Assembly (NCBI GenBank): GCA_964016885.1
Contig: OZ024741.1
Location: 281,232,001-281,296,000, forward strand
Length of the DNA: 64,000 nt
Source of the DNA: Eledone cirrhosa
Taxonomy: Eukaryota
Reading direction: 5' to 3'
The notes beneath the pieces were generated by a model. It saw only the letters and a list, made by a program, of their open reading frames with translations, was not told the DNA's origin and did no database searches. Each line of letters opens with the position of its first letter. Within the stretch, counting starts at the first letter, position 1. This document shows, piece after piece, positions 1 through 64,000 of this stretch. The position numbers were made by a program, and so were the translations under genes.

Positions 1-496
1 ACTAAAAACTGCATACTATTGAAACAGTGCTGCCACTACTTACACTAGTGAGTTGTTTCTGTACAGTAGCACACTTTTACAACTAGAGTGACTGAACATT
101 TTTGAGAGCTTCATATTTTTGGCCATAGACATAATGCAGTGACAAGTTACAACATATTACATGTCCATCCTCACCCTTTCACTTTTTGACAATGTTCGTT
201 CAGTTAAGCCATCTATGTTTTCTATATATACTCAAATATAAAACAACCCCTTATTTTTTGTTTGAGAAATATGCAAAAATCCAAAGCCTGTTTATAAGCC
301 AAGGCAGGTAATCAACACATTATGTTTAGATGGTGTGGTTTTAAAATTCTCATGAGTGAAGAATATATTTATGAAGTTTTAATGTTTTGATAATTAAAAT
401 GTTCTATGTGTTGTTTAAATTTTTTAATGATTTTTAAACCAATCTCCAATCGTTTTGAAGGACATATCCATTCAAAACAAATAAAAAACAATACGT

Positions 497-880
497 GTGT
501 GCATGTGTTTGCCAGACAAACAAAAAGACCTGTTCTTCGAGCCCCTGATAAATGCAACCTCCCAAACCAGTAACACTGACTTCACCATTATTGCAGGCGA
601 CCTCAACGGACATGTGGGGCGACTAAGCGATGGATACCAAGGGGTCCACGGAGGTTTCAGGTTTGGCACAAGAAATGCGGAAAGACTGAGGCTCCTGGAA
701 TTCTGCAATGCCGACAAGCTGACTATCTGCAATACAAATTTTAAGAAACCAGCGAATCAACTGCTCACCTATACTTCAGGGGAGTGCACCAGCCAAATTG
801 ACTATATCCACACCAGAAGACAAGGCAAAGTGGAAGTCAAAACATGAAAAGTATCTTGGATGAGGAATATACCTCCAAAC
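497..880 (+). mobile_element. RTE-type LINE apurinic endonuclease fragment
   Basis: Motifs IIAGDLNGHVG, GVHGGFRFGTRN, LTICNTNFKK and SQIDYI, followed by a stop. Confidence 0.85.
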
Positions 881-1365
881 TTGGCCAGGCCCTACTCATA
901 ACAGCGCCACCCAGGGCTCTACTATGAGCAAAGCTTGATGCAGCCAACTGGCCAAACCACCCTTATAATGGGTCTACCAAGATCCCAAATCACAGCAACA
1001 GTCCTGATATTGTGCAAGGTACAGCACAGCCATGTGGCCAGACTTTCCAATAACACAGCTCTACTGTGTAAAACTTGGTCCAGCCAACTGGCCAGACCAC
1101 CCAGCTCCCAAACTATAGTTCTGCTGTGAGCACAGTACAGTGCAGCCAACTAGCCTGGCCCCTTGTAATGGGGCTATCCAATTCCACACTGTAAATGTGG
1201 TTGGTGTTAGGAGGGCATCCAGCTGTAAAAATTCCAGCCAAATTTACATTTCTATCTGAGCAAGGTATGGCACAGCTAATCTGGCCAGACTTGTCTCATG
1301 ATGTGGATGTCCTGTCTAACCTATGCAAGCATGGATGTTAAACGGTGAGGATGATGATGATGATA
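880..1365 (+). mobile_element. Retroposon with internal ~60-bp degenerate repeats and an RTE-type (GAT)n tail
   Basis: Repeated TGGCCAGAC units, then the GGTTGGTGTTAGG..GGGCATCCAGCTGT box and GATGATGAT. Paralog at 61900-62530. Confidence 0.7.
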
Positions 1366-2108
1366 TATACACACACTTTCTTCAGTAGAAGAAACACAAA
1401 GTTAAAATGCTCAAGCAATTAAATTTCATCCTGTAATGGGGGTAGTGGTGGTACCACGAAAACAGATGTCAGACCACTCTTTAAGGTTATAATGCTGGTG
1501 CCACAACAAAAACTCTACCCTGTAAAGTGGTTGGTATTAATAAGTGTATCCAACTGTCAAAATCTCAGCCAAAAAGAGGATCGTATGAGCATGATGTGAT
1601 CACCTAGCTAGCCTGTCTAGCCACATAATGTGACAGTTCGTCTAACCCATATAAATGTTAAACATTGATGATGATAAAGGCCTTGTATACCATAGACACA
1701 CATTCACACAAATACCCTCCATACATAGTTTTATACTTATGGTTGTCCATTGATTCCAATGATGGCAATTTTCTCCTTCAATTGTTGATCCTTTTGTGAC
1801 TGTACATCCCAATCGTTGCTGTGCAGTTTCTACCACAGATATAACATATAAATATTTAGTTTTAGAAGCAAGGTATCGATCCATGTACATGCCTCCTTTC
1901 TTGCTTCTCTTGGTAGTATTGCATGCATTTCCTCTCCTTGTCTTCAATCTTCTTTCCAAAGAAAGAATGCCAAAATGAACAGTTGGTAGTGATGCCTTCC
2001 ACTCTTGATGGGTTGATACTGCTCCATCAAAGTGGTCATCATTTGGTCATTAAACTACTTTTTTGGTCCTCTAATCAGGTAACAACTAAGGTGAAGCTAG
2101 ATATAGAG

Positions 2109-2430
2109 CAGTGGTTCTTAACCATTTTCTATCATGGCGCTCCTTCAAATTTTGAAATTCTATCCTGCATCCCTAGGTCTAGCACATAAGACCAAAAAAA
2201 GTTGAATTTTTAGCTGGAATATTCAGCTACTTAGTTGTTAATATTTAATTAAATAACTTCTATGATTTAATTAAATATATACTATGTTGAAACAAATGGA
2301 AAGCTATGAAACACTGAATGATGAGAAATAAAATGAAAGAAAAGTTGTTTTTATAGACCTCTGCTTGCACTCCTAAGAACTGTACCTAGCACCCTTTGGG
2401 GATGTCAGCAACCCAGGTAAAGAACCACTG
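2109..2430. mobile_element. hAT (Charlie-like) MITE
   Basis: TIRs CAGTGGTTCTT / AAGAACCACTG. The 8-bp flanks are ATATAGAG / CCATAGAG (6/8). Confidence 0.8.
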
Positions 2431-3166
2431 CCATAGAGGATCCTACATGCATACACACTATGTGACTAAACCAATGGTTCTCAACAGGGGTTGTTTTGGA
2501 GCTCCAGGGGTGTATTTTGGAGCAAGGAGGCATTAGGAGGGGGGGGGGGCGTTTGAAACTTTGGGCGGCGCTAGGCTATTTACTTAGGTAAGTTTTATAA
2601 GCCATATTGGTACGTCACTGAGACAGTCAGTGTGAATGCATTTGAATGAAGAAAACAAAGAAAATAAATAAAAGAAGCTTGTCAACGAATTCCCTAGGGA
2701 GATAAAAGGAAAATGAAAGAAATCAAAGAAAATGAAAATAAGGACTACCTCAACTTTTACAACAGTTACAAGAACAACAGAAACAAGAAAAAGAAGCAAT
2801 GGTATGAAAAGTGTGGGTGTATACATATACATACAATCATACACACACATGCATACGTACATACATACACACACACACACACACACAGGCCAGCGTTGGT
2901 GTTTGATGAGGTTGAGAACCTTGTCAGCTTTCAGCCAGAGCTGTGGTATTTAATCTCCCTAGGTAATAAAATCTGGAGACAAAAAACATAAATCATGTCA
3001 ACATCCTTACACACTTAAATATAAATGCATGTATAATATACAAATGTATAAATAGCTATATACATAGGTAAATGTATGTATGTAGATTTATATATATCCC
3101 GGGTTGAATCGGAGTTAACCACAGTAAGTAAAGTACTCAATACATTGCAGAGTATAAAAGTTTTAA

Positions 3167-3280
3167 TATAGAAGAGCTTCTACAGGACTAGAACTGTTTC
3201 ATTGGTGAGAAATCATCAGGAAGCTTCGTGATGATTTCTCATGAATGAAACAGTTCTAGTCCTGTAGAAGCTCTTCTATA
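3167..3280. ncRNA. Palindrome of two back-to-back minimal hammerhead ribozyme motifs
   Basis: Minus strand 3176-3224 reads GCTTC CTGATGA tttctcaccaat GAA ACAG-ttctagtc-CTGT A GAAGC. The plus-strand mirror copy has GTGATGA in the core. Confidence 0.75.
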
Positions 3281-3309
3281 TATATATATATATATATATG
3301 TTTTCTTTT

Positions 3310-4480
3310 TTCAGTCTGGTCTACCTCTGGTGTTAGGGTCTGTACCGTAGATAGAACTCAATGTAATCTTGTAAAATCCATAGAGAAGTTCTGTGTTTCG
3401 CTGAATTAATTCTGCCGAGGAGATATGCAATGTCAAGTTTGACGACATAGGGTGGCAACAGGCCACTTTACCTGTCAGGTACGGCAGCCTTGGCCTCCGG
3501 TCCCCGATCTCACTAGCTTTGCCGGCGTATCTTTCGTCGGTAACCTCGTGTCGCGTCCTCGTCAGCAGGGTTCTTCAAAACACAACAGAACCCTCTGTGT
3601 TCAGAGAATGTGAGGCCGCCTGTGAGACGTGGGACTGGCTGGGACTTAGCCCAGTAGACGTCCCTCCTCCTTCTCCCTCTGTTGACGTCAAGTCCCCTCC
3701 AACGCACTTGGGATGCCATCCAGTGCAGCCTGGCCTCAGACAGGCTCATACGCCAGCTCGACCAGCACCGCCTTGCTTGTTTTTGTGCGGCCACCAAACC
3801 CCACAGTGGTACCTGGCTCCATGCCCTGCCCTCCTCCACTGGCACGCAGCTAGACAACCATAGTCTGCGCATCGGCATTCCCTTGAGGCTCGGCCTCCGG
3901 ATCTGCCAGCCACACCAATGTCGCTGTGGTTCCACCGTGAACTCTTTCGGCCTCCACCCACTTTCCTGTCGCCACAGTGTCGGCTGCATTCCACGCCATG
4001 CTGCCCTCAACGAGGTCATTAAGCATGGCTTGAATGCTGCAGGCTTCCCTTCCCAGCTCGAGCTGGTGGGGCTGGATTGAGGGGACGGCAAAAGGCCAGA
4101 TGGCTTGACCATCTTCCCGTTCCGTGGTGGCAAACCCCTCGTCTGGGATGCCACTTGTACCGACACTTTCTGACAGGTTTGCGGTCGTACCCCTGGCAGT
4201 GGAAACTTCTGGTGTCCTCGGCCCCAGGGCTACCTCCTTACTCACCACAATAGGCGCTGAGCTGGCCAGCTGCAAGTGTGAGCCCCGCGAGTTGGAGTGG
4301 CTTTTCCAGCGCGTCTCCCTTGCTGTCCTCCGGGGAAACGTCTTCTCCATTCTGTCCGCCGGGGCTGTGGGTGGGCCCCATCGCGTATCATTTTTGTAAA
4401 TATGACAACAGTTTATGATTTTAGTAAATAATTGATATTTAAGAGTTAGATATTAGGTATTAAATTAACAATAAAAAAAA
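3310..4480 (+). mobile_element. 3' part of a CRE-like non-LTR retrotransposon (zinc knuckle plus restriction-like endonuclease), disrupted
   Basis: [45 protein letters not shown] and LFQRVSLAVLRGN. Contains a stop and a deletion between DTF and DRF. A-rich tail. Confidence 0.85.
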
Positions 4481-4821
4481 CAACAAAATAAAAACAAAGT
4501 TATAAAGTAACTTGACTTTGTTCTTTTTATTTTCATTAACTTGATAACACACACATATATATACGCGCAGTGTGACAAGAAGCTTGCTTCCCAACCACAT
4601 GTTTCCAGGTTCAGTCCCACTGCCCGGGTCGACCAAGGCCCTATGAGTGGATTTGATAGACCGAAACTAAAAGAAGTGCGTCATATATATGTCTGTGTGT
4701 GTCTTTGCATTTGTGTTTGCCCTCCCACCAATGCTTGTTGGTTTGTTGATGTCCCCATAACTTACCAAGGTGATGCTCCAGCATGGGCATAGTCCAGAGA
4801 CAGAAAAAAAAGTAAAGTGTA

Positions 4822-4854
<33 letters not shown>

Positions 4855-4962
4855 ATGTGTGTGTGTGTAGAAGAGGCGTCTCAAACTCAAGGACATAAAA
4901 GGGCCATTACGTCCTGGAGGAGAGGCACTGGGCCAAACGTGGTGGTGGGTGATGATTTTCAC

Positions 4963-5180
4963 CAGTTATAATCATTTCTACTATAGGCACAAGGCATGAA
5001 ATTTAGGGTTTAGGGTCCCGTCGATTACATCAATCCCAGTTCACAACTGGTACTTAATTTATCGACCCCAAAAGGATGAAAGGCAAAGTTGAGATCGGCG
5101 GAAGTGAACTCGGAACATAAAAACGGAAGAAGTACCGCTAAGTATTTCGCCAGATGTGCTAACGATTCCACCAGCTCCCT
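4963..5180 (-). mobile_element. tRNA-derived SINE with a Deu/Nin-like core
   Basis: Reverse complement of TTGCCTTTCATCCTTTTGGGGTCGATAAATTAAGTACCAG with a degenerate tRNA head. Confidence 0.7.
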
Positions 5181-6440
5181 ACCTTATTTTCACCAGTTAT
5201 AATGGAATCTGAAATATTGGTTCTACCACAGGCCATAGAAAAGTAGTTTGTGGGCTGCATGTTTGAGCCCCCTGTTGGAGAGATAGATAGATAGACGTGT
5301 ACCAAACACACACACACACATTTCTTACTCTCTCTGTCTCTCCCTCTTTCGCTCTCTCTCCCTCTCTTTCTCTCTCTTTTCAAAGTTAACTTTGCCATGC
5401 AATCAGACATGCAATGACCCAGAACTTACCAGGAGTCATATATAGAAGTGATTCTAATAAGACCCTGCCAGGTCCTGCGGGTGGACTACACTTACAGAGA
5501 TCATTGATTTGGAGATCTGACTCTTCATGTGGAATGTTCGGTGGGGGGGGGGGGAGCACTCTATGATAGAAGGTAATCATCCTAATATGAACACCTTTAG
5601 TACTTCTTGATAGACTACACTGTAATTTATAGATAAGATACTTAAATTTAGAAATTGTTTATAACCTTATATGATGGGAACTCATTTGAGACACCATTAA
5701 TGTACTTTAGGATAATAAATTTAGCTATAGTTACCTCCCCTTACGCATTAACTCCCCTTAATCACACACACACTTCCGGAATATAATACGATGTCATCTC
5801 TCACAACAAAAACAACCTGATCTATAGAATCGAATTAAAGAACGACAAGCTGTGATGTTCTAGCATGGTTCACCAGACATCCAATGTTGAATCATCGTGG
5901 ATTGTGAGATGGACATGTAGTCTATAAATTGCGTTTCCTGGATTGTGAGAGTGGTGGTGTGTACGAGGACAGTGGTGCTGTTTTGCTTCTCATTTGTAAT
6001 ATTTTTGATATTTTTAGTGTTTCTCCACACACGGGCTTCTATATCGTACAGGTGTGTGTGAATAATGCTTTACCAGTTCAGCCCCCATGATGCTCTTAAT
6101 TGCCTGCTTTGACTGCTTGTTTTACTTGTAACAATCTGCCGCACTATAATCTTGTATAAATAGGACACGTGTGCATGCCACATGTGTGACTGTTGCATAC
6201 ACTGGCTACTCCAAACTTTCCTTTTGCTTTTTCTTAGTAGACTGCCAATGTTTTATTTTAATTTTAATTTTAATTTTAACTTTAATTTTGTCCTTTAATA
6301 TGACTGTAATCTTTGTATGTAAATTACCATGCTATATTATAATAATGGATGTCAACCCACTGTGGGTCAATATATACATATGTTTCTATATGTCTCTTGT
6401 GTTGAAAAGGAGGTCAAGTATGTTAAAAATCACTGAATAA

Positions 6441-6489
6441 TTGCTCCAAAGACTCCAAACCTCGGTTTGGAAGAAACAATTGTAAGCAA
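6441..6489 (+). ncRNA. Degenerate minimal hammerhead motif
   Basis: TTGCT ccaaaga ctccaaac-ctcg-gtttggaa GAA ACAATTGT A AGCAA. All three stems are intact, stem III is palindromic and an AATAAA follows. The core has two changes. Confidence 0.65.
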
Positions 6490-6552
6490 ATAAATGATTT
6501 AAACAGAACTTTGTTTCATGTAATATCTCTCTCTCTATATATATATAGATAA

Positions 6553-6995
6553 TACATTATAAAGAAAGAAGAAACATTAGACATAAAATAAAAAAATATA
6601 ATATACCTAAATTCCTTCATTATCCTCGACTACATTGCACTTTGCAAAAACATTACATCATAGAGATGCAGTATTTTTGTGAGGTTTGCCGACTTATCAA
6701 GAGAATACCTCAATTAGAGTTTCAAAACACGTCCGTAGAACGTGAGATAGAATCCCGAAAGGCGGAGGGGGAACTTATCATGTGATAACAGCGGTCAAGA
6801 AACAGAGTTAAGCCTCTTACAACCAAGAGAAAAATACCACAAAAGGCAGAGGGGGTATTTATGTCAAGGCCATAGACGAGTTGGCTAGGGGGGGGGGGGG
6901 CGAGAAGTGTGGGCGTAGTCGAGGATAATGAAGGAATTTAGGTATATTATATTTTTTTATTTTATGTCTAATGTTTCTTCTTTCTTTATAATGTA
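6553..6995. repeat. 81-bp inverted repeat (6553-6633 / 6915-6995) with a 281-bp spacer
   Basis: The arms are exact reverse complements by eye and lie between (TA)n tracts. Confidence 0.9.
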
Positions 6996-7151
6996 GCTCT
7001 GATATTGAATCAATCTAATCCATTCAGATTATTTTGTCCCTATTATTCATAGAGCAACAACGGTTAAGGTTGGCACCACGCAAATTCAGGGATATATGCA
7101 GGTATATGCATGTATATGTATGTATTCGCATGTGTCTGTGTATTTCTTTGT

Positions 7152-7198
<47 letters not shown>

Positions 7199-7542
7199 TG
7201 ACGAGAGCTTCAAGATAGAAAAGAATCATCTGTACTCCACCAACATGGTAAAATAGAACATAAGGTTACATTAGAGAACATAGAAATAAAAATACTCCAA
7301 CCAAAATTAAATAGAAAACAGGAATGGAATCACAACTTACAATTAAGGACAAAATGAAAACACACACACACATAGAACAAACAACCAACCAGTAACATGT
7401 AAATAAACAAATAAATAAACAAATATAAACACACACAGACACCCGGATGTAACACATGCACAAACTAAGCACACATCACACACAAAAACAAGATGGCCTA
7501 GGACATCAAGGAGAGGCACAAAAACAAAAAAAAGAATCCCCA

Positions 7543-7585
7543 GTCACTGAAGAGGTCACAGAATGTGTGACGAAAGAACTTTGAC
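7543..7585 (+). ncRNA. Minimal hammerhead motif
   Basis: GTCA CTGAAGA g gtcaca-gaatg-tgtgac GAA AG-aa-CT T TGAC, inside a cassette bounded by (TA)n at 7156-7197 and 7796-7848. Confidence 0.65.
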
Positions 7586-7793
7586 ACTATATGAACAACC
7601 GTCCGGTTGTGGAACCAACCAACCAACCGGAAATTTATAAATTCTTAAATTTATAAATTTAATTTATAATAAATTGGAGTGAAAGCAACTGGTGCGTGTG
7701 TTTCTTATTGGCAATATGACCCTCCCAAAGCATAACAATATCGGTTTCAACACATGTTTTCAGATAAAGAATCTTGCTAAACAAATTCAGAAA

Positions 7794-7852
<59 letters not shown>

Positions 7853-8011
7853 GTTGTTATTTGACGTTGTTGAAAAGAGCAGTGACCTTTGACCTGGCAA
7901 TAAAAACTGGAGCCAAAATTCTTTCTGCACCAAAAACAAAGCACACACAGACACACACACAAGTTTGTGTGTGTGTGTGATAGTGTGCGCGCGCGTGTAT
8001 GTGTGTGTATC

Positions 8012-8074
<63 letters not shown>

Positions 8075-9586
8075 GATACAAATATTGTTTGCTCACTGTC
8101 ACTAAGCATCTCAATTCATTCGTTGCAACTAAGTTTGTGATCGAGGCACTTTATTTTGCAAGGTACTATTTTTCCCTTGCGTTTGTGATTCAAGAGAAAG
8201 GTAAGACATTCTTCATATTTTGCATCTTTTGTATTTTGACTTTACAGTTTGAATTGTAGAATTGTCTATCCACTCAAAATATTACAACAGCTAACAGTGA
8301 AATATAGAATTTAAAAAAAAAAGCTTTTTCGCCTGAGATCAAACCTTTGAGAACATTCACGTCTTTTTTTCAAAAATATATAATTTGAAATATTTTGCTT
8401 TTGTTCTGGACTGAAATTTTTTTGTATTTAATTCGTACGAGTATTTTTTAAAGATTTTTAAAAAGATTCTAACATAACTTGATTTGGCCCAGTAATCTAC
8501 TGATATTAAAATGAGTAGTATATTGAAAAATGGAAAAATAGGGTAGGGGGCGCTTCGTGATTTCGAGGGCCGAAATGGATTGAGAACCTTCGGTCTAAAC
8601 CATCCAGGTTGATGCCAGTATTGTGTTGATTTAATGTTGTTGGTGAGAGTTTGACAGGAGATTTCAGTGTGTGCTATCCTATCTTGCTAGTAAACTGAAA
8701 CGATCTTCCCTAGACATTGAGTGTTAAAGACCTAGGTTTTAATGTGTTGGCTGTTTGTGATCTATGTGCTGCATCTATATAAGAGAGAGGAAATATAGAT
8801 AGTAGATAGGAAACTTAACCTTGGTATTGAGACTGAAATGGTTATTTACATAAACCTTCTTTCTGAGCCTTCTAAATAATATCACACATACATACACATA
8901 CAGATGCCCTCCATACAGTCATACACATCTACAGACGCACTCATTGATGCCACTGCATTACAAGCCACATAAAACCAGAGACACATTAGATAACATAGTG
9001 CATACAAACACACACAAACATACAAACATACATGCACACACACATACAGAAACACACACACACAAACACATGCACACACACATACAAGCGTGTACTCACA
9101 CATACACATATGCACATATACAAACACACAAACATACAAATACACATGCACACACAAACACACACACACACAAACATGTACACACATACATACAAACATG
9201 TACACACATATATACAAACACATACAAATACATGTACACACACTCACACACAAACATATTTACACACACACACACACATACACACATATTCATTTAGACA
9301 GAAGCAACTTTACTCAATCTTAGCAACATCATAAAAGCATACAGCTGCCTCACATACCACAAAACTCCTACACAGGTTCTTGCCTCTGCTGGTGCTATGC
9401 TGAATTTACAATATTTATTCCTGTTTTGTCTCACCCCTCCACCCAAACCGTCAGCTGTGTGCTGTCTATATGTATACAATCATAGAGAAAATGTATCTAA
9501 CACAGAAAACAGCAGAAATATCAGTCTTCATATTTATAATGTCAGGGATATTTCTAGAGTAAATACCTGTTTAAATATCTGTTTAA

Positions 9587-9983
9587 CCCTTTTCATTCTA
9601 AACTACCTGAAACTGTCTAAGGTTTAAATATACTAAGCTGTTTATTTCACAATGTTTATATTTATCTAAAAACTTTCCAGCAAAATCTTATGTAAGAACC
9701 TTTGTTAAGTTATGCTCCAAACACCAGCTTAGTAAGGAGCAAATGACTTATATTATTAAATTCTTCCAAATTCTTGATTATTTTCAAAAGTATTTGAAAA
9801 CCATAGGCAGTGTCTTGATTATACAAACACATACACAAACACACACACACACGCACACATAAACACACAAACATACAAACATATGGACACACACAAATAC
9901 ACAAACACACATATATAAACACATGCACAAATACACACACAAACATATGTACACACACATGTGTATGTGTGGTAATGAAAGGG
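9587..9983. mobile_element. piggyBac-like MITE
   Basis: TTAA|CCCTTTTCATT ... AATGAAAGGG|TTAA. Decayed relatives near 15890-16120, 21340-21583 and 24480-24892. Confidence 0.7.
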
Positions 9984-10399
9984 TTAAATCATTCATTGGA
10001 CATATAACACAATAACTCTGCTAGTAAATCATTGATGGCCCCTAAAACACATGTCCAATGAAGATAAATACCATAATAATAATTTTTAAAATTGGTCAAC
10101 TGTTTTAGGAGAGGGGAAGGTATAGTTGATTAAATCATCCTCAATACATGTTGACTTTATTTATTGACCAGGAAGGATGAAAGTACATACAAGCACACAA
10201 ATACACACAAATACACACACATACAGAAACATACAAACACACATGCACACACATACAAACACATGTACGTACACATTGGCAGAATCTGAACTTGGAACAT
10301 AGTGCTCTAATTAAATAAAAGACATTTTGTATGATGCTGGAACAATTTGACCAATACAATATTACAATAATTGTATACATGTATGTGTGTATGTGTGTA

Positions 10400-10436
<37 letters not shown>

Positions 10437-10716
10437 TCATCATCATATATTTACAACCCTTATTATATATATATATATCACGATAAATTAACAGAGCTAT
10501 AGGCCCTCGCCATTCCCTGTAAATAATGTGCTCAAAGGAGAAGAAATCCTGAGCTCTTTAAAATACAATATGTTGAAAAGGTAACACACCAGAGAGAGAG
10601 ATACAGTGCGCTATCAATAAAACAGGGAAAAAACCACCAGTGTATGGAGTCTATAACCTATGTAAGGCAGACTATAGACACGATAATTAAAAATATAAAT
10701 TAAAGAGTAAATAAAT

Positions 10717-11110
10717 GGAAGCACATGGCTTAGTGGTTAGAGCATTGGCCTTGCAATCGAAAGGTTGTGAGTTCAATTCTCATACCGGGTGATGTGTTGT
10801 TTCCTTGAGCAAGACACTTTATTTCACATTGCTCCAGTTCACTCAGCTGTAGAAATGAGATGATATGGACCCCAGTCCCTATCATTCCACTGCAAAGTGG
10901 TCGTGGAGGTGCCATGGCAAAAAAGCACCCAGCACTCACTGTAAAGTGAACATGTAGGTGCCACGGCAAAAAAGTACCCAGCACTCACTGTAAATGAGGT
11001 TAGTGTTAGGAAGGGCATCCAGCTGTAGAAATCAAGCCAGAATCAGTTCCCGTCCCACCCTTGCAAGCACGCAAAAGCGGACGTAAAATGAAATGATGAA
11101 ATGATGATGA
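10717..11110 (+). mobile_element. tRNA-headed SINE with a CORE-like centre and RTE-derived tail
   Basis: A box TGGCTTAGTGG, B box GAGTTCAATTC, CCTTGAGCAAGACACTT centre, and a tail shared with the RTE 3' UTR. A close copy lies inverted at 49678-50022. Confidence 0.85.
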
Positions 11111-11129
11111 TATATATATAGCCACTCTA

Positions 11130-12612
11130 CCTGGCATTCGTCGATCTTGAGAAAGCTTTTGACAGAGTTCCACGTGCTGTAATCTGGTAGATGAATGGCT
11201 TGTGAAAGCTGTACAAGCCATGTATAGGGGAGCAGTCAGCAAATTTAGGATTAGCAATGAGTATAGCGAGGAATTTAGCGTACAGGTTGGGGTCCACCAG
11301 GGCTCTGTTCTTAGCCCCCTCCTGTTCATCATAGTCCTGCAGACAATAACGGAGGAGTTTAAGACCGGATGCCCATGGGAACTCCTGTATGCTGATGACC
11401 TCGCACTTATAGCTGAATCTATGGTAGAACTAGAGAAGAAATTCCAAACTTGGAAGCAGGGACTAGAAAGAAAGGGTCTCAAAGTCAACATGACAAAGAC
11501 TAAGGTCCTTGTAAGTAGACGAGAAGACAGAACCCAGATCCCCTCAGGGAAATGGCCTTGCTCAGTATGTAGGAAAGGGGTAGGTAGGAACTCCATTCTC
11601 TGCCCCAAATGCAAACAATGAGTACACAAGAGATGTAGCGGGATCTCAGGAAGCTTAATTAAAAATGTAGGCTTCACATGCAGCAGCTGTTCTGGGACAG
11701 CAAGCAGCAAACAGCCACAGGAAACAAGTACCACCAATCTCTGGGAGGGCTCTGTAGAAACAGTAGACAGCTTCTGCTACCTAGGTGACCGAATTAGCAG
11801 TGGAGGTGGGTGTTCAGAAAGTACAATAACTAGGGTAAGAACGGGATGGAAGAAGTTTAGGGAACTACTACCACTGCTAGCTGCAAAAGGCTTCTCCCTC
11901 ACAATGAAAGGCAGACTGTATAATGCGTGTATCCGAACAGCGATGTTGCATGGTAGTGAGACCTGGGCGCTGAAGGTGGAAGACTTGCATAGATTAGAGA
12001 GAAACGAAGCCTGCATGCTCCGATGGATGTGTAATAGTAATATACACGACCGACAAAGCATAAATGAATTGAGAGAGAGACTGAGCATAAGAGGAATCAA
12101 ATGCTGTGTGCAGGAGAGGCGGTTGCATTGGTATGGACATGTAATGCGTATGAAGGATGACAGCTGCATAAAAAGGTGCAGAGCACTAGAAGTCGATGGA
12201 AACCGCGGAGTGGGGAGACCCAAGATGACCTGGGATGAGGTGATAAAAGCCGACCTTACCCAATTACACCTCTCAATCAGGTCACGCAGTTATACAGAGT
12301 ACCCGACCTCCCATGGGTACAAGCTGAAGCATATAGACAATATGCCACCACACCCCCCACTGCAAGGTGGTCGTGGAGGTGCCACGGCAAAAAAGCACCC
12401 AGCCCACACTGTAAAGTGGACGTGTAGGCGCCACGAAAAAGCACCCAGCACTCACTGTAAATGAGGTTGGTGTTAGGAAGGGCATCCAGCTGTAGAAATC
12501 AAGCCAAATCAGTTCCTGTATGAGCAAGGCATGGTCAGCCGACCAGACACTGCCCACAACAGCTAGCGTGGAAGAACGGACGTAAAACGGTGATGATGAT
12601 GATGATGATGAT
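11130..12612 (+). mobile_element. 5'-truncated, disrupted RTE LINE (RT, PHD-like insert, 3' UTR)
   Basis: AFVDLEKAFDRVP, GVHQGSVLSP, LYADD and RRLHWYGHV motifs, with stops and frameshifts. Ends in (GAT)n. Confidence 0.9.
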
Positions 12613-12909
12613 ATCCAATCCAGAGCCTTCTAATTCCTGTGGGAGGAACCCCTTCCTGATTGACCTCCATCGCTTTCTGTTTGGTTTTGGTCATGTCAGG
12701 GGTGTAGCTGTACTCACCGTGTGGGTTAGTGAGTCTATTTAACTCATTGTTGGGGAAGATAGCTGTTGACTCTAAGGAGTTCATCCACCTTTTTAACAGC
12801 TCTTGCTGATGGGGTTCCGACTTACCTTCCTCAGCAGATCAGGGTCTGGTGGGGGAGCCAGTGTAGTCGCTGACTGCTCTTTTTATTTCTCCTTTTATCT
12901 TTCATTCCA

Positions 12910-12945
12910 TCTTCTGATGAGGAACTAATGTCTGAAACCTTAAGA
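12910..12945 (+). ncRNA. Degenerate minimal hammerhead motif
   Basis: TCTT CTGATGA gga-actaatg-tct GAA ACCT T AAGA. Stem III may be a decayed ACGT palindrome. Confidence 0.5.
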
Positions 12946-12971
12946 CTTTTTTCTACAATATCAAACATCAA

Positions 12972-13192
12972 CCCTTTAGCATTTACATTATTCTATATTT
13001 ACTATTGTATTTTTATGGTAAAGGCTTTATCTTACATAATTATCTCACATAATATCGAATCTATGAGATTTTGATATTATTTATTTTGAGAACAATACCT
13101 TAACATCAGTATGAGTGGCCAGTTACAGCCAGTTTGAACAGAAAGACGTGAGAGAATTCTTGCCGGATATGGCTGCTTGAAATGCTAAAGGG
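12972..13192. mobile_element. piggyBac-like MITE
   Basis: TCAA|CCCTTTAGCATTT ... AAATGCTAAAGGG|TTAA, with a 13-bp TIR. Confidence 0.75.
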
Positions 13193-14884
13193 TTAAACTA
13201 ATCTATATCTTCATTGTATTGCATTGTTTCCTTGTGTTGCTTTTTTATTTACTTCTCCCCCCCCCCTCTCTCTCTCAAACACACACGCACACACACATGT
13301 ATATATAAATTTATTAGTTACTCAGAACTCTCATCATCTTGAATTGACACTCGACTAGCCTTGAAATGCACATGCCGCATATGAACCTGTGTGCAAACAA
13401 AAGAATTCCAAATGTCTGACAAAGAATTGGTAACAGATTTATCAAGCTTTATGCAAAACTTTATGCTAGCACATTGCTTGAATTTGTCAGCCATAGTAAA
13501 ACTTGCTGAGCTCTTCTAAAACAATGTTACAAAACCTCATGTAATAATTAAACACTAATGGATAGATAGCATGAAATTTATGTGAAGACTGATTCAGTAG
13601 GTTGGTTACTAATGTTTATCAGTTGTTCAGTCATTTCTGTTAGGGTAGTTGACTCAGAATTGTAAGGTTGTGAGTTTGATTCCTGGTGACATGTTGTGTC
13701 CTTGAGCAAGACATTTTGTTTCACATTGCTCCAGTTTATGCAGCTGGCAAAAAGGAATTATATTTATAATTCAAAGGGTCAGCCTTGTCACCAATAGTGT
13801 CATGCTGAGTCTGCCTGAGAATTATGTTAAGTGTGCATGTGTCAATGAAATACTCAGCCACTTGCACGTTAATGTCAATTCTGTCAAAAAACTAAAACAC
13901 TAGTCATTGTAACTGACAGAGGTCCAACATAACACACCAATCCAATCGAGGGCCTTCTCACTCCCGTTGGAGGAACCTCTCCCTGGTTGACCTTGATCAT
14001 TTTCTGTTTGGTCTTGGTCATGTCAGTAGTGTAGCCATACTCATCACCAACCCAATTGTGGGTTGGTGAGGCTATTTAACCCAAGGTTGGGGTGGATGGC
14101 TGTTGACTCTGAGAAGTTCATCTTCCCTTTTAACAGCTCATTTTTTGTGCCAAATCAGCTCCCCACCAGGGTCTGGAGGGAGAGCCAGTTTAGTCGCCGA
14201 CCACTCAGTCATGAAGCAGGTTGGCTTACATGGTACCAGTCGCAGACACAAGCCTGACCTGACCATAACATAGCATAAACATATGCATATATTTACATGC
14301 AGTACTATAAATTCATGTACATGCATATACATACAATTATATACTTACAGACATGCATGCACACACATATGCACACAATCCACATGTACACTCATACACA
14401 CATGCACATCCACACGCACATCTACATGCACATCACACGTGCACACTCACATACATGCACATACACACACCTGCACATGCACTCACACATACATGCACAT
14501 AGATATAGGTTATTGTCCTTGCATGATATTTGTTATAGTTGAACTTCTTAAATGACAATTTAGACTAACTAAAGTATTCTACAATTACCTTATCTTGGCT
14601 GAAAAGATAGCAACAATTAATTTGCTCACATCTATCATAAATACTTTTCAAGTACGGTAAGATTTCTTTCAGCAGAAACACAGTAGAGTTTGTTGATAGT
14701 AATTTATGACAAATGAAAAGAGAAACCTAATTTCCAAGATTCCACTGAAGACTTGCATGTAGCAAGCAGAGAGTCAAGTAGATAAGTTAGAAGAAAATTC
14801 TTCACCTTGGTAAAAACTACTTAACGAAAGATAATATTATGTGAAAAATCATGCTTTCACAAATTTTAGCTTCGTATTTACACA

Positions 14885-15510
14885 TGGTGTGCCAGATGAA
14901 ATGCATGGCAGTATTTTGTTATGGCCCTTTATGTTCTGAGTTCAAACCTGCCAAGATCAACTTTGCCTTATATCCTTCTGGAGTCAATAAAATAAAATAC
15001 CAGCACAGTACAGTACTGGGTTGATATATTTGACTCTTCCCTACCTACAAATTGCTGGTCTTGTTCCTACCTAAACTAGAAATCATTATGTACACATGCT
15101 AAGGTGATAGATTGGTAAAACAATTAGAGCATCAGACAAAATACCTAATGACCTTTAGTTACGGCCCATTTACTATCTGAATTGAAATCTTGTTGAGGCC
15201 AACTTTGCCTTTCATCTTTCTAGGTTTAATAAAATAAAGTCTCAATCAAATGGTAGAGTGGTGGATTGAGAGAGCCATTAATGTCATACAATTGATTGAC
15301 AAAGTCAATAGAGTTTCACATAAAATGTTTTATGGTATTTAGTTAGGACTCATTAGTATCTGTGTTTAAATCCTGTTGAGGTCAACTTTTCCTTTTGTCT
15401 TTCCAGGGTTGATAAAATAAAGTACCAGTCGAGTACTGGAGTTGACATATTTGACTTTTACCCTCTCCTTAAAGTTGCAGGCCTTGTACTTAAATTAGAA
15501 ATCATTATTA
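14885..15510 (+). mobile_element. Cluster of three Deu/Nin-like SINEs
   Basis: Three copies of the CAACTTTGCCTT..ATAAAATAAAGTACCAG core, the first and third with a TAGAAATCATTAT tail. Further copies near 21690, 22590, 25900, 28300 and 60330. Confidence 0.7.
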
Positions 15511-15701
15511 TTTGCTATGTAGTGGCTGCATGATTTGATTATACTCCTTTATTTAATGGAATATTTTCCTCAATATTCTATTTTCAATCTTATAACCTTT
15601 TTTTTTTTTTTTCAGAATTTGAGGGTGAAAATTATTGATACCGTTTTATTAATATTTGTATTAATTATTTAATCAATTTTCATTTATATTTATATCTTCA
15701 G

Positions 15702-15836
15702 ATGATGGCAGATTTTAAATATCAACTACCAATTCCTATGGTTACTATAATAAACTGTGGTAAGGTATCACTGGGAAAATTAAATGCATTCAAAGAAGTT
15801 ATGCTTCTCCCAGGACCACATGTATTAATTAAAGAT
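15702..15836 (+). CDS. ENO4: Enolase-4-like gene, internal exon A (MMADFKYQLPIPMVTIINCGKVSLGKLNAFKEVMLLPGPHVLIKD)
   Basis: Pyrimidine-rich tract plus CAG acceptor, 135 nt phase 0-0, GTAAGT donor. LPIPMVTIINCGK..GKLN.FKEVMLLP matches the enolase LPVP..NVINGG...QEFMILP segment in its ENO4 form. Too short for the ORF track. Confidence 0.9.
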
Positions 15837-16139
15837 GTAAGTGGCTAATATTATATCAATGTGATCATTTGCATGTCTTACCTTTTTAACCCTTTCATTA
15901 CCAAATTTCTAATTAAATACACAGCCTATGCGTTTCAATTAATTTTGAAATTAACCAAAAATTTGGAGGGATTTAATAAACTGATATTTAGAATAATACT
16001 TAACAAACATTTCTAAAATAAAATTATAATGGAAGGTTTTAATATAAGGATAAACATTTAAAAATGAGCAAATTTGTATCATAAATCCTGAGCTGTTTCA
16101 GATAGTCTGGATTCAAAAGGCTTATTGTTTTATAAGTGA

Positions 16140-17030
16140 TTAAGAAGTAATTAATTTTGCTGAATTTATATATTGTTACAGTTCCATTAATGGACTTCAT
16201 AACTAGCCATACCCTTTCTGGTTCTGTGAAGCCCAGCTTCTCAAGATTTGTACTGAGGCAGTTTGTAACATCCCAGAGACGCCAATGATCACAGGTACAA
16301 ATCTAAAAGTATAGTCAGGGTGAAGTATCTGCAAATTCCTCATTAGTTCAGCATAAATGTTAACTTTTTCACTAATCTTTAGCATTATATTGACATCTGC
16401 TGGGTATCTGATTTCCACTATTGTGTATGTCTTCTTTTCTCAGTTCCATATCACTATGTCTGGATTGTTGTGTTTGCATTTTATTGAGGTTTTGACTGGA
16501 ACATTCCACCAGTACTCTTTCATATTATGTATACATATGTCCTCCACATCACTGTAACTTTGTATATATTTATTATCAGGACTATCCTTTCTATGGATTG
16601 CATTGTATAGTGTTTTGGCATTACATCATGACTCGTAGGTAGATAGTGTCACAATGATATCTTCGGACAGCAGCTTATGATGTGAATGACATATTTGATG
16701 TTTATTCCGCAGTGTTTGAAGTTGTCACATCTAGCTGTTTTGCCTGTATCCCTGACTTTTGTGCATTAGCTATTTCATTGTTATTTCCTGTTCTTGGATT
16801 GCAAAAGCATATCCTTCAAAGTGAGAGCCAATATACCTGTGGTTTGTCCAAGATAAACTGCTTTGCTTATCTATATTATTTTACATTGAAGCTTTCTGGC
16901 AACATAGCCATACATGATTTTTTTCTGATAAGCATGTAGCTTTTCATCCATGGATTCATTGTAGTATTTCTGTGCAATTTACCTGGTTATGAGCTTTTGG
17001 TTATCATACAGTCATAAAAGAACATTTATC
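16140..17030 (-). mobile_element. Decayed R4/Dong-like non-LTR 3' fragment
   Basis: EIRYPAD...YAELMRNLQILHPDYTFRFVPVIIG, homologous to 52441-53330. Confidence 0.85.
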
Positions 17031-18059
17031 CTGGCCAAACTCCAAGTGTTTATGCCAAATAGATAACCCCTACTCCCAAGTATGTTTGATTAAACAACAG
17101 ATTATTGAAGTGGAATAGGTCTACCTGGGCTAGGAAATAAAATGTGAAATAAATTGTAAGTTATGACTGAAGATTATTTAGATTTTAAATATACAAACAA
17201 TTTGTATGAGCAGAAACAAGCGAGTTCTTTGTTTACCATTTATTTTGAAAAGGGTTTTGTCTGACTGCTTCAGAGTGTCTTGAGATATAAAATTATCTTG
17301 ACATCTTCATTTACATTACAGAAACTCAACTGAAAGTTAAATAAGCAAAATAGTGATTTTTCTTTCATTCTTTCTTGGGAAAAAATCTTCTAATGATAAC
17401 ATTCTATCTTCATCTTCACAAAAAAATTGATTCATGTGATGTGACCAGCAATTATTGGTGGTGGTGGTGAGGGGTACAAACAAAACAGTAAAATACAGTT
17501 GGCATTGTTGTCACCACCACCACCACCATCATTCTCATTTAACATCCGTTTTCCTGCAAGCAAAGTTTAGATTGGTCATCTCCACCACCATTATTATCAT
17601 CATTACCTCCATTATCATCATCATCACCACCACCATCATTATCACCACCACCACCACCATCATCACTACCACTGTTTTGGAGTCTGCTTTTTCAGGCATG
17701 AGGCAAACTTTCTAGAACCAAAAGCTCTTAATGACATCAACCCATGTTTTATTTGAATTAAGTATGGTTTATACCACTGAACATAACATTCCTGTTGTTG
17801 GAATCAAATGCCTTACAAAAGTTGATGAAGATTAGCACAGCTTCTTTGTTGTGATTTCAAATCTCCTCAATCAACTTTCGTAGAGTTAAGATTTGCAAGG
17901 ATGTTGACCTGTCCTGATGGAAGCCATTTTAATTTGGTCGGAGGAGAAGGTCAAGGACAGGATGCAAACAATTCAATAAAAGATGATTGTAGATTTTTGC
18001 GGCAACCTGGGGGAGAGAGGTTCCTCAGTAGTTATCAGGTGTAGTCAGGTTGGGAATGA

Positions 18060-19060
18060 TGCCAGATATACCCCATTGTTGAAGCCATCAAACACATGTT
18101 CATACTTCATCTACAGTGCTTGCTCCCAAAGGAGAAACTAATTCATTTGAAGTGTAGACTAGAGTCCTACAAGGGGATCCGTTAGCTCCTTTCCTCTTCA
18201 TTGTGACTCTGGATTATGCTCTGAGAAGTGCCATTACATTGTCAGATGGAGTTATGTTCAAGAGATGTCGGAGCTCATGTTATCTAGCAAAACTGCTTGC
18301 AAAACTTGCAGATATCTGCCTTCTTGAAGGCAATATTTTAGCAGCCCAGGATTTATTCCACTGCATTGAGGGAGCTACCAAAGAACTTGGTTTGTTGTTG
18401 AACTCATTGAAAATGAAGTACATGTACCTAAACCAAACCATCACTCCTCCTTTGTGTTCACTTGATGGAACCAAAAGCGAAAAAGTTGAGGAGTTCAAGT
18501 ACTTGGGTGATTACACCAATTTTCTTTTAATGTCTCAACCTGAATTGGTTAAGCCTTGGGAGCTAAACCTTTTCTTCGTAATGTCTGGACAGCACCAATC
18601 AATCGCTCCAAAAAACTCAGGGTATACAAAGCTACTGTGGAATCAATCCTTCTTTTATGGCTCAGTCATGGATCCTGATATCTGCAATGACAAAGAAATT
18701 GGATGGTAACTGCATCTGTCTCTTGTGTACTAACTTTAATATCTTTTGGCAGTCACACACAACTAACAGGATCTCATATGACTGTCTTTCAAAGATTTCA
18801 ACTGTTATAAGAAAGTGTTTATCGAGCTCTTTCTGGACATGGAATGTGACACAGTTAGGCTGCTGTGAGAATTCTGTTATACTCCCCCATCATCACTTGT
18901 AAATATGGTTGCCCAAACCTGACTCTCGAGAAAATAATTGAAAAAGACATTGGATTACATGACAGTGTCTTGATGAACGCGATGCAAGACTGCGGTACAT
19001 GGAGGAACCTTATAGTGTCACCAATTGGAGTTGGACGACATTAATAATAATAATAATAAT
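18060..19060 (+). mobile_element. Decayed RTE-group LINE RT 3' fragment
   Basis: VLQGDPLAPFLFIVTLDYALR and FKYLG motifs, frameshifts, (TAA)n tail. Confidence 0.8.
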
Positions 19061-19986
19061 ATACCACTGACACTAATTTAACCTGTAGCGAATAAAATGT
19101 TATTCTTTGATGGATGTTTGATGAAAAGAATAATGCCATAATTGGGATGTTAACAATGTTTATTTTACAATAACAATATGTGACAGAATTTATTGCTTCA
19201 TTAATTTGCTGGCTAGCTACTTCAAGCTAGCGTGCATGCTTGTATCAATTCGACGTTACAATATTACAGTGAGACGGAAGAATAGAATGAGCGTAGAATG
19301 TAGACAATATGAACTTACTGTCTGTGTGTATGTGTCTATTCTTAGAATACGTTATTCATCTCAAGCACTGCTGCACCATGTCTGGCTGTTGTCTGTGGCC
19401 AAGAAGGTGAGAGCCAGTAAGAGCCAGGAGACAAAAAAGGGTAAAAGGTCTGCTGATGCCTACATGATTATCTCTCACTGACTGCTGTGTTGGGTTTCCT
19501 AAGTCCTTGTATTTATAATAACCTTATAGCTAGAGTTGATTTATGAGTTGATTTATGAGTTGATTTATGAGTTGATTTATGGGCAGCCATCTGTGTTTCC
19601 CCTGTCTACAAGCTGGGGTCACAGGTCAAGTGGTATGTACTTTAATCATCATCGTCTTTTGACAAGACAAGGGTGGGAACCTCCAACGATAGATGGTCCC
19701 AGAGGCGAGAAACCTCAGATTCGGTTTTGAATCTTCGCCGGTAAAATATTACACTGTGAGCCATATTGTTTATGGTGGACACAAACAAATTTCACCACTT
19801 TAAATATTGTTACTGTTAAGAAGTTTGTGGTGACTGACACACACATGCATACTAGCATACTCTTGCACTTACACATATGCACACACACACATACATACAC
19901 ACACACACATACAAACACACGTCTATATGGTGAGTTTCCTTACACTTTCCAGATATTAAATTCCTTCTATATTTAGTTAATGAAAG

Positions 19987-20241
19987 GTGTAGGTGTCACG
20001 ACAAAAAAACACACAGTCCACGCTGTAATGTGGCCGTGTAGGCAACACGGTAAAAACCTCCCAGACCCACACTGTAAATGTGGTTGGTGTTAGGAAGGGC
20101 ATCCAACTGTAGAAAACCTGCCAGACAGTCCTATGCGAGCAAGACAATCACTCTTGCCTCAAGTGGGAATACCCCCGTCCAAACCCATGCAAGCGTGGAA
20201 CACGGACGTTAAACGTTGATGATGATGATGATGATGATGAT
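19987..20241 (+). mobile_element. Isolated RTE 3' UTR with (GAT)n tail
   Basis: Near-identical to 50430-50685 and 46380-46595. Confidence 0.85.
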
Positions 20242-20244
20242 GAA

Positions 20245-20700
20245 AGAATGCTAATGCAACTGATTAGATCGGACAGGTTCCAGTTTGAGTTTATGCCAGT
20301 ATGGAATGCCACCATTTCTCTGTTCCTGGTGAGATAACTAGGAATAAGCTACTCCATTTAGAATTTGTCAAACTAGAGAAGGCCTTTAACTAGGTCCCAT
20401 ATTCTGTAGTTTGGTAGTCACTAAGAAAATGAGGGATATATGAATGACTTGTGATATCTATACAAAACCATGTACAGAGGTGCTGTCAGCAAGGTGAGAG
20501 AACAACAAGATCAGTGAGAAATTTAGTGTGTAGATTGGTGTAGATTGAGGATCAGTTCTCAGCCTTAGGCTATAAGAGAGGAGATTAAGACTAGTTGTAC
20601 ATGGTACCTTCCGTATGCTGTGTGCTGATGGCCTGGTTCTCATTGTTGAATCAGACAAAGGTTTTGAGAAAAAATTCCAAATTTAGATGCAAAAGCTGAA
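20245..20700 (+). mobile_element. Highly decayed RTE RT fragment
   Basis: Remnants of LEKAF..VP and GSVLS, collinear with 32180-32650. Confidence 0.65.
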
Positions 20701-23448
20701 GTGGACTTCCGTCTGTTTCAACGATGAGTGTTCCATCAATGAAACAGTTTGCTCATGAAATTAACATGTAAGTGGCTGAACATTACACAGACACGTGTAC
20801 TCTTAATGTAATTCCCAGTGAGATTTGGCATGACATAGTGTGCACAATGTGTGACAAGGCTGGCCTTTTGAATTACAGGTACAATCTCCCAGGTAGACTT
20901 CTAAAAAGGCTCCATCTACTCAATTTCACCAAGACTATGGTAAATAATACTTGCCCCAAATGTCATGCAGTGGGATTGAAACCAGAATTTCAAAGCAAAC
21001 TTAACCATTTGGCCAAACTCTGTTCACAGAAGCAAAAACTAGAATTATGAGGCCTCAAAGTAAACCTAGAACATACTAAACCTAGCATATACTGAAGTCT
21101 TAGTTAGCAAGAAAGCTGACAGGACTCTACAGTTGTTAAGAAAGCAGCCATTTACTCAAATTGATCATTGGTAGAAATGGTAATTGCTTTACCAACTTAG
21201 TAGAAACAAAGCTTAATAGACCTAGTGAAATTTGAACTGAGATTCCAGAGGGATAAGGCTAAATTATGCAAGACAGTTTGAAACTCTAGAATTTCTGCCA
21301 ACTTTCTGCTGTAAACAAAATCTTAACAGGTTTGTCATAACCCTTCCATTACCATATTTTTAGTGACATACACTGTATTTGATTAAATAATGAAGAATAT
21401 GGAGGATTTACTAATATTACTAATTATTTCGTTATTAAGATGGTATTTGTAACATAACTTAATAAAAGGTTGTATAAAATTATGATGGAAAGTTTTGATT
21501 TAAATATGGACCCTGTAAAATAGGTGGTTTTATTTAATAGAATTAGAGGCAGTTTGCGGGGAAGGTTAGTATCAAAATGGTTAACTGATCTGCTGTGACC
21601 ATTTTGTTCCTTTTACTCAATTTTTGATATTTTATAGAATTACTTCACACACTGTATTATCATTAGATATGAAATATTCTTTGAGAATTCTCACCAATTT
21701 ATCATTAGAAGCAAAAAGTAAAATAATGGTTTCTAATTTAGGTACAAGGCCAACAGTTTTTTGGGGAAAGGAGAAAATTATTGTATTGACCCTAGCACTT
21801 CAATCATACTCAATTTTATTGACCTTAGAAGGATGTAAGTAAAGTTGACTTTAGCAGAAATTGAACTCAGAAAGTAAGGATCAAATACTGCTAAACATTT
21901 GTCTGATGCTCTAATGATTCTGCCAATCCATTGCCCTGATAAGACCAATGTTCAATTTCCATTAACCCTTTCACTTCACAATATAAAGGGGGCTAATAAA
22001 AAATTATTAGAGGGACGTTACTAAACTCTTTGTTATGGTGTGTTATTCGGTGAGTGGCTCTTCTCTTGTATGATTTTTTTCTGCTTGTTTTTTTTTTCTT
22101 CTTTTTTTCTTCTGATATTCTTAACAACCAGTGCTTTTCCCTTTCCTTTCTTTTTTTATTCTTCTGATATTCTTAACAGCCAATGCTTTTCCTTTTTTTT
22201 TTTTTCTATAGTTATATGTGTATGTTGAATACCTATTGAATATGTATGTCTGCTAGCGTGTGAGTGTATGTACTGTCTTCAATTAATAACAATAGTGACC
22301 TTGTTAAGAGGATATATAGTGTTATATTCATTCATTCACTCGTTCGTTTGTCTATTCATTCTTTTATTTCTACATTCCAAAGGGTTAAAATTTAGGTTAA
22401 CATTGAATGGAGAAATAGATAAAAATAATGGTTAGTGAAAGTGTTAAATCCAAAATTACAAATAAAACATTATGTAGTTATTTAGGTCATGAGATTGTTG
22501 GGAATTGTAAATTCTGACTTAAATAATAATTAAAAAATATGTAATTACAGTTAAAATGGTTTTATTAGTTTTATTATTTCACTCTAGGGCAGTGGATTGG
22601 CAGTATTGGTAGAGCATCGAACAACATGCTTTACAGCATATAGTTACATCCATTTACATTCTGAGTTTAAATCCTGCTGAAATTAGCTTTGCCTTTTATC
22701 CTTATGAGGTCGACAAAATAAAGTACCAGTAATGCAGGTCAATGTAATCAACTTCCCCTCGCCAAAATAAAAATTGTTGGCCTTGTGCCTAAATCAGAAA
22801 CAATTATTGTTCTCCCTACTGCTCAATGTATCAAAGTAGCTGTCATATATTAGTACATATGATATGAGGTTTCATTTTTTTTACATTTAAGAGGGAATGG
22901 ACCTCTAGGTTTCAGTGATGAGTATTCCAGTTGTTTGATCGATGGAACAATCCACTCATGAGATTAACATGTAAGTTGCCGAGGATTCCATAGAGACATG
23001 TGCCCTTAATGGAGATTCAGTGTGACAAAGCTGGCTCCTTGAATTACCAGCATAGTTCAGCCGTCAGGCATTCAAACATTTCCCATCTACCTAATTTCAC
23101 TCACAAGGTATGGGTCAATCCAAGTCTATGGTAAATTACTCATGCCCAAGGTGCTATACAGTGGGAATGAAGTTGGGACCTAATGATTGTGAATCAAACC
23201 TCTTAACCATTTGACCATGCAGTATTCACACATTAAAGATAACAATATACAAAAGAGAGGTGTTACAAATATACTCCAAAGGTGCGAACATTACAGATAT
23301 ACTTAAAAAGTGGGACTGTTACAGATACAGAGACAAGTATACATTTGTGTATGCAATGTTGATACAGTGTTTGGAGGAAGAAACTGTAAATAGTGGTAGA
23401 AAAGTTGAACACTAGTAGTGGAAACTGTTGGTTGTGGAAAGGTTGGAT

Positions 23449-24020
23449 GTCTGAGCTGTTGGTAAAAGTTGATCTAATGAGCTCAGTAGTTTTTGTGTGA
23501 GCTCAGCCACAGCTTTGCTAATTAAAGATATTGAGTTCACCATTATTCTGTATGGCAGTATCTGAGCTGTTGGTAATAGTTGATCTGATGAGCTCAGTAA
23601 TTTTTGTGTGAACTCAGCCACAGCTTTGCCAATTAGAGATATTGAATTCACCATTATTCTGTATGGCAGAATCTGTGCTGTTTATAAAAGACAATCTGGT
23701 AAGCTCACAGTAGATTTTGCGTGAGTTTGGCCTCAACTTTTCTAGTTGGTGGTACAATTATTGAACCGGTCACTGTATTGTATGGCTGGATATCTGAGCT
23801 GGCGAGGGAAGTTGATCTGAGGAGCTCACAGCTCTACTAGTTTGAGGTATGATTGTTATGTGGGTTTTCACTGTTCTGTGTAGTAGAATATCTGATTTGC
23901 TGGTAAAAGGCAGCTTCATGAGCTCACAATAGTTTTTGTATGGGTTTGACTGCAACTCTGCTGGTTGGACATATGGTTGTTGAGTTAGTTACTGTTCTGT
24001 ATAGCAGAATATCTGAGAAG
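23449..24020. repeat. Degenerate tandem array, about 5 units of ~100-120 bp
   Basis: TCTGAGCTG..GATCTGATGAGCTCA..TTCTGTATGGCAG recurs at about 23449, 23560, 23671, 23791, 23889 and 24011. Confidence 0.8.
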
Positions 24021-25546
24021 ATGAGAAGAGCCTTTAACTCTTGGTAGTCTTAGAGGCGCCATCTCGACACATCTTAGGCATTTAAAATTTGGTGGAGCCC
24101 ATCCCTCTCCAGATCAAAACACAGCCAATCTCTTTCAGAGAAAGAGAGAGAGGGAGAGAGAGACAGGGAGAAAGAAAGGAAGAATCAACCCCAGTACTGA
24201 GAGATACATGATGCTCTTATGATCATATTGTTAATGAAATACACTGTGTGATATGCTTCAATAATTTTGAAATAAAATCAAGAATTTGAAGAGATCTTAG
24301 TAAGATAACTGAACACTTTTTTTTATTATGAAGCTGGTATTTGAAATGTAACTTAATAAAAGGATCTTGCATAAAATCATGATGGAAGGTTTTCAGATAA
24401 ATAAAAACACTTTAAAAGAATATGTTTTGTATTAGTGAACCAGAAATATTCTCAGTTAGGCTGTATCAAAAGAGTTAACCCCTTTTGATACCAACCTGCC
24501 CACAAACTGCCTCTGCCTCAATGACACAAAACCACCCATTTTAAAGGGCTTCTAATTAAATTAAAACTGTCCAATATAATTTTATATAAGAATATTTTAT
24601 GTTACAAATACCATCTTAATTAAATTATAATTTTAGTAAACTTTTCCCAAATTCTTCATTAATTAATTAAAATACAAAGTATTTCATTATAAGTCATCAT
24701 CATCACCATCATCAGTTATCATCTATTTTCCATGCTTGCATGGGTTAGACAAGTTGTCATGTTCTGAAGCCAGACATGTCAGGAGCCTACATCTTGCTAA
24801 TACATTCCATTTTGGCTTTGGTTTCTACAGCTGGATGCCTTTCATAATACCAACGACCCTAGAACATCTATATATATGGTAACAAAACAGTTAATGGCTG
24901 AACCCTGTCATCTTTCTTTTGTATTGTTACTAAAGTTTCAATTGTAGATTTTTTTTATTGTCAATGTGGTATGTTTTTTTCATATTCTACACTGATATTA
25001 TTACATGAATAAATGTTGATGATTAAAATTTCAGCTGTGAAATTACTATCCTTCTCTAACATATGGCTGTTAAGATGTTTTCATTTCAAGAACACCTTGT
25101 AACATTTCAAAACATGACACATATGAACCGCCATGTTGTTATAGCAACACATTAACTGAATGTTCTACAGATGGTATTTGCATCAAATGGAACATAAATA
25201 GCATCAGACAGAACCTTGTATGTAGATAGATATAGCCTGTTGTTTACAAGATATCTTTGTCTGTAGTGGTTGATTGTGTCAATATATATTCATTAAATAA
25301 TAATCATTGACATTCCAATTACCTAAAGCCTTTGATTTATGTGTGCATCCATTGTCCTGTAACTCCCGAGGGAGTCGTAGGAGCACCATACATCAATATG
25401 GCACCCTAATGGCTCCCTCAGGAGTTATGGGGCCATGCATGCATTTTAAAACCTGGTAGAGCCCAATCCTCTCCAGGTCTGAATAATACAGCAGATTTTT
25501 TCCAGAGAAGGCTAGAGTGAGAGAAAGAAAAGGAAAAAGAGATATA

Positions 25547-25608
25547 GAGGAAAAATCGACCCCAGTACTAGACTAATACTAGTCTAGTACTGGGGTCGAT
25601 TTTTCCTC
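25547..25608. repeat. Perfect 29-bp hairpin with a 4-nt loop inside a SINE
   Basis: GAGGAAAAATCGACCCCAGTACTAGACTA-atac-reverse complement. Confidence 0.95.
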
Positions 25609-26789
25609 AAATGGATTTGTCCACAAATGGATGAAATGCAAAGTTGACTTTGGTGGTATTTGAAGTTATAGAGCAGAGAGACGAAATGAATACCATAAAG
25701 CATTCTATCTGATGTTCTAACAACTCTGTAAATTTACCACCTTCTTCAATTTATAGTGATGACATTAAATATCTGTCATTCTTATAAAACATGAATATGT
25801 TGAAATAGATTCACCCAAGCATTTAAACTTAATTTGAATTTCGACCAGTGAATTCGTCTATTCTTGATAACACTTAGCATTCTTCAACTTTAGTGGATTA
25901 GTAGAATTGGCAGGGTATGGGATAAAATGCCATTGCACTATTTGTTCTAGCTTTTTACATTCTGTGTCTAAATCCTACCAAAATCAACTTTGCCTTTCGT
26001 CCTTCTGAGGTCAATAAAATAAAGTACCAGTCAAGTACTGGGGTTAATTTAATCAACTTTGCCCTTTCGCTAAATTTGCTGGCCTTGTGCCTAAATTAGA
26101 AATCAGTAGTACCTGAATTATTCTTCTCCAATTTTCTTGCTTATATTAACCAAACAAAGCAAGAAGTTTGGTGAAAGGGAAGCAGTTCCAAAGGGTGCAT
26201 TCTGTTAGTCATCCTCTCCAGGTTAACTTGTTTGGCCTCCAGGTACTCATGTATGGCTTTCGAGAGATCTGGCATACCAAAAATGTAGACATTATATCTT
26301 GGAGTAAGTCATATCTCAGTCAGAACCAACTGAATGCTGTGTATGGTGTCATCATATTGAGTTTTGCCTTAACTTACATTTATCACCTCTGACTTCAACA
26401 AGCTCATCTCAAGTTTGATGACTAATTGGACTGAAATAATATTCTGAAGGTCGTCAACATATGAGAAAGAAAATAGAAAATTAAAATATAATGGACAGGA
26501 TTTATTATAGATTTGTTTTAGTATGGTTTTAGTTTTTTCTCTGTCTCACTATTTTTATATTGTACACAAGAATATTTATTTATCTAACTAAACACACCTA
26601 TGTTCAAAAACATTCAAGTGTCAGGACTAATCCATCATTTCCTTTTGTAATTGTGTACCCTAGACTACATTATCCAATGTGTTCCTTTCTTAAAATGATA
26701 GGGACTTTCTTATATTCTGACCAAATTTCAGTGAAAAACAACTTGGGTGTAACTGTCTCCAAATCTATCAATACAGGATAAGTGTCAGT

Positions 26790-26935
26790 CTGCCTCTTGG
26801 TCCCTCGAGAATGGCAAGAGAAATCCGCTGGAACAGCCAGATAACTTGTGGGTAGCTAATTTGCTCCCAAAGCAGTGAGTAGGGATGTGGTCTGGGGCCA
26901 AGAACACTGGAAGTCTCCATTGCCACAGGCTTGTG
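26790..26935 (-). mobile_element. CRE-like endonuclease C-terminal fragment
   Basis: The minus strand gives PVAMETSSVLGPR ... WLFQRISLAILRG, homologous to 4190-4340. Confidence 0.75.
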
Positions 26936-27024
26936 TTGCATGAGGGCAACTTAAGTTATTTTCAGGATTAATGATCATATAGAGGTTTCCTCATTAGTAC
27001 ATAATAGTTATGATTCATTTTCAG

Positions 27025-27532
27025 CAGGGGTCCCAAAACTTTTTAGACCATCGACCCTTCAAGGAATCTCTGATTCCTCATCAACCCCAGGCATGTACAA
27101 AAAAATAAATTAAAAATAGTAATTAAGTAGATATGCAGTTCCTATGTACATTAGTGAAGGAAACTACATATCAAACCTTGCTTTCAATATACAACAGTAT
27201 GGGAAACTGCATACTATGCCTTGCAAAACTGTTGTTCTGTACCTCCCTCTCTGTGAATATGTCTCATGAAATAAAAGGAAACAAAAAGGAAAAACTGTTT
27301 ACTGTCATAGTGTCAGAGAAGTTTCATGACAGACAGGCAATGATTAAAAATGTGTATCAGCAAGTTGTATTTTACGCATTTTTATTTCTTATATGAACGT
27401 CAGCATTTGACCCCAAAAGTTCAATCGATGCCTAGTGTTTACTGACCCACTTTTGACCCCAGGCATTTATCAACTCCTTGAAGACTCCTATCAAACCCCA
27501 GGGATAAATATCGACCACTTTGGAGACCCATG
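27025..27532. mobile_element. hAT-like MITE
   Basis: TIRs CAGGGGTCCCAAA / TTTGGAGACCCATG, flanks ATTTTCAG / ATTTACAA (6/8), and subterminal TCGACCC-type repeats. Confidence 0.75.
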
Positions 27533-28644
27533 ATTTACAACAAATTCTATGCTTGATATTTCATTTTTTTTTGCCATAATTTGCAATAACTTTTGCTAAT
27601 GTGTGTTGGTTCTATTGTTATCCCTTAGTTCCCTAGAAAAGTGGTAGTGATGGTGTTATGATAAACTTCACCTAGCCCACCCTGTAAAGTGGTAGTGGTA
27701 GTGCTATGATAAAAAGCAACCAGTGCACCCTGTCATGTGGTTCAGGTGGTAGTGGACGTGCCATGATAAAACACACCCAGTACATGCTGGGAAGTTGATG
27801 GTGTTAGGAAGGATATCCAGCTGTAGAAAGTATATAAGAAAGACATGGTCATCTGACCTTGCTTAGCAACAGAATGTGACAGTCCCTCTAACTCATGCGA
27901 GTATAGAAAATAGACATATAATTGTGATGATTATGATGATGAGGATTTAGGTGTTGTTTATCTCTGAGTCTCATTGAGGAGATCTACAATGAGAGATTTT
28001 CCAGCAATGACTATCCTGTATATTCGTTTACCAAAAATTACAATTGTTGAATGTGTTCTTCCCTTTTTAAGAGGGTAGGATATTATTTGAAGAAAATTTG
28101 GCTGGTATTTCTAGTATGTCAAGACTCCCTCTATACAGTTAGTATAGTAATTATAGAGAGGACTTCTAACTCCTGATGCAGCCATAAAAGTACCATCCTG
28201 ACAGTGGCATGTCTTGGACATTTTAAACCTGGTGGTGCCCATCTTCCTCTCCAGGTCAGACCATAGATGATTTCTTCTAGAGAAGGAGAGCAAGAAAGAA
28301 TCAACCGCAGTACTGGATAGGTACTTCATTTATCAACTTGAATGGATGAAAGGCAAAGTTGACCTTGGTGGGATTTGAACTCAGAGAGTGCACGGAAGAG
28401 CAATAAATACCGAAGTATTTTTAATCTGATGTCCTAATGATTTTGCCTATCCACAAGTTTCTTTCATTTATTTTTAGTTACCTTTATTGTAATATATTTG
28501 AAATTAGATTGATGATTTGAAAGATAAATAAACATGCAGGGTCAGACTTATCATGGAACAGTATGACGAATGCCCTGGGCCCCTGCTCCGAACAGGGTCT
28601 TTTCTTCTCTCTCCCTCTCTCTCTCTCTTTGTGCTTATGTGTGT

Positions 28645-28699
<55 letters not shown>

Positions 28700-29320
28700 T
28701 ATGTAAACATGCATGTATGTATACCTACATACATATGTGTATACAGGCGTACAGTAGTATGTATATATATACATACATGCACACATATATATATGTACGT
28801 ATCGGTTTACCGAACATTTATTATAATACTCGGTTTGTTTGTTTGTAAACAAACAAACAGCCCGAATTACGCCGTACAGTGTTTAAGCAACCACGTCACC
28901 TTTTTGTTCAACACTGACACAGGAACGATGTACTAGTTTCAAGCTTATTAGCTATCGCCAGCATCGTATACCTTCCTGCCAGATAGTTGAACGTCTGAAA
29001 GTATATACTTTCCTTATGCATATTAACTAGTACATCGTTCCTGTGTCAGTGTTGAACAAAAAGGTGATGTGGTTGCCTAAACACTGTATGGCGTAATTCG
29101 GGCTGTTTGTTTGTTTAAACAAACAAACCGAGCATTATAATAAATGTTCGGTAAACCGATATGTGCATATATATGTGTGTGTATGTATGTATATATATAT
29201 ACATACTACTGTACGTCTGTATACACATATGTATGTACGTATCCATACATATATACTTACATTTAAGTAAATGCCGTACTAAGAGTGAGAAATGAAATTT
29301 CGTTTCATTCTATTCCATTT
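28700..29320. mobile_element. Hammerhead-bearing cassette with ~230-bp inverted arms in (TA)n
   Basis: 28710-28938 is the reverse complement of 29026-29250. Minus-strand motif at 28926-28966: CGATG CTGGCGA tagc-taata-agctt GAA ACTAGT A CATCG. Confidence 0.85.
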
Positions 29321-29389
29321 ATATATATATATATATATTATAAAATGATATTAAATAAATGGAAACTATATTTATAAAAACATATTTAT

Positions 29390-29444
29390 TCTATTATATA
29401 TATTTCAAGGGCACCAAAACTTTGGTACGCTTTCATCAGATAAA
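29390..29444 (-). ncRNA. Hammerhead motif with intact core
   Basis: TTTAT CTGATGA aagcgtaccaaa-g-ttttggtgccctt GAA ATATATAT A ATAGA. The cassette is bounded by (TA)n. Confidence 0.75.
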
Positions 29445-29574
29445 ATACGAAGTGTGTTTTATAAATTTTGACATAACCAAGAAAAATACCTTAATGGTTC
29501 AAGTTTTCCTTGAACCATTTATATTTGTTGAATTACCAACAAATTGAATATCCCTTTTGCTTATATATATGTAT

Positions 29575-29718
29575 TTATAAACTTATATGCATATATATAT
29601 ATATATACACATATGTACATATATATATATTATCTATGTATATATGTATATATATATGTATATGTATATATGTATGTATATATATATGTATCTATATATA
29701 TATGTGTATGTATATATA

Positions 29719-29789
<71 letters not shown>

Positions 29790-29814
29790 TCTAATGAATG
29801 AAACAGTTCTAGTC

Positions 29815-29858
<44 letters not shown>

Positions 29859-30070
29859 ATATATATATATATGTGTATATATATATATATGTGTATATAT
29901 ATATATATATGTGTATATATATATATATATGTGTGTATATATATATATGTGTGTGTATATATATATACACACACACATATATATACATATACACACACGT
30001 ATATACTCACACATACATACACAAACACATGTATACACATACATACACACAATATATAAACACACACACA
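29575..30070. repeat. Compound (TA)n/(TG)n/(CA)n microsatellite, representative of many in the window
   Basis: Read directly. Similar tracts at 7156, 7796, 8015, 8885-9290, 46190, 46595, 51337 and 52085. Confidence 0.95.
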
Positions 30071-31169
30071 TACAATAAAAAATATATAAACCGTACATAC
30101 ATAAAATATAAACGCATTTATAAAATGCAAACAAAAAGTTTCATGCAAATTTATACGTGTATAGGAATATGGACAAGGAAGTAAATATAGATATAAAATT
30201 ATATATATAAAGGCACACTTATATATGCACGTACTTACATACACACACATAAAAAAATGTTTACATTCACACACACATATATATATATATGTGTGTACAT
30301 ATATACAGGTTTTACTAAACTTCCATATATATACACACACATATATATACATGCGTACACACAAATGTGAATATATAAAAATCATATATTTGTACATACA
30401 TACGGACACATGCAAAAATAAATATACAAACACAAATACATATACAAATATGAAAAGAGGGGGGGGGGGGAGAAAATATGGAAATATATACAAATACACA
30501 TATATATGCAATTATGAAAAAAAAGGGGCGGGGGGGGGGTATGGAAATATACGTACATGCAGAACATACATACGCATACATATGACTATACATATACATT
30601 TACACAAAATATGCAAGAATACACATGCAATTATAAATAAATACATACAAAAGTGCATACATATATAAACATATTGATACATATCTATGAATATATTATC
30701 TGAAATGTAAGTATGTATGTAGAAAGAGTATAACTAATAGGTAGAAAGAAAAAGGGATGAGGGTAGTGAGAGTGTATAACAAAGGATATGTGAATAAAGT
30801 GAATATGTGAGTGTTATTGGTTGTAGATAAAGTCAAGGTTAAAAAAGGGAGAAGTGTTGAAGGTCTCTAAAAGGTTAAGAAGGGTGGACAGAATGAAGGT
30901 GTTTGGTGTGTGTGTGTTAAAAGTATGACAGAAAAAAAAAGGGGGGGGGGTATAATTAAAATAAATAAGTGGGTGTTTATTGTGTATAATGGTTGTGGTA
31001 AAATGTATGTGTTCATAAAGAGATCTGGCTAGTGAGTGGAAGACTTAATTTGTAAAAAGAGGCAGTTCAGGGTAGTTGAGTGTTTGTAGGTATATTATAC
31101 CAGCTGGAAAGAAGATGTGATTTCATGTGTGGACAACTTCTGAAGATCTAATATATAAATATTTATATA

Positions 31170-33657
31170 TAAATCCCTCCCCCATGAAGAATGTACCTCC
31201 CAACATAGACTCATAGTTAGCGACCTCATAGTCAGGACAAGACGTACTCGATAACAGAGGAAGACTATCCTCAGGAGAAAAATATGGAAACTAAAGGACC
31301 CCACAGCGAGTAATAAATTTAAAAGCATATTACTTGATGCTTTTGACAGTAAGGAAGAGCAATTAGAGTCGTACAATATAGAGGAATAGTGGGAATTCCT
31401 GAAAGCTAACCTGCTGAAGGCGACAGATGAGGTCTGTGGCTGGAGCAGGTCTATAGGAAGGAGGAGAGTAACATGGTGGTGGAACAGTAAGGTGGAGGAG
31501 TCAATTAAGGCCAAAAAGCAGGCTTGGAAAGTTTGGCGGGATGGGGGAAGTAGAGAAGACTATCAAGTGGCCAGGAGGGAAGCTAGGAGACAAGTGTACT
31601 TCGCAAGAAGGGAAGCAGAGGAAAGAAAGTTCAAGCATGTTCTACAACGCGAGGACCAAAAACGTGAGGTGTTCAGGATTCCTAGGCAATGTGTCAAAGA
31701 AAACCGTGACATTGTTGGGGAGAAGTGTGTCTTTAATGATGATGGTGTACTTGCCATCACTGACGCTGATAAGAAGGTAGCTTGGAAGTGTCACTACGAA
31801 AGGCTACTAAATGAGGAGAATAAATGGGAGAAAGACAGTCTCCCCCACATCGATCGAATAGAGGGACCAGCAGTGCAAGTTGAAGGTAGTATAATAAGTA
31901 AGGCAATCAAAGATATGAAGACGGGCAAGGCGGCTGGGCCTTTGGAAATAGTTGCTGAAATGCTGAAAGCATCTGGAACGGTGGGACACACTATGGTCAC
32001 CCGGATAGTAAACCAAGTCATACAGAATGGGGTCGTACCGAAGGACTGGCGTAGTAGCATCATCATTAACTGCTACAAGGGTAAAGGAGATGCCCTAGAT
32101 AGGGGAAACTATAGAGGCATTAAATTAATTGACCAGGTCATGAAGGTCACAGAAAAAGTAATGGCGCAACTAATCAGAGAGCGAATTGATCTGGATGAAA
32201 TGCAGTTCGGGTTTGTGTCAGGTAAAAGTACCACAGACGCTCTTTTCATTGTACGACAACTACAGGAGAAGTACCTAGCTAAAAGTAAACCCCTATACTT
32301 AGCTTTTGTTGACTTGGAGAAAGCCTTTGACAGAGTCCCCCGCTCCATTATCTGGTGGGCTCTTAGAAAATTAGGTGTTGATGAATGGCTTGTGAGAGCT
32401 ATACAAGCCATGTATAAAGAAACAGTCAGCAAGGTTAGAATTAAGAACGAATATAGTGAAGAGTTTAGTGTAAAAGTTGGTGTTCATCAGGGCTCCGTCC
32501 TTAGCCCCCTCCTATTTATTATTGCCCTTCAGGCTATAACAGATGAGTTCAAGACCGGCTGCCCATGGGAACTCCTATACGCAGATGATCTAATGCTCAT
32601 AGCTGAATCAATGGCCGAACTAGAGAAGAAATTCCAAATATGGAAGCATGGCCTAGAATCAAAAGGCCTTAAAATTAACTTGTCTAAGACTAAAGTTCTA
32701 GTTTGTAGGAAGGAAAATAGGGTACCAGTCCCATCTGGGAAATGGCCATGCTCAGTGTGTAGGAAAGGAGTAGGCAGAAACTCCATTTTATGTCCCAAAT
32801 GCAAAGTATGGGTGCATAAAAGATGTAGTGGGATCACAGGCAAGCTAACTAAGAATATAGATTTTATATGTGGCCGGTGCTCTGCTGCAATAAGTAGCAG
32901 CAAGTGCCCACCGAATACTAGCTCATTCCATTGCACAGATGGTTCTATAGAAATAGTGGACAGCTTCCGTTACCTGGGTGACAAAATCAGCAGTGGTGGA
33001 GGGTGCTCTGAAAGTACAGTAGCTAGAGTCAGAACTGGATGGAAAAAGTTCAGAGAGCTTATACCACTATTGGCCGCTAAAGGGTTCTCTCTAAAAATGA
33101 AAGGCAGGCTGTATGATGCCTGCATACGAACAGCAATGTTGCATGGCAGTGAGACCTGGGCATTGTGTGCAGAGGATATACACAGACTGGAGAGGAACGA
33201 AGCTTGCATGCTCCGCTGGATGTGTAATAGCAATATACGTGAACAGCAAAGCATAAACGAACTTAGGGAGAAATTAGGAATAAGAGGGATCAGATGCTGT
33301 TTACTCGAGAGAAGACTACGTTGGTACGGTCACGTGATGCGCATGAAAGACGACAGCTGTATAAAAAAGTGCAGGGCGATAAAAATAGACGGTAGCCATG
33401 GAATAGGCAGACCCAGAAAAACCTGGGACGACTTGATAAATTCCGACCTCACACACTTACACCTCTCCAAGACAATGTCACTGGACCGAGATCTTTGGCG
33501 CTACACAGTAATACAAAAGACCCGCCTTGCCTAAGTACAAAGCGAATACTACAGTCAGTAGGCACCTCTAACAAAAATACACCCCCGTCCCACTACCCCC
33601 AACCCATCCACACCACCCCTTCCAATGTGATGTTATGTTGGTACCACAACATCCAGA
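31170..33657 (+). mobile_element. RTE-clade LINE, 5'-truncated, with an open 680-aa RT frame (31492-33534)
   Basis: NYRGIKL, QFGF, AFVDLEKAFDRVP, QGSVLSP, YADD, FRYLG and RRLRWYGH motifs. The upstream endonuclease end (EECTSQHRLIV) has stops, and the 3' UTR is cut short. Confidence 0.95.
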
Positions 33658-36600
33658 AGCGAAAAATCGATACTTTCAAAAATCGTCCGATTTCGATGAA
33701 ACTCGACGCAAGTGTGTATTTTGATCCGGGGATGAACGTGGGCTACATTAAATTCGATAATTGGATCACCAGAGGCAAAAATCGATATTTACGAAATTTG
33801 ACATAGGTATGTATTTTGATGCGGGGATCAACGTGGGGTACTTGAAATCGGACCCCCAGAGGCAAAAATCCGGCAACCGAAAAACGCCATTCTTCTTTAC
33901 TTCCATTTGTCGCGACTGCCGCCATGCAAAAAACATTCAATCTATCAGGATTATCCACCGTAAGTCTCTTTATATTAACGCTCACCATATTCAGCAAACC
34001 TTTTATGCCGATTCTTCCATTTCTTATATAAGGACTATCAAGACTATACCGCCGCGCATCATCCTGTATTGCACCCAGTCTTCTCAAGCTCTCTTCATTC
34101 CCGTGGTCCCACTACCGTAGCATAATGAGGCATCCGTTAACCCCTGCCCTCTCCCTTCCCTGCACGCCGTCGACCAACTGCATCATTGTGCATCACCAAG
34201 CGCATCTTTGCCTTGTCAGCCGCAATTCATTCCCCGGCCCTTTCCATTGCCTGCCCTCCGTGGTCCCTAAGGACTGCCACGGCTCAACATGCGGAATTCC
34301 TGCCACCGCCCACCCCTGCCCATTTCCATTGCCTACACTCCGGGAGAGCTCAAGACTTCCATGCCTGACCAAGCCGCATTCCTGCCACCGTCAACCCCTG
34401 CCCTCTCTCTTCCCTGCACGCCGTCGTCCCACTGCATCCTCATGCCTCACCATGCCGCATTACTGCCCTGTCGGCCACCATCCCCTCCTCAGCCGTTTCT
34501 TTTGCCTGCCCGCCATGCTCCTTCAAGACTGCCATGCCTAACCAAGCCGCATCCCTGCCACCATCAAGTCCTGCCCTCTCCTTTCCCTGCACGCTGTCGT
34601 CCCACTGCATCGTCATGCCTCACCATGCCGCATCCATGCTCTGTCAGCCGCCATGCCCTCCCTGCCCCCTCCCTTACCTGCACGCCTTGGTCCTTCACGA
34701 GTGCCATGGCTCACCATGCGGAAACCCTGCAACCGTCAAACCCGGCCATCTCCCTTCCCTGCACGCCGTCGACCCACTGCATCGTTATGCCTCACCATGC
34801 CGCATCCATGATCTGTCAGCCGCCATCCCCTCCTCACCCTTTTATTTTGCCTGCCCGCCGTGTTCCTTCAAGTCTGCTATGCCTAACCAAGCCGCATCCC
34901 TGCCACCGTCAACTCCTGCCCTCTCCCTTGCCCACACGCCTTAGTCCCTCACGACTGCCATGGCTCACCATGCGGCATTCCTGCCCTGCCAGCAACTTGC
35001 TCAAATGTCATCAGCATGGTTTATTCCTGCGCTGCACATAACCGCCCATTATCTCAGACCAAAGACAGCACTGAACATGAAGACGATCCTGTGTAAGTCT
35101 TTTTACATTCATTTTGACCATATTTAATAAAATTAAACAAAATTTCATCCCTTTCTCCTCCAGAGCCTACCGATCATGTATGGCCGATAAACATCCTGCC
35201 TTGCACCCGGTTTTCTCAAACAATCATTGTGCCTCCTGATGCTCTATACATTCCCGAGGTGCAACTCAATTGGCATGCTGCATCCACGCCCTGTCAGCCG
35301 CCATGCACCCTACCCTTTTGTCATGCCTCATCATGTTGCACCCCTGCCCTGTCAGCCGCCATCCACTCCCTGACCCTTTCCACTGCCTAGGCATGGCAAA
35401 CTTGAGGGACCAATTCGCATCCCTGAAACCATCAACCCCTGCCCTCTCCGTTTCTTGCAAGCCGTCGTCCCACTGCATCGTCATGCATCACCATGCCACA
35501 TCAATGCTTTGTCAGCCGCCATCACCTCCATGGCACTTTCTTTTGCCTGCCTGCAGTGCTCCTTCAAGACTGCCATGGCTCACCATGCAGCATCCTTGCC
35601 ACCGTCCACCCCTGCCCTCTTCCTTGCCTGCTGGCCGTCGTCCCACTGCATCGTCGTGCCTCAGGATGCCGCATCCATGCACTGTCAGCCACCATCCCCT
35701 CCTCGGCCCTTTTTCCTGACTGCCGTGCTCCTTCAAGACTCCCATGGCTATCTATGCTGCATCAATTCCTTGCCACTCGCTTAAACGTCATCAGCATGGC
35801 TTATTGTTGCCCCATTTGACCACCGATTTTCGCAGGCTAAACACAATACCAACGTGCATGATAGTCCATGGTAAATCTTTTTATTACATGTTCATCTTGC
35901 TAAGCAAAGGATGAATAGCAACTCTTTCATTTCTCCTGACATACCTTTCTGTCAATTATGGCCGAGAAGCATCCAGTGTAGCATCGCGTCTTCTCAAGCG
36001 ATCAGCGTGCCTTCCACTGTCCTCACAATTGACTCACATCTATTCCCTGTGACGCCCCTAAACATCATCAGCATGGCTTATTTTTCTGCCGCGTTTAATC
36101 GGCCTTCATTCTAGGCCATAAACAACAAAACCGCACGATGATGCTGCGTAAGTCTATTTAAATTAATGGTCAACATGTTCAGCAAAACAATTGTACCAAT
36201 TCTTCCTCTTCACCTCCAAGGCCTATCCATTACATCTTAGAGGTCGGGATTCGCAATTTCTACGATTTCAATATTGACACAACAGTCCGTCAGATTTTTC
36301 GGCATATGTTGCTCCGATAGGAATATCAACATGATTTTCACTTAATTCGTAAGTGTTCAGTCTTCCGTATGCTTTTATTTTTTATTGATACAACACCGAC
36401 TACAATCATCTAACTTCACTTTGTAGGCTAGACGCAAATCACAAGGAAAACAATCCTCTGATATACAACCCCACCAAATTCTTTGGTCTACCTAGATTTC
36501 AATGGCTATATCCTTTGCTTTTGTACGGTTGTACATTTGACAATGTCGCAAAACATTATTCCACTTGATTCTTACCTTTCATCTATGAATTGGGCAGTGC

Positions 36601-37562
36601 CTTAAAATCCTGGTTTATTTGCGTGCAATTTTTTGGTATCTTATGAATGGAGAATCAAAAACCCTTTTTCTCATAACCTGATACATGCGTTACACATGCT
36701 CCATGGATGTTTGTGGACTATTTTTTTCAAAATACCACATATCACAGATTGGAGCACAAAAAGAAACGTTTGTTCTTCATTTATTTTGGTTAAAGCATCC
36801 TGCTGGAATTTAGTGCAGACCTGTTTAAATCCAGCGCCTTATAACCCCGAGTGTAACCGGGTACACCAGCTAGAAAGATAAATGGAAACATTGTTTGACG
36901 AAAGTCGATTTAGTTCCACAACAAATTAACAAACCATACTTGAAGACACGTTGAGGCTGTTGCAAAGGGCAATAACCCTAGACACAATTTTGATCAAATT
37001 TTTTTCACCTATAGCAAATTTACCAGGACAGGTTTTTAGCTACTCAAATCTATTTCAGAGGTCACGCATTCATGTAAAAAATCAATAAAATTGAAGCGGG
37101 AGTTCAACTTTGCGCAAAAAACAAGGCAAAGTTGCACATGGGAAAACTTTTTACAGGAACGTCCGATTTTCTTGAAAATTGTCGCAAAAGACTCGCCATT
37201 ATGCCGCGGTTCAGATAAAGTCCCTTTTATTTCTTCTTCTGTACATGTGAGCGCGAAAATTGTAAAAAAAAAAAAGAGAAAATCGACTTTTTCACCCTGC
37301 TTTAAAAATCAACTGAAAATTCAATTTCAAGTGAATTTGACTTCTGTCAGTCGTGCAAAGAACAATTTCAACGATACACTGTAAATCTTCAATTGATCCA
37401 TTATTTATGCTCAATTACACACCTGCATCTATTAACCTCTGTTTTTTTTTCTTGAGGTTTGAAGGTTTTTGCACATGTGATGCGCGGGAAGTAACTTCCA
37501 CACATTTTAACAACAGAGCAAAGGTCGACTTACACCCAGGCAACGCCGGGTACTTCTGCTAG
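33654..37562 (+). mobile_element. Non-autonomous Helitron-like element with internal C-rich repeat arrays
   Basis: 3' hairpin CCCAGGC-AAC-GCCGGG, then CTAG|T at 37559-37563. CpG-rich relative to its flanks, with internal tandem duplications. The 5' TC end was not clearly found. Confidence 0.7.
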
Positions 37563-38249
37563 TACATATATATAGTTCAAGGAAATGACAAACCAAAAAT
37601 ATAAAGTCTTATTAATTTCACGCTTTATATGGAAAAAGGGAACAAAAGTTTTATGTGTCAGGTTTACAAAAAATAGAGACAGGATGAGAAATATAAAAAA
37701 AATATATATATATGTGTGTGTGTTGTTATATGAGGGGTCCCACCAAACCTGAACTGCCCCAGGCCCTCCAAGGATTAAGTCTGGTTCTGTATACTTGCTA
37801 GCTTCAATACAAGATAGTCTAATATATGAATAACATTAGGTTGTGGTTCTATACAAAGATACTGAAATATTCATCTTGACTTTAGGCTTTAGAATGTGCC
37901 TGCATTGTAGCTGTAGCTCATCTTGACAGGCTAGAAGAATGATAGATGAAGGGTTTTCTACATCTAAAGAATTCTCATAATTTCTGGCCAAGATCACTCA
38001 CATCAAAATATTCTAAAAATTCCTGAAAGCTTTACTGAATACAATTTGACGTCAATACAGAAAAAGGCATTTTTAGTCTAATATTCTAACAACTCTTCCA
38101 ATTTGCTGCCTTACTCTGCTGAACTTACCAAATATATTTCAGCAACCTTCTCACTGGGTTTTAAAATGAAAACTATGCATCTGCCATCCTTACCATCCCA
38201 AATACAGATGAACCAATAATAGCTAGAGTTTGTGATAAAACGTTAAATA

Positions 38250-38456
38250 CAGGTTGTATCAAAATGGCTATATCTCAAAAGACTATATTTTTTAAACAAA
38301 TGACCATATAATTATGCAGTAACTTATACAATACATGCCTGAATATAAAGTTTTATTCTTTTTTTATAACTTTTATAAATTTTTATAAAGTTATTTACTT
38401 ATTAGCATTTGTAATAATTGTAAATAAAATCAGGTGATTCTTTTTTATAAACCCTG
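38250..38456. mobile_element. Tc1/mariner-like MITE
   Basis: TA|CAGGTTGTATCAAAA ... TTTTTATAAACCCTG|TA. Confidence 0.6.
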
Positions 38457-38547
38457 TATTTTGATTTTATTACTGGCTTCAGTCTTTAGACTCCAGCTGT
38501 GTTGATGCACGGTGCTCAATGATTTAGTCAATTATATTAATCAGAGT

Positions 38548-38890
38548 GAAGGCGCATGGCTTAATGGTTAGAGCAGGCTTGTGATCAGGAGTTTGTGAGT
38601 TTGATTCTCAGACTGGGTGATGTATTGTGACTTTGAGATAGACACTTTATTTCACATTGCTCCAGTTCACTCAGTTGTAGAAATGAATTGTACATCACTG
38701 GTGCCAAGCTGTATTAGTCATTACTTTTCCCTTTCACAACTTCGGTGGCATGGAGAGGGGAGACTAGTATGCATGGGTAACTGTTGGTCTTCCACAAACA
38801 ACTGTACCCAAACTTGTGCCTTAGAGGGGAACATTCTAGGTGCAACTCTCATGGTCATTCATGACTGAAGGGGGTCTTTACCCTTTTATT
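38548..38890 (+). mobile_element. tRNA-headed CORE-like SINE (second tail type)
   Basis: GGCGCATGGCTTAATGG and GAGTTTGATTC boxes. Shares its centre with the 10717 copy. The 3' part is related to 45585-45730 on the minus strand. Confidence 0.7.
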
Positions 38891-40295
38891 AATCACAGTA
38901 TTATTTTAGTCTGCTATTCATCATTTTTTGTTAAACTGTTGGAGATATTTGTGGAAATTTTACGCTATAATTCATTTGTTTTAATAGATCAGACATTTAT
39001 GGAGCTATTTTTATGTGTGTGTGGAAATAATTTCAAGAATTTAAGTTCTTTATTGATAGTCACAGCAACAGACATGTTTCAGTTTTATTGGGCCGTGTCA
39101 GCAAGGTATAGACAATGAATATGCTTGATCAGTAGAAAGAAAGTATACAGCTGTGAGTATAGAACACTATTTGTTGTTGTTTAGCACCAAGTCAGCCATG
39201 ATTGAAGGCACATGGCTGAGTGGTTAGCGTGTTGGACTCACAATCATAGGATCGTGGGTTTAATTCCTGGACCGGATGACACATCGTGTTGTTGAACAAG
39301 ACACTTGATTTTACATGGCTTTTCATTGTAGGATTGGTGTCCTTATCATTAAAATACTCAAGAAACCATATAGCCTTAGTTAAGCTATACAGAAAATAAC
39401 AAATGGTGATTTGTTCAACTGTATATTACATGACAAACATTTACAATTGTCAGAAGGAGCAATCTAGCCATAAAGTTCAGGTCTTGGTAATCGCCACACT
39501 GGAAGTGCCTTCACTACTGACCATTTCAGTAAAGTCCCTTCTGTCGACAGTTCATCTTTATGAGCTTGCGGCAATGCCCTACAACCACATGTGAGATACA
39601 GCTTTATAAGAAGCCAGGTAAACTCACATAATTATGAGCTGTAAATTTCATTTATTTTTCACTGACTAAGCAGACTTATGATCAAAGGCATTCCAACCAC
39701 GTCCATCCAGTCTTTTTAGCTGATGTTATTGTTGATATTAGGATTAGAGCATTTGATTGGTGAATGTACCATCAACATAATTATCAGGGAGATTCAGCAT
39801 ATCACAGTATGACAAAGTTGGCCCTTTTAGTTACATATATTGTCTAACTGATAAATTTCTAAATATTTTCCATCTACCCGATTTGACTCACGTGGCTTGG
39901 GTTAATATGAGGCTATGGTAAATTTACTCAATATGTCATGCAGTGGGATTGAACCCAGTGACTTATGATTGCTTCAGGCATGCTACATCCATGATTGTCA
40001 TTGCATCCAAAATTTAAATCACATTGGAAGGAATTCGGAAACAGAAGTCATGTTTGAGAATAGGTAAAAGCATAGTTGCGAAAGGTGAAAGTGATATGTG
40101 AACTAACTAATATCTTCAGTAAAGTAGTAGTTATGTTAAACATTGGCAGGGTTGGCTCAGATTTCTCTGAATGAAATGACCCACTATTTCCTTCTACACT
40201 ACCATCACCACATACACACTCACAAATCTCCCTTTGCTTTCTTCTCATAATACCAATTGATATCAGTAACATTGTCATTCTCATTTTCATTGCTT

Positions 40296-40570
40296 CTGCC
40301 ACCACCACCACAACCATCACCACCACCATTACCACCCCCACCACCACAACTGTCACCACCACCATTACCCCTGCCACCACCACTACCACAATCATCACCA
40401 CCACCTCCACTACCACTGCCACTTACCACCACCACTACCACTGCCACTACCACTGCCCCACCCACCACTGCCATCATCACCACTACCACTGCCCACATTC
40501 CTACCACAGCCACCATCACCACCGCAACCACTACCACCACTGCCAACCCCACTGCAGCCACTGCCACTAT
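40296..40570. repeat. Degenerate (CCA)n tract
   Basis: Read directly. Similar tracts at 17580-17670 and 42395-42575. Confidence 0.9.
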
Positions 40571-41645
40571 TGCTGCTGTTTCATTTCCTTTCAATGTCTG
40601 TGAATAGGTTGTGTTAGCTTGACAGAAACCTATGTTTACTGAACTTCTTAGTTCCTTTACCAATTAATTGCCCCTAGTATTTGATAAACATTTACCGCCC
40701 CCCCTCTAAAACATTTAGCACCCAAAAGCAGAATAATTTCTATATTCAGGCTAAGGTGGCAGGGGATAAAAATGTTATAACTTATAATTATAAAGATACA
40801 GCAACAAACGTTTTAAAACCATTTTCCCCTTCTAAAGTAGGGGAGCCTTCTGACCTAATTCACTTACAGAGTGGGGTGGAACTCATCAAATCGAACCAAG
40901 GAAACAATATTTTCATTGGTCTTTCCATTGCTGATATTATCTACCAGTTGCAACAACTCCTGGCAGAAGGAACAACATGAAATAAAGTGTCTTGCTCAAG
41001 GACATAACGCATCACCTGGTCCAGGAATAGAACTCGTAACCTCAGAATTCTGAATCTAATTCTTTAAACACTAAGCCACACGCCTTCGAAAGGAGTCTTG
41101 CAAATCCATTGATAAGCTTCAATGTAATCATGAGGTTGTTTTTGAAGCAATGTTTTATGGTCAGATGCCCTTCCTGCTGCCAACCCTTTTAGCTACCTCA
41201 TGGCATGCAGGGATATGATACACTAATATATAAGCTCTCTTTGGTGTAATGGTAACACAGCTGTCCACGATACAGCAGGCGTGAGTTCAATTTCTACAGG
41301 TGATTCTATCCACTTTTTCTATCTCTAGGGGCTTATAGGACTAACTTGTTCAACTATTTTCATAGTTTAAAAATTTATGTTAAAGCAACTTACTTTTAAT
41401 TAACATGCCTTCAAAATTCCAAATTTGCTCAATTCTCCTTGACTATAATTGATTCTTTCTTTATATCCTATTGGCCAATAGATAAGGCTTAACATTTACA
41501 GATAAGTGGTCAGTCTTGCTTTGGTGTAATGCAGCTTACTTTAAGCTAACACACATTCAAAATTCAAAATTTGCTTAATGCTTTGTGAATTGATTCAAAA
41601 CTAATTTTGATTTATTTTTCTTTTCTTTCTTTATTTGTTTTGCAG

Positions 41646-41717
41646 TTTATTCATCAACTGATAGCAATCAGAAAATATTTATTTAGGGCAGTTACAACAA
41701 ATTATCCCAAATGGACA
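41646..41717 (+). CDS. ENO4: Enolase-4-like gene, internal exon B (FIHQLIAIRKYLFRAVTTNYPKWT)
   Basis: Long polypyrimidine tract plus TGCAG, 72 nt phase 0-0, GTAAGT donor. Supplies the helix expected between exons A and C. Sequence similarity is weak; the splice signals are strong. Confidence 0.75.
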
Positions 41718-41759
41718 GTAAGTATTTTCCTTTTTGGTTTGGTTTTGTTTTACATACAT

Positions 41760-42040
41760 CCAGGATGTTGCAAGCTGCAGCATGTTCTCTGCATCCAGCC
41801 TTGTCATTTTGATCATAGACCTAAGCGCTGCCATGCACAAGGTAAATGAGAAGATATTCAAATACCATCTGTCACAAACCTGGAAACTGCCACCCACAAG
41901 GCAGAAGAGAAGAAAATATTCAAATACCAGGACTTGACCAACTGTTTCCTTTTCATACCAGTCGTTTATTGAGACCTCTGCTGTCCTTGGTCATGGACTG
42001 CCATTTTTCCTCTGCAAAATCAGGAAGAGTGAATCTCACC
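41760..42040 (+). mobile_element. Decayed CRE-like endonuclease fragment
   Basis: AEEKKIFKYQDLTNCFLFIPV..ETSAVLG remnants, with a local duplication of the KIFKY segment. Confidence 0.6.
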
Positions 42041-44836
42041 TGAGGAAGGAACCCTGTGATGTGATATGACTGATGCTATGGGTTTTGTTGGCTCTGTGGC
42101 AATGATTTTACCATCTTTGCCACAAGGTGCAGCTGGGATATACAGCCTAGCCAGGTGTGTAGAGTTTGCAACTCACTTCTCCTTCCTTGATTATTTTTTC
42201 TTCTCTTTTTTCTCCCGGTATATTATTTTAATCCTTTTTTTTTTTAAAGGCTTTCATCCAGGTTTGTCTGCTGGGATTACAAGGTGGGTTACACCTGGTG
42301 ATCTGCACCCTAGAGAGTGTTCTCCCACACTGTCGGGGATTGTGTAATAGGAGTAGCAATATAATCTGGTTTCTTTCCAAACTTAACTGCTTGTCACCAC
42401 CAACACCACCACACTACCATTATCATTTTTACCATCCTTATCATCACTACATCACCACTACCATCATGACTCCATTACCATCATCATCACAACACCACTA
42501 CCACCATCATCACCACCACAACAGCATCACCAACATCATACAACCACTATCAAAACACCACCAACACCACCATCACACTTAGGGATTCAGCCGGATCATT
42601 TGGAGACGGTTACTTCTGACAGGACCCACTGGAAGGAGTGTTTGAAGACTCTGCCCCCACGACCCTCAGGAACGACTGGGCAAAAAAGAAGATGAAAAAG
42701 AAGTTTTGTTAATGTGGTTTGTTAATACTATAGTTTTTATTATTGTGATGTGTATGTCTGTGTATATCATGACTCATACACTGCTCACTTGCCTGACATT
42801 TGTACATTATTCTATGTACTATATATGCACATTTGATGAGTTGTAGTGCACCTGAGCACTGTACACAATAATTTCATTATATTATATAGATCATTGTGAA
42901 AATTTGAAAATTTGCTAATGGACAGATCATTGTGAAAATTTGCTGTATTGGAGTAAAGACTTTAATTGCTAATGTGATACAGTCATAATGCTGTTTTATA
43001 TTTTTCAAAAATGACTTGTTAATAGAGTTTTATGTTGTTCAAGACATTAAGCCTTCTAAATAAGAGGCATCTTCAACCAGATAAAGTTTCAATATTATCT
43101 AATTATATTTCTAAAGTAATCAGCATTTTAATGGAGTGGAACAGCTTGCTCACTTAATAACGCGTGAGAGGCTGAGCATTCCCAAAACACATGTACCCTT
43201 AATGTAATTCGCAAGGAAATTCAGCATGAAACAGTGTGCGACAAGGCTGGCCCTTTGAATTACAGGTAAAGTCCATTTGATAGGCTTCCAAACACAAACA
43301 GTTTCCACCTACCCAATTTCATTCTGAAGGCATGGGTTGACATATGCCCAAGATGCCATGCAGTGTGATCGAATCTGGAACCTATTAACTGCATAGCAAG
43401 CTCCTTAACCATTCAGCCATGTTGAGTTCTCTGACTAAGCCATAATTTCAGTACTGTGTGGCAGAACCCCACCTACAACATGAAATAGATGATTCTAACA
43501 CCTTTCACCTATCCAATTTCACTGACAAGGCTTGGGTTGACCTGAGGCTATGGTAAATGGTATTTGCCCAAGATGCTATATTAAACACAGGACCAAATGA
43601 TTGCAGAACAAACTTCTTAACCATTTGGTCATATGCCATACACAGTTAAACAAATAGTTTTAGCAGTTTTAACAATTATTAATTTTATTAAATCTTTTAT
43701 TAACCCTTTCATGACTGAAGAGGATTGGGTTCTGCCAGGTTTTAAAAGTGCCCTAGAAATGCTGTATCTCAATATGGCGCACCTATGACTTCCTCAGGAA
43801 ATATGGGTCCATACATTCATACATACTGTAGATACCCAAGCAAGGCATATGATTCTATGTCTCATTCTGCTTAGATGACCACCAGTCCCACTTTCAGCTC
43901 AAAGCTGTTTCATTAGCCGTAGGAGGATCATTTCAGCAGTAAAGATATTTGCTCCAATACTATCTAAATACTAGCTTAAAGAAATGTATAAAATAAATTT
44001 AAAAAATCACTCAGGATAATTCTTGCTTTGTATCTGTTAGCTTCTTATCATTTTTAGCATTTCATATTTTATATGTTTCTTGTTTTCTTTCTTTTCTTTT
44101 TTATCCATTCTGTTTTCACACTCCTATTATCATAATGTTGCCTTGGAAGTGGCATGATGCCTGTATTTTTATTATCTTCTAGCATTGTAGCCCACAGGTT
44201 AAGAGTTCAAATCCTATTGTATATGTTTACTATTTCTTTAAGGAAAACAAATTGTTGCTTGATTCAAACTAACTATGGAAATAAGAACTAGAGAAAGGCT
44301 TGGTTATTACATTTTTCTATTATTGAGCTGAATAAAGTAAATATTTGTAGCTATGTGACTACTAACGTTAAACAATTTTCTGTGAAATTGGGGTAGTTCT
44401 TATTCAATAATAGAAAAAAGATTTGGCATCAATATTAACACTATAAACCAACAGTCAACTCACCAATTTTCAATGTTTGTTTGTCCTATAATGAATTGTT
44501 TCTTTTATGTTATTGATTTTCTTTCAGTAGAATAGAACTAGCTACTTGAAGACAGGGGAATTATAGAACTTTCCTTAAGCACAACTCTGGTGATGCAATA
44601 TTGAAAATGCAGCTTTTTAAGTTGAAAGCCTCAATATCATATCTACCCTGTCTTTGCAAATTCTCTGCATGTTATATAAAAATTCAAGCAAATATTTACA
44701 GGAGCAGTCAACCCATACATGAAAACAAAATTGAAAAATGAAAGTAAATGATGAAAGATAAATGACGTAAAATATTTCAGAGCTTCAAATTTATGAACTA
44801 CATAAGTTAATAATTTCTTCATGTGTCTGCTTGCAG

Positions 44837-45001
44837 TCATATCTGTATGCTGTAAACCAAGTTGGTGCCATATCATTGCCTTTTGACAAGCCAGAAATGA
44901 CTCTTGACTTTCTCTTACAAGTTGCTGAACATGCTGGTTACATTGCTGGAAAGGATTTTTTACTTGCCATTAACTGTGCTTCACATGAGATCTTGGATCG
45001 A
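44837..45001 (+). CDS. ENO4: Enolase-4-like gene, internal exon C (SYLYAVNQVGA...GKDFLLAINCASHEILDR)
   Basis: TTGCAG acceptor, 165 nt phase 0-0, GTAAGG donor. LAINCASHE is the ENO4-type counterpart of enolase IGMDVAASE. Confidence 0.9.
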
Positions 45002-46203
45002 GTAAGGATGTTTTCTCTTTCATTGTTTTGTTTTGTTTTTATTTTTGTAAATGTAAAGGATAGTATTAGAGAGACAGAAAGAAATAGGAGAGGGTGTGAG
45101 AGAGATTTATATAGACATATTATCTATAGGTGTGTATAGATATCATATATATATTTTATAATATCCATGTTGGGGTGGGAAGTGTTTCTTAAGTAAGAAA
45201 AAGAATAATTTAGCTATGAATGTGGCTACTTCTAAGTTATAGAAGATATTATACCAAGTGGTATTCCTTCTTCTGCTTCTACAGTTAAGTATTCTAAAAG
45301 GTTGGATGTTCAGGATACATGTTTTTTTTTCCTTTGAAGCCACAGTATGTTGAGATGTTCTTAATAAGGTTATTCAAAATATTCCTAAATTGATTTGACT
45401 CAATTTGCACGTATTTAAGTGTCTTATTAAGCTTGTGGAAGGAAAAGTACTGGGAATTGAATGGGTTAAAGATGACATTGAGAAAATTTGCCAATTTGAG
45501 GTTGGATTATGTGGTAATAGTTAGTTTGAATTTCTTTACAAAGCAGTTGATTTCTGCTCTGATTTTATTCCTTAGGAAAATAGAGAGTCCCCTTCAGTTA
45601 TAACACAATATGGGTTTGCCTCTCTGAGGCACAAGCCTGGTCAAGGTGTATTGTGTAAGACCATCTGTTGCCCATGCATACAAGTTTCCTCTCTCCATGA
45701 CACTGATGTTGTCCAAGGAAAAGGGAAAGATTGCTATGGCTTAAAGATATTAAATATATGCCAACACATACACAGGTGTTGTGTGTGTGTGTGTGCATCA
45801 TCATCACATTTATATAGATGTATGTATGTATGAGTATCAATGAAGAATAGGTCTGAGTTTCTCTTGGGTATCATCACAATGGCTAAAGTATTCTCATACA
45901 TGATGTTAATTGCAAGAAAGGTTACTTTACCATCTGTACCATATGCAAATTGCAACAAAGATTTACAATGGGATGATCCTGAATAGGATCAAACCAAGTA
46001 TCGACAACACTCTATATTTCGGCCATTTTGCTCTACTGCCTCACACATCTAAGAAGGATTGTTGAGGAGGTATGGAATCAGAATAAATAGGCAGCAATTA
46101 TATTTATAGATTTCAAGAAGGTTTTTGATTCAATCGACGGAAAGAAGATACTCAAAATTCTTCTTGTGTATGGGATACATATATATGTGTGCGTGTGCGT
46201 ATA

Positions 46204-46238
<35 letters not shown>

Positions 46239-46290
46239 GCATATATATATATATATGCATATATATATATATATGCATATATATATATAT

Positions 46291-46595
46291 GTGTAGGCAA
46301 CACGGTAAAAACCTCCCAGCCCCACACTGTAAATGTGGTTGGTGTTAGGAAGGGCATCCAGCTGTAGAAATCCCGCCAGACAGTCCACGCTGTAATGTGG
46401 CCGTGTAGGCAACATGGTAAAAACCTCCCAGACCCACACTGTAAATGTGGTTGGTGTTAGGAAGGGCATCCAGCTGTAGAAAACCCGCCAGACAGTCCTA
46501 TGCGAGCAAGACAATCACTCTTGCCTCAAGTGGGAAAACCCCCGTCCAAACCCATGCAAGCGTGGAACACGGACGTTAAACGCTGATGATGATGA
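46291..46595 (+). mobile_element. RTE 3' UTR with a partial tandem duplication
   Basis: Two copies of GTGTAGGCAAC..GGGCATCCAGCTGTAGAAA..GCCAGACAGTCC, then (GAT)n. Confidence 0.85.
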
Positions 46596-46657
46596 TATAT
46601 ATATATATATATATGTATATACATATATGCATTTATATATGTATATATATATATTTG

Positions 46658-46746
<89 letters not shown>

Positions 46747-46758
46747 ATATATATATAT

Positions 46759-47827
46759 GTCATCTGGTGTACCAGTGGGATCTGTTCTTGGTCCCCTTTT
46801 GTTTGTGGCATATATTAATGACATAGATGCCAACTTAAAGAATGCCACGGTACTGAAATATGCAGATGACATCAAGCTGTACCTTGAAAACAAAAGGACT
46901 GATCCTGAAATCTACAACTCTTTCCTACAATCAGACCTGGACACAATGCAGCAATGGATCACAGACTGGCAACTGAAGCTGGCTGTGGACAAGTGTACCA
47001 CCATGCATTTTGGGAGGAAAAATCCAGCGTCCACATACTCCCTCCACAACACTAATATCAAGAAGTCCTCTTGTGAACATGACCTGGGCATTACTGTCAG
47101 CAGCGATTTGTGTTGGAAAAAGCATGTCTCTAAGATTGTCAAGAAGGCTGAGGGTGTCTTGGCATCACTCAGCAAGACCTTTGTTAGCCGCTCTCCAGCC
47201 ATCTATTTAAAGTTGTATACAGCTATGGTACGACCACACTTGGAATTCGCATCATCAGTCTGGAACCCCTATCTTGCTCAGAACATTGACCTCCTGGAAA
47301 CTGTCCAGAGACGTGCAACCAAGCGCATACCCTCCATCAGACACCTACCATACTCTGAACGCCTTGATTCCCTGGGCATGGATTCATTGAAGCTCCGACA
47401 TCTGGCAATGGACTTGGTAACCACCCACAAAGTTATTAACCATCTTGCCAACAACAACCCTGAGCACCTTTTTGATCTCCATGTGTCTAACACACGTGGA
47501 CATGCCTACAAAATCAGAAAACAGCACAGCTCCCATGACTTTCGGAAACATTTTTTCACGCTCAGAGTTGCTGAAGCAGTGAACAAACTGCCTGCATCAG
47601 TTGTTAGCTGCTGAGACACTGCATCCTTTAAAACCCTCATGCTTCCCAAAATTCGCCAAAACTACACCTGATGTACCCCTTCCATACACATGCACACATG
47701 TGTATATCATGACTCGTGCACTGTTCATTTTCCTGACGTTTGTGCATTACCCTATGTACTATACATACACTTTTTGATGAGTTGTAGTGCACCTGAGCAC
47801 TGCACACACTATTTCATTATTATTATT
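46759..47827 (+). mobile_element. 5'-truncated CR1/L2-group LINE
   Basis: [45 protein letters not shown] and TRGH motifs, with an (ATT)n tail. A second 3' UTR fragment lies at 42760-42885. Confidence 0.92.
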
Positions 47828-47936
47828 GCCGAGGTTGACTTTGCCTTTCATCCTTACGGGGTCGATAAAATAAAGTACCAGTAATGCACTGGGTAATTGC
47901 TGGCCTTGTGCCTAAAGTAGAAACAATTATTATATA

Positions 47937-47976
<40 letters not shown>

Positions 47977-48043
47977 CAAGGTTTAGCAAATAAGAATAAG
48001 TTTTAAAATAAATTTTTAAAAGTTCACTGTACCTGCTATAATT

Positions 48044-48127
48044 ACCCTTACCGCACGGTTTCAAGTCTCAAAATAAATGGATAATCCATGCGGAAATCCA
48101 TTGAGAAGAAGACTTTCGTCAGAGGGT
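48044..48127 (-). ncRNA. Hammerhead motif with intact core and extended stem II
   Basis: ACCCT CTGACGA AAGTCT-(41 nt)-AGACTT GAA ACCG-tg-CGGT A AGGGT. Confidence 0.85.
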
Positions 48128-48267
48128 TCTTCTCACTCGGAGAATATAAAATTTCCGAGTTCAAATCACATACTGGCACCATACAGAACTGTTCCCGTAT
48201 GAGAGTGTGTATATATGTATATATATATATGTATATATGTATATATATATATGTATATATGTATATA

Positions 48268-49030
48268 TTCCCCTTATTTATGTGTCCCAACAACTTTCTT
48301 TAGCCGTTGCTCGCACCAACCGGAGATATATGGTCTTTAAAGCGATGAAATACCAATGAAGGTTGGAAGATCACTGATGAAGGACTAACTTTATTCATAT
48401 GTAACCCATTAGCAGCCACGCAGCACATTTGTTTTCATATTCACACATATATTTTCCCCCGCTGTGACCCATCTATTTCGTTCTTACTGCTTCCTCTTTC
48501 TCTGTATCTTTACCCTCTCTAACAGTCACTTTCTCTGTTAGCCTCTTCCTCACTCTTCACTCACTCACTCTCTGCTACTACCTCTCCTACTTTCTCCCGT
48601 TTGACCTGTACGTAATTCTTTTCTCGCGCACGCTTGACCAGGCTGGTTGTTCCTTTTTTCTCTCTTGTCTACGATTTCACAGAACTTATGTTCACCGAAT
48701 TCAGGGACTAGACTCCTTCTTCCTCCCGTTTGACCTGTGCGGAATTCCTTCCTTGCTCACATTTCGACTAGGTTTGATGGTCTTTATTCTCTCTCGTTCA
48801 CGATTTCACCGAACTTATATTCATGGAAATCTGGGACTTGACTCTTTCTTCCTCACTTTTCGTTGCATTACCATCTTTGTTTGTTTACAGTCTCGCTCGT
48901 TCCCCTTATTTACGTGTCCCAATCACTTTCTTTAGCCGTTGCTCACACCAACCGGAGGTATATGGTCTTTAAAGTGATGAAATACCAATGAAGGTTGGAA
49001 GATCACTGATGAAGAACTAACTTTATTCAT
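48268..49030. repeat. ~633-bp unit with a ~130-bp terminal direct repeat, in (TA)n
   Basis: 48268-48400 recurs at 48900-49030. There is also an internal ~130-bp duplication at 48593-48855. Confidence 0.85.
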
Positions 49031-49061
49031 ATATATATATATATATATATATACGTATATA

Positions 49062-49665
49062 TAAATGAAACAAAATTTCATTTCCCACTCTTAGTATATA
49101 AGTACATACACGTACATACATATATGTATACAGGCATACAGTAGTATGTATATATATATATACATACATGCACACATATATATATGTACGTATGGATTCA
49201 CCGAACATTTATTATAATGCTCAGTGTGTTTGTAAACAAACATCCCGTATTAAGCCGTAATACGTACTTATATTTAAGTAACAGCCGTACTAAGAGTGGG
49301 AAATGAAATTTTGTTTCATTTTTTCCGTTTATCGTTTTCGGTGCACCCGGCCGATTAACCCACTCGATATGCAAATTGGGCTACTCAGCCGCTAATATGC
49401 ATAAGGTAAGTATATATGTTCAACAATCTGGCAGGAAGGTATACGTTGCTGACGATAGCTAATAAGCTTGAAACTAGTACAGCGTTCCTTTGTCAGTGTT
49501 GAACAAACGAGCAACGATGGTTGCTAGACACTACGGCTTAATACGAGATGTTTGTTTACAAACACACCGAGCATTATAATAAATGTTCGGTGAATCCATA
49601 CGTACATATATATATGTGTGCATGTACGTCTGTATACATATATGTATGTACGTGTACGTACTTAT
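49062..49665 (+). mobile_element. Retrozyme/pLTR-like cassette: 394-nt monomer plus inverted partial copy
   Basis: TACGTACTTATAT occurs at both 49261 and 49655. 49062-49257 is an inverted partial copy. Same family as 28700-29320. Confidence 0.85.
49444..49484 (+). ncRNA. Minimal type I hammerhead ribozyme, intact core
   Basis: CGTTG CTGACGA tagc-taata-agctt GAA ACTAGT A CAGCG. Predicted cleavage after GUA at 49479. Confidence 0.88.
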
Positions 49666-49677
49666 ATATATATATAT

Positions 49678-50022
49678 ATCATCATTCATCATCATTTCAT
49701 TTTACGTCCGCTTTTCCCTGCTTTCAAGGGTGGGACGGGAACTGATTCTGGCTGATTCTGGCTTGATTTCTACAGCTGGATGCCCTTCCTAACACCAACC
49801 TCATTTACAGTGAGTGCTGGGTGCTTTTTTGCCGTGGCGCCTACACGTCCACTTTGCAGTGGAATGATAGGGAACCCAATCTCATTTCTACAGCTGAGTA
49901 AACTGGAGCAATGTGAAATAAAGTGTCTTACTCAAGGAAACAACACATCACCCGGTCTGAGAATTGAACTCACAACCTTTCGATTGCAAGGCCAATGCTC
50001 TAACCACTAAGCCATGTGCCTC
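49678..50022 (-). mobile_element. tRNA-headed SINE, inverted close copy of 10717-11110
   Basis: The minus-strand translation at 10730 and the plus-strand translation at 49780 are almost identical. Confidence 0.85.
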
Positions 50023-50060
50023 CATTTATATATATATATACATATATACATATATATATA

Positions 50061-50685
50061 GAAGGCTACGTTGGTATGGACACGTGATGCGCATGAAAGT
50101 CGATAGCTGTATAACAAAGTGCAGGGCAATAAAGATAGACGGTAGCCACGGAATAGGCAGACCTAGAAAAACCTGGGACGAGCTGATAAACTCCGACCTC
50201 ACACACTTACACCTCTCCAAGACAATGTCACTGGACCGAGACCTTTGGCGGTACTCAGTAACAGAGAAGACCCGCCTTACCTAAATACATAGTAAAACCT
50301 ACTACAGCCAGTAGGCATCTCTAACAAAATACCCCCCCCCCCGTCCCACCACCCCCACCCCATCCACGCCACCCCGTTCTATGTAAAGTTGTGTTGGTGC
50401 CACACCATCCAGGCCGAAACAAATGAGATCGTGTAGGTGTCACGACAAAAAAACACACAGTCCACGCTGTAATGTGGCCGTGTAGGCAACACGGTAAAAA
50501 CCTCCCAGACCCACACTGTAAATGTGGTTGGTGTTAGGAAGGGCATCCAACTGTAGAAAACCTGCCAGACAGTCCTATGCGAGCAAGACAATCACTCTTG
50601 CCTCAAGTGGGACTACCCCCGTCCAAACCCATGCAAGCGTGGAACACGGACGTTAAACGTTGATGATGATGATGATGATGATGAT
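50061..50685 (+). mobile_element. RTE 3' end with a complete 3' UTR and (GAT)n tail
   Basis: RRLRWYGH...KTRLT is nearly identical to 33310-33534 and runs on into the tail that the 31-33 kb copy lacks. Confidence 0.92.
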
Positions 50686-50768
50686 ATATATATATATATA
50701 CATATATATACACTCTCATACGGGAACAGTTCTGTATGGCGCCAGTTCGTGATTTGAACTCGGGAATC

Positions 50769-51444
<676 letters not shown>

Positions 51445-51465
51445 GTATATATGTATATATATATG

Positions 51466-51501
<36 letters not shown>

Positions 51502-51521
51502 CATATGTAGTTATATATATG

Positions 51522-51556
<35 letters not shown>

Positions 51557-51600
51557 GTAGTTATATATATGTATATATATATATATATATATGCATATAT

Positions 51601-51632
<32 letters not shown>

Positions 51633-51750
51633 ACATCCGCTCTTCCCTGCTTGCAAGGGTGGGACAGGTCTTATTCATATATATATATATATGTGCGTGT
51701 GTGTGTAAATGTATATGTATATATATGTGTGTGTGGACGTTAAACGATGA

Positions 51751-51788
<38 letters not shown>

Positions 51789-52244
51789 TCACTTAACGCC
51801 CATTTTTCATGCTAGCATGGGTTATGTATATATATATTTAATTAATTTGAAATAGTAGATAATCTGATGGGAATAAGTTTACAGATACTCATATTACTGA
51901 CTGTTTGAAGATTTATTATTTCTGGTAACTAATATTTCGTAATTATAGTTTGTATTATTCATCAAAAATGTTTTCTTTGTGCATGCATGTAAGACTATAT
52001 GTATGTATGAATGTGTATACATATGAGTGTTTGTGTATGCATCTGCATGTCTGTATATGTGCTTAAATATATATGTGCATGTCTATGTATGTATGTATGT
52101 ATGTATGTATGTATGTATGTATGTATGTATGTATGTATGTATGTATGTATGTATGTATGTATGCATGTGTATGTATGCCTATGTATGAATGAATGTAAGT
52201 ATGTATGAATGTGTGTATGCGTGTATGTATGAATATATGTATGT

Positions 52245-55200
52245 TCTTCTGGTTTTATAATTTCACAAATTTTTACAAATAGAGAGAGAGTCGGTTTCTA
52301 ATATAGACACAAGACTCTCTCATTGGAATTTACACAACATCAACTAGGTAGATTATGTATGCATGCATGTGTAGATATGGATGTTATTGTATGTGTGCAT
52401 GTGTATATGCTTTGCATCTGTACATGTGTATATGCAGTTATTAGATGCAAATTTTTTGGAATGTTTTACATATTCTTACTGATCCATTAATGGATTGTAC
52501 TTGTAATTTGCTAACTAGTTGTGTTCTTTCTGTTCCTGTGAAGCCTAGCTTCTCAAGATTTGTATTGAGGCAGTTACTAACATACCCCAGTGCCCCAATA
52601 ATCACAGGCATAAATCTGAAGGTGTAATCAGGATGGAGTATCTGCAGATTTCTCATCAGTTCTACATAAATATTCTCCTTTTCGCTAATCTTTGATATTA
52701 TATTGGCATCTGCTGGCCATCTAACTTCCACTACTGTGTATGCTTTCTTTTCCCTGTCCCATATCATAATATCTGATCTCTTATGCCTGCATTTTATTGG
52801 GGTTTTTACTGGAACATTCCATCAGTACTCTTTCATATTATGTATATGGATGTCTTCCACATTGCTGTAGCTTTTAATGTGTTTATTATCAGGGCTATCT
52901 TTTCTACGGATTGCATTGTACAGTGTTTTGGCCACTATATCATGCCTCATAGGTAGATAGTACCGCGATGATATATTTGGACAGCTGCTGATGACATGGG
53001 TGACATCTTCGATGTTAATTCTACAGAGTCTGCACTTGTTATCACATCTAGGTGTTTTGCCTGCATCCCTATCTCTTTTGTGAATCAGGTATTTTGTGTT
53101 CATTTCCTGTTCTTGGATTGCAAAAGCATATCCTTCAAAGTGGGAGCCAATATAGCGGTTGTTGGTCCAAGATAGACTACTTTACTTATCTATATTACTC
53201 TCACTCTGGAGCTTCCTGGCAACATATCCATGCAAGATTTTTTGCTGATAAGCATGCAGTTTTTCATCCATGGATTCACTGCTGTACTGCTGAGCAACTT
53301 CCCTGGGTGTGAGTTTTTGATTATCACACGGAATATCTCTCGAGGAGTTCCTTCCCAACTCTCATGATCTTATCTGTTTCATGCAGATAGACTTCTACGC
53401 TTTGTCGGAGGGATATGATGCGACATTCAAATGTTGTCTGGACTAATGTTAGGCCTCTGCCTCCCTGCTTACGTTTCAAGTAAAGGCGGTCTATGTCACT
53501 GTTGATGTGGAAGTTTCCAGTGTTGTTTAGTATTTTTCGAGTTCTAACATCAACTGCTCAGATTTCGTCTATCGTCCAATTGAGTATTCCAAATGTTGGT
53601 GTTAGGACAGGCACAGCAAACACATTGTGAGCCACTGTTTTGTTTTGCGCAGAGAGTTCCGATGACCAGATCTTTCTTAATCGGGTGTAGTATTCCCTGG
53701 TTACACGTTCCTTATTACAGATACCATTATAGGATATGTTCTCACCTATCCCCAGGTATCTGTAGCAGTCCTCATCAGATATCAGTGAAACAGTTAGGCC
53801 ATTGATGACAATATTGCTAGATTGGGTTGTTATTTTTCCCCGCTTTACAGTCATATATGAGCATTTATCTTGGCCAAACTCCATTCCTATATCCTTTGAG
53901 AACGTTGTAACCAGGTCAAGATTTTTCTTCATCCCATCCATGTTCTTGGCATAGAGTTTCAGTTTATCCACAAAGAAATTATGGGTTAGGTTCGTATTTC
54001 TGTCCTCCTGTGAGCCAATGATGTATCCTTCACATTTCTTGAGCAGAAAGGACAAGGGGTTTAATGACAGGATGAATAATATCACAGAGAGACTGTCCCC
54101 CTGAAATATACCCCTGCGATATTTATTTTATCAGTGAAAATAGAGTCCTCCTTCTCTGTCTTTAACCTTAGGATAGTAGCCCAAGAAGAAGACAGCTTCT
54201 CTATGGCTCTGATAATAATGTCTGGGACTTTAGCAAGTTGGAGGGCCTCTATCATGCATGAGTGGGGAACATAATCGAAAGCTTTCCTGTAGTCCAGCCA
54301 TAATGTAGCCATATTCCTCCTAAGTTGTCGCACCTCTGACATCGCAGTTTTGTTGATTAGGAGTTGTTCAGCACATCCCCAAACCCCTTTCTTTCCAGCT
54401 GCTTGTTTATCTGTGATGATGTTATTATTTTCACAGTGATCTTGAAGGAATAGGTTCAGGCAGGCTGTATACATCTTATACATCAGGTTCTGGCATGCAA
54501 TGGGTCAGTAGTTTTTTGCCAAGTGGGTGTCTTTGTTCTTGGGGATCAGTAATATTTGTGCTAATGTCAACCATTCTGGTATAAGTGTATCTCCCTTAAG
54601 AACTTGTTGGTAGAGGTCAGTAAGATACCTCCAATAGAATATGTTTCTACCAGTAGCTGACAATCATGTCTTCCTGGTGTTTTTTTATCTTGGAGTTTTC
54701 CTATCATAGTTTCAAGGGTACCCTCACTTATTTCGTATGTTTTTGTTGTAGTGTAGGAGCAATAGTTCTTTCGGATTTCTTTTAGCCACACTGCATCTTG
54801 GTTGAAATTCTTCTTTTCACCTCATATTTTTCTCCAAAAGGAATCTATGTCTTTCTGGGATGGGGCCTCAGTGACACTTATTATTTTGCCCTTCGTATCT
54901 CTATAGACTGATGTTTGGTTTCATCTGAATCTTTTATTAAGCACTTTTCTTTCATCTACCTTCTTCAGGTATCGGCATTTTTTGCTAACAGCTCTCAAAT
55001 CTTGTTTGAGGGTGATCAGCTTATATTGAAGAGTTCTGGTTCTACTATTACCAAACATCGTCTTTATTTTATTTTTCACTCTTTGTTGGCGAGGAGTGAG
55101 GTTTTTTTGTGTTTGTTTGCATGTAAGGAGCATTGTCACATATCTTATGGTTTTTCGTAGGTCAGCAATCTTTTTTTCTATTTTAGTTATATATGATTGT

Positions 55201-56290
55201 ATTTTTGGTGGTGTTTTGTTCTTGTTAATATCTCTGCTATCACCAAGATAATGCTTCACTGTTGTTGCTAAGGCATATAAACAGGTGTTAATTTGCCAAA
55301 ATGTTGGGGTTTTTATCTGTCGTAAATATTCATCCCCTATTTTGTCAATAACGCGTAATATTTCATTATTTTGTTTTTTATTAAATATTGTTGTTTTAAT
55401 ATGTTCAGCAAGAGAAATGTTTATACATGAATTAATTTCTCTCTGGAAGATTTCGTTGAGGGAAATTTTCAATTGTTTATACTTTTGATTATTATCATTA
55501 TCGATAGTATTTTCCACAATAGTCAAGGTAGACTCGGATGGTACACGTGGTGTCAAATTTCTTCGATTATTATTATTATTTTTCCGATTATTATTATCGA
55601 TAGTCTTTTCCCCAGCATCCGAGGTAGACTTAGATGGTACACATGGTGTCAAGTTTCTTACAGGCATAGCTGTTTCAAGTCACTGTTCGACCTGGCTGCT
55701 AGGAAGTCTAGTAGCATGGCGACCTGTAGCACATGTTGTTGATCCCATGTTTGTTGTGGGGACTTACAATTAATAATATTTATCTTATTTTTACGTTCAA
55801 CAAAAGTCGCTTGTTGGCGTAATTGTTTCGCTGTGAAGTGATTTAGCTCTGGGTGTATTTCGTCCCAGTGTAGCTTCATTCTGTTCATATAGCCAATGGA
55901 GGGATTGTTTTTTGCCATTTTATAACAATTAAATAAATCATCATTAAGTTCGCAACTCCAAGAGAAATGCGATTTATAATTTTGGTTTCTTCTGTAGCTA
56001 CAACTGAATAAATTTTGTTTACCTTTCTCGTTGTTTTTCTTCGGTACTTCCTTAATGTTGTTGTTGTTGATGTTGTGTTCGGCCATGCTGTTTGTAGCAA
56101 ATCCTTGTAAAATGAATTATGTATTTAGTCGGATATCTCTACGAATTAGGTGTCTTCAGTAGATATAGTTAGAAGAATCTCCAGTTATTCAACATGACTG
56201 TAGTTGTGGCATTACTGTCGGAGATAGTATTCATCTTAAATTTAATAAATAGTCTCCCACGCCAAAATATGCAACTGATCGCGTTGACTA
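52245..56290 (-). mobile_element. Near full-length, disrupted R4/Dong-like non-LTR retrotransposon
   Basis: N-terminal Myb-like segment (WSCELN..CY..GYMNRMK.HW..QLRQQ), RT (WLDYRKAFD, FFVD.LKLY, YRYLG), CRLC..H..SSC knuckle, RHD and endonuclease (D....WD..VVEV, PVIIGALG). Many stops and frameshifts. Confidence 0.92.
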
Positions 56291-56330
56291 TGTATGTGTA
56301 TGTGTATGTGTATGTATGTATGTACGTTTG

Positions 56331-56373
<43 letters not shown>

Positions 56374-56389
56374 TAAAATAACAGATTAA

Positions 56390-56440
56390 AGTTTAAGCAA
56401 AGAATCGCTGCTTTCACCCTTAACGGGATCTTCTGAAACT
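56390..56440 (-). ncRNA. Hammerhead motif with one core substitution
   Basis: AGTTT CAGAAGA t-ccc-gttaa-ggg-t GAA AGCA-gcgattctt-TGCT T AAACT, in a ~125-bp insert between (TA)n tracts. Confidence 0.7.
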
Positions 56441-57809
56441 AACAAAGTCAATCTGTAAACGCAGATTTTAGTCTTCAAATTTATTATTATTACTATATAT
56501 ATATATATATATATATATACCTATGAATGTGTATGTTTATGTATAATGTTACCAAGGTTAAGAAACTTGTAATTTTGGTCCACTATTTTTTTATACTTGC
56601 ATTTTGATTCTCTTTAGAATAAACATTTTTCTTCAGTAACTCTGATTCAACACAACAGAATAGAACAGTTTTCCCTTTTATTTGTGTTTATTTTTATTTT
56701 GATAACTTTCCATCTTTTTTCTTCTGACACATCTCTTCATCTATCTTCATCTATTTTCATGATTACCATGTCATTGACAAACATTGTTTCAGATTTTGTT
56801 TTTAACCATTTTACAAAAAATCATTTGAGAACTAGTTCAAAATATAATTCGGTGATTTGAAGGGCCTTCAGCTGTAGAAAATCTGCTAAACAAAGGGTTT
56901 GAAGGGCTCTTCAGTTGTGTCAAAGACATAACAACCTCCTTAGTGTTGGTCACTATGAGATGTAACTTATAGGAGGCCAGTTAAACCTACGTAGGTGCAA
57001 GAGACTTTTTCAATATCAAAGAAGAATCCTTTTTGCAATTTTGCTTTATGTTGGATAAAGCTTAATATTTCTCATTGACACCCTTCCATAGTGCTTCTAT
57101 CTACCAATACCCGGTTTATTTACTATTGGTCATGCCTACCTTGGAGCAAGGTATACTTGATAAAAGGCACTCAGTACACTCTGGAAAATGGCCAGCAATT
57201 TGAGACTAAACTACATAGGGTAGAGAAGATTCCTTAAACACATCTAGGACATCTCTCTAGTGCTGGTGCTATGATAAAATGTAGCCAGTAGATTCTGTAA
57301 AGTGGTTAGTATTAGGGAGGGTATCTCCTATTAGAAACCATGCAAAAATGGTTGAGAGGACTTTTCAGCCATATCAAAAACATTACAACTACTCTAGTGT
57401 TGGTGCTATGAAAAAATGCACCCAATATGCTCTGATGGCATTGAGAAGGGCATTCACTCACAGGAACCATGTCAAAAGGGTAGGAAGGACTCATCAGTTG
57501 CATCAAGGACACAACAACTTCTCTAGTGCTGGGGCTATAATAAAATGCACCCAGTACACTCTGAAAAAGTATTGGTATAAAGAATGGTATCCAGCCCTAG
57601 AAACCATGTTGAAAATGAAGTATATTGCGCAAAACATAGAGCCCTACCTGACTAGGAGGGCAATAACTTTAATTAAATACCTGGCCGATAATGCTTCATC
57701 CAACATATGCTAGCATGGAAAACAAACTAAAATGGTGATAATGGTGATGATGATGATGGTATCAAAGAAGTGCCTGTTAACAGTGGTTGTGTGTTCTATC
57801 TTTCTACAG

Positions 57810-57938
57810 GAGAGAGCAGTGTATGACTATGTAAGTGGTTCTGCATTCAAAACAATGGACGAAACAGTTGATTTCTGGGTGAGCTTAACTAAGGCTTATC
57901 CTAGCATATGTGCTATTATTGATCCATTCCGCAAACAG
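57810..57938 (+). CDS. ENO4: Enolase-4-like gene, internal exon D (ERAVYDY...LTKAYPSICAIIDPFRKQ)
   Basis: TTTCTACAG acceptor, 129 nt phase 0-0, GTTTGT donor. YPSICAIIDPFRK corresponds to enolase YPIVSIEDPF and ENO4 YPSIIALIDPFRK. Confidence 0.9.
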
Positions 57939-58490
57939 GTTTGTATTATATTTATCTTGTAGTCTGTTGTATTACATTCATTTTGTCAATCTTCTGGTTT
58001 GTTGTTATTATTTGATTCCTGTTGTGCCTGATGCCAAGTGTTCCTGTTATTTGAACAACTGAACATCCTGCTTATGAAAACTAATGTGTAAGTGTCTGAG
58101 CATTCTACAGATAGATGTACCCTTAACATATATTCTTAAGGAGATTCAGTATGAAATATAGCGTCTTTCTCAAGTACACAACGGACCTCTGTGAATGGAA
58201 CTAATGACCTTACGATCATGAGCCAAACACCTTCTCAACTGGAGAGAGTATGCAACTGGAGAGGGTATGAAGAGAGGAGGTACAGTAAGATGAGAACATT
58301 GCAAGCTACATGCTGCTAGCCCAGGGAGGGGGGTCATTCTACTGTGGGAGAGTAAGTGTTGGGTCATGTTTATATATATAATTCATACATATGTATGTAT
58401 ATATGTACCTATGTCAGTATGTATATATATATATATATGTATGCATGTATATATTATGTATGTATGTGTGTGTGTGTTTGTATGTGTGTG

Positions 58491-58521
<31 letters not shown>

Positions 58522-60738
58522 GCATGAATGTGTATACGTATGTATTTAATGACAATGTTAATGATAAGACAAGTATGAATATTAAGAAGGCAGTAAACAG
58601 CAGACAAACAGATGTTAGACTGGATGAGGCAAAGAAATAATGAAATAAGCAAAGTCAGAAGTATTTTCAATGATTGCTATTGTTTAGATAGAGAGTTATA
58701 ACTAATTGCAACTATTTTAGAAATTGTCGAGGATATTTTGAGAACAGGTAAAAATTGCATTACTTTTAAATCTCCACAATTTGAGAAATCATTTGGGATT
58801 TGTCTGTCTGTCTTTCTCAGTATTATGCAGTTTATATTGTTACATACATTATCATATAATGACTGTGCCAACTACGATGTGAAAGTCTGTAGTCTAGTGG
58901 ATAGAGTGTTTAATTCATGGTTATAAGATGATGGGTTTGATTCTTACACCAGGTGGCATATTGTTCCCTTGATCAAGGCACTTCATTCCATTGCTCCAGT
59001 CTACTCAGCTGAAAATTATTACTAATGGCTTCTGGGGGCTAGAACTGTGATGGACTGGTGTCTCATTCAGTCTTGTATTCTCAATCACTTAAAACCTATG
59101 AAACTGGTGGTAGCTCCAAACTTTGTCCAGCCTGTGCAAGCATGGAACAAATAATAACTAACTAACCTACTACAACCAATATGGACATGTGATGCACATA
59201 GATGATGATCGCTGAGTGAAGAAGTGTCAGGAAATCCCAGTAGCAGGAAGCCACAGTAGAGGAAGACCAAGGAAAACCTGAACAGAGGTGGTGAGAGCTG
59301 ATCTTAAATCGTTGAAATGGAGATGACGAAGGAACGTGATGAGTGGAGTGATGTTGTACAGTAAAGGACCTGTTTAACCCATGCAAGCGTGGAAAAGTGG
59401 ACATAAAAACAATGATGATGAACAAATTGACACTATGCTTTCAATTTATCACCCACATCCTCAATTTTACATCTGTTTTTGTGTGGGTTGGACAAATCTT
59501 TTCCAACAAAGCTTTCTTCCACTTGTTTTTTCTTTTTCCCTCTGCCATATCCTCTGTGACGTTCAGCACTCTGAGATCAGTTTTCATCATACCTGACTAG
59601 GTTTTCCTTGGAACACCTAGCACTTCTTCACTCAATGATCATCATTCATATGTTATCACATATCCATACCAGCTCAGTACTCCCCCCCCTCTCTCTTGTA
59701 TGGTTTTTTTCTTATATCCAAACTTTTCCTTCAACTAGTCTACACTTTGTCATCCATGTACACTAATATTATACCTCCAGCAAAACATACTCATCTCATT
59801 ACTTTCTAACCTTTGCATATCCTCTGCATTCAAAGCCCATATCTCTCTATCATACACTTATTAATAATTGTTAGACAATATCTTTCTTGTAGAGGTTTAC
59901 TGTTATAGCTTATCATTGCATTTTTACCTTGGAGTTAATTATTTTGGCAGGTCAACATGCTTTTGTATTGTTTTTATTTTGTTTTTAAATTCTAGTCTTC
60001 TGAATGCAAAAAATGTCTGTTGCGAAGTGTAGATAATGAAAGCTAGTTCCAAATACAATTTCATATTCACAGCAATGCTTACATTTTAAATATATCATGT
60101 AACCAGGAAGTCTATGAATGTCTGATTCTTAAAGTGTCTGTTGAATTCTTAGCTTTTTTTTTATTGATTCTATTTTCAACTATTTATCTTATTTCATGAT
60201 TTGGAGATGAAGAAGTACTTCATAGTTTTGTCTTTTGCCAAGATGCATTTCCTCTTCATAAAGATAATTCCATATGCTGAAGTGCCATTGTGATTTCTGA
60301 AAAATTCTTAAAATGAGTGTTTATTATAGTGGATTGGTAGAATCAGTAGAGTATCAGACAACATGCTTTGCTGCATAGAGTTACGGCCCTTTACGTTCTA
60401 AGTTCAAATCCTTCAGAGGTTAGCTTTACCTTTCACCCTTATGGGAGTGATGAAATAAAGCACTAGTAACACACTGGGGTCGATTTTAACTGGACATCCC
60501 CCTCCAAAAAGAAAAAAAAAATTGTTGGTCGTGTGCCTAAATCAGAGAACATTATTATTATTTGTTTTTGTTGGTTGACTTTGCCTTTCATCCTTACGGG
60601 GTCGATAAAATAAAGTACCAGTAATGTACTGGGTAATTGCTGGCCTTGTGCCTAAAGTAGAAACAATTATTATTATTTGTTTTCTTTTTCCATTTTATTT
60701 TCTTCAGTAAAATATCGATTTTCTTTTGTCTGTTTTAG

Positions 60739-60997
60739 GAAGGAACACTTTGGCAACGACTATGTAAAACTCTCTCTGAACAATGCCTTATAATTGGAGA
60801 TTTTAATGCTGATTGGCCTTATCAGTTTAAGGAACTTAAAGATAGTGGTGTAAAAGACTTGGAAACAACTGATGTATTTGAAGCCAGCAGCCAAGAAACA
60901 AAGCCACAAGACAACTATGTGGCTACAGGTCAAATTCTACAGATTCAGATGGACACAACAATTACAGATGTAATTGAATATGTAAAAGATTACAAAG
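60739..60997 (+). CDS. ENO4: Enolase-4-like gene, internal exon E (EGTLWQRLCKTLSEQCLIIGDF...TTITDVIEYVKDYK)
   Basis: TTTTAG acceptor, in frame with exon D. W..L...L...C.IIGD and TITDVI match the enolase barrel. The donor GTTGGA after 60997 (phase 1) is less certain. The gene appears to continue beyond the window. Confidence 0.8.
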
Positions 60998-61899
60998 GTT
61001 GGAGTCAAAAAGAGCTTTTAATTTCTCAATTCTTTGATAAGTTCAGATGTGTGCTCCAGCTTTCAAAAAATACCATCTTTATTCACCAAAATATTTTCTA
61101 ATTCAGTGTATATTCTTCATCTATATTAAGTATTTATTGGGGGAAAGAAATGAAATATATTTTCAAAGGTACAAATAACAATTATGTTGATGAATTTTTT
61201 TAAAAAAGAAAGTTTGAATCATCATCATCACCATTACAACCACCACCACCACCACCACCACCTTCTTCTCCTCCTCCTCTTCCTTGCACACTTATTCTTG
61301 GGAGGTTCTAGCAAGCCTGCCAGCATATCCTGTTAGTAGCAACTGTCTCCAATTTATTCAGCTGAATCCCAAAACAAGACCAGCCGAGCTCATAGATGTT
61401 ATCCAACCATCTTTATCAGGGTCTACTCCAGGGTTGCCTGCCATCTGGTTTTGCCCATAAAATCTGTCCAGTGATTCTTTCGTTAGATATTCTGACCACA
61501 TGTCTGAGTATCGGAGCTGTGATTTCTCATTTGGAGAAGTAGCAGCTCTACATGGAGTGACTCCTTGATCTGCGAGCTACGCAGTTTATCAAGTAATGTT
61601 ATTTCAAAGATCCTTCAGAGGAGCCCCATTTTTATTGCTTGTATTCTTTCAGTCATTACCCAAAATACACGACCATAGGTAAAGGTTGGCATGAATACCG
61701 AATTGAAGATAGCTAGTTTGGCTTTTATACCTAGCTTCTTTCTTCTGATGGCCAAATTCTGAAGCTCCTGTAATTTTTGCACTTAATTCAGCTTTCTGCC
61801 GTTTGTGTTGTTCTTTTTTTGAGCATGCTTTTCCTCAGAGGCAAGTTTCAGTTTCTCTACCCCTAGCTCTATCCCTTTGTGCAGTACTCGTCTCCCTCC

Positions 61900-62530
61900 T
61901 GCAAGGTTTGGTGTGGCCATCAGGCCAGACTTGGCTCATATTGGGACCACTCGGTAACACAGCTTCTTTATGAGTAAGGCTTGGCATGGCCAACTAGCTC
62001 AACCTTCCTCACAGTGGAACCACCCAGCTCCCAAATTATGGTTCTGTTGAGGGCAGGGTATGGTGCAGGCAACTGGCCAGACCTCTCTCATAATGGGACC
62101 AGCCAAATCCTAAAGCACACCAATGGTCCCAATATTGTGCAAGGTACAGTGCGGTCATCTGGCCAGACTCGGCTCATAACAGGACTACCCAGTAATACAG
62201 CTCCACTATATGTAAGGATTGGTGTGGCCAACTGGCCAGACCTCCCTTATTGTGGGACCACCTGGCTCCCAAATTATGGTTCCACTGTGAGCATGATATA
62301 GCATGGCCAATTGGCCTGTCCCTCCTCATAATGATACCATCCAGTCCCACACTGTAAATGTAGTTGGTGTTAGAAAGGACATCCAGCTGTAAAAATCCCA
62401 GCTAAACTTACAGTTCTCTCTGAGCAAGGTATGGCGCAGCCAACAGGGCAGACTTGTCTCATGACGTGGGTGACTCATCTAACCTATGCAAGCATGGAAA
62501 ATGGATGTTAAGCAGTGACGATGATGATAT
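61900..62530 (+). mobile_element. Paralog of the 880-1365 repeat-rich retroposon
   Basis: Same TGGCCAGAC repeat units and the same RTE-type tail. Confidence 0.7.
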
Positions 62531-64000
62531 ATATGTAAAAATTATACAGAAATAAAAAAGCAAATGACACTGTACAATGAAGAAATATATTAGTTTAATG
62601 CTTGTAAAGAGAAGATTGGAGAGATGCAAAGAGGATTGGATGCAAATAAGGGGAAAAGGGTGGGGGAAGCGTTTGAGGGTAGAATGGAGCTGGCAGAGGA
62701 AGGATTTGACACACACATATATCCTTGCTTGTAGACACTCACACACATGTGTATTTGTTTGTTTCTGCATGTTTATAGTTTTATGTATGAACACACTAAA
62801 TACTTGGAAAGAAGTCTGAAGAGTCTGGCATATGTTTGTTTGAATAGCTACAAAATTAGATGTATACTATGGTTTTATGCCTATATCCTGGTAGATACTT
62901 ATCTCAGTGGAGATTGGCAATTCTCAGTGGTTGTCATTGTTGTTTAGCCCACATCAGGCCTGATTGAGGAGAGCTATCATCATAAACGTTCCAGTCATAA
63001 CCATCTTGTCTTTATTTCAGGCATATTATATAGTATTCATTTCTTTTTTAAAATAGTAAGAGGATTTGGCAGAGTTGTTAAAACATCAAATAGAATGCTT
63101 TGTGGTATTTGTTCCAGCTCTCTGCTCTCTGAGTTCAATTCCACCTTTCATCCTTCTGAGGTCAATAAAAAAAATACCAGTCTAGTACTAGGAACAATTC
63201 TTTTTCTATATCTCTTTTTTTCACTTCTCTCTATCATATGCTAAACTTTTTAATACCTCTCTGCCAAAAATTGCCCTCAGTTCTATGAAACAAAACCACT
63301 CATTTTAAATTAAAATCTTTCAACATAATTTTGTATAAGAATCACATGTAATTTTTGTAACTAAATAATTGGTAATTTTACTAACTAAATAATTGGTAAT
63401 TTTCGTAAATCTCTAAAAATTTTTCATTCCGAGTTCCAATTCCACTAAGGTTGACCCGTAACAAGAAAAAAATGATCAAAGGGGTGGAAATGGCCAAATG
63501 CCCTGCTTCAGCCTGTCTTTTGGCTATACTGCATAATCTGTTTTGAGATTATCTTACATCCAATTTATTGTTGAGCCTGCTTTTGAATATTGAATATGTA
63601 AAGTGATTGATGTTAGGAAGGGCATCCAGCCATAGGAAGCTTGCCAAACTAGGAGTTTGGTAGATCCTTCAGTTTGTGTCAAAAGACACAACTTCTCCTC
63701 TGCACTCAATAATGATCATATGTACCTCCTCAGCCTGTCTGTGATGTCAGTGGCCCTGCTTCAGTACTCACTTGATCTATGTAGGCCCATCCAACCCTTG
63801 CTAGCAAGGAAAGCAGACATTAAATGATGATGATGATGATGATCAGCATTGTTGAACATCTATTTTTTCATGTAAGCTTGGGTTGGACAGCTTTCATGTG
63901 TTTAGTTTTGCTTATTATCATTCTATCCAAGAGAAAGTTAAGTTGTGGTTTTGTATCCCATTTTCTTTGGTAGAGAGACATTTAATCAACAAGTTGTTTA

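Follow-up and report, generated by a model that had tools for sequence, protein, structure and literature searches.

A retrozyme family of about 422 nt in Eledone cirrhosa, likely inserted into (TA)n tracts by a Penelope-like enzyme that probably copies circular monomer RNA

How does a short non-coding DNA that carries a hammerhead ribozyme, begins and ends with the same sequence and lies against an inverted copy of part of itself come to be inserted in the genome of Eledone cirrhosa, and from what kind of RNA was it copied? The locus lies in a 64,000-nucleotide stretch of contig OZ024741.1 (positions 281,232,001 to 281,296,000), the whole of which was analysed and is called the window here. 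A preliminary description had read it as a circularly permuted monomer of about 394 nt. The sequence said to be common to the start and end of the unit, the 13-mer TACGTACTTATAT, is indeed found at 49261 and 49655 and at no other place in the whole window, and the inverted piece said to span the unit junction is likewise real, with boundaries at 49063 and 49259. A majority unit of 422 nt was derived from 81 distinct units and numbered so that position 1 is 49261; read against this reference, the locus is a single inverted insertion with (TA)n tracts on both sides, composed as follows (basis of each feature in brackets).

49029..49061, no strand: (TA)n target microsatellite, left flank (sequence)
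49063..49259, minus strand: inverted arm, monomer positions 272-422, 1-13 and 29-61 (parse against the 422-nt unit)
49261..49667, plus strand: forward arm, monomer positions 1-362, 391-422 and 1-13 (parse against the 422-nt unit)
49274..49332, plus strand: 59-nt tail, from site A (49273 and 49667) to site B (49332) (end mapping; fold)
49443..49485, plus strand: type I hammerhead motif, predicted cut 49479/49480 (manual annotation of the sequence)
49598..49655, plus strand: AT-rich palindrome, a long hairpin directly before site A (fold, Rfam scan)
49668..49679, no strand: (TA)n target microsatellite, right flank (sequence)

The forward arm consists of one unit plus 13 nt and ends at site A, after which (TA)n follows. 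The inverted arm has lost monomer positions 14-28 and stops within the tail, 11 nt before the usual site B (position 72). The length of 394 nt belongs to this copy and not to the family, as it results from a 28-nt deletion (monomer 363-390) in the AT palindrome of the forward arm that the minus arm does not have; units are mostly 416-434 nt long, with modes of 424 and 422 (154 anchor-cut units, overlapping loci included), and there are subfamilies of about 422, 430, 444 and 480-510 nt. On folding, the tail contains a short hairpin, and the unit outside the palindrome has a better fold than shuffled sequences (z -5.5). Rfam microRNA matches at 49598-49680 all scored below the gathering threshold and correspond to the AT palindrome. 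Upstream of the hammerhead lie ATGCAAAT (49369-49376), which we take to be octamer-like, and AGGTAAGT (49403-49410), presumably similar to a splice donor; in a Penelope terminal repeat this would be the place of the promoter, and other retrozyme subfamilies have an altered donor-like site. The right flank is adjoined by a repeat that starts with a tRNA-like part, likely a SINE (49667-50032), that is 80% alike to 10708-11120, and tRNA-like matches occur in the window at 10726, 41235 and 50909.

The hammerhead was correctly described as intact. Read by hand, the type I motif at 49443-49485 has the complete core (CTGACGA and GAAA), the stem I ACGTTG/CAGCGT, a stem II of U.U plus 4 bp, and a stem III of 2 bp within the palindrome ACTAGT. 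The call is a manual annotation because Rfam misses the motif, which was undetected in the window copy at the gathering threshold and at E<=10. Its layout fits the canonical metazoan type I hammerhead, described in the available text of PMC4209133 as having 6 bp in helix I, 4 bp in helix II and a helix III that is short and palindromic, with activity in the dimeric form; by analogy, the short palindromic stem III predicts that the Eledone hammerhead would act as a dimer. The best fold of the monomer has stems I and II without forming the active core. The CTGACGA core is found in 483 hammerhead motif matches (overlapping loci included), and the stems are paired in 98.8% of cells. Stem I had been reported to stay paired across a double change, and the change is real, one pair being U.G in the subfamily of the window copy, A-U in the subfamily of a paralog at 29 kb and G.U in a third; it involves this one pair only, and the same covariation score was equalled by 67 of 500 shuffles. 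Substitutions between subfamilies amount to 2/43 in the hammerhead against 25/281 elsewhere (p 0.55), which leaves selection on the motif statistically unsupported. Other hammerhead-like sequences were also seen in the window. A second, unrelated motif (CTGATGA ... GAAA) on the minus strand at 29390-29447 adjoins the paralog, and sequence resembling it flanks locus L005 and occurs in locus L214; by a loose pattern, core matches alone were found at 7539-7590 (+) and 3520-3573 (-).

The search of the genome (3.0 Gb in 1,796 contigs) gave 8,917 exact matches of a 23-mer across the ribozyme cut, 8,869 of a 23-mer just 3' of it and 11,384 of one nearer the 3' ends. The family comprises about 10^4 units, dispersed as partial, tandem and inverted copies. 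The unit has a GC content of 37% and no ORF; a dimer has no ATG frame longer than 51 codons. A type I hammerhead in each unit, head-to-tail units within about 150-450 bp, the lack of coding potential and a GC content below 50% together place the family, on its sequence, among the animal non-LTR retrozymes, the class to which the preliminary description had assigned it. It might be argued that the copies are truncated ends of autonomous Penelope elements, whose terminal repeat and tail they resemble in anatomy, or that they form a DNA-level satellite in which one-unit insertions were duplicated in place, a process that is proven in a few long arrays. Against this, 47 of 99 arms are longer than one unit and continue directly with a further unit, in no case with an ORF, and the 51-codon frame is all that a dimer offers. 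Autonomous Penelope elements would call for an ORF with RT and GIY-YIG endonuclease, which the unit does not contain; its arms continue into more units. Attachment to a coding Penelope body had been named as a finding that would speak against a retrozyme, and no examined copy is the terminal repeat of such a body. This explanation in either form is very unlikely. As separate observations, retrozyme units at C12:20.40-20.44 Mb (L111-L113) have expanded to arrays that resemble satellites, with tens of units and a higher-order periodicity, similar arrays lie at C11:3.29 Mb (L172), L265-L266 and L269, and a distant relative, about 68% alike and with a different hammerhead stem II, lies beside a Penelope end (L283:3533-3763).

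The ends of the copies were mapped in 118 parsed insertions, 90 drawn from the 23-mer matches within the first 50 Mb of C1 and 28 among the best matches of another search. Six of these were dropped (three long arrays, a segmental copy, a possible duplicate and a fragment), and one further insertion, with its arms in the opposite arrangement, yielded no ends. The 112 insertions have 169 outer 3' ends, of which 142 lie at two sites spaced 59 nt apart: 66 fall in positions 4-17 (site A, mode 13) and 76 in positions 58-73 (site B, mode 72), and the remaining 27 are elsewhere. Almost all canonical 3' ends continue into (TA)n, and exact junctions of site B with (TA)n number 3,881 genome-wide. Because the ends run into (TA)n, a target site duplication cannot be delimited. 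Two canonical ends are present in 43 of the 58 inverted insertions, and 42 of these pair an A end with a B end (binomial p 1e-11). The window copy, its B end being 11 nt short, obeys this A+B rule, and so does the paralog at 29 kb, whose two arms are listed here.

28701..29024, minus strand: inverted arm of the paralog, 444-nt subfamily B, monomer positions 135-444 and 1-12 (parse)
29025..29322, plus strand: forward arm of the paralog, monomer positions 221-444 and 1-72 (parse)

What had been taken for a single copy at 29026-29320 is real and proves to be the forward arm of a second inverted insertion (28701-29322), with the minus arm ending at site A and the plus arm at site B, into (TA)n. 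Its only whole hammerhead, in the inverted arm, reads CTGGCGA, with one core base changed. The forward arm begins 8 nt upstream of the predicted cut, and this start at the ribozyme, to which weight had been given, is a chance truncation: 5' ends in the family are scattered across the whole unit and show no excess at the cut, where 2 of 99 were found within 8-9 nt (positions 212-228) and 4.0 were expected. The possibility that one arm is a fold-back copy of the other was rejected, as the arms of, e.g., L139 have no common sequence. Mapping of the start points of genomic copies had been proposed as a check, and it gave scattered 5' ends and 3' ends fixed at two sites; with fixed 3' ends, freely permuted start points cannot be maintained. 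Fixed termini had also been named as evidence against a circular RNA, yet they are expected from Penelope-type internal priming, and because such priming predicts them on a circle and on a multimer they are compatible with both alike.

The same ends bear on the idea that linear monomers, cut by the hammerhead, were copied and that tandems arose by template jumps from end to end. Such jumps would account for the occasional haplotype switches within arrays; the switches seen are, however, not restricted to the cut. Apart from the missing excess of 5' ends, 73 of the 75 arms extending as far as the cut go beyond it, none of 114 passes has an indel scar there, and the genome-wide 23-mer counts given above show no step; part of the sample of arms was picked by a pattern spanning the cut, and the genome-wide counts agree with it. 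Copying of linear monomers is likewise very unlikely.

With regard to the enzyme, the retrozyme behaves as an element mobilised by Penelope proteins does: two 3' ends bound a tail, the tail is present at one end of inverted insertions, and the target is a microsatellite. One Penelope-like protein has been found to cut both strands, to extend each of them and to begin reverse transcription at a pair of internal sites on either side of the tail (PMC11167929), and by analogy it is likely that a Penelope-like enzyme inserts the retrozyme into (TA)n. The genome holds 10,597 GIY-YIG candidates, 150 of which were scored. A young autonomous family, found with the protein of L214, has RT and GIY-YIG domains in open frames of about 900 codons and no CxCX5C linker of the kind described for Hydra; its two ends, 41 nt apart, run into (TA)n, and the A+B arrangement was found in all 16 inverted insertions with canonical ends on both sides. 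Of these, 11 were read from alignment coordinates, at loci chosen for paired ORFs, and 5 from a motif. The L204 family, with a CX4CX2C linker and a 64-nt tail, shows the A+B arrangement in 5 of 6; the stem III of its hammerhead variant (GAAAC-NN-GTA) is identical to that of the retrozyme, and its site A carries a motif resembling site B of the retrozyme. A search of 110 Penelope loci belonging to a few families (50 GIY-YIG loci, 30 found with the L214 protein and 30 of the L220 family) for a terminal repeat that aligns to the retrozyme found none; the candidate partners came down to separate nearby retrozyme insertions and short motif likenesses.

Further observations concern the Penelope elements themselves. 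In the L204, L205, L209 and L220 families the hammerhead core starts with U and not C (TTGAAAA, TTGATAA) in nearly all copies seen. The young Penelope-like family that includes L287, L293, L294, L313, L320 and related loci is probably active; its 3.16-kb unit carries a minimal hammerhead, its insertions are both tandem and inverted, and in many copies the frame of about 900 codons is intact. A Penelope-retrozyme fusion at a short microhomology was seen in L311 and L327:2560-2800 (G000:C2:375.83 Mb), where the last 67 nt of a Penelope copy are replaced by retrozyme positions from about 299 to 13; the junction is suggestive of a template switch and equally of a neighbouring insertion with a deletion.

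For the template, allele sharing among units and arms is better evidence of a single monomer than the start of the paralog. With two arrays of dimer periodicity and one long array excluded, subfamily alleles were present in both arms in 64 cases and in one arm alone in 19, with 12.1 shared cases expected if the arms were independent, and tandem neighbours had them in common 95 times and not 31 times, with 16.1 shared cases expected. A striking single case is L254 (C1:50602942-50606629), a young insertion in which an arm of 3.7 units runs to site A and one of 5.0 units to site B, and all 8.7 units carry identical alleles, including 141T and 316G; six of the seven anchor-cut units are identical, one substitution occurs in about 3.7 kb, and all eight genome matches of a 36-mer of its haplotype lie inside L254, although assembly polishing could also homogenise the locus. 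Identical units in both inverted arms count against the satellite reading as well. In contigs from four of six runs, the kinds of which were unrecorded, L254 appeared as a very deep repeat in X1 and as traces in the others. At monomer position 4, each of the three passes of the window copy carries G, an allele with 78 matches genome-wide (frequency 0.7%) that was seen in none of 245 passes elsewhere. In a control of 24 insertions chosen by this allele, 17 were informative; three, including the window copy, share it fully, two partly and 12 not at all, and the allele is therefore usually a later mutation and sometimes inherited from one template. Private alleles were shared between neighbours 26 times and unshared 222 times, as expected of later mutation, and have little power.

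The view that the copies were reverse-transcribed from a circular or multimeric template is in keeping with the fixed ends, the read-through and the shared alleles. On these grounds we lean towards a retrozyme of about 422 nt that a Penelope-like enzyme likely inserts in (TA)n, the RNA that it copies probably being a circular monomer. It is possible, with a clearly lower probability, that the template is instead an uncleaved linear multimer from a homogeneous tandem array, copied by the same Penelope machinery, and that the hammerhead is a weak leftover of a terminal repeat. A linear multimer also accounts for fixed ends and seamless read-through, and long arrays able to serve as its source exist. 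Mosaics in which neighbouring units or arms differ at at least two linked sites (L068, L069, L089, L096, L134) fit a linear multimer and count against a single circle, because one circle cannot yield them; in L109 an allele is present in six of seven plus-arm units and in neither minus-arm unit. Uncleaved RNA was, moreover, the main substrate of a Penelope-like protein in vitro, with the hammerhead dispensable and no reads ending at the cut (PMC11167929), and eight of nine Xenopus retrozyme dimers were uncleaved in vitro (bioRxiv 10.64898/2026.07.22.740005). On the other hand, a linear multimer needs arrays with the new mutation in every unit, and for the L254 haplotype the assembly contains none, a polymorphic source being one that could be missing from it. 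Old long arrays are internally diverse, and repeated 5' truncation would be expected to shorten arrays unless they are regenerated. Dimer and six-unit periodicities (L066, L140/L171, L172) show that DNA-level duplication also produces identical units.

If the template is a circular monomer, RNA processing, a circle and an enzyme would have to be added to the end rules and the read-through that were observed in the genomic copies. Tandem loci would be transcribed, neighbouring hammerheads would cut as dimers to release monomers, and a host ligase would close these to circles; retrozymes of mussel and axolotl do give circular RNA, according to the available text of PMC7229834. A Penelope protein would then cut both strands of a (TA)n tract and use one of them to prime reverse transcription at site A and the other to prime it at site B, each cDNA circling the template for a variable length. 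Joining of the two free cDNA ends would give an inverted insertion and loss of one a simple insertion, and some long arrays were enlarged later by DNA-level duplication. The near-strict A+B pairing suggests that the two start sites correspond to the two strands of one cut. We propose more tentatively, with belief and doubt close to balance and doubt somewhat the stronger, that each insertion is a single event in which a dimeric Penelope enzyme, with one subunit per tail end, performs rolling-circle reverse transcription of one ribozyme-made circle at both (TA)n ends. If true, this would amount to genomic proof of the life cycle proposed for retrozymes, and it would account for the presence of the tail at only one end of Penelope insertions. 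Movement of animal retrozymes by circular RNA and a Penelope enzyme has so far been proposed, not demonstrated; as this family is young and numerous, and as intact Penelope elements that follow its insertion rule occur beside it, the proposal is directly testable with an RNA of 422 nt and a candidate protein.

The retrozyme class and its suspected reliance on Penelope elements are already published (PMC7229834; bioRxiv 10.64898/2026.07.22.740005), and a literature search, sparse in subscription papers, found no description of the present family, of an A+B count or of retrozyme end-mapping. The non-LTR retrozymes of coral, mussel and axolotl, in the available part of PMC7229834, have the same non-coding tandem units of 150-450 bp with one type I hammerhead each, a GC content below 50% and thousands of copies, and in axolotl HHR_Amex2 helix II likewise has a U.U pair at its base and helix III likewise 2 bp. 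Circular RNA is known from those of mussel and axolotl, whereas the Eledone family was seen as DNA; conversely, insertion ends have been mapped in the Eledone family (two fixed 3' sites, inverted arms, (TA)n), a difference that holds for the same part of that paper. Retrozyme target duplications, where present, exceed 4 bp. In vertebrates retrozymes likewise co-occur with Penelope elements, on which dependence was proposed (Li, Clavereau, Pollet 2026, bioRxiv 10.64898/2026.07.22.740005); the evidence there is co-occurrence and sequence likeness to terminal repeats, and in Eledone it is the anatomy of the insertions, with no alignable parent among the 110 Penelope loci. The available texts on endonuclease-bearing Penelope-like elements (PMC8557442, PMC3846280, PMC11167929) describe the same 5' truncation, partial tandems and inverted 5' copy, and likewise a hammerhead, microsatellite targets, two internal starts and a tail that is often one-ended, an asymmetry given there merely as 'often' and quantified here by the 42 of 43 end pairs. 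From these elements, as described in the same texts, the Eledone retrozyme differs in having no ORF, a tail of 59 nt in place of 30-40, and a unit that is directly repeated.
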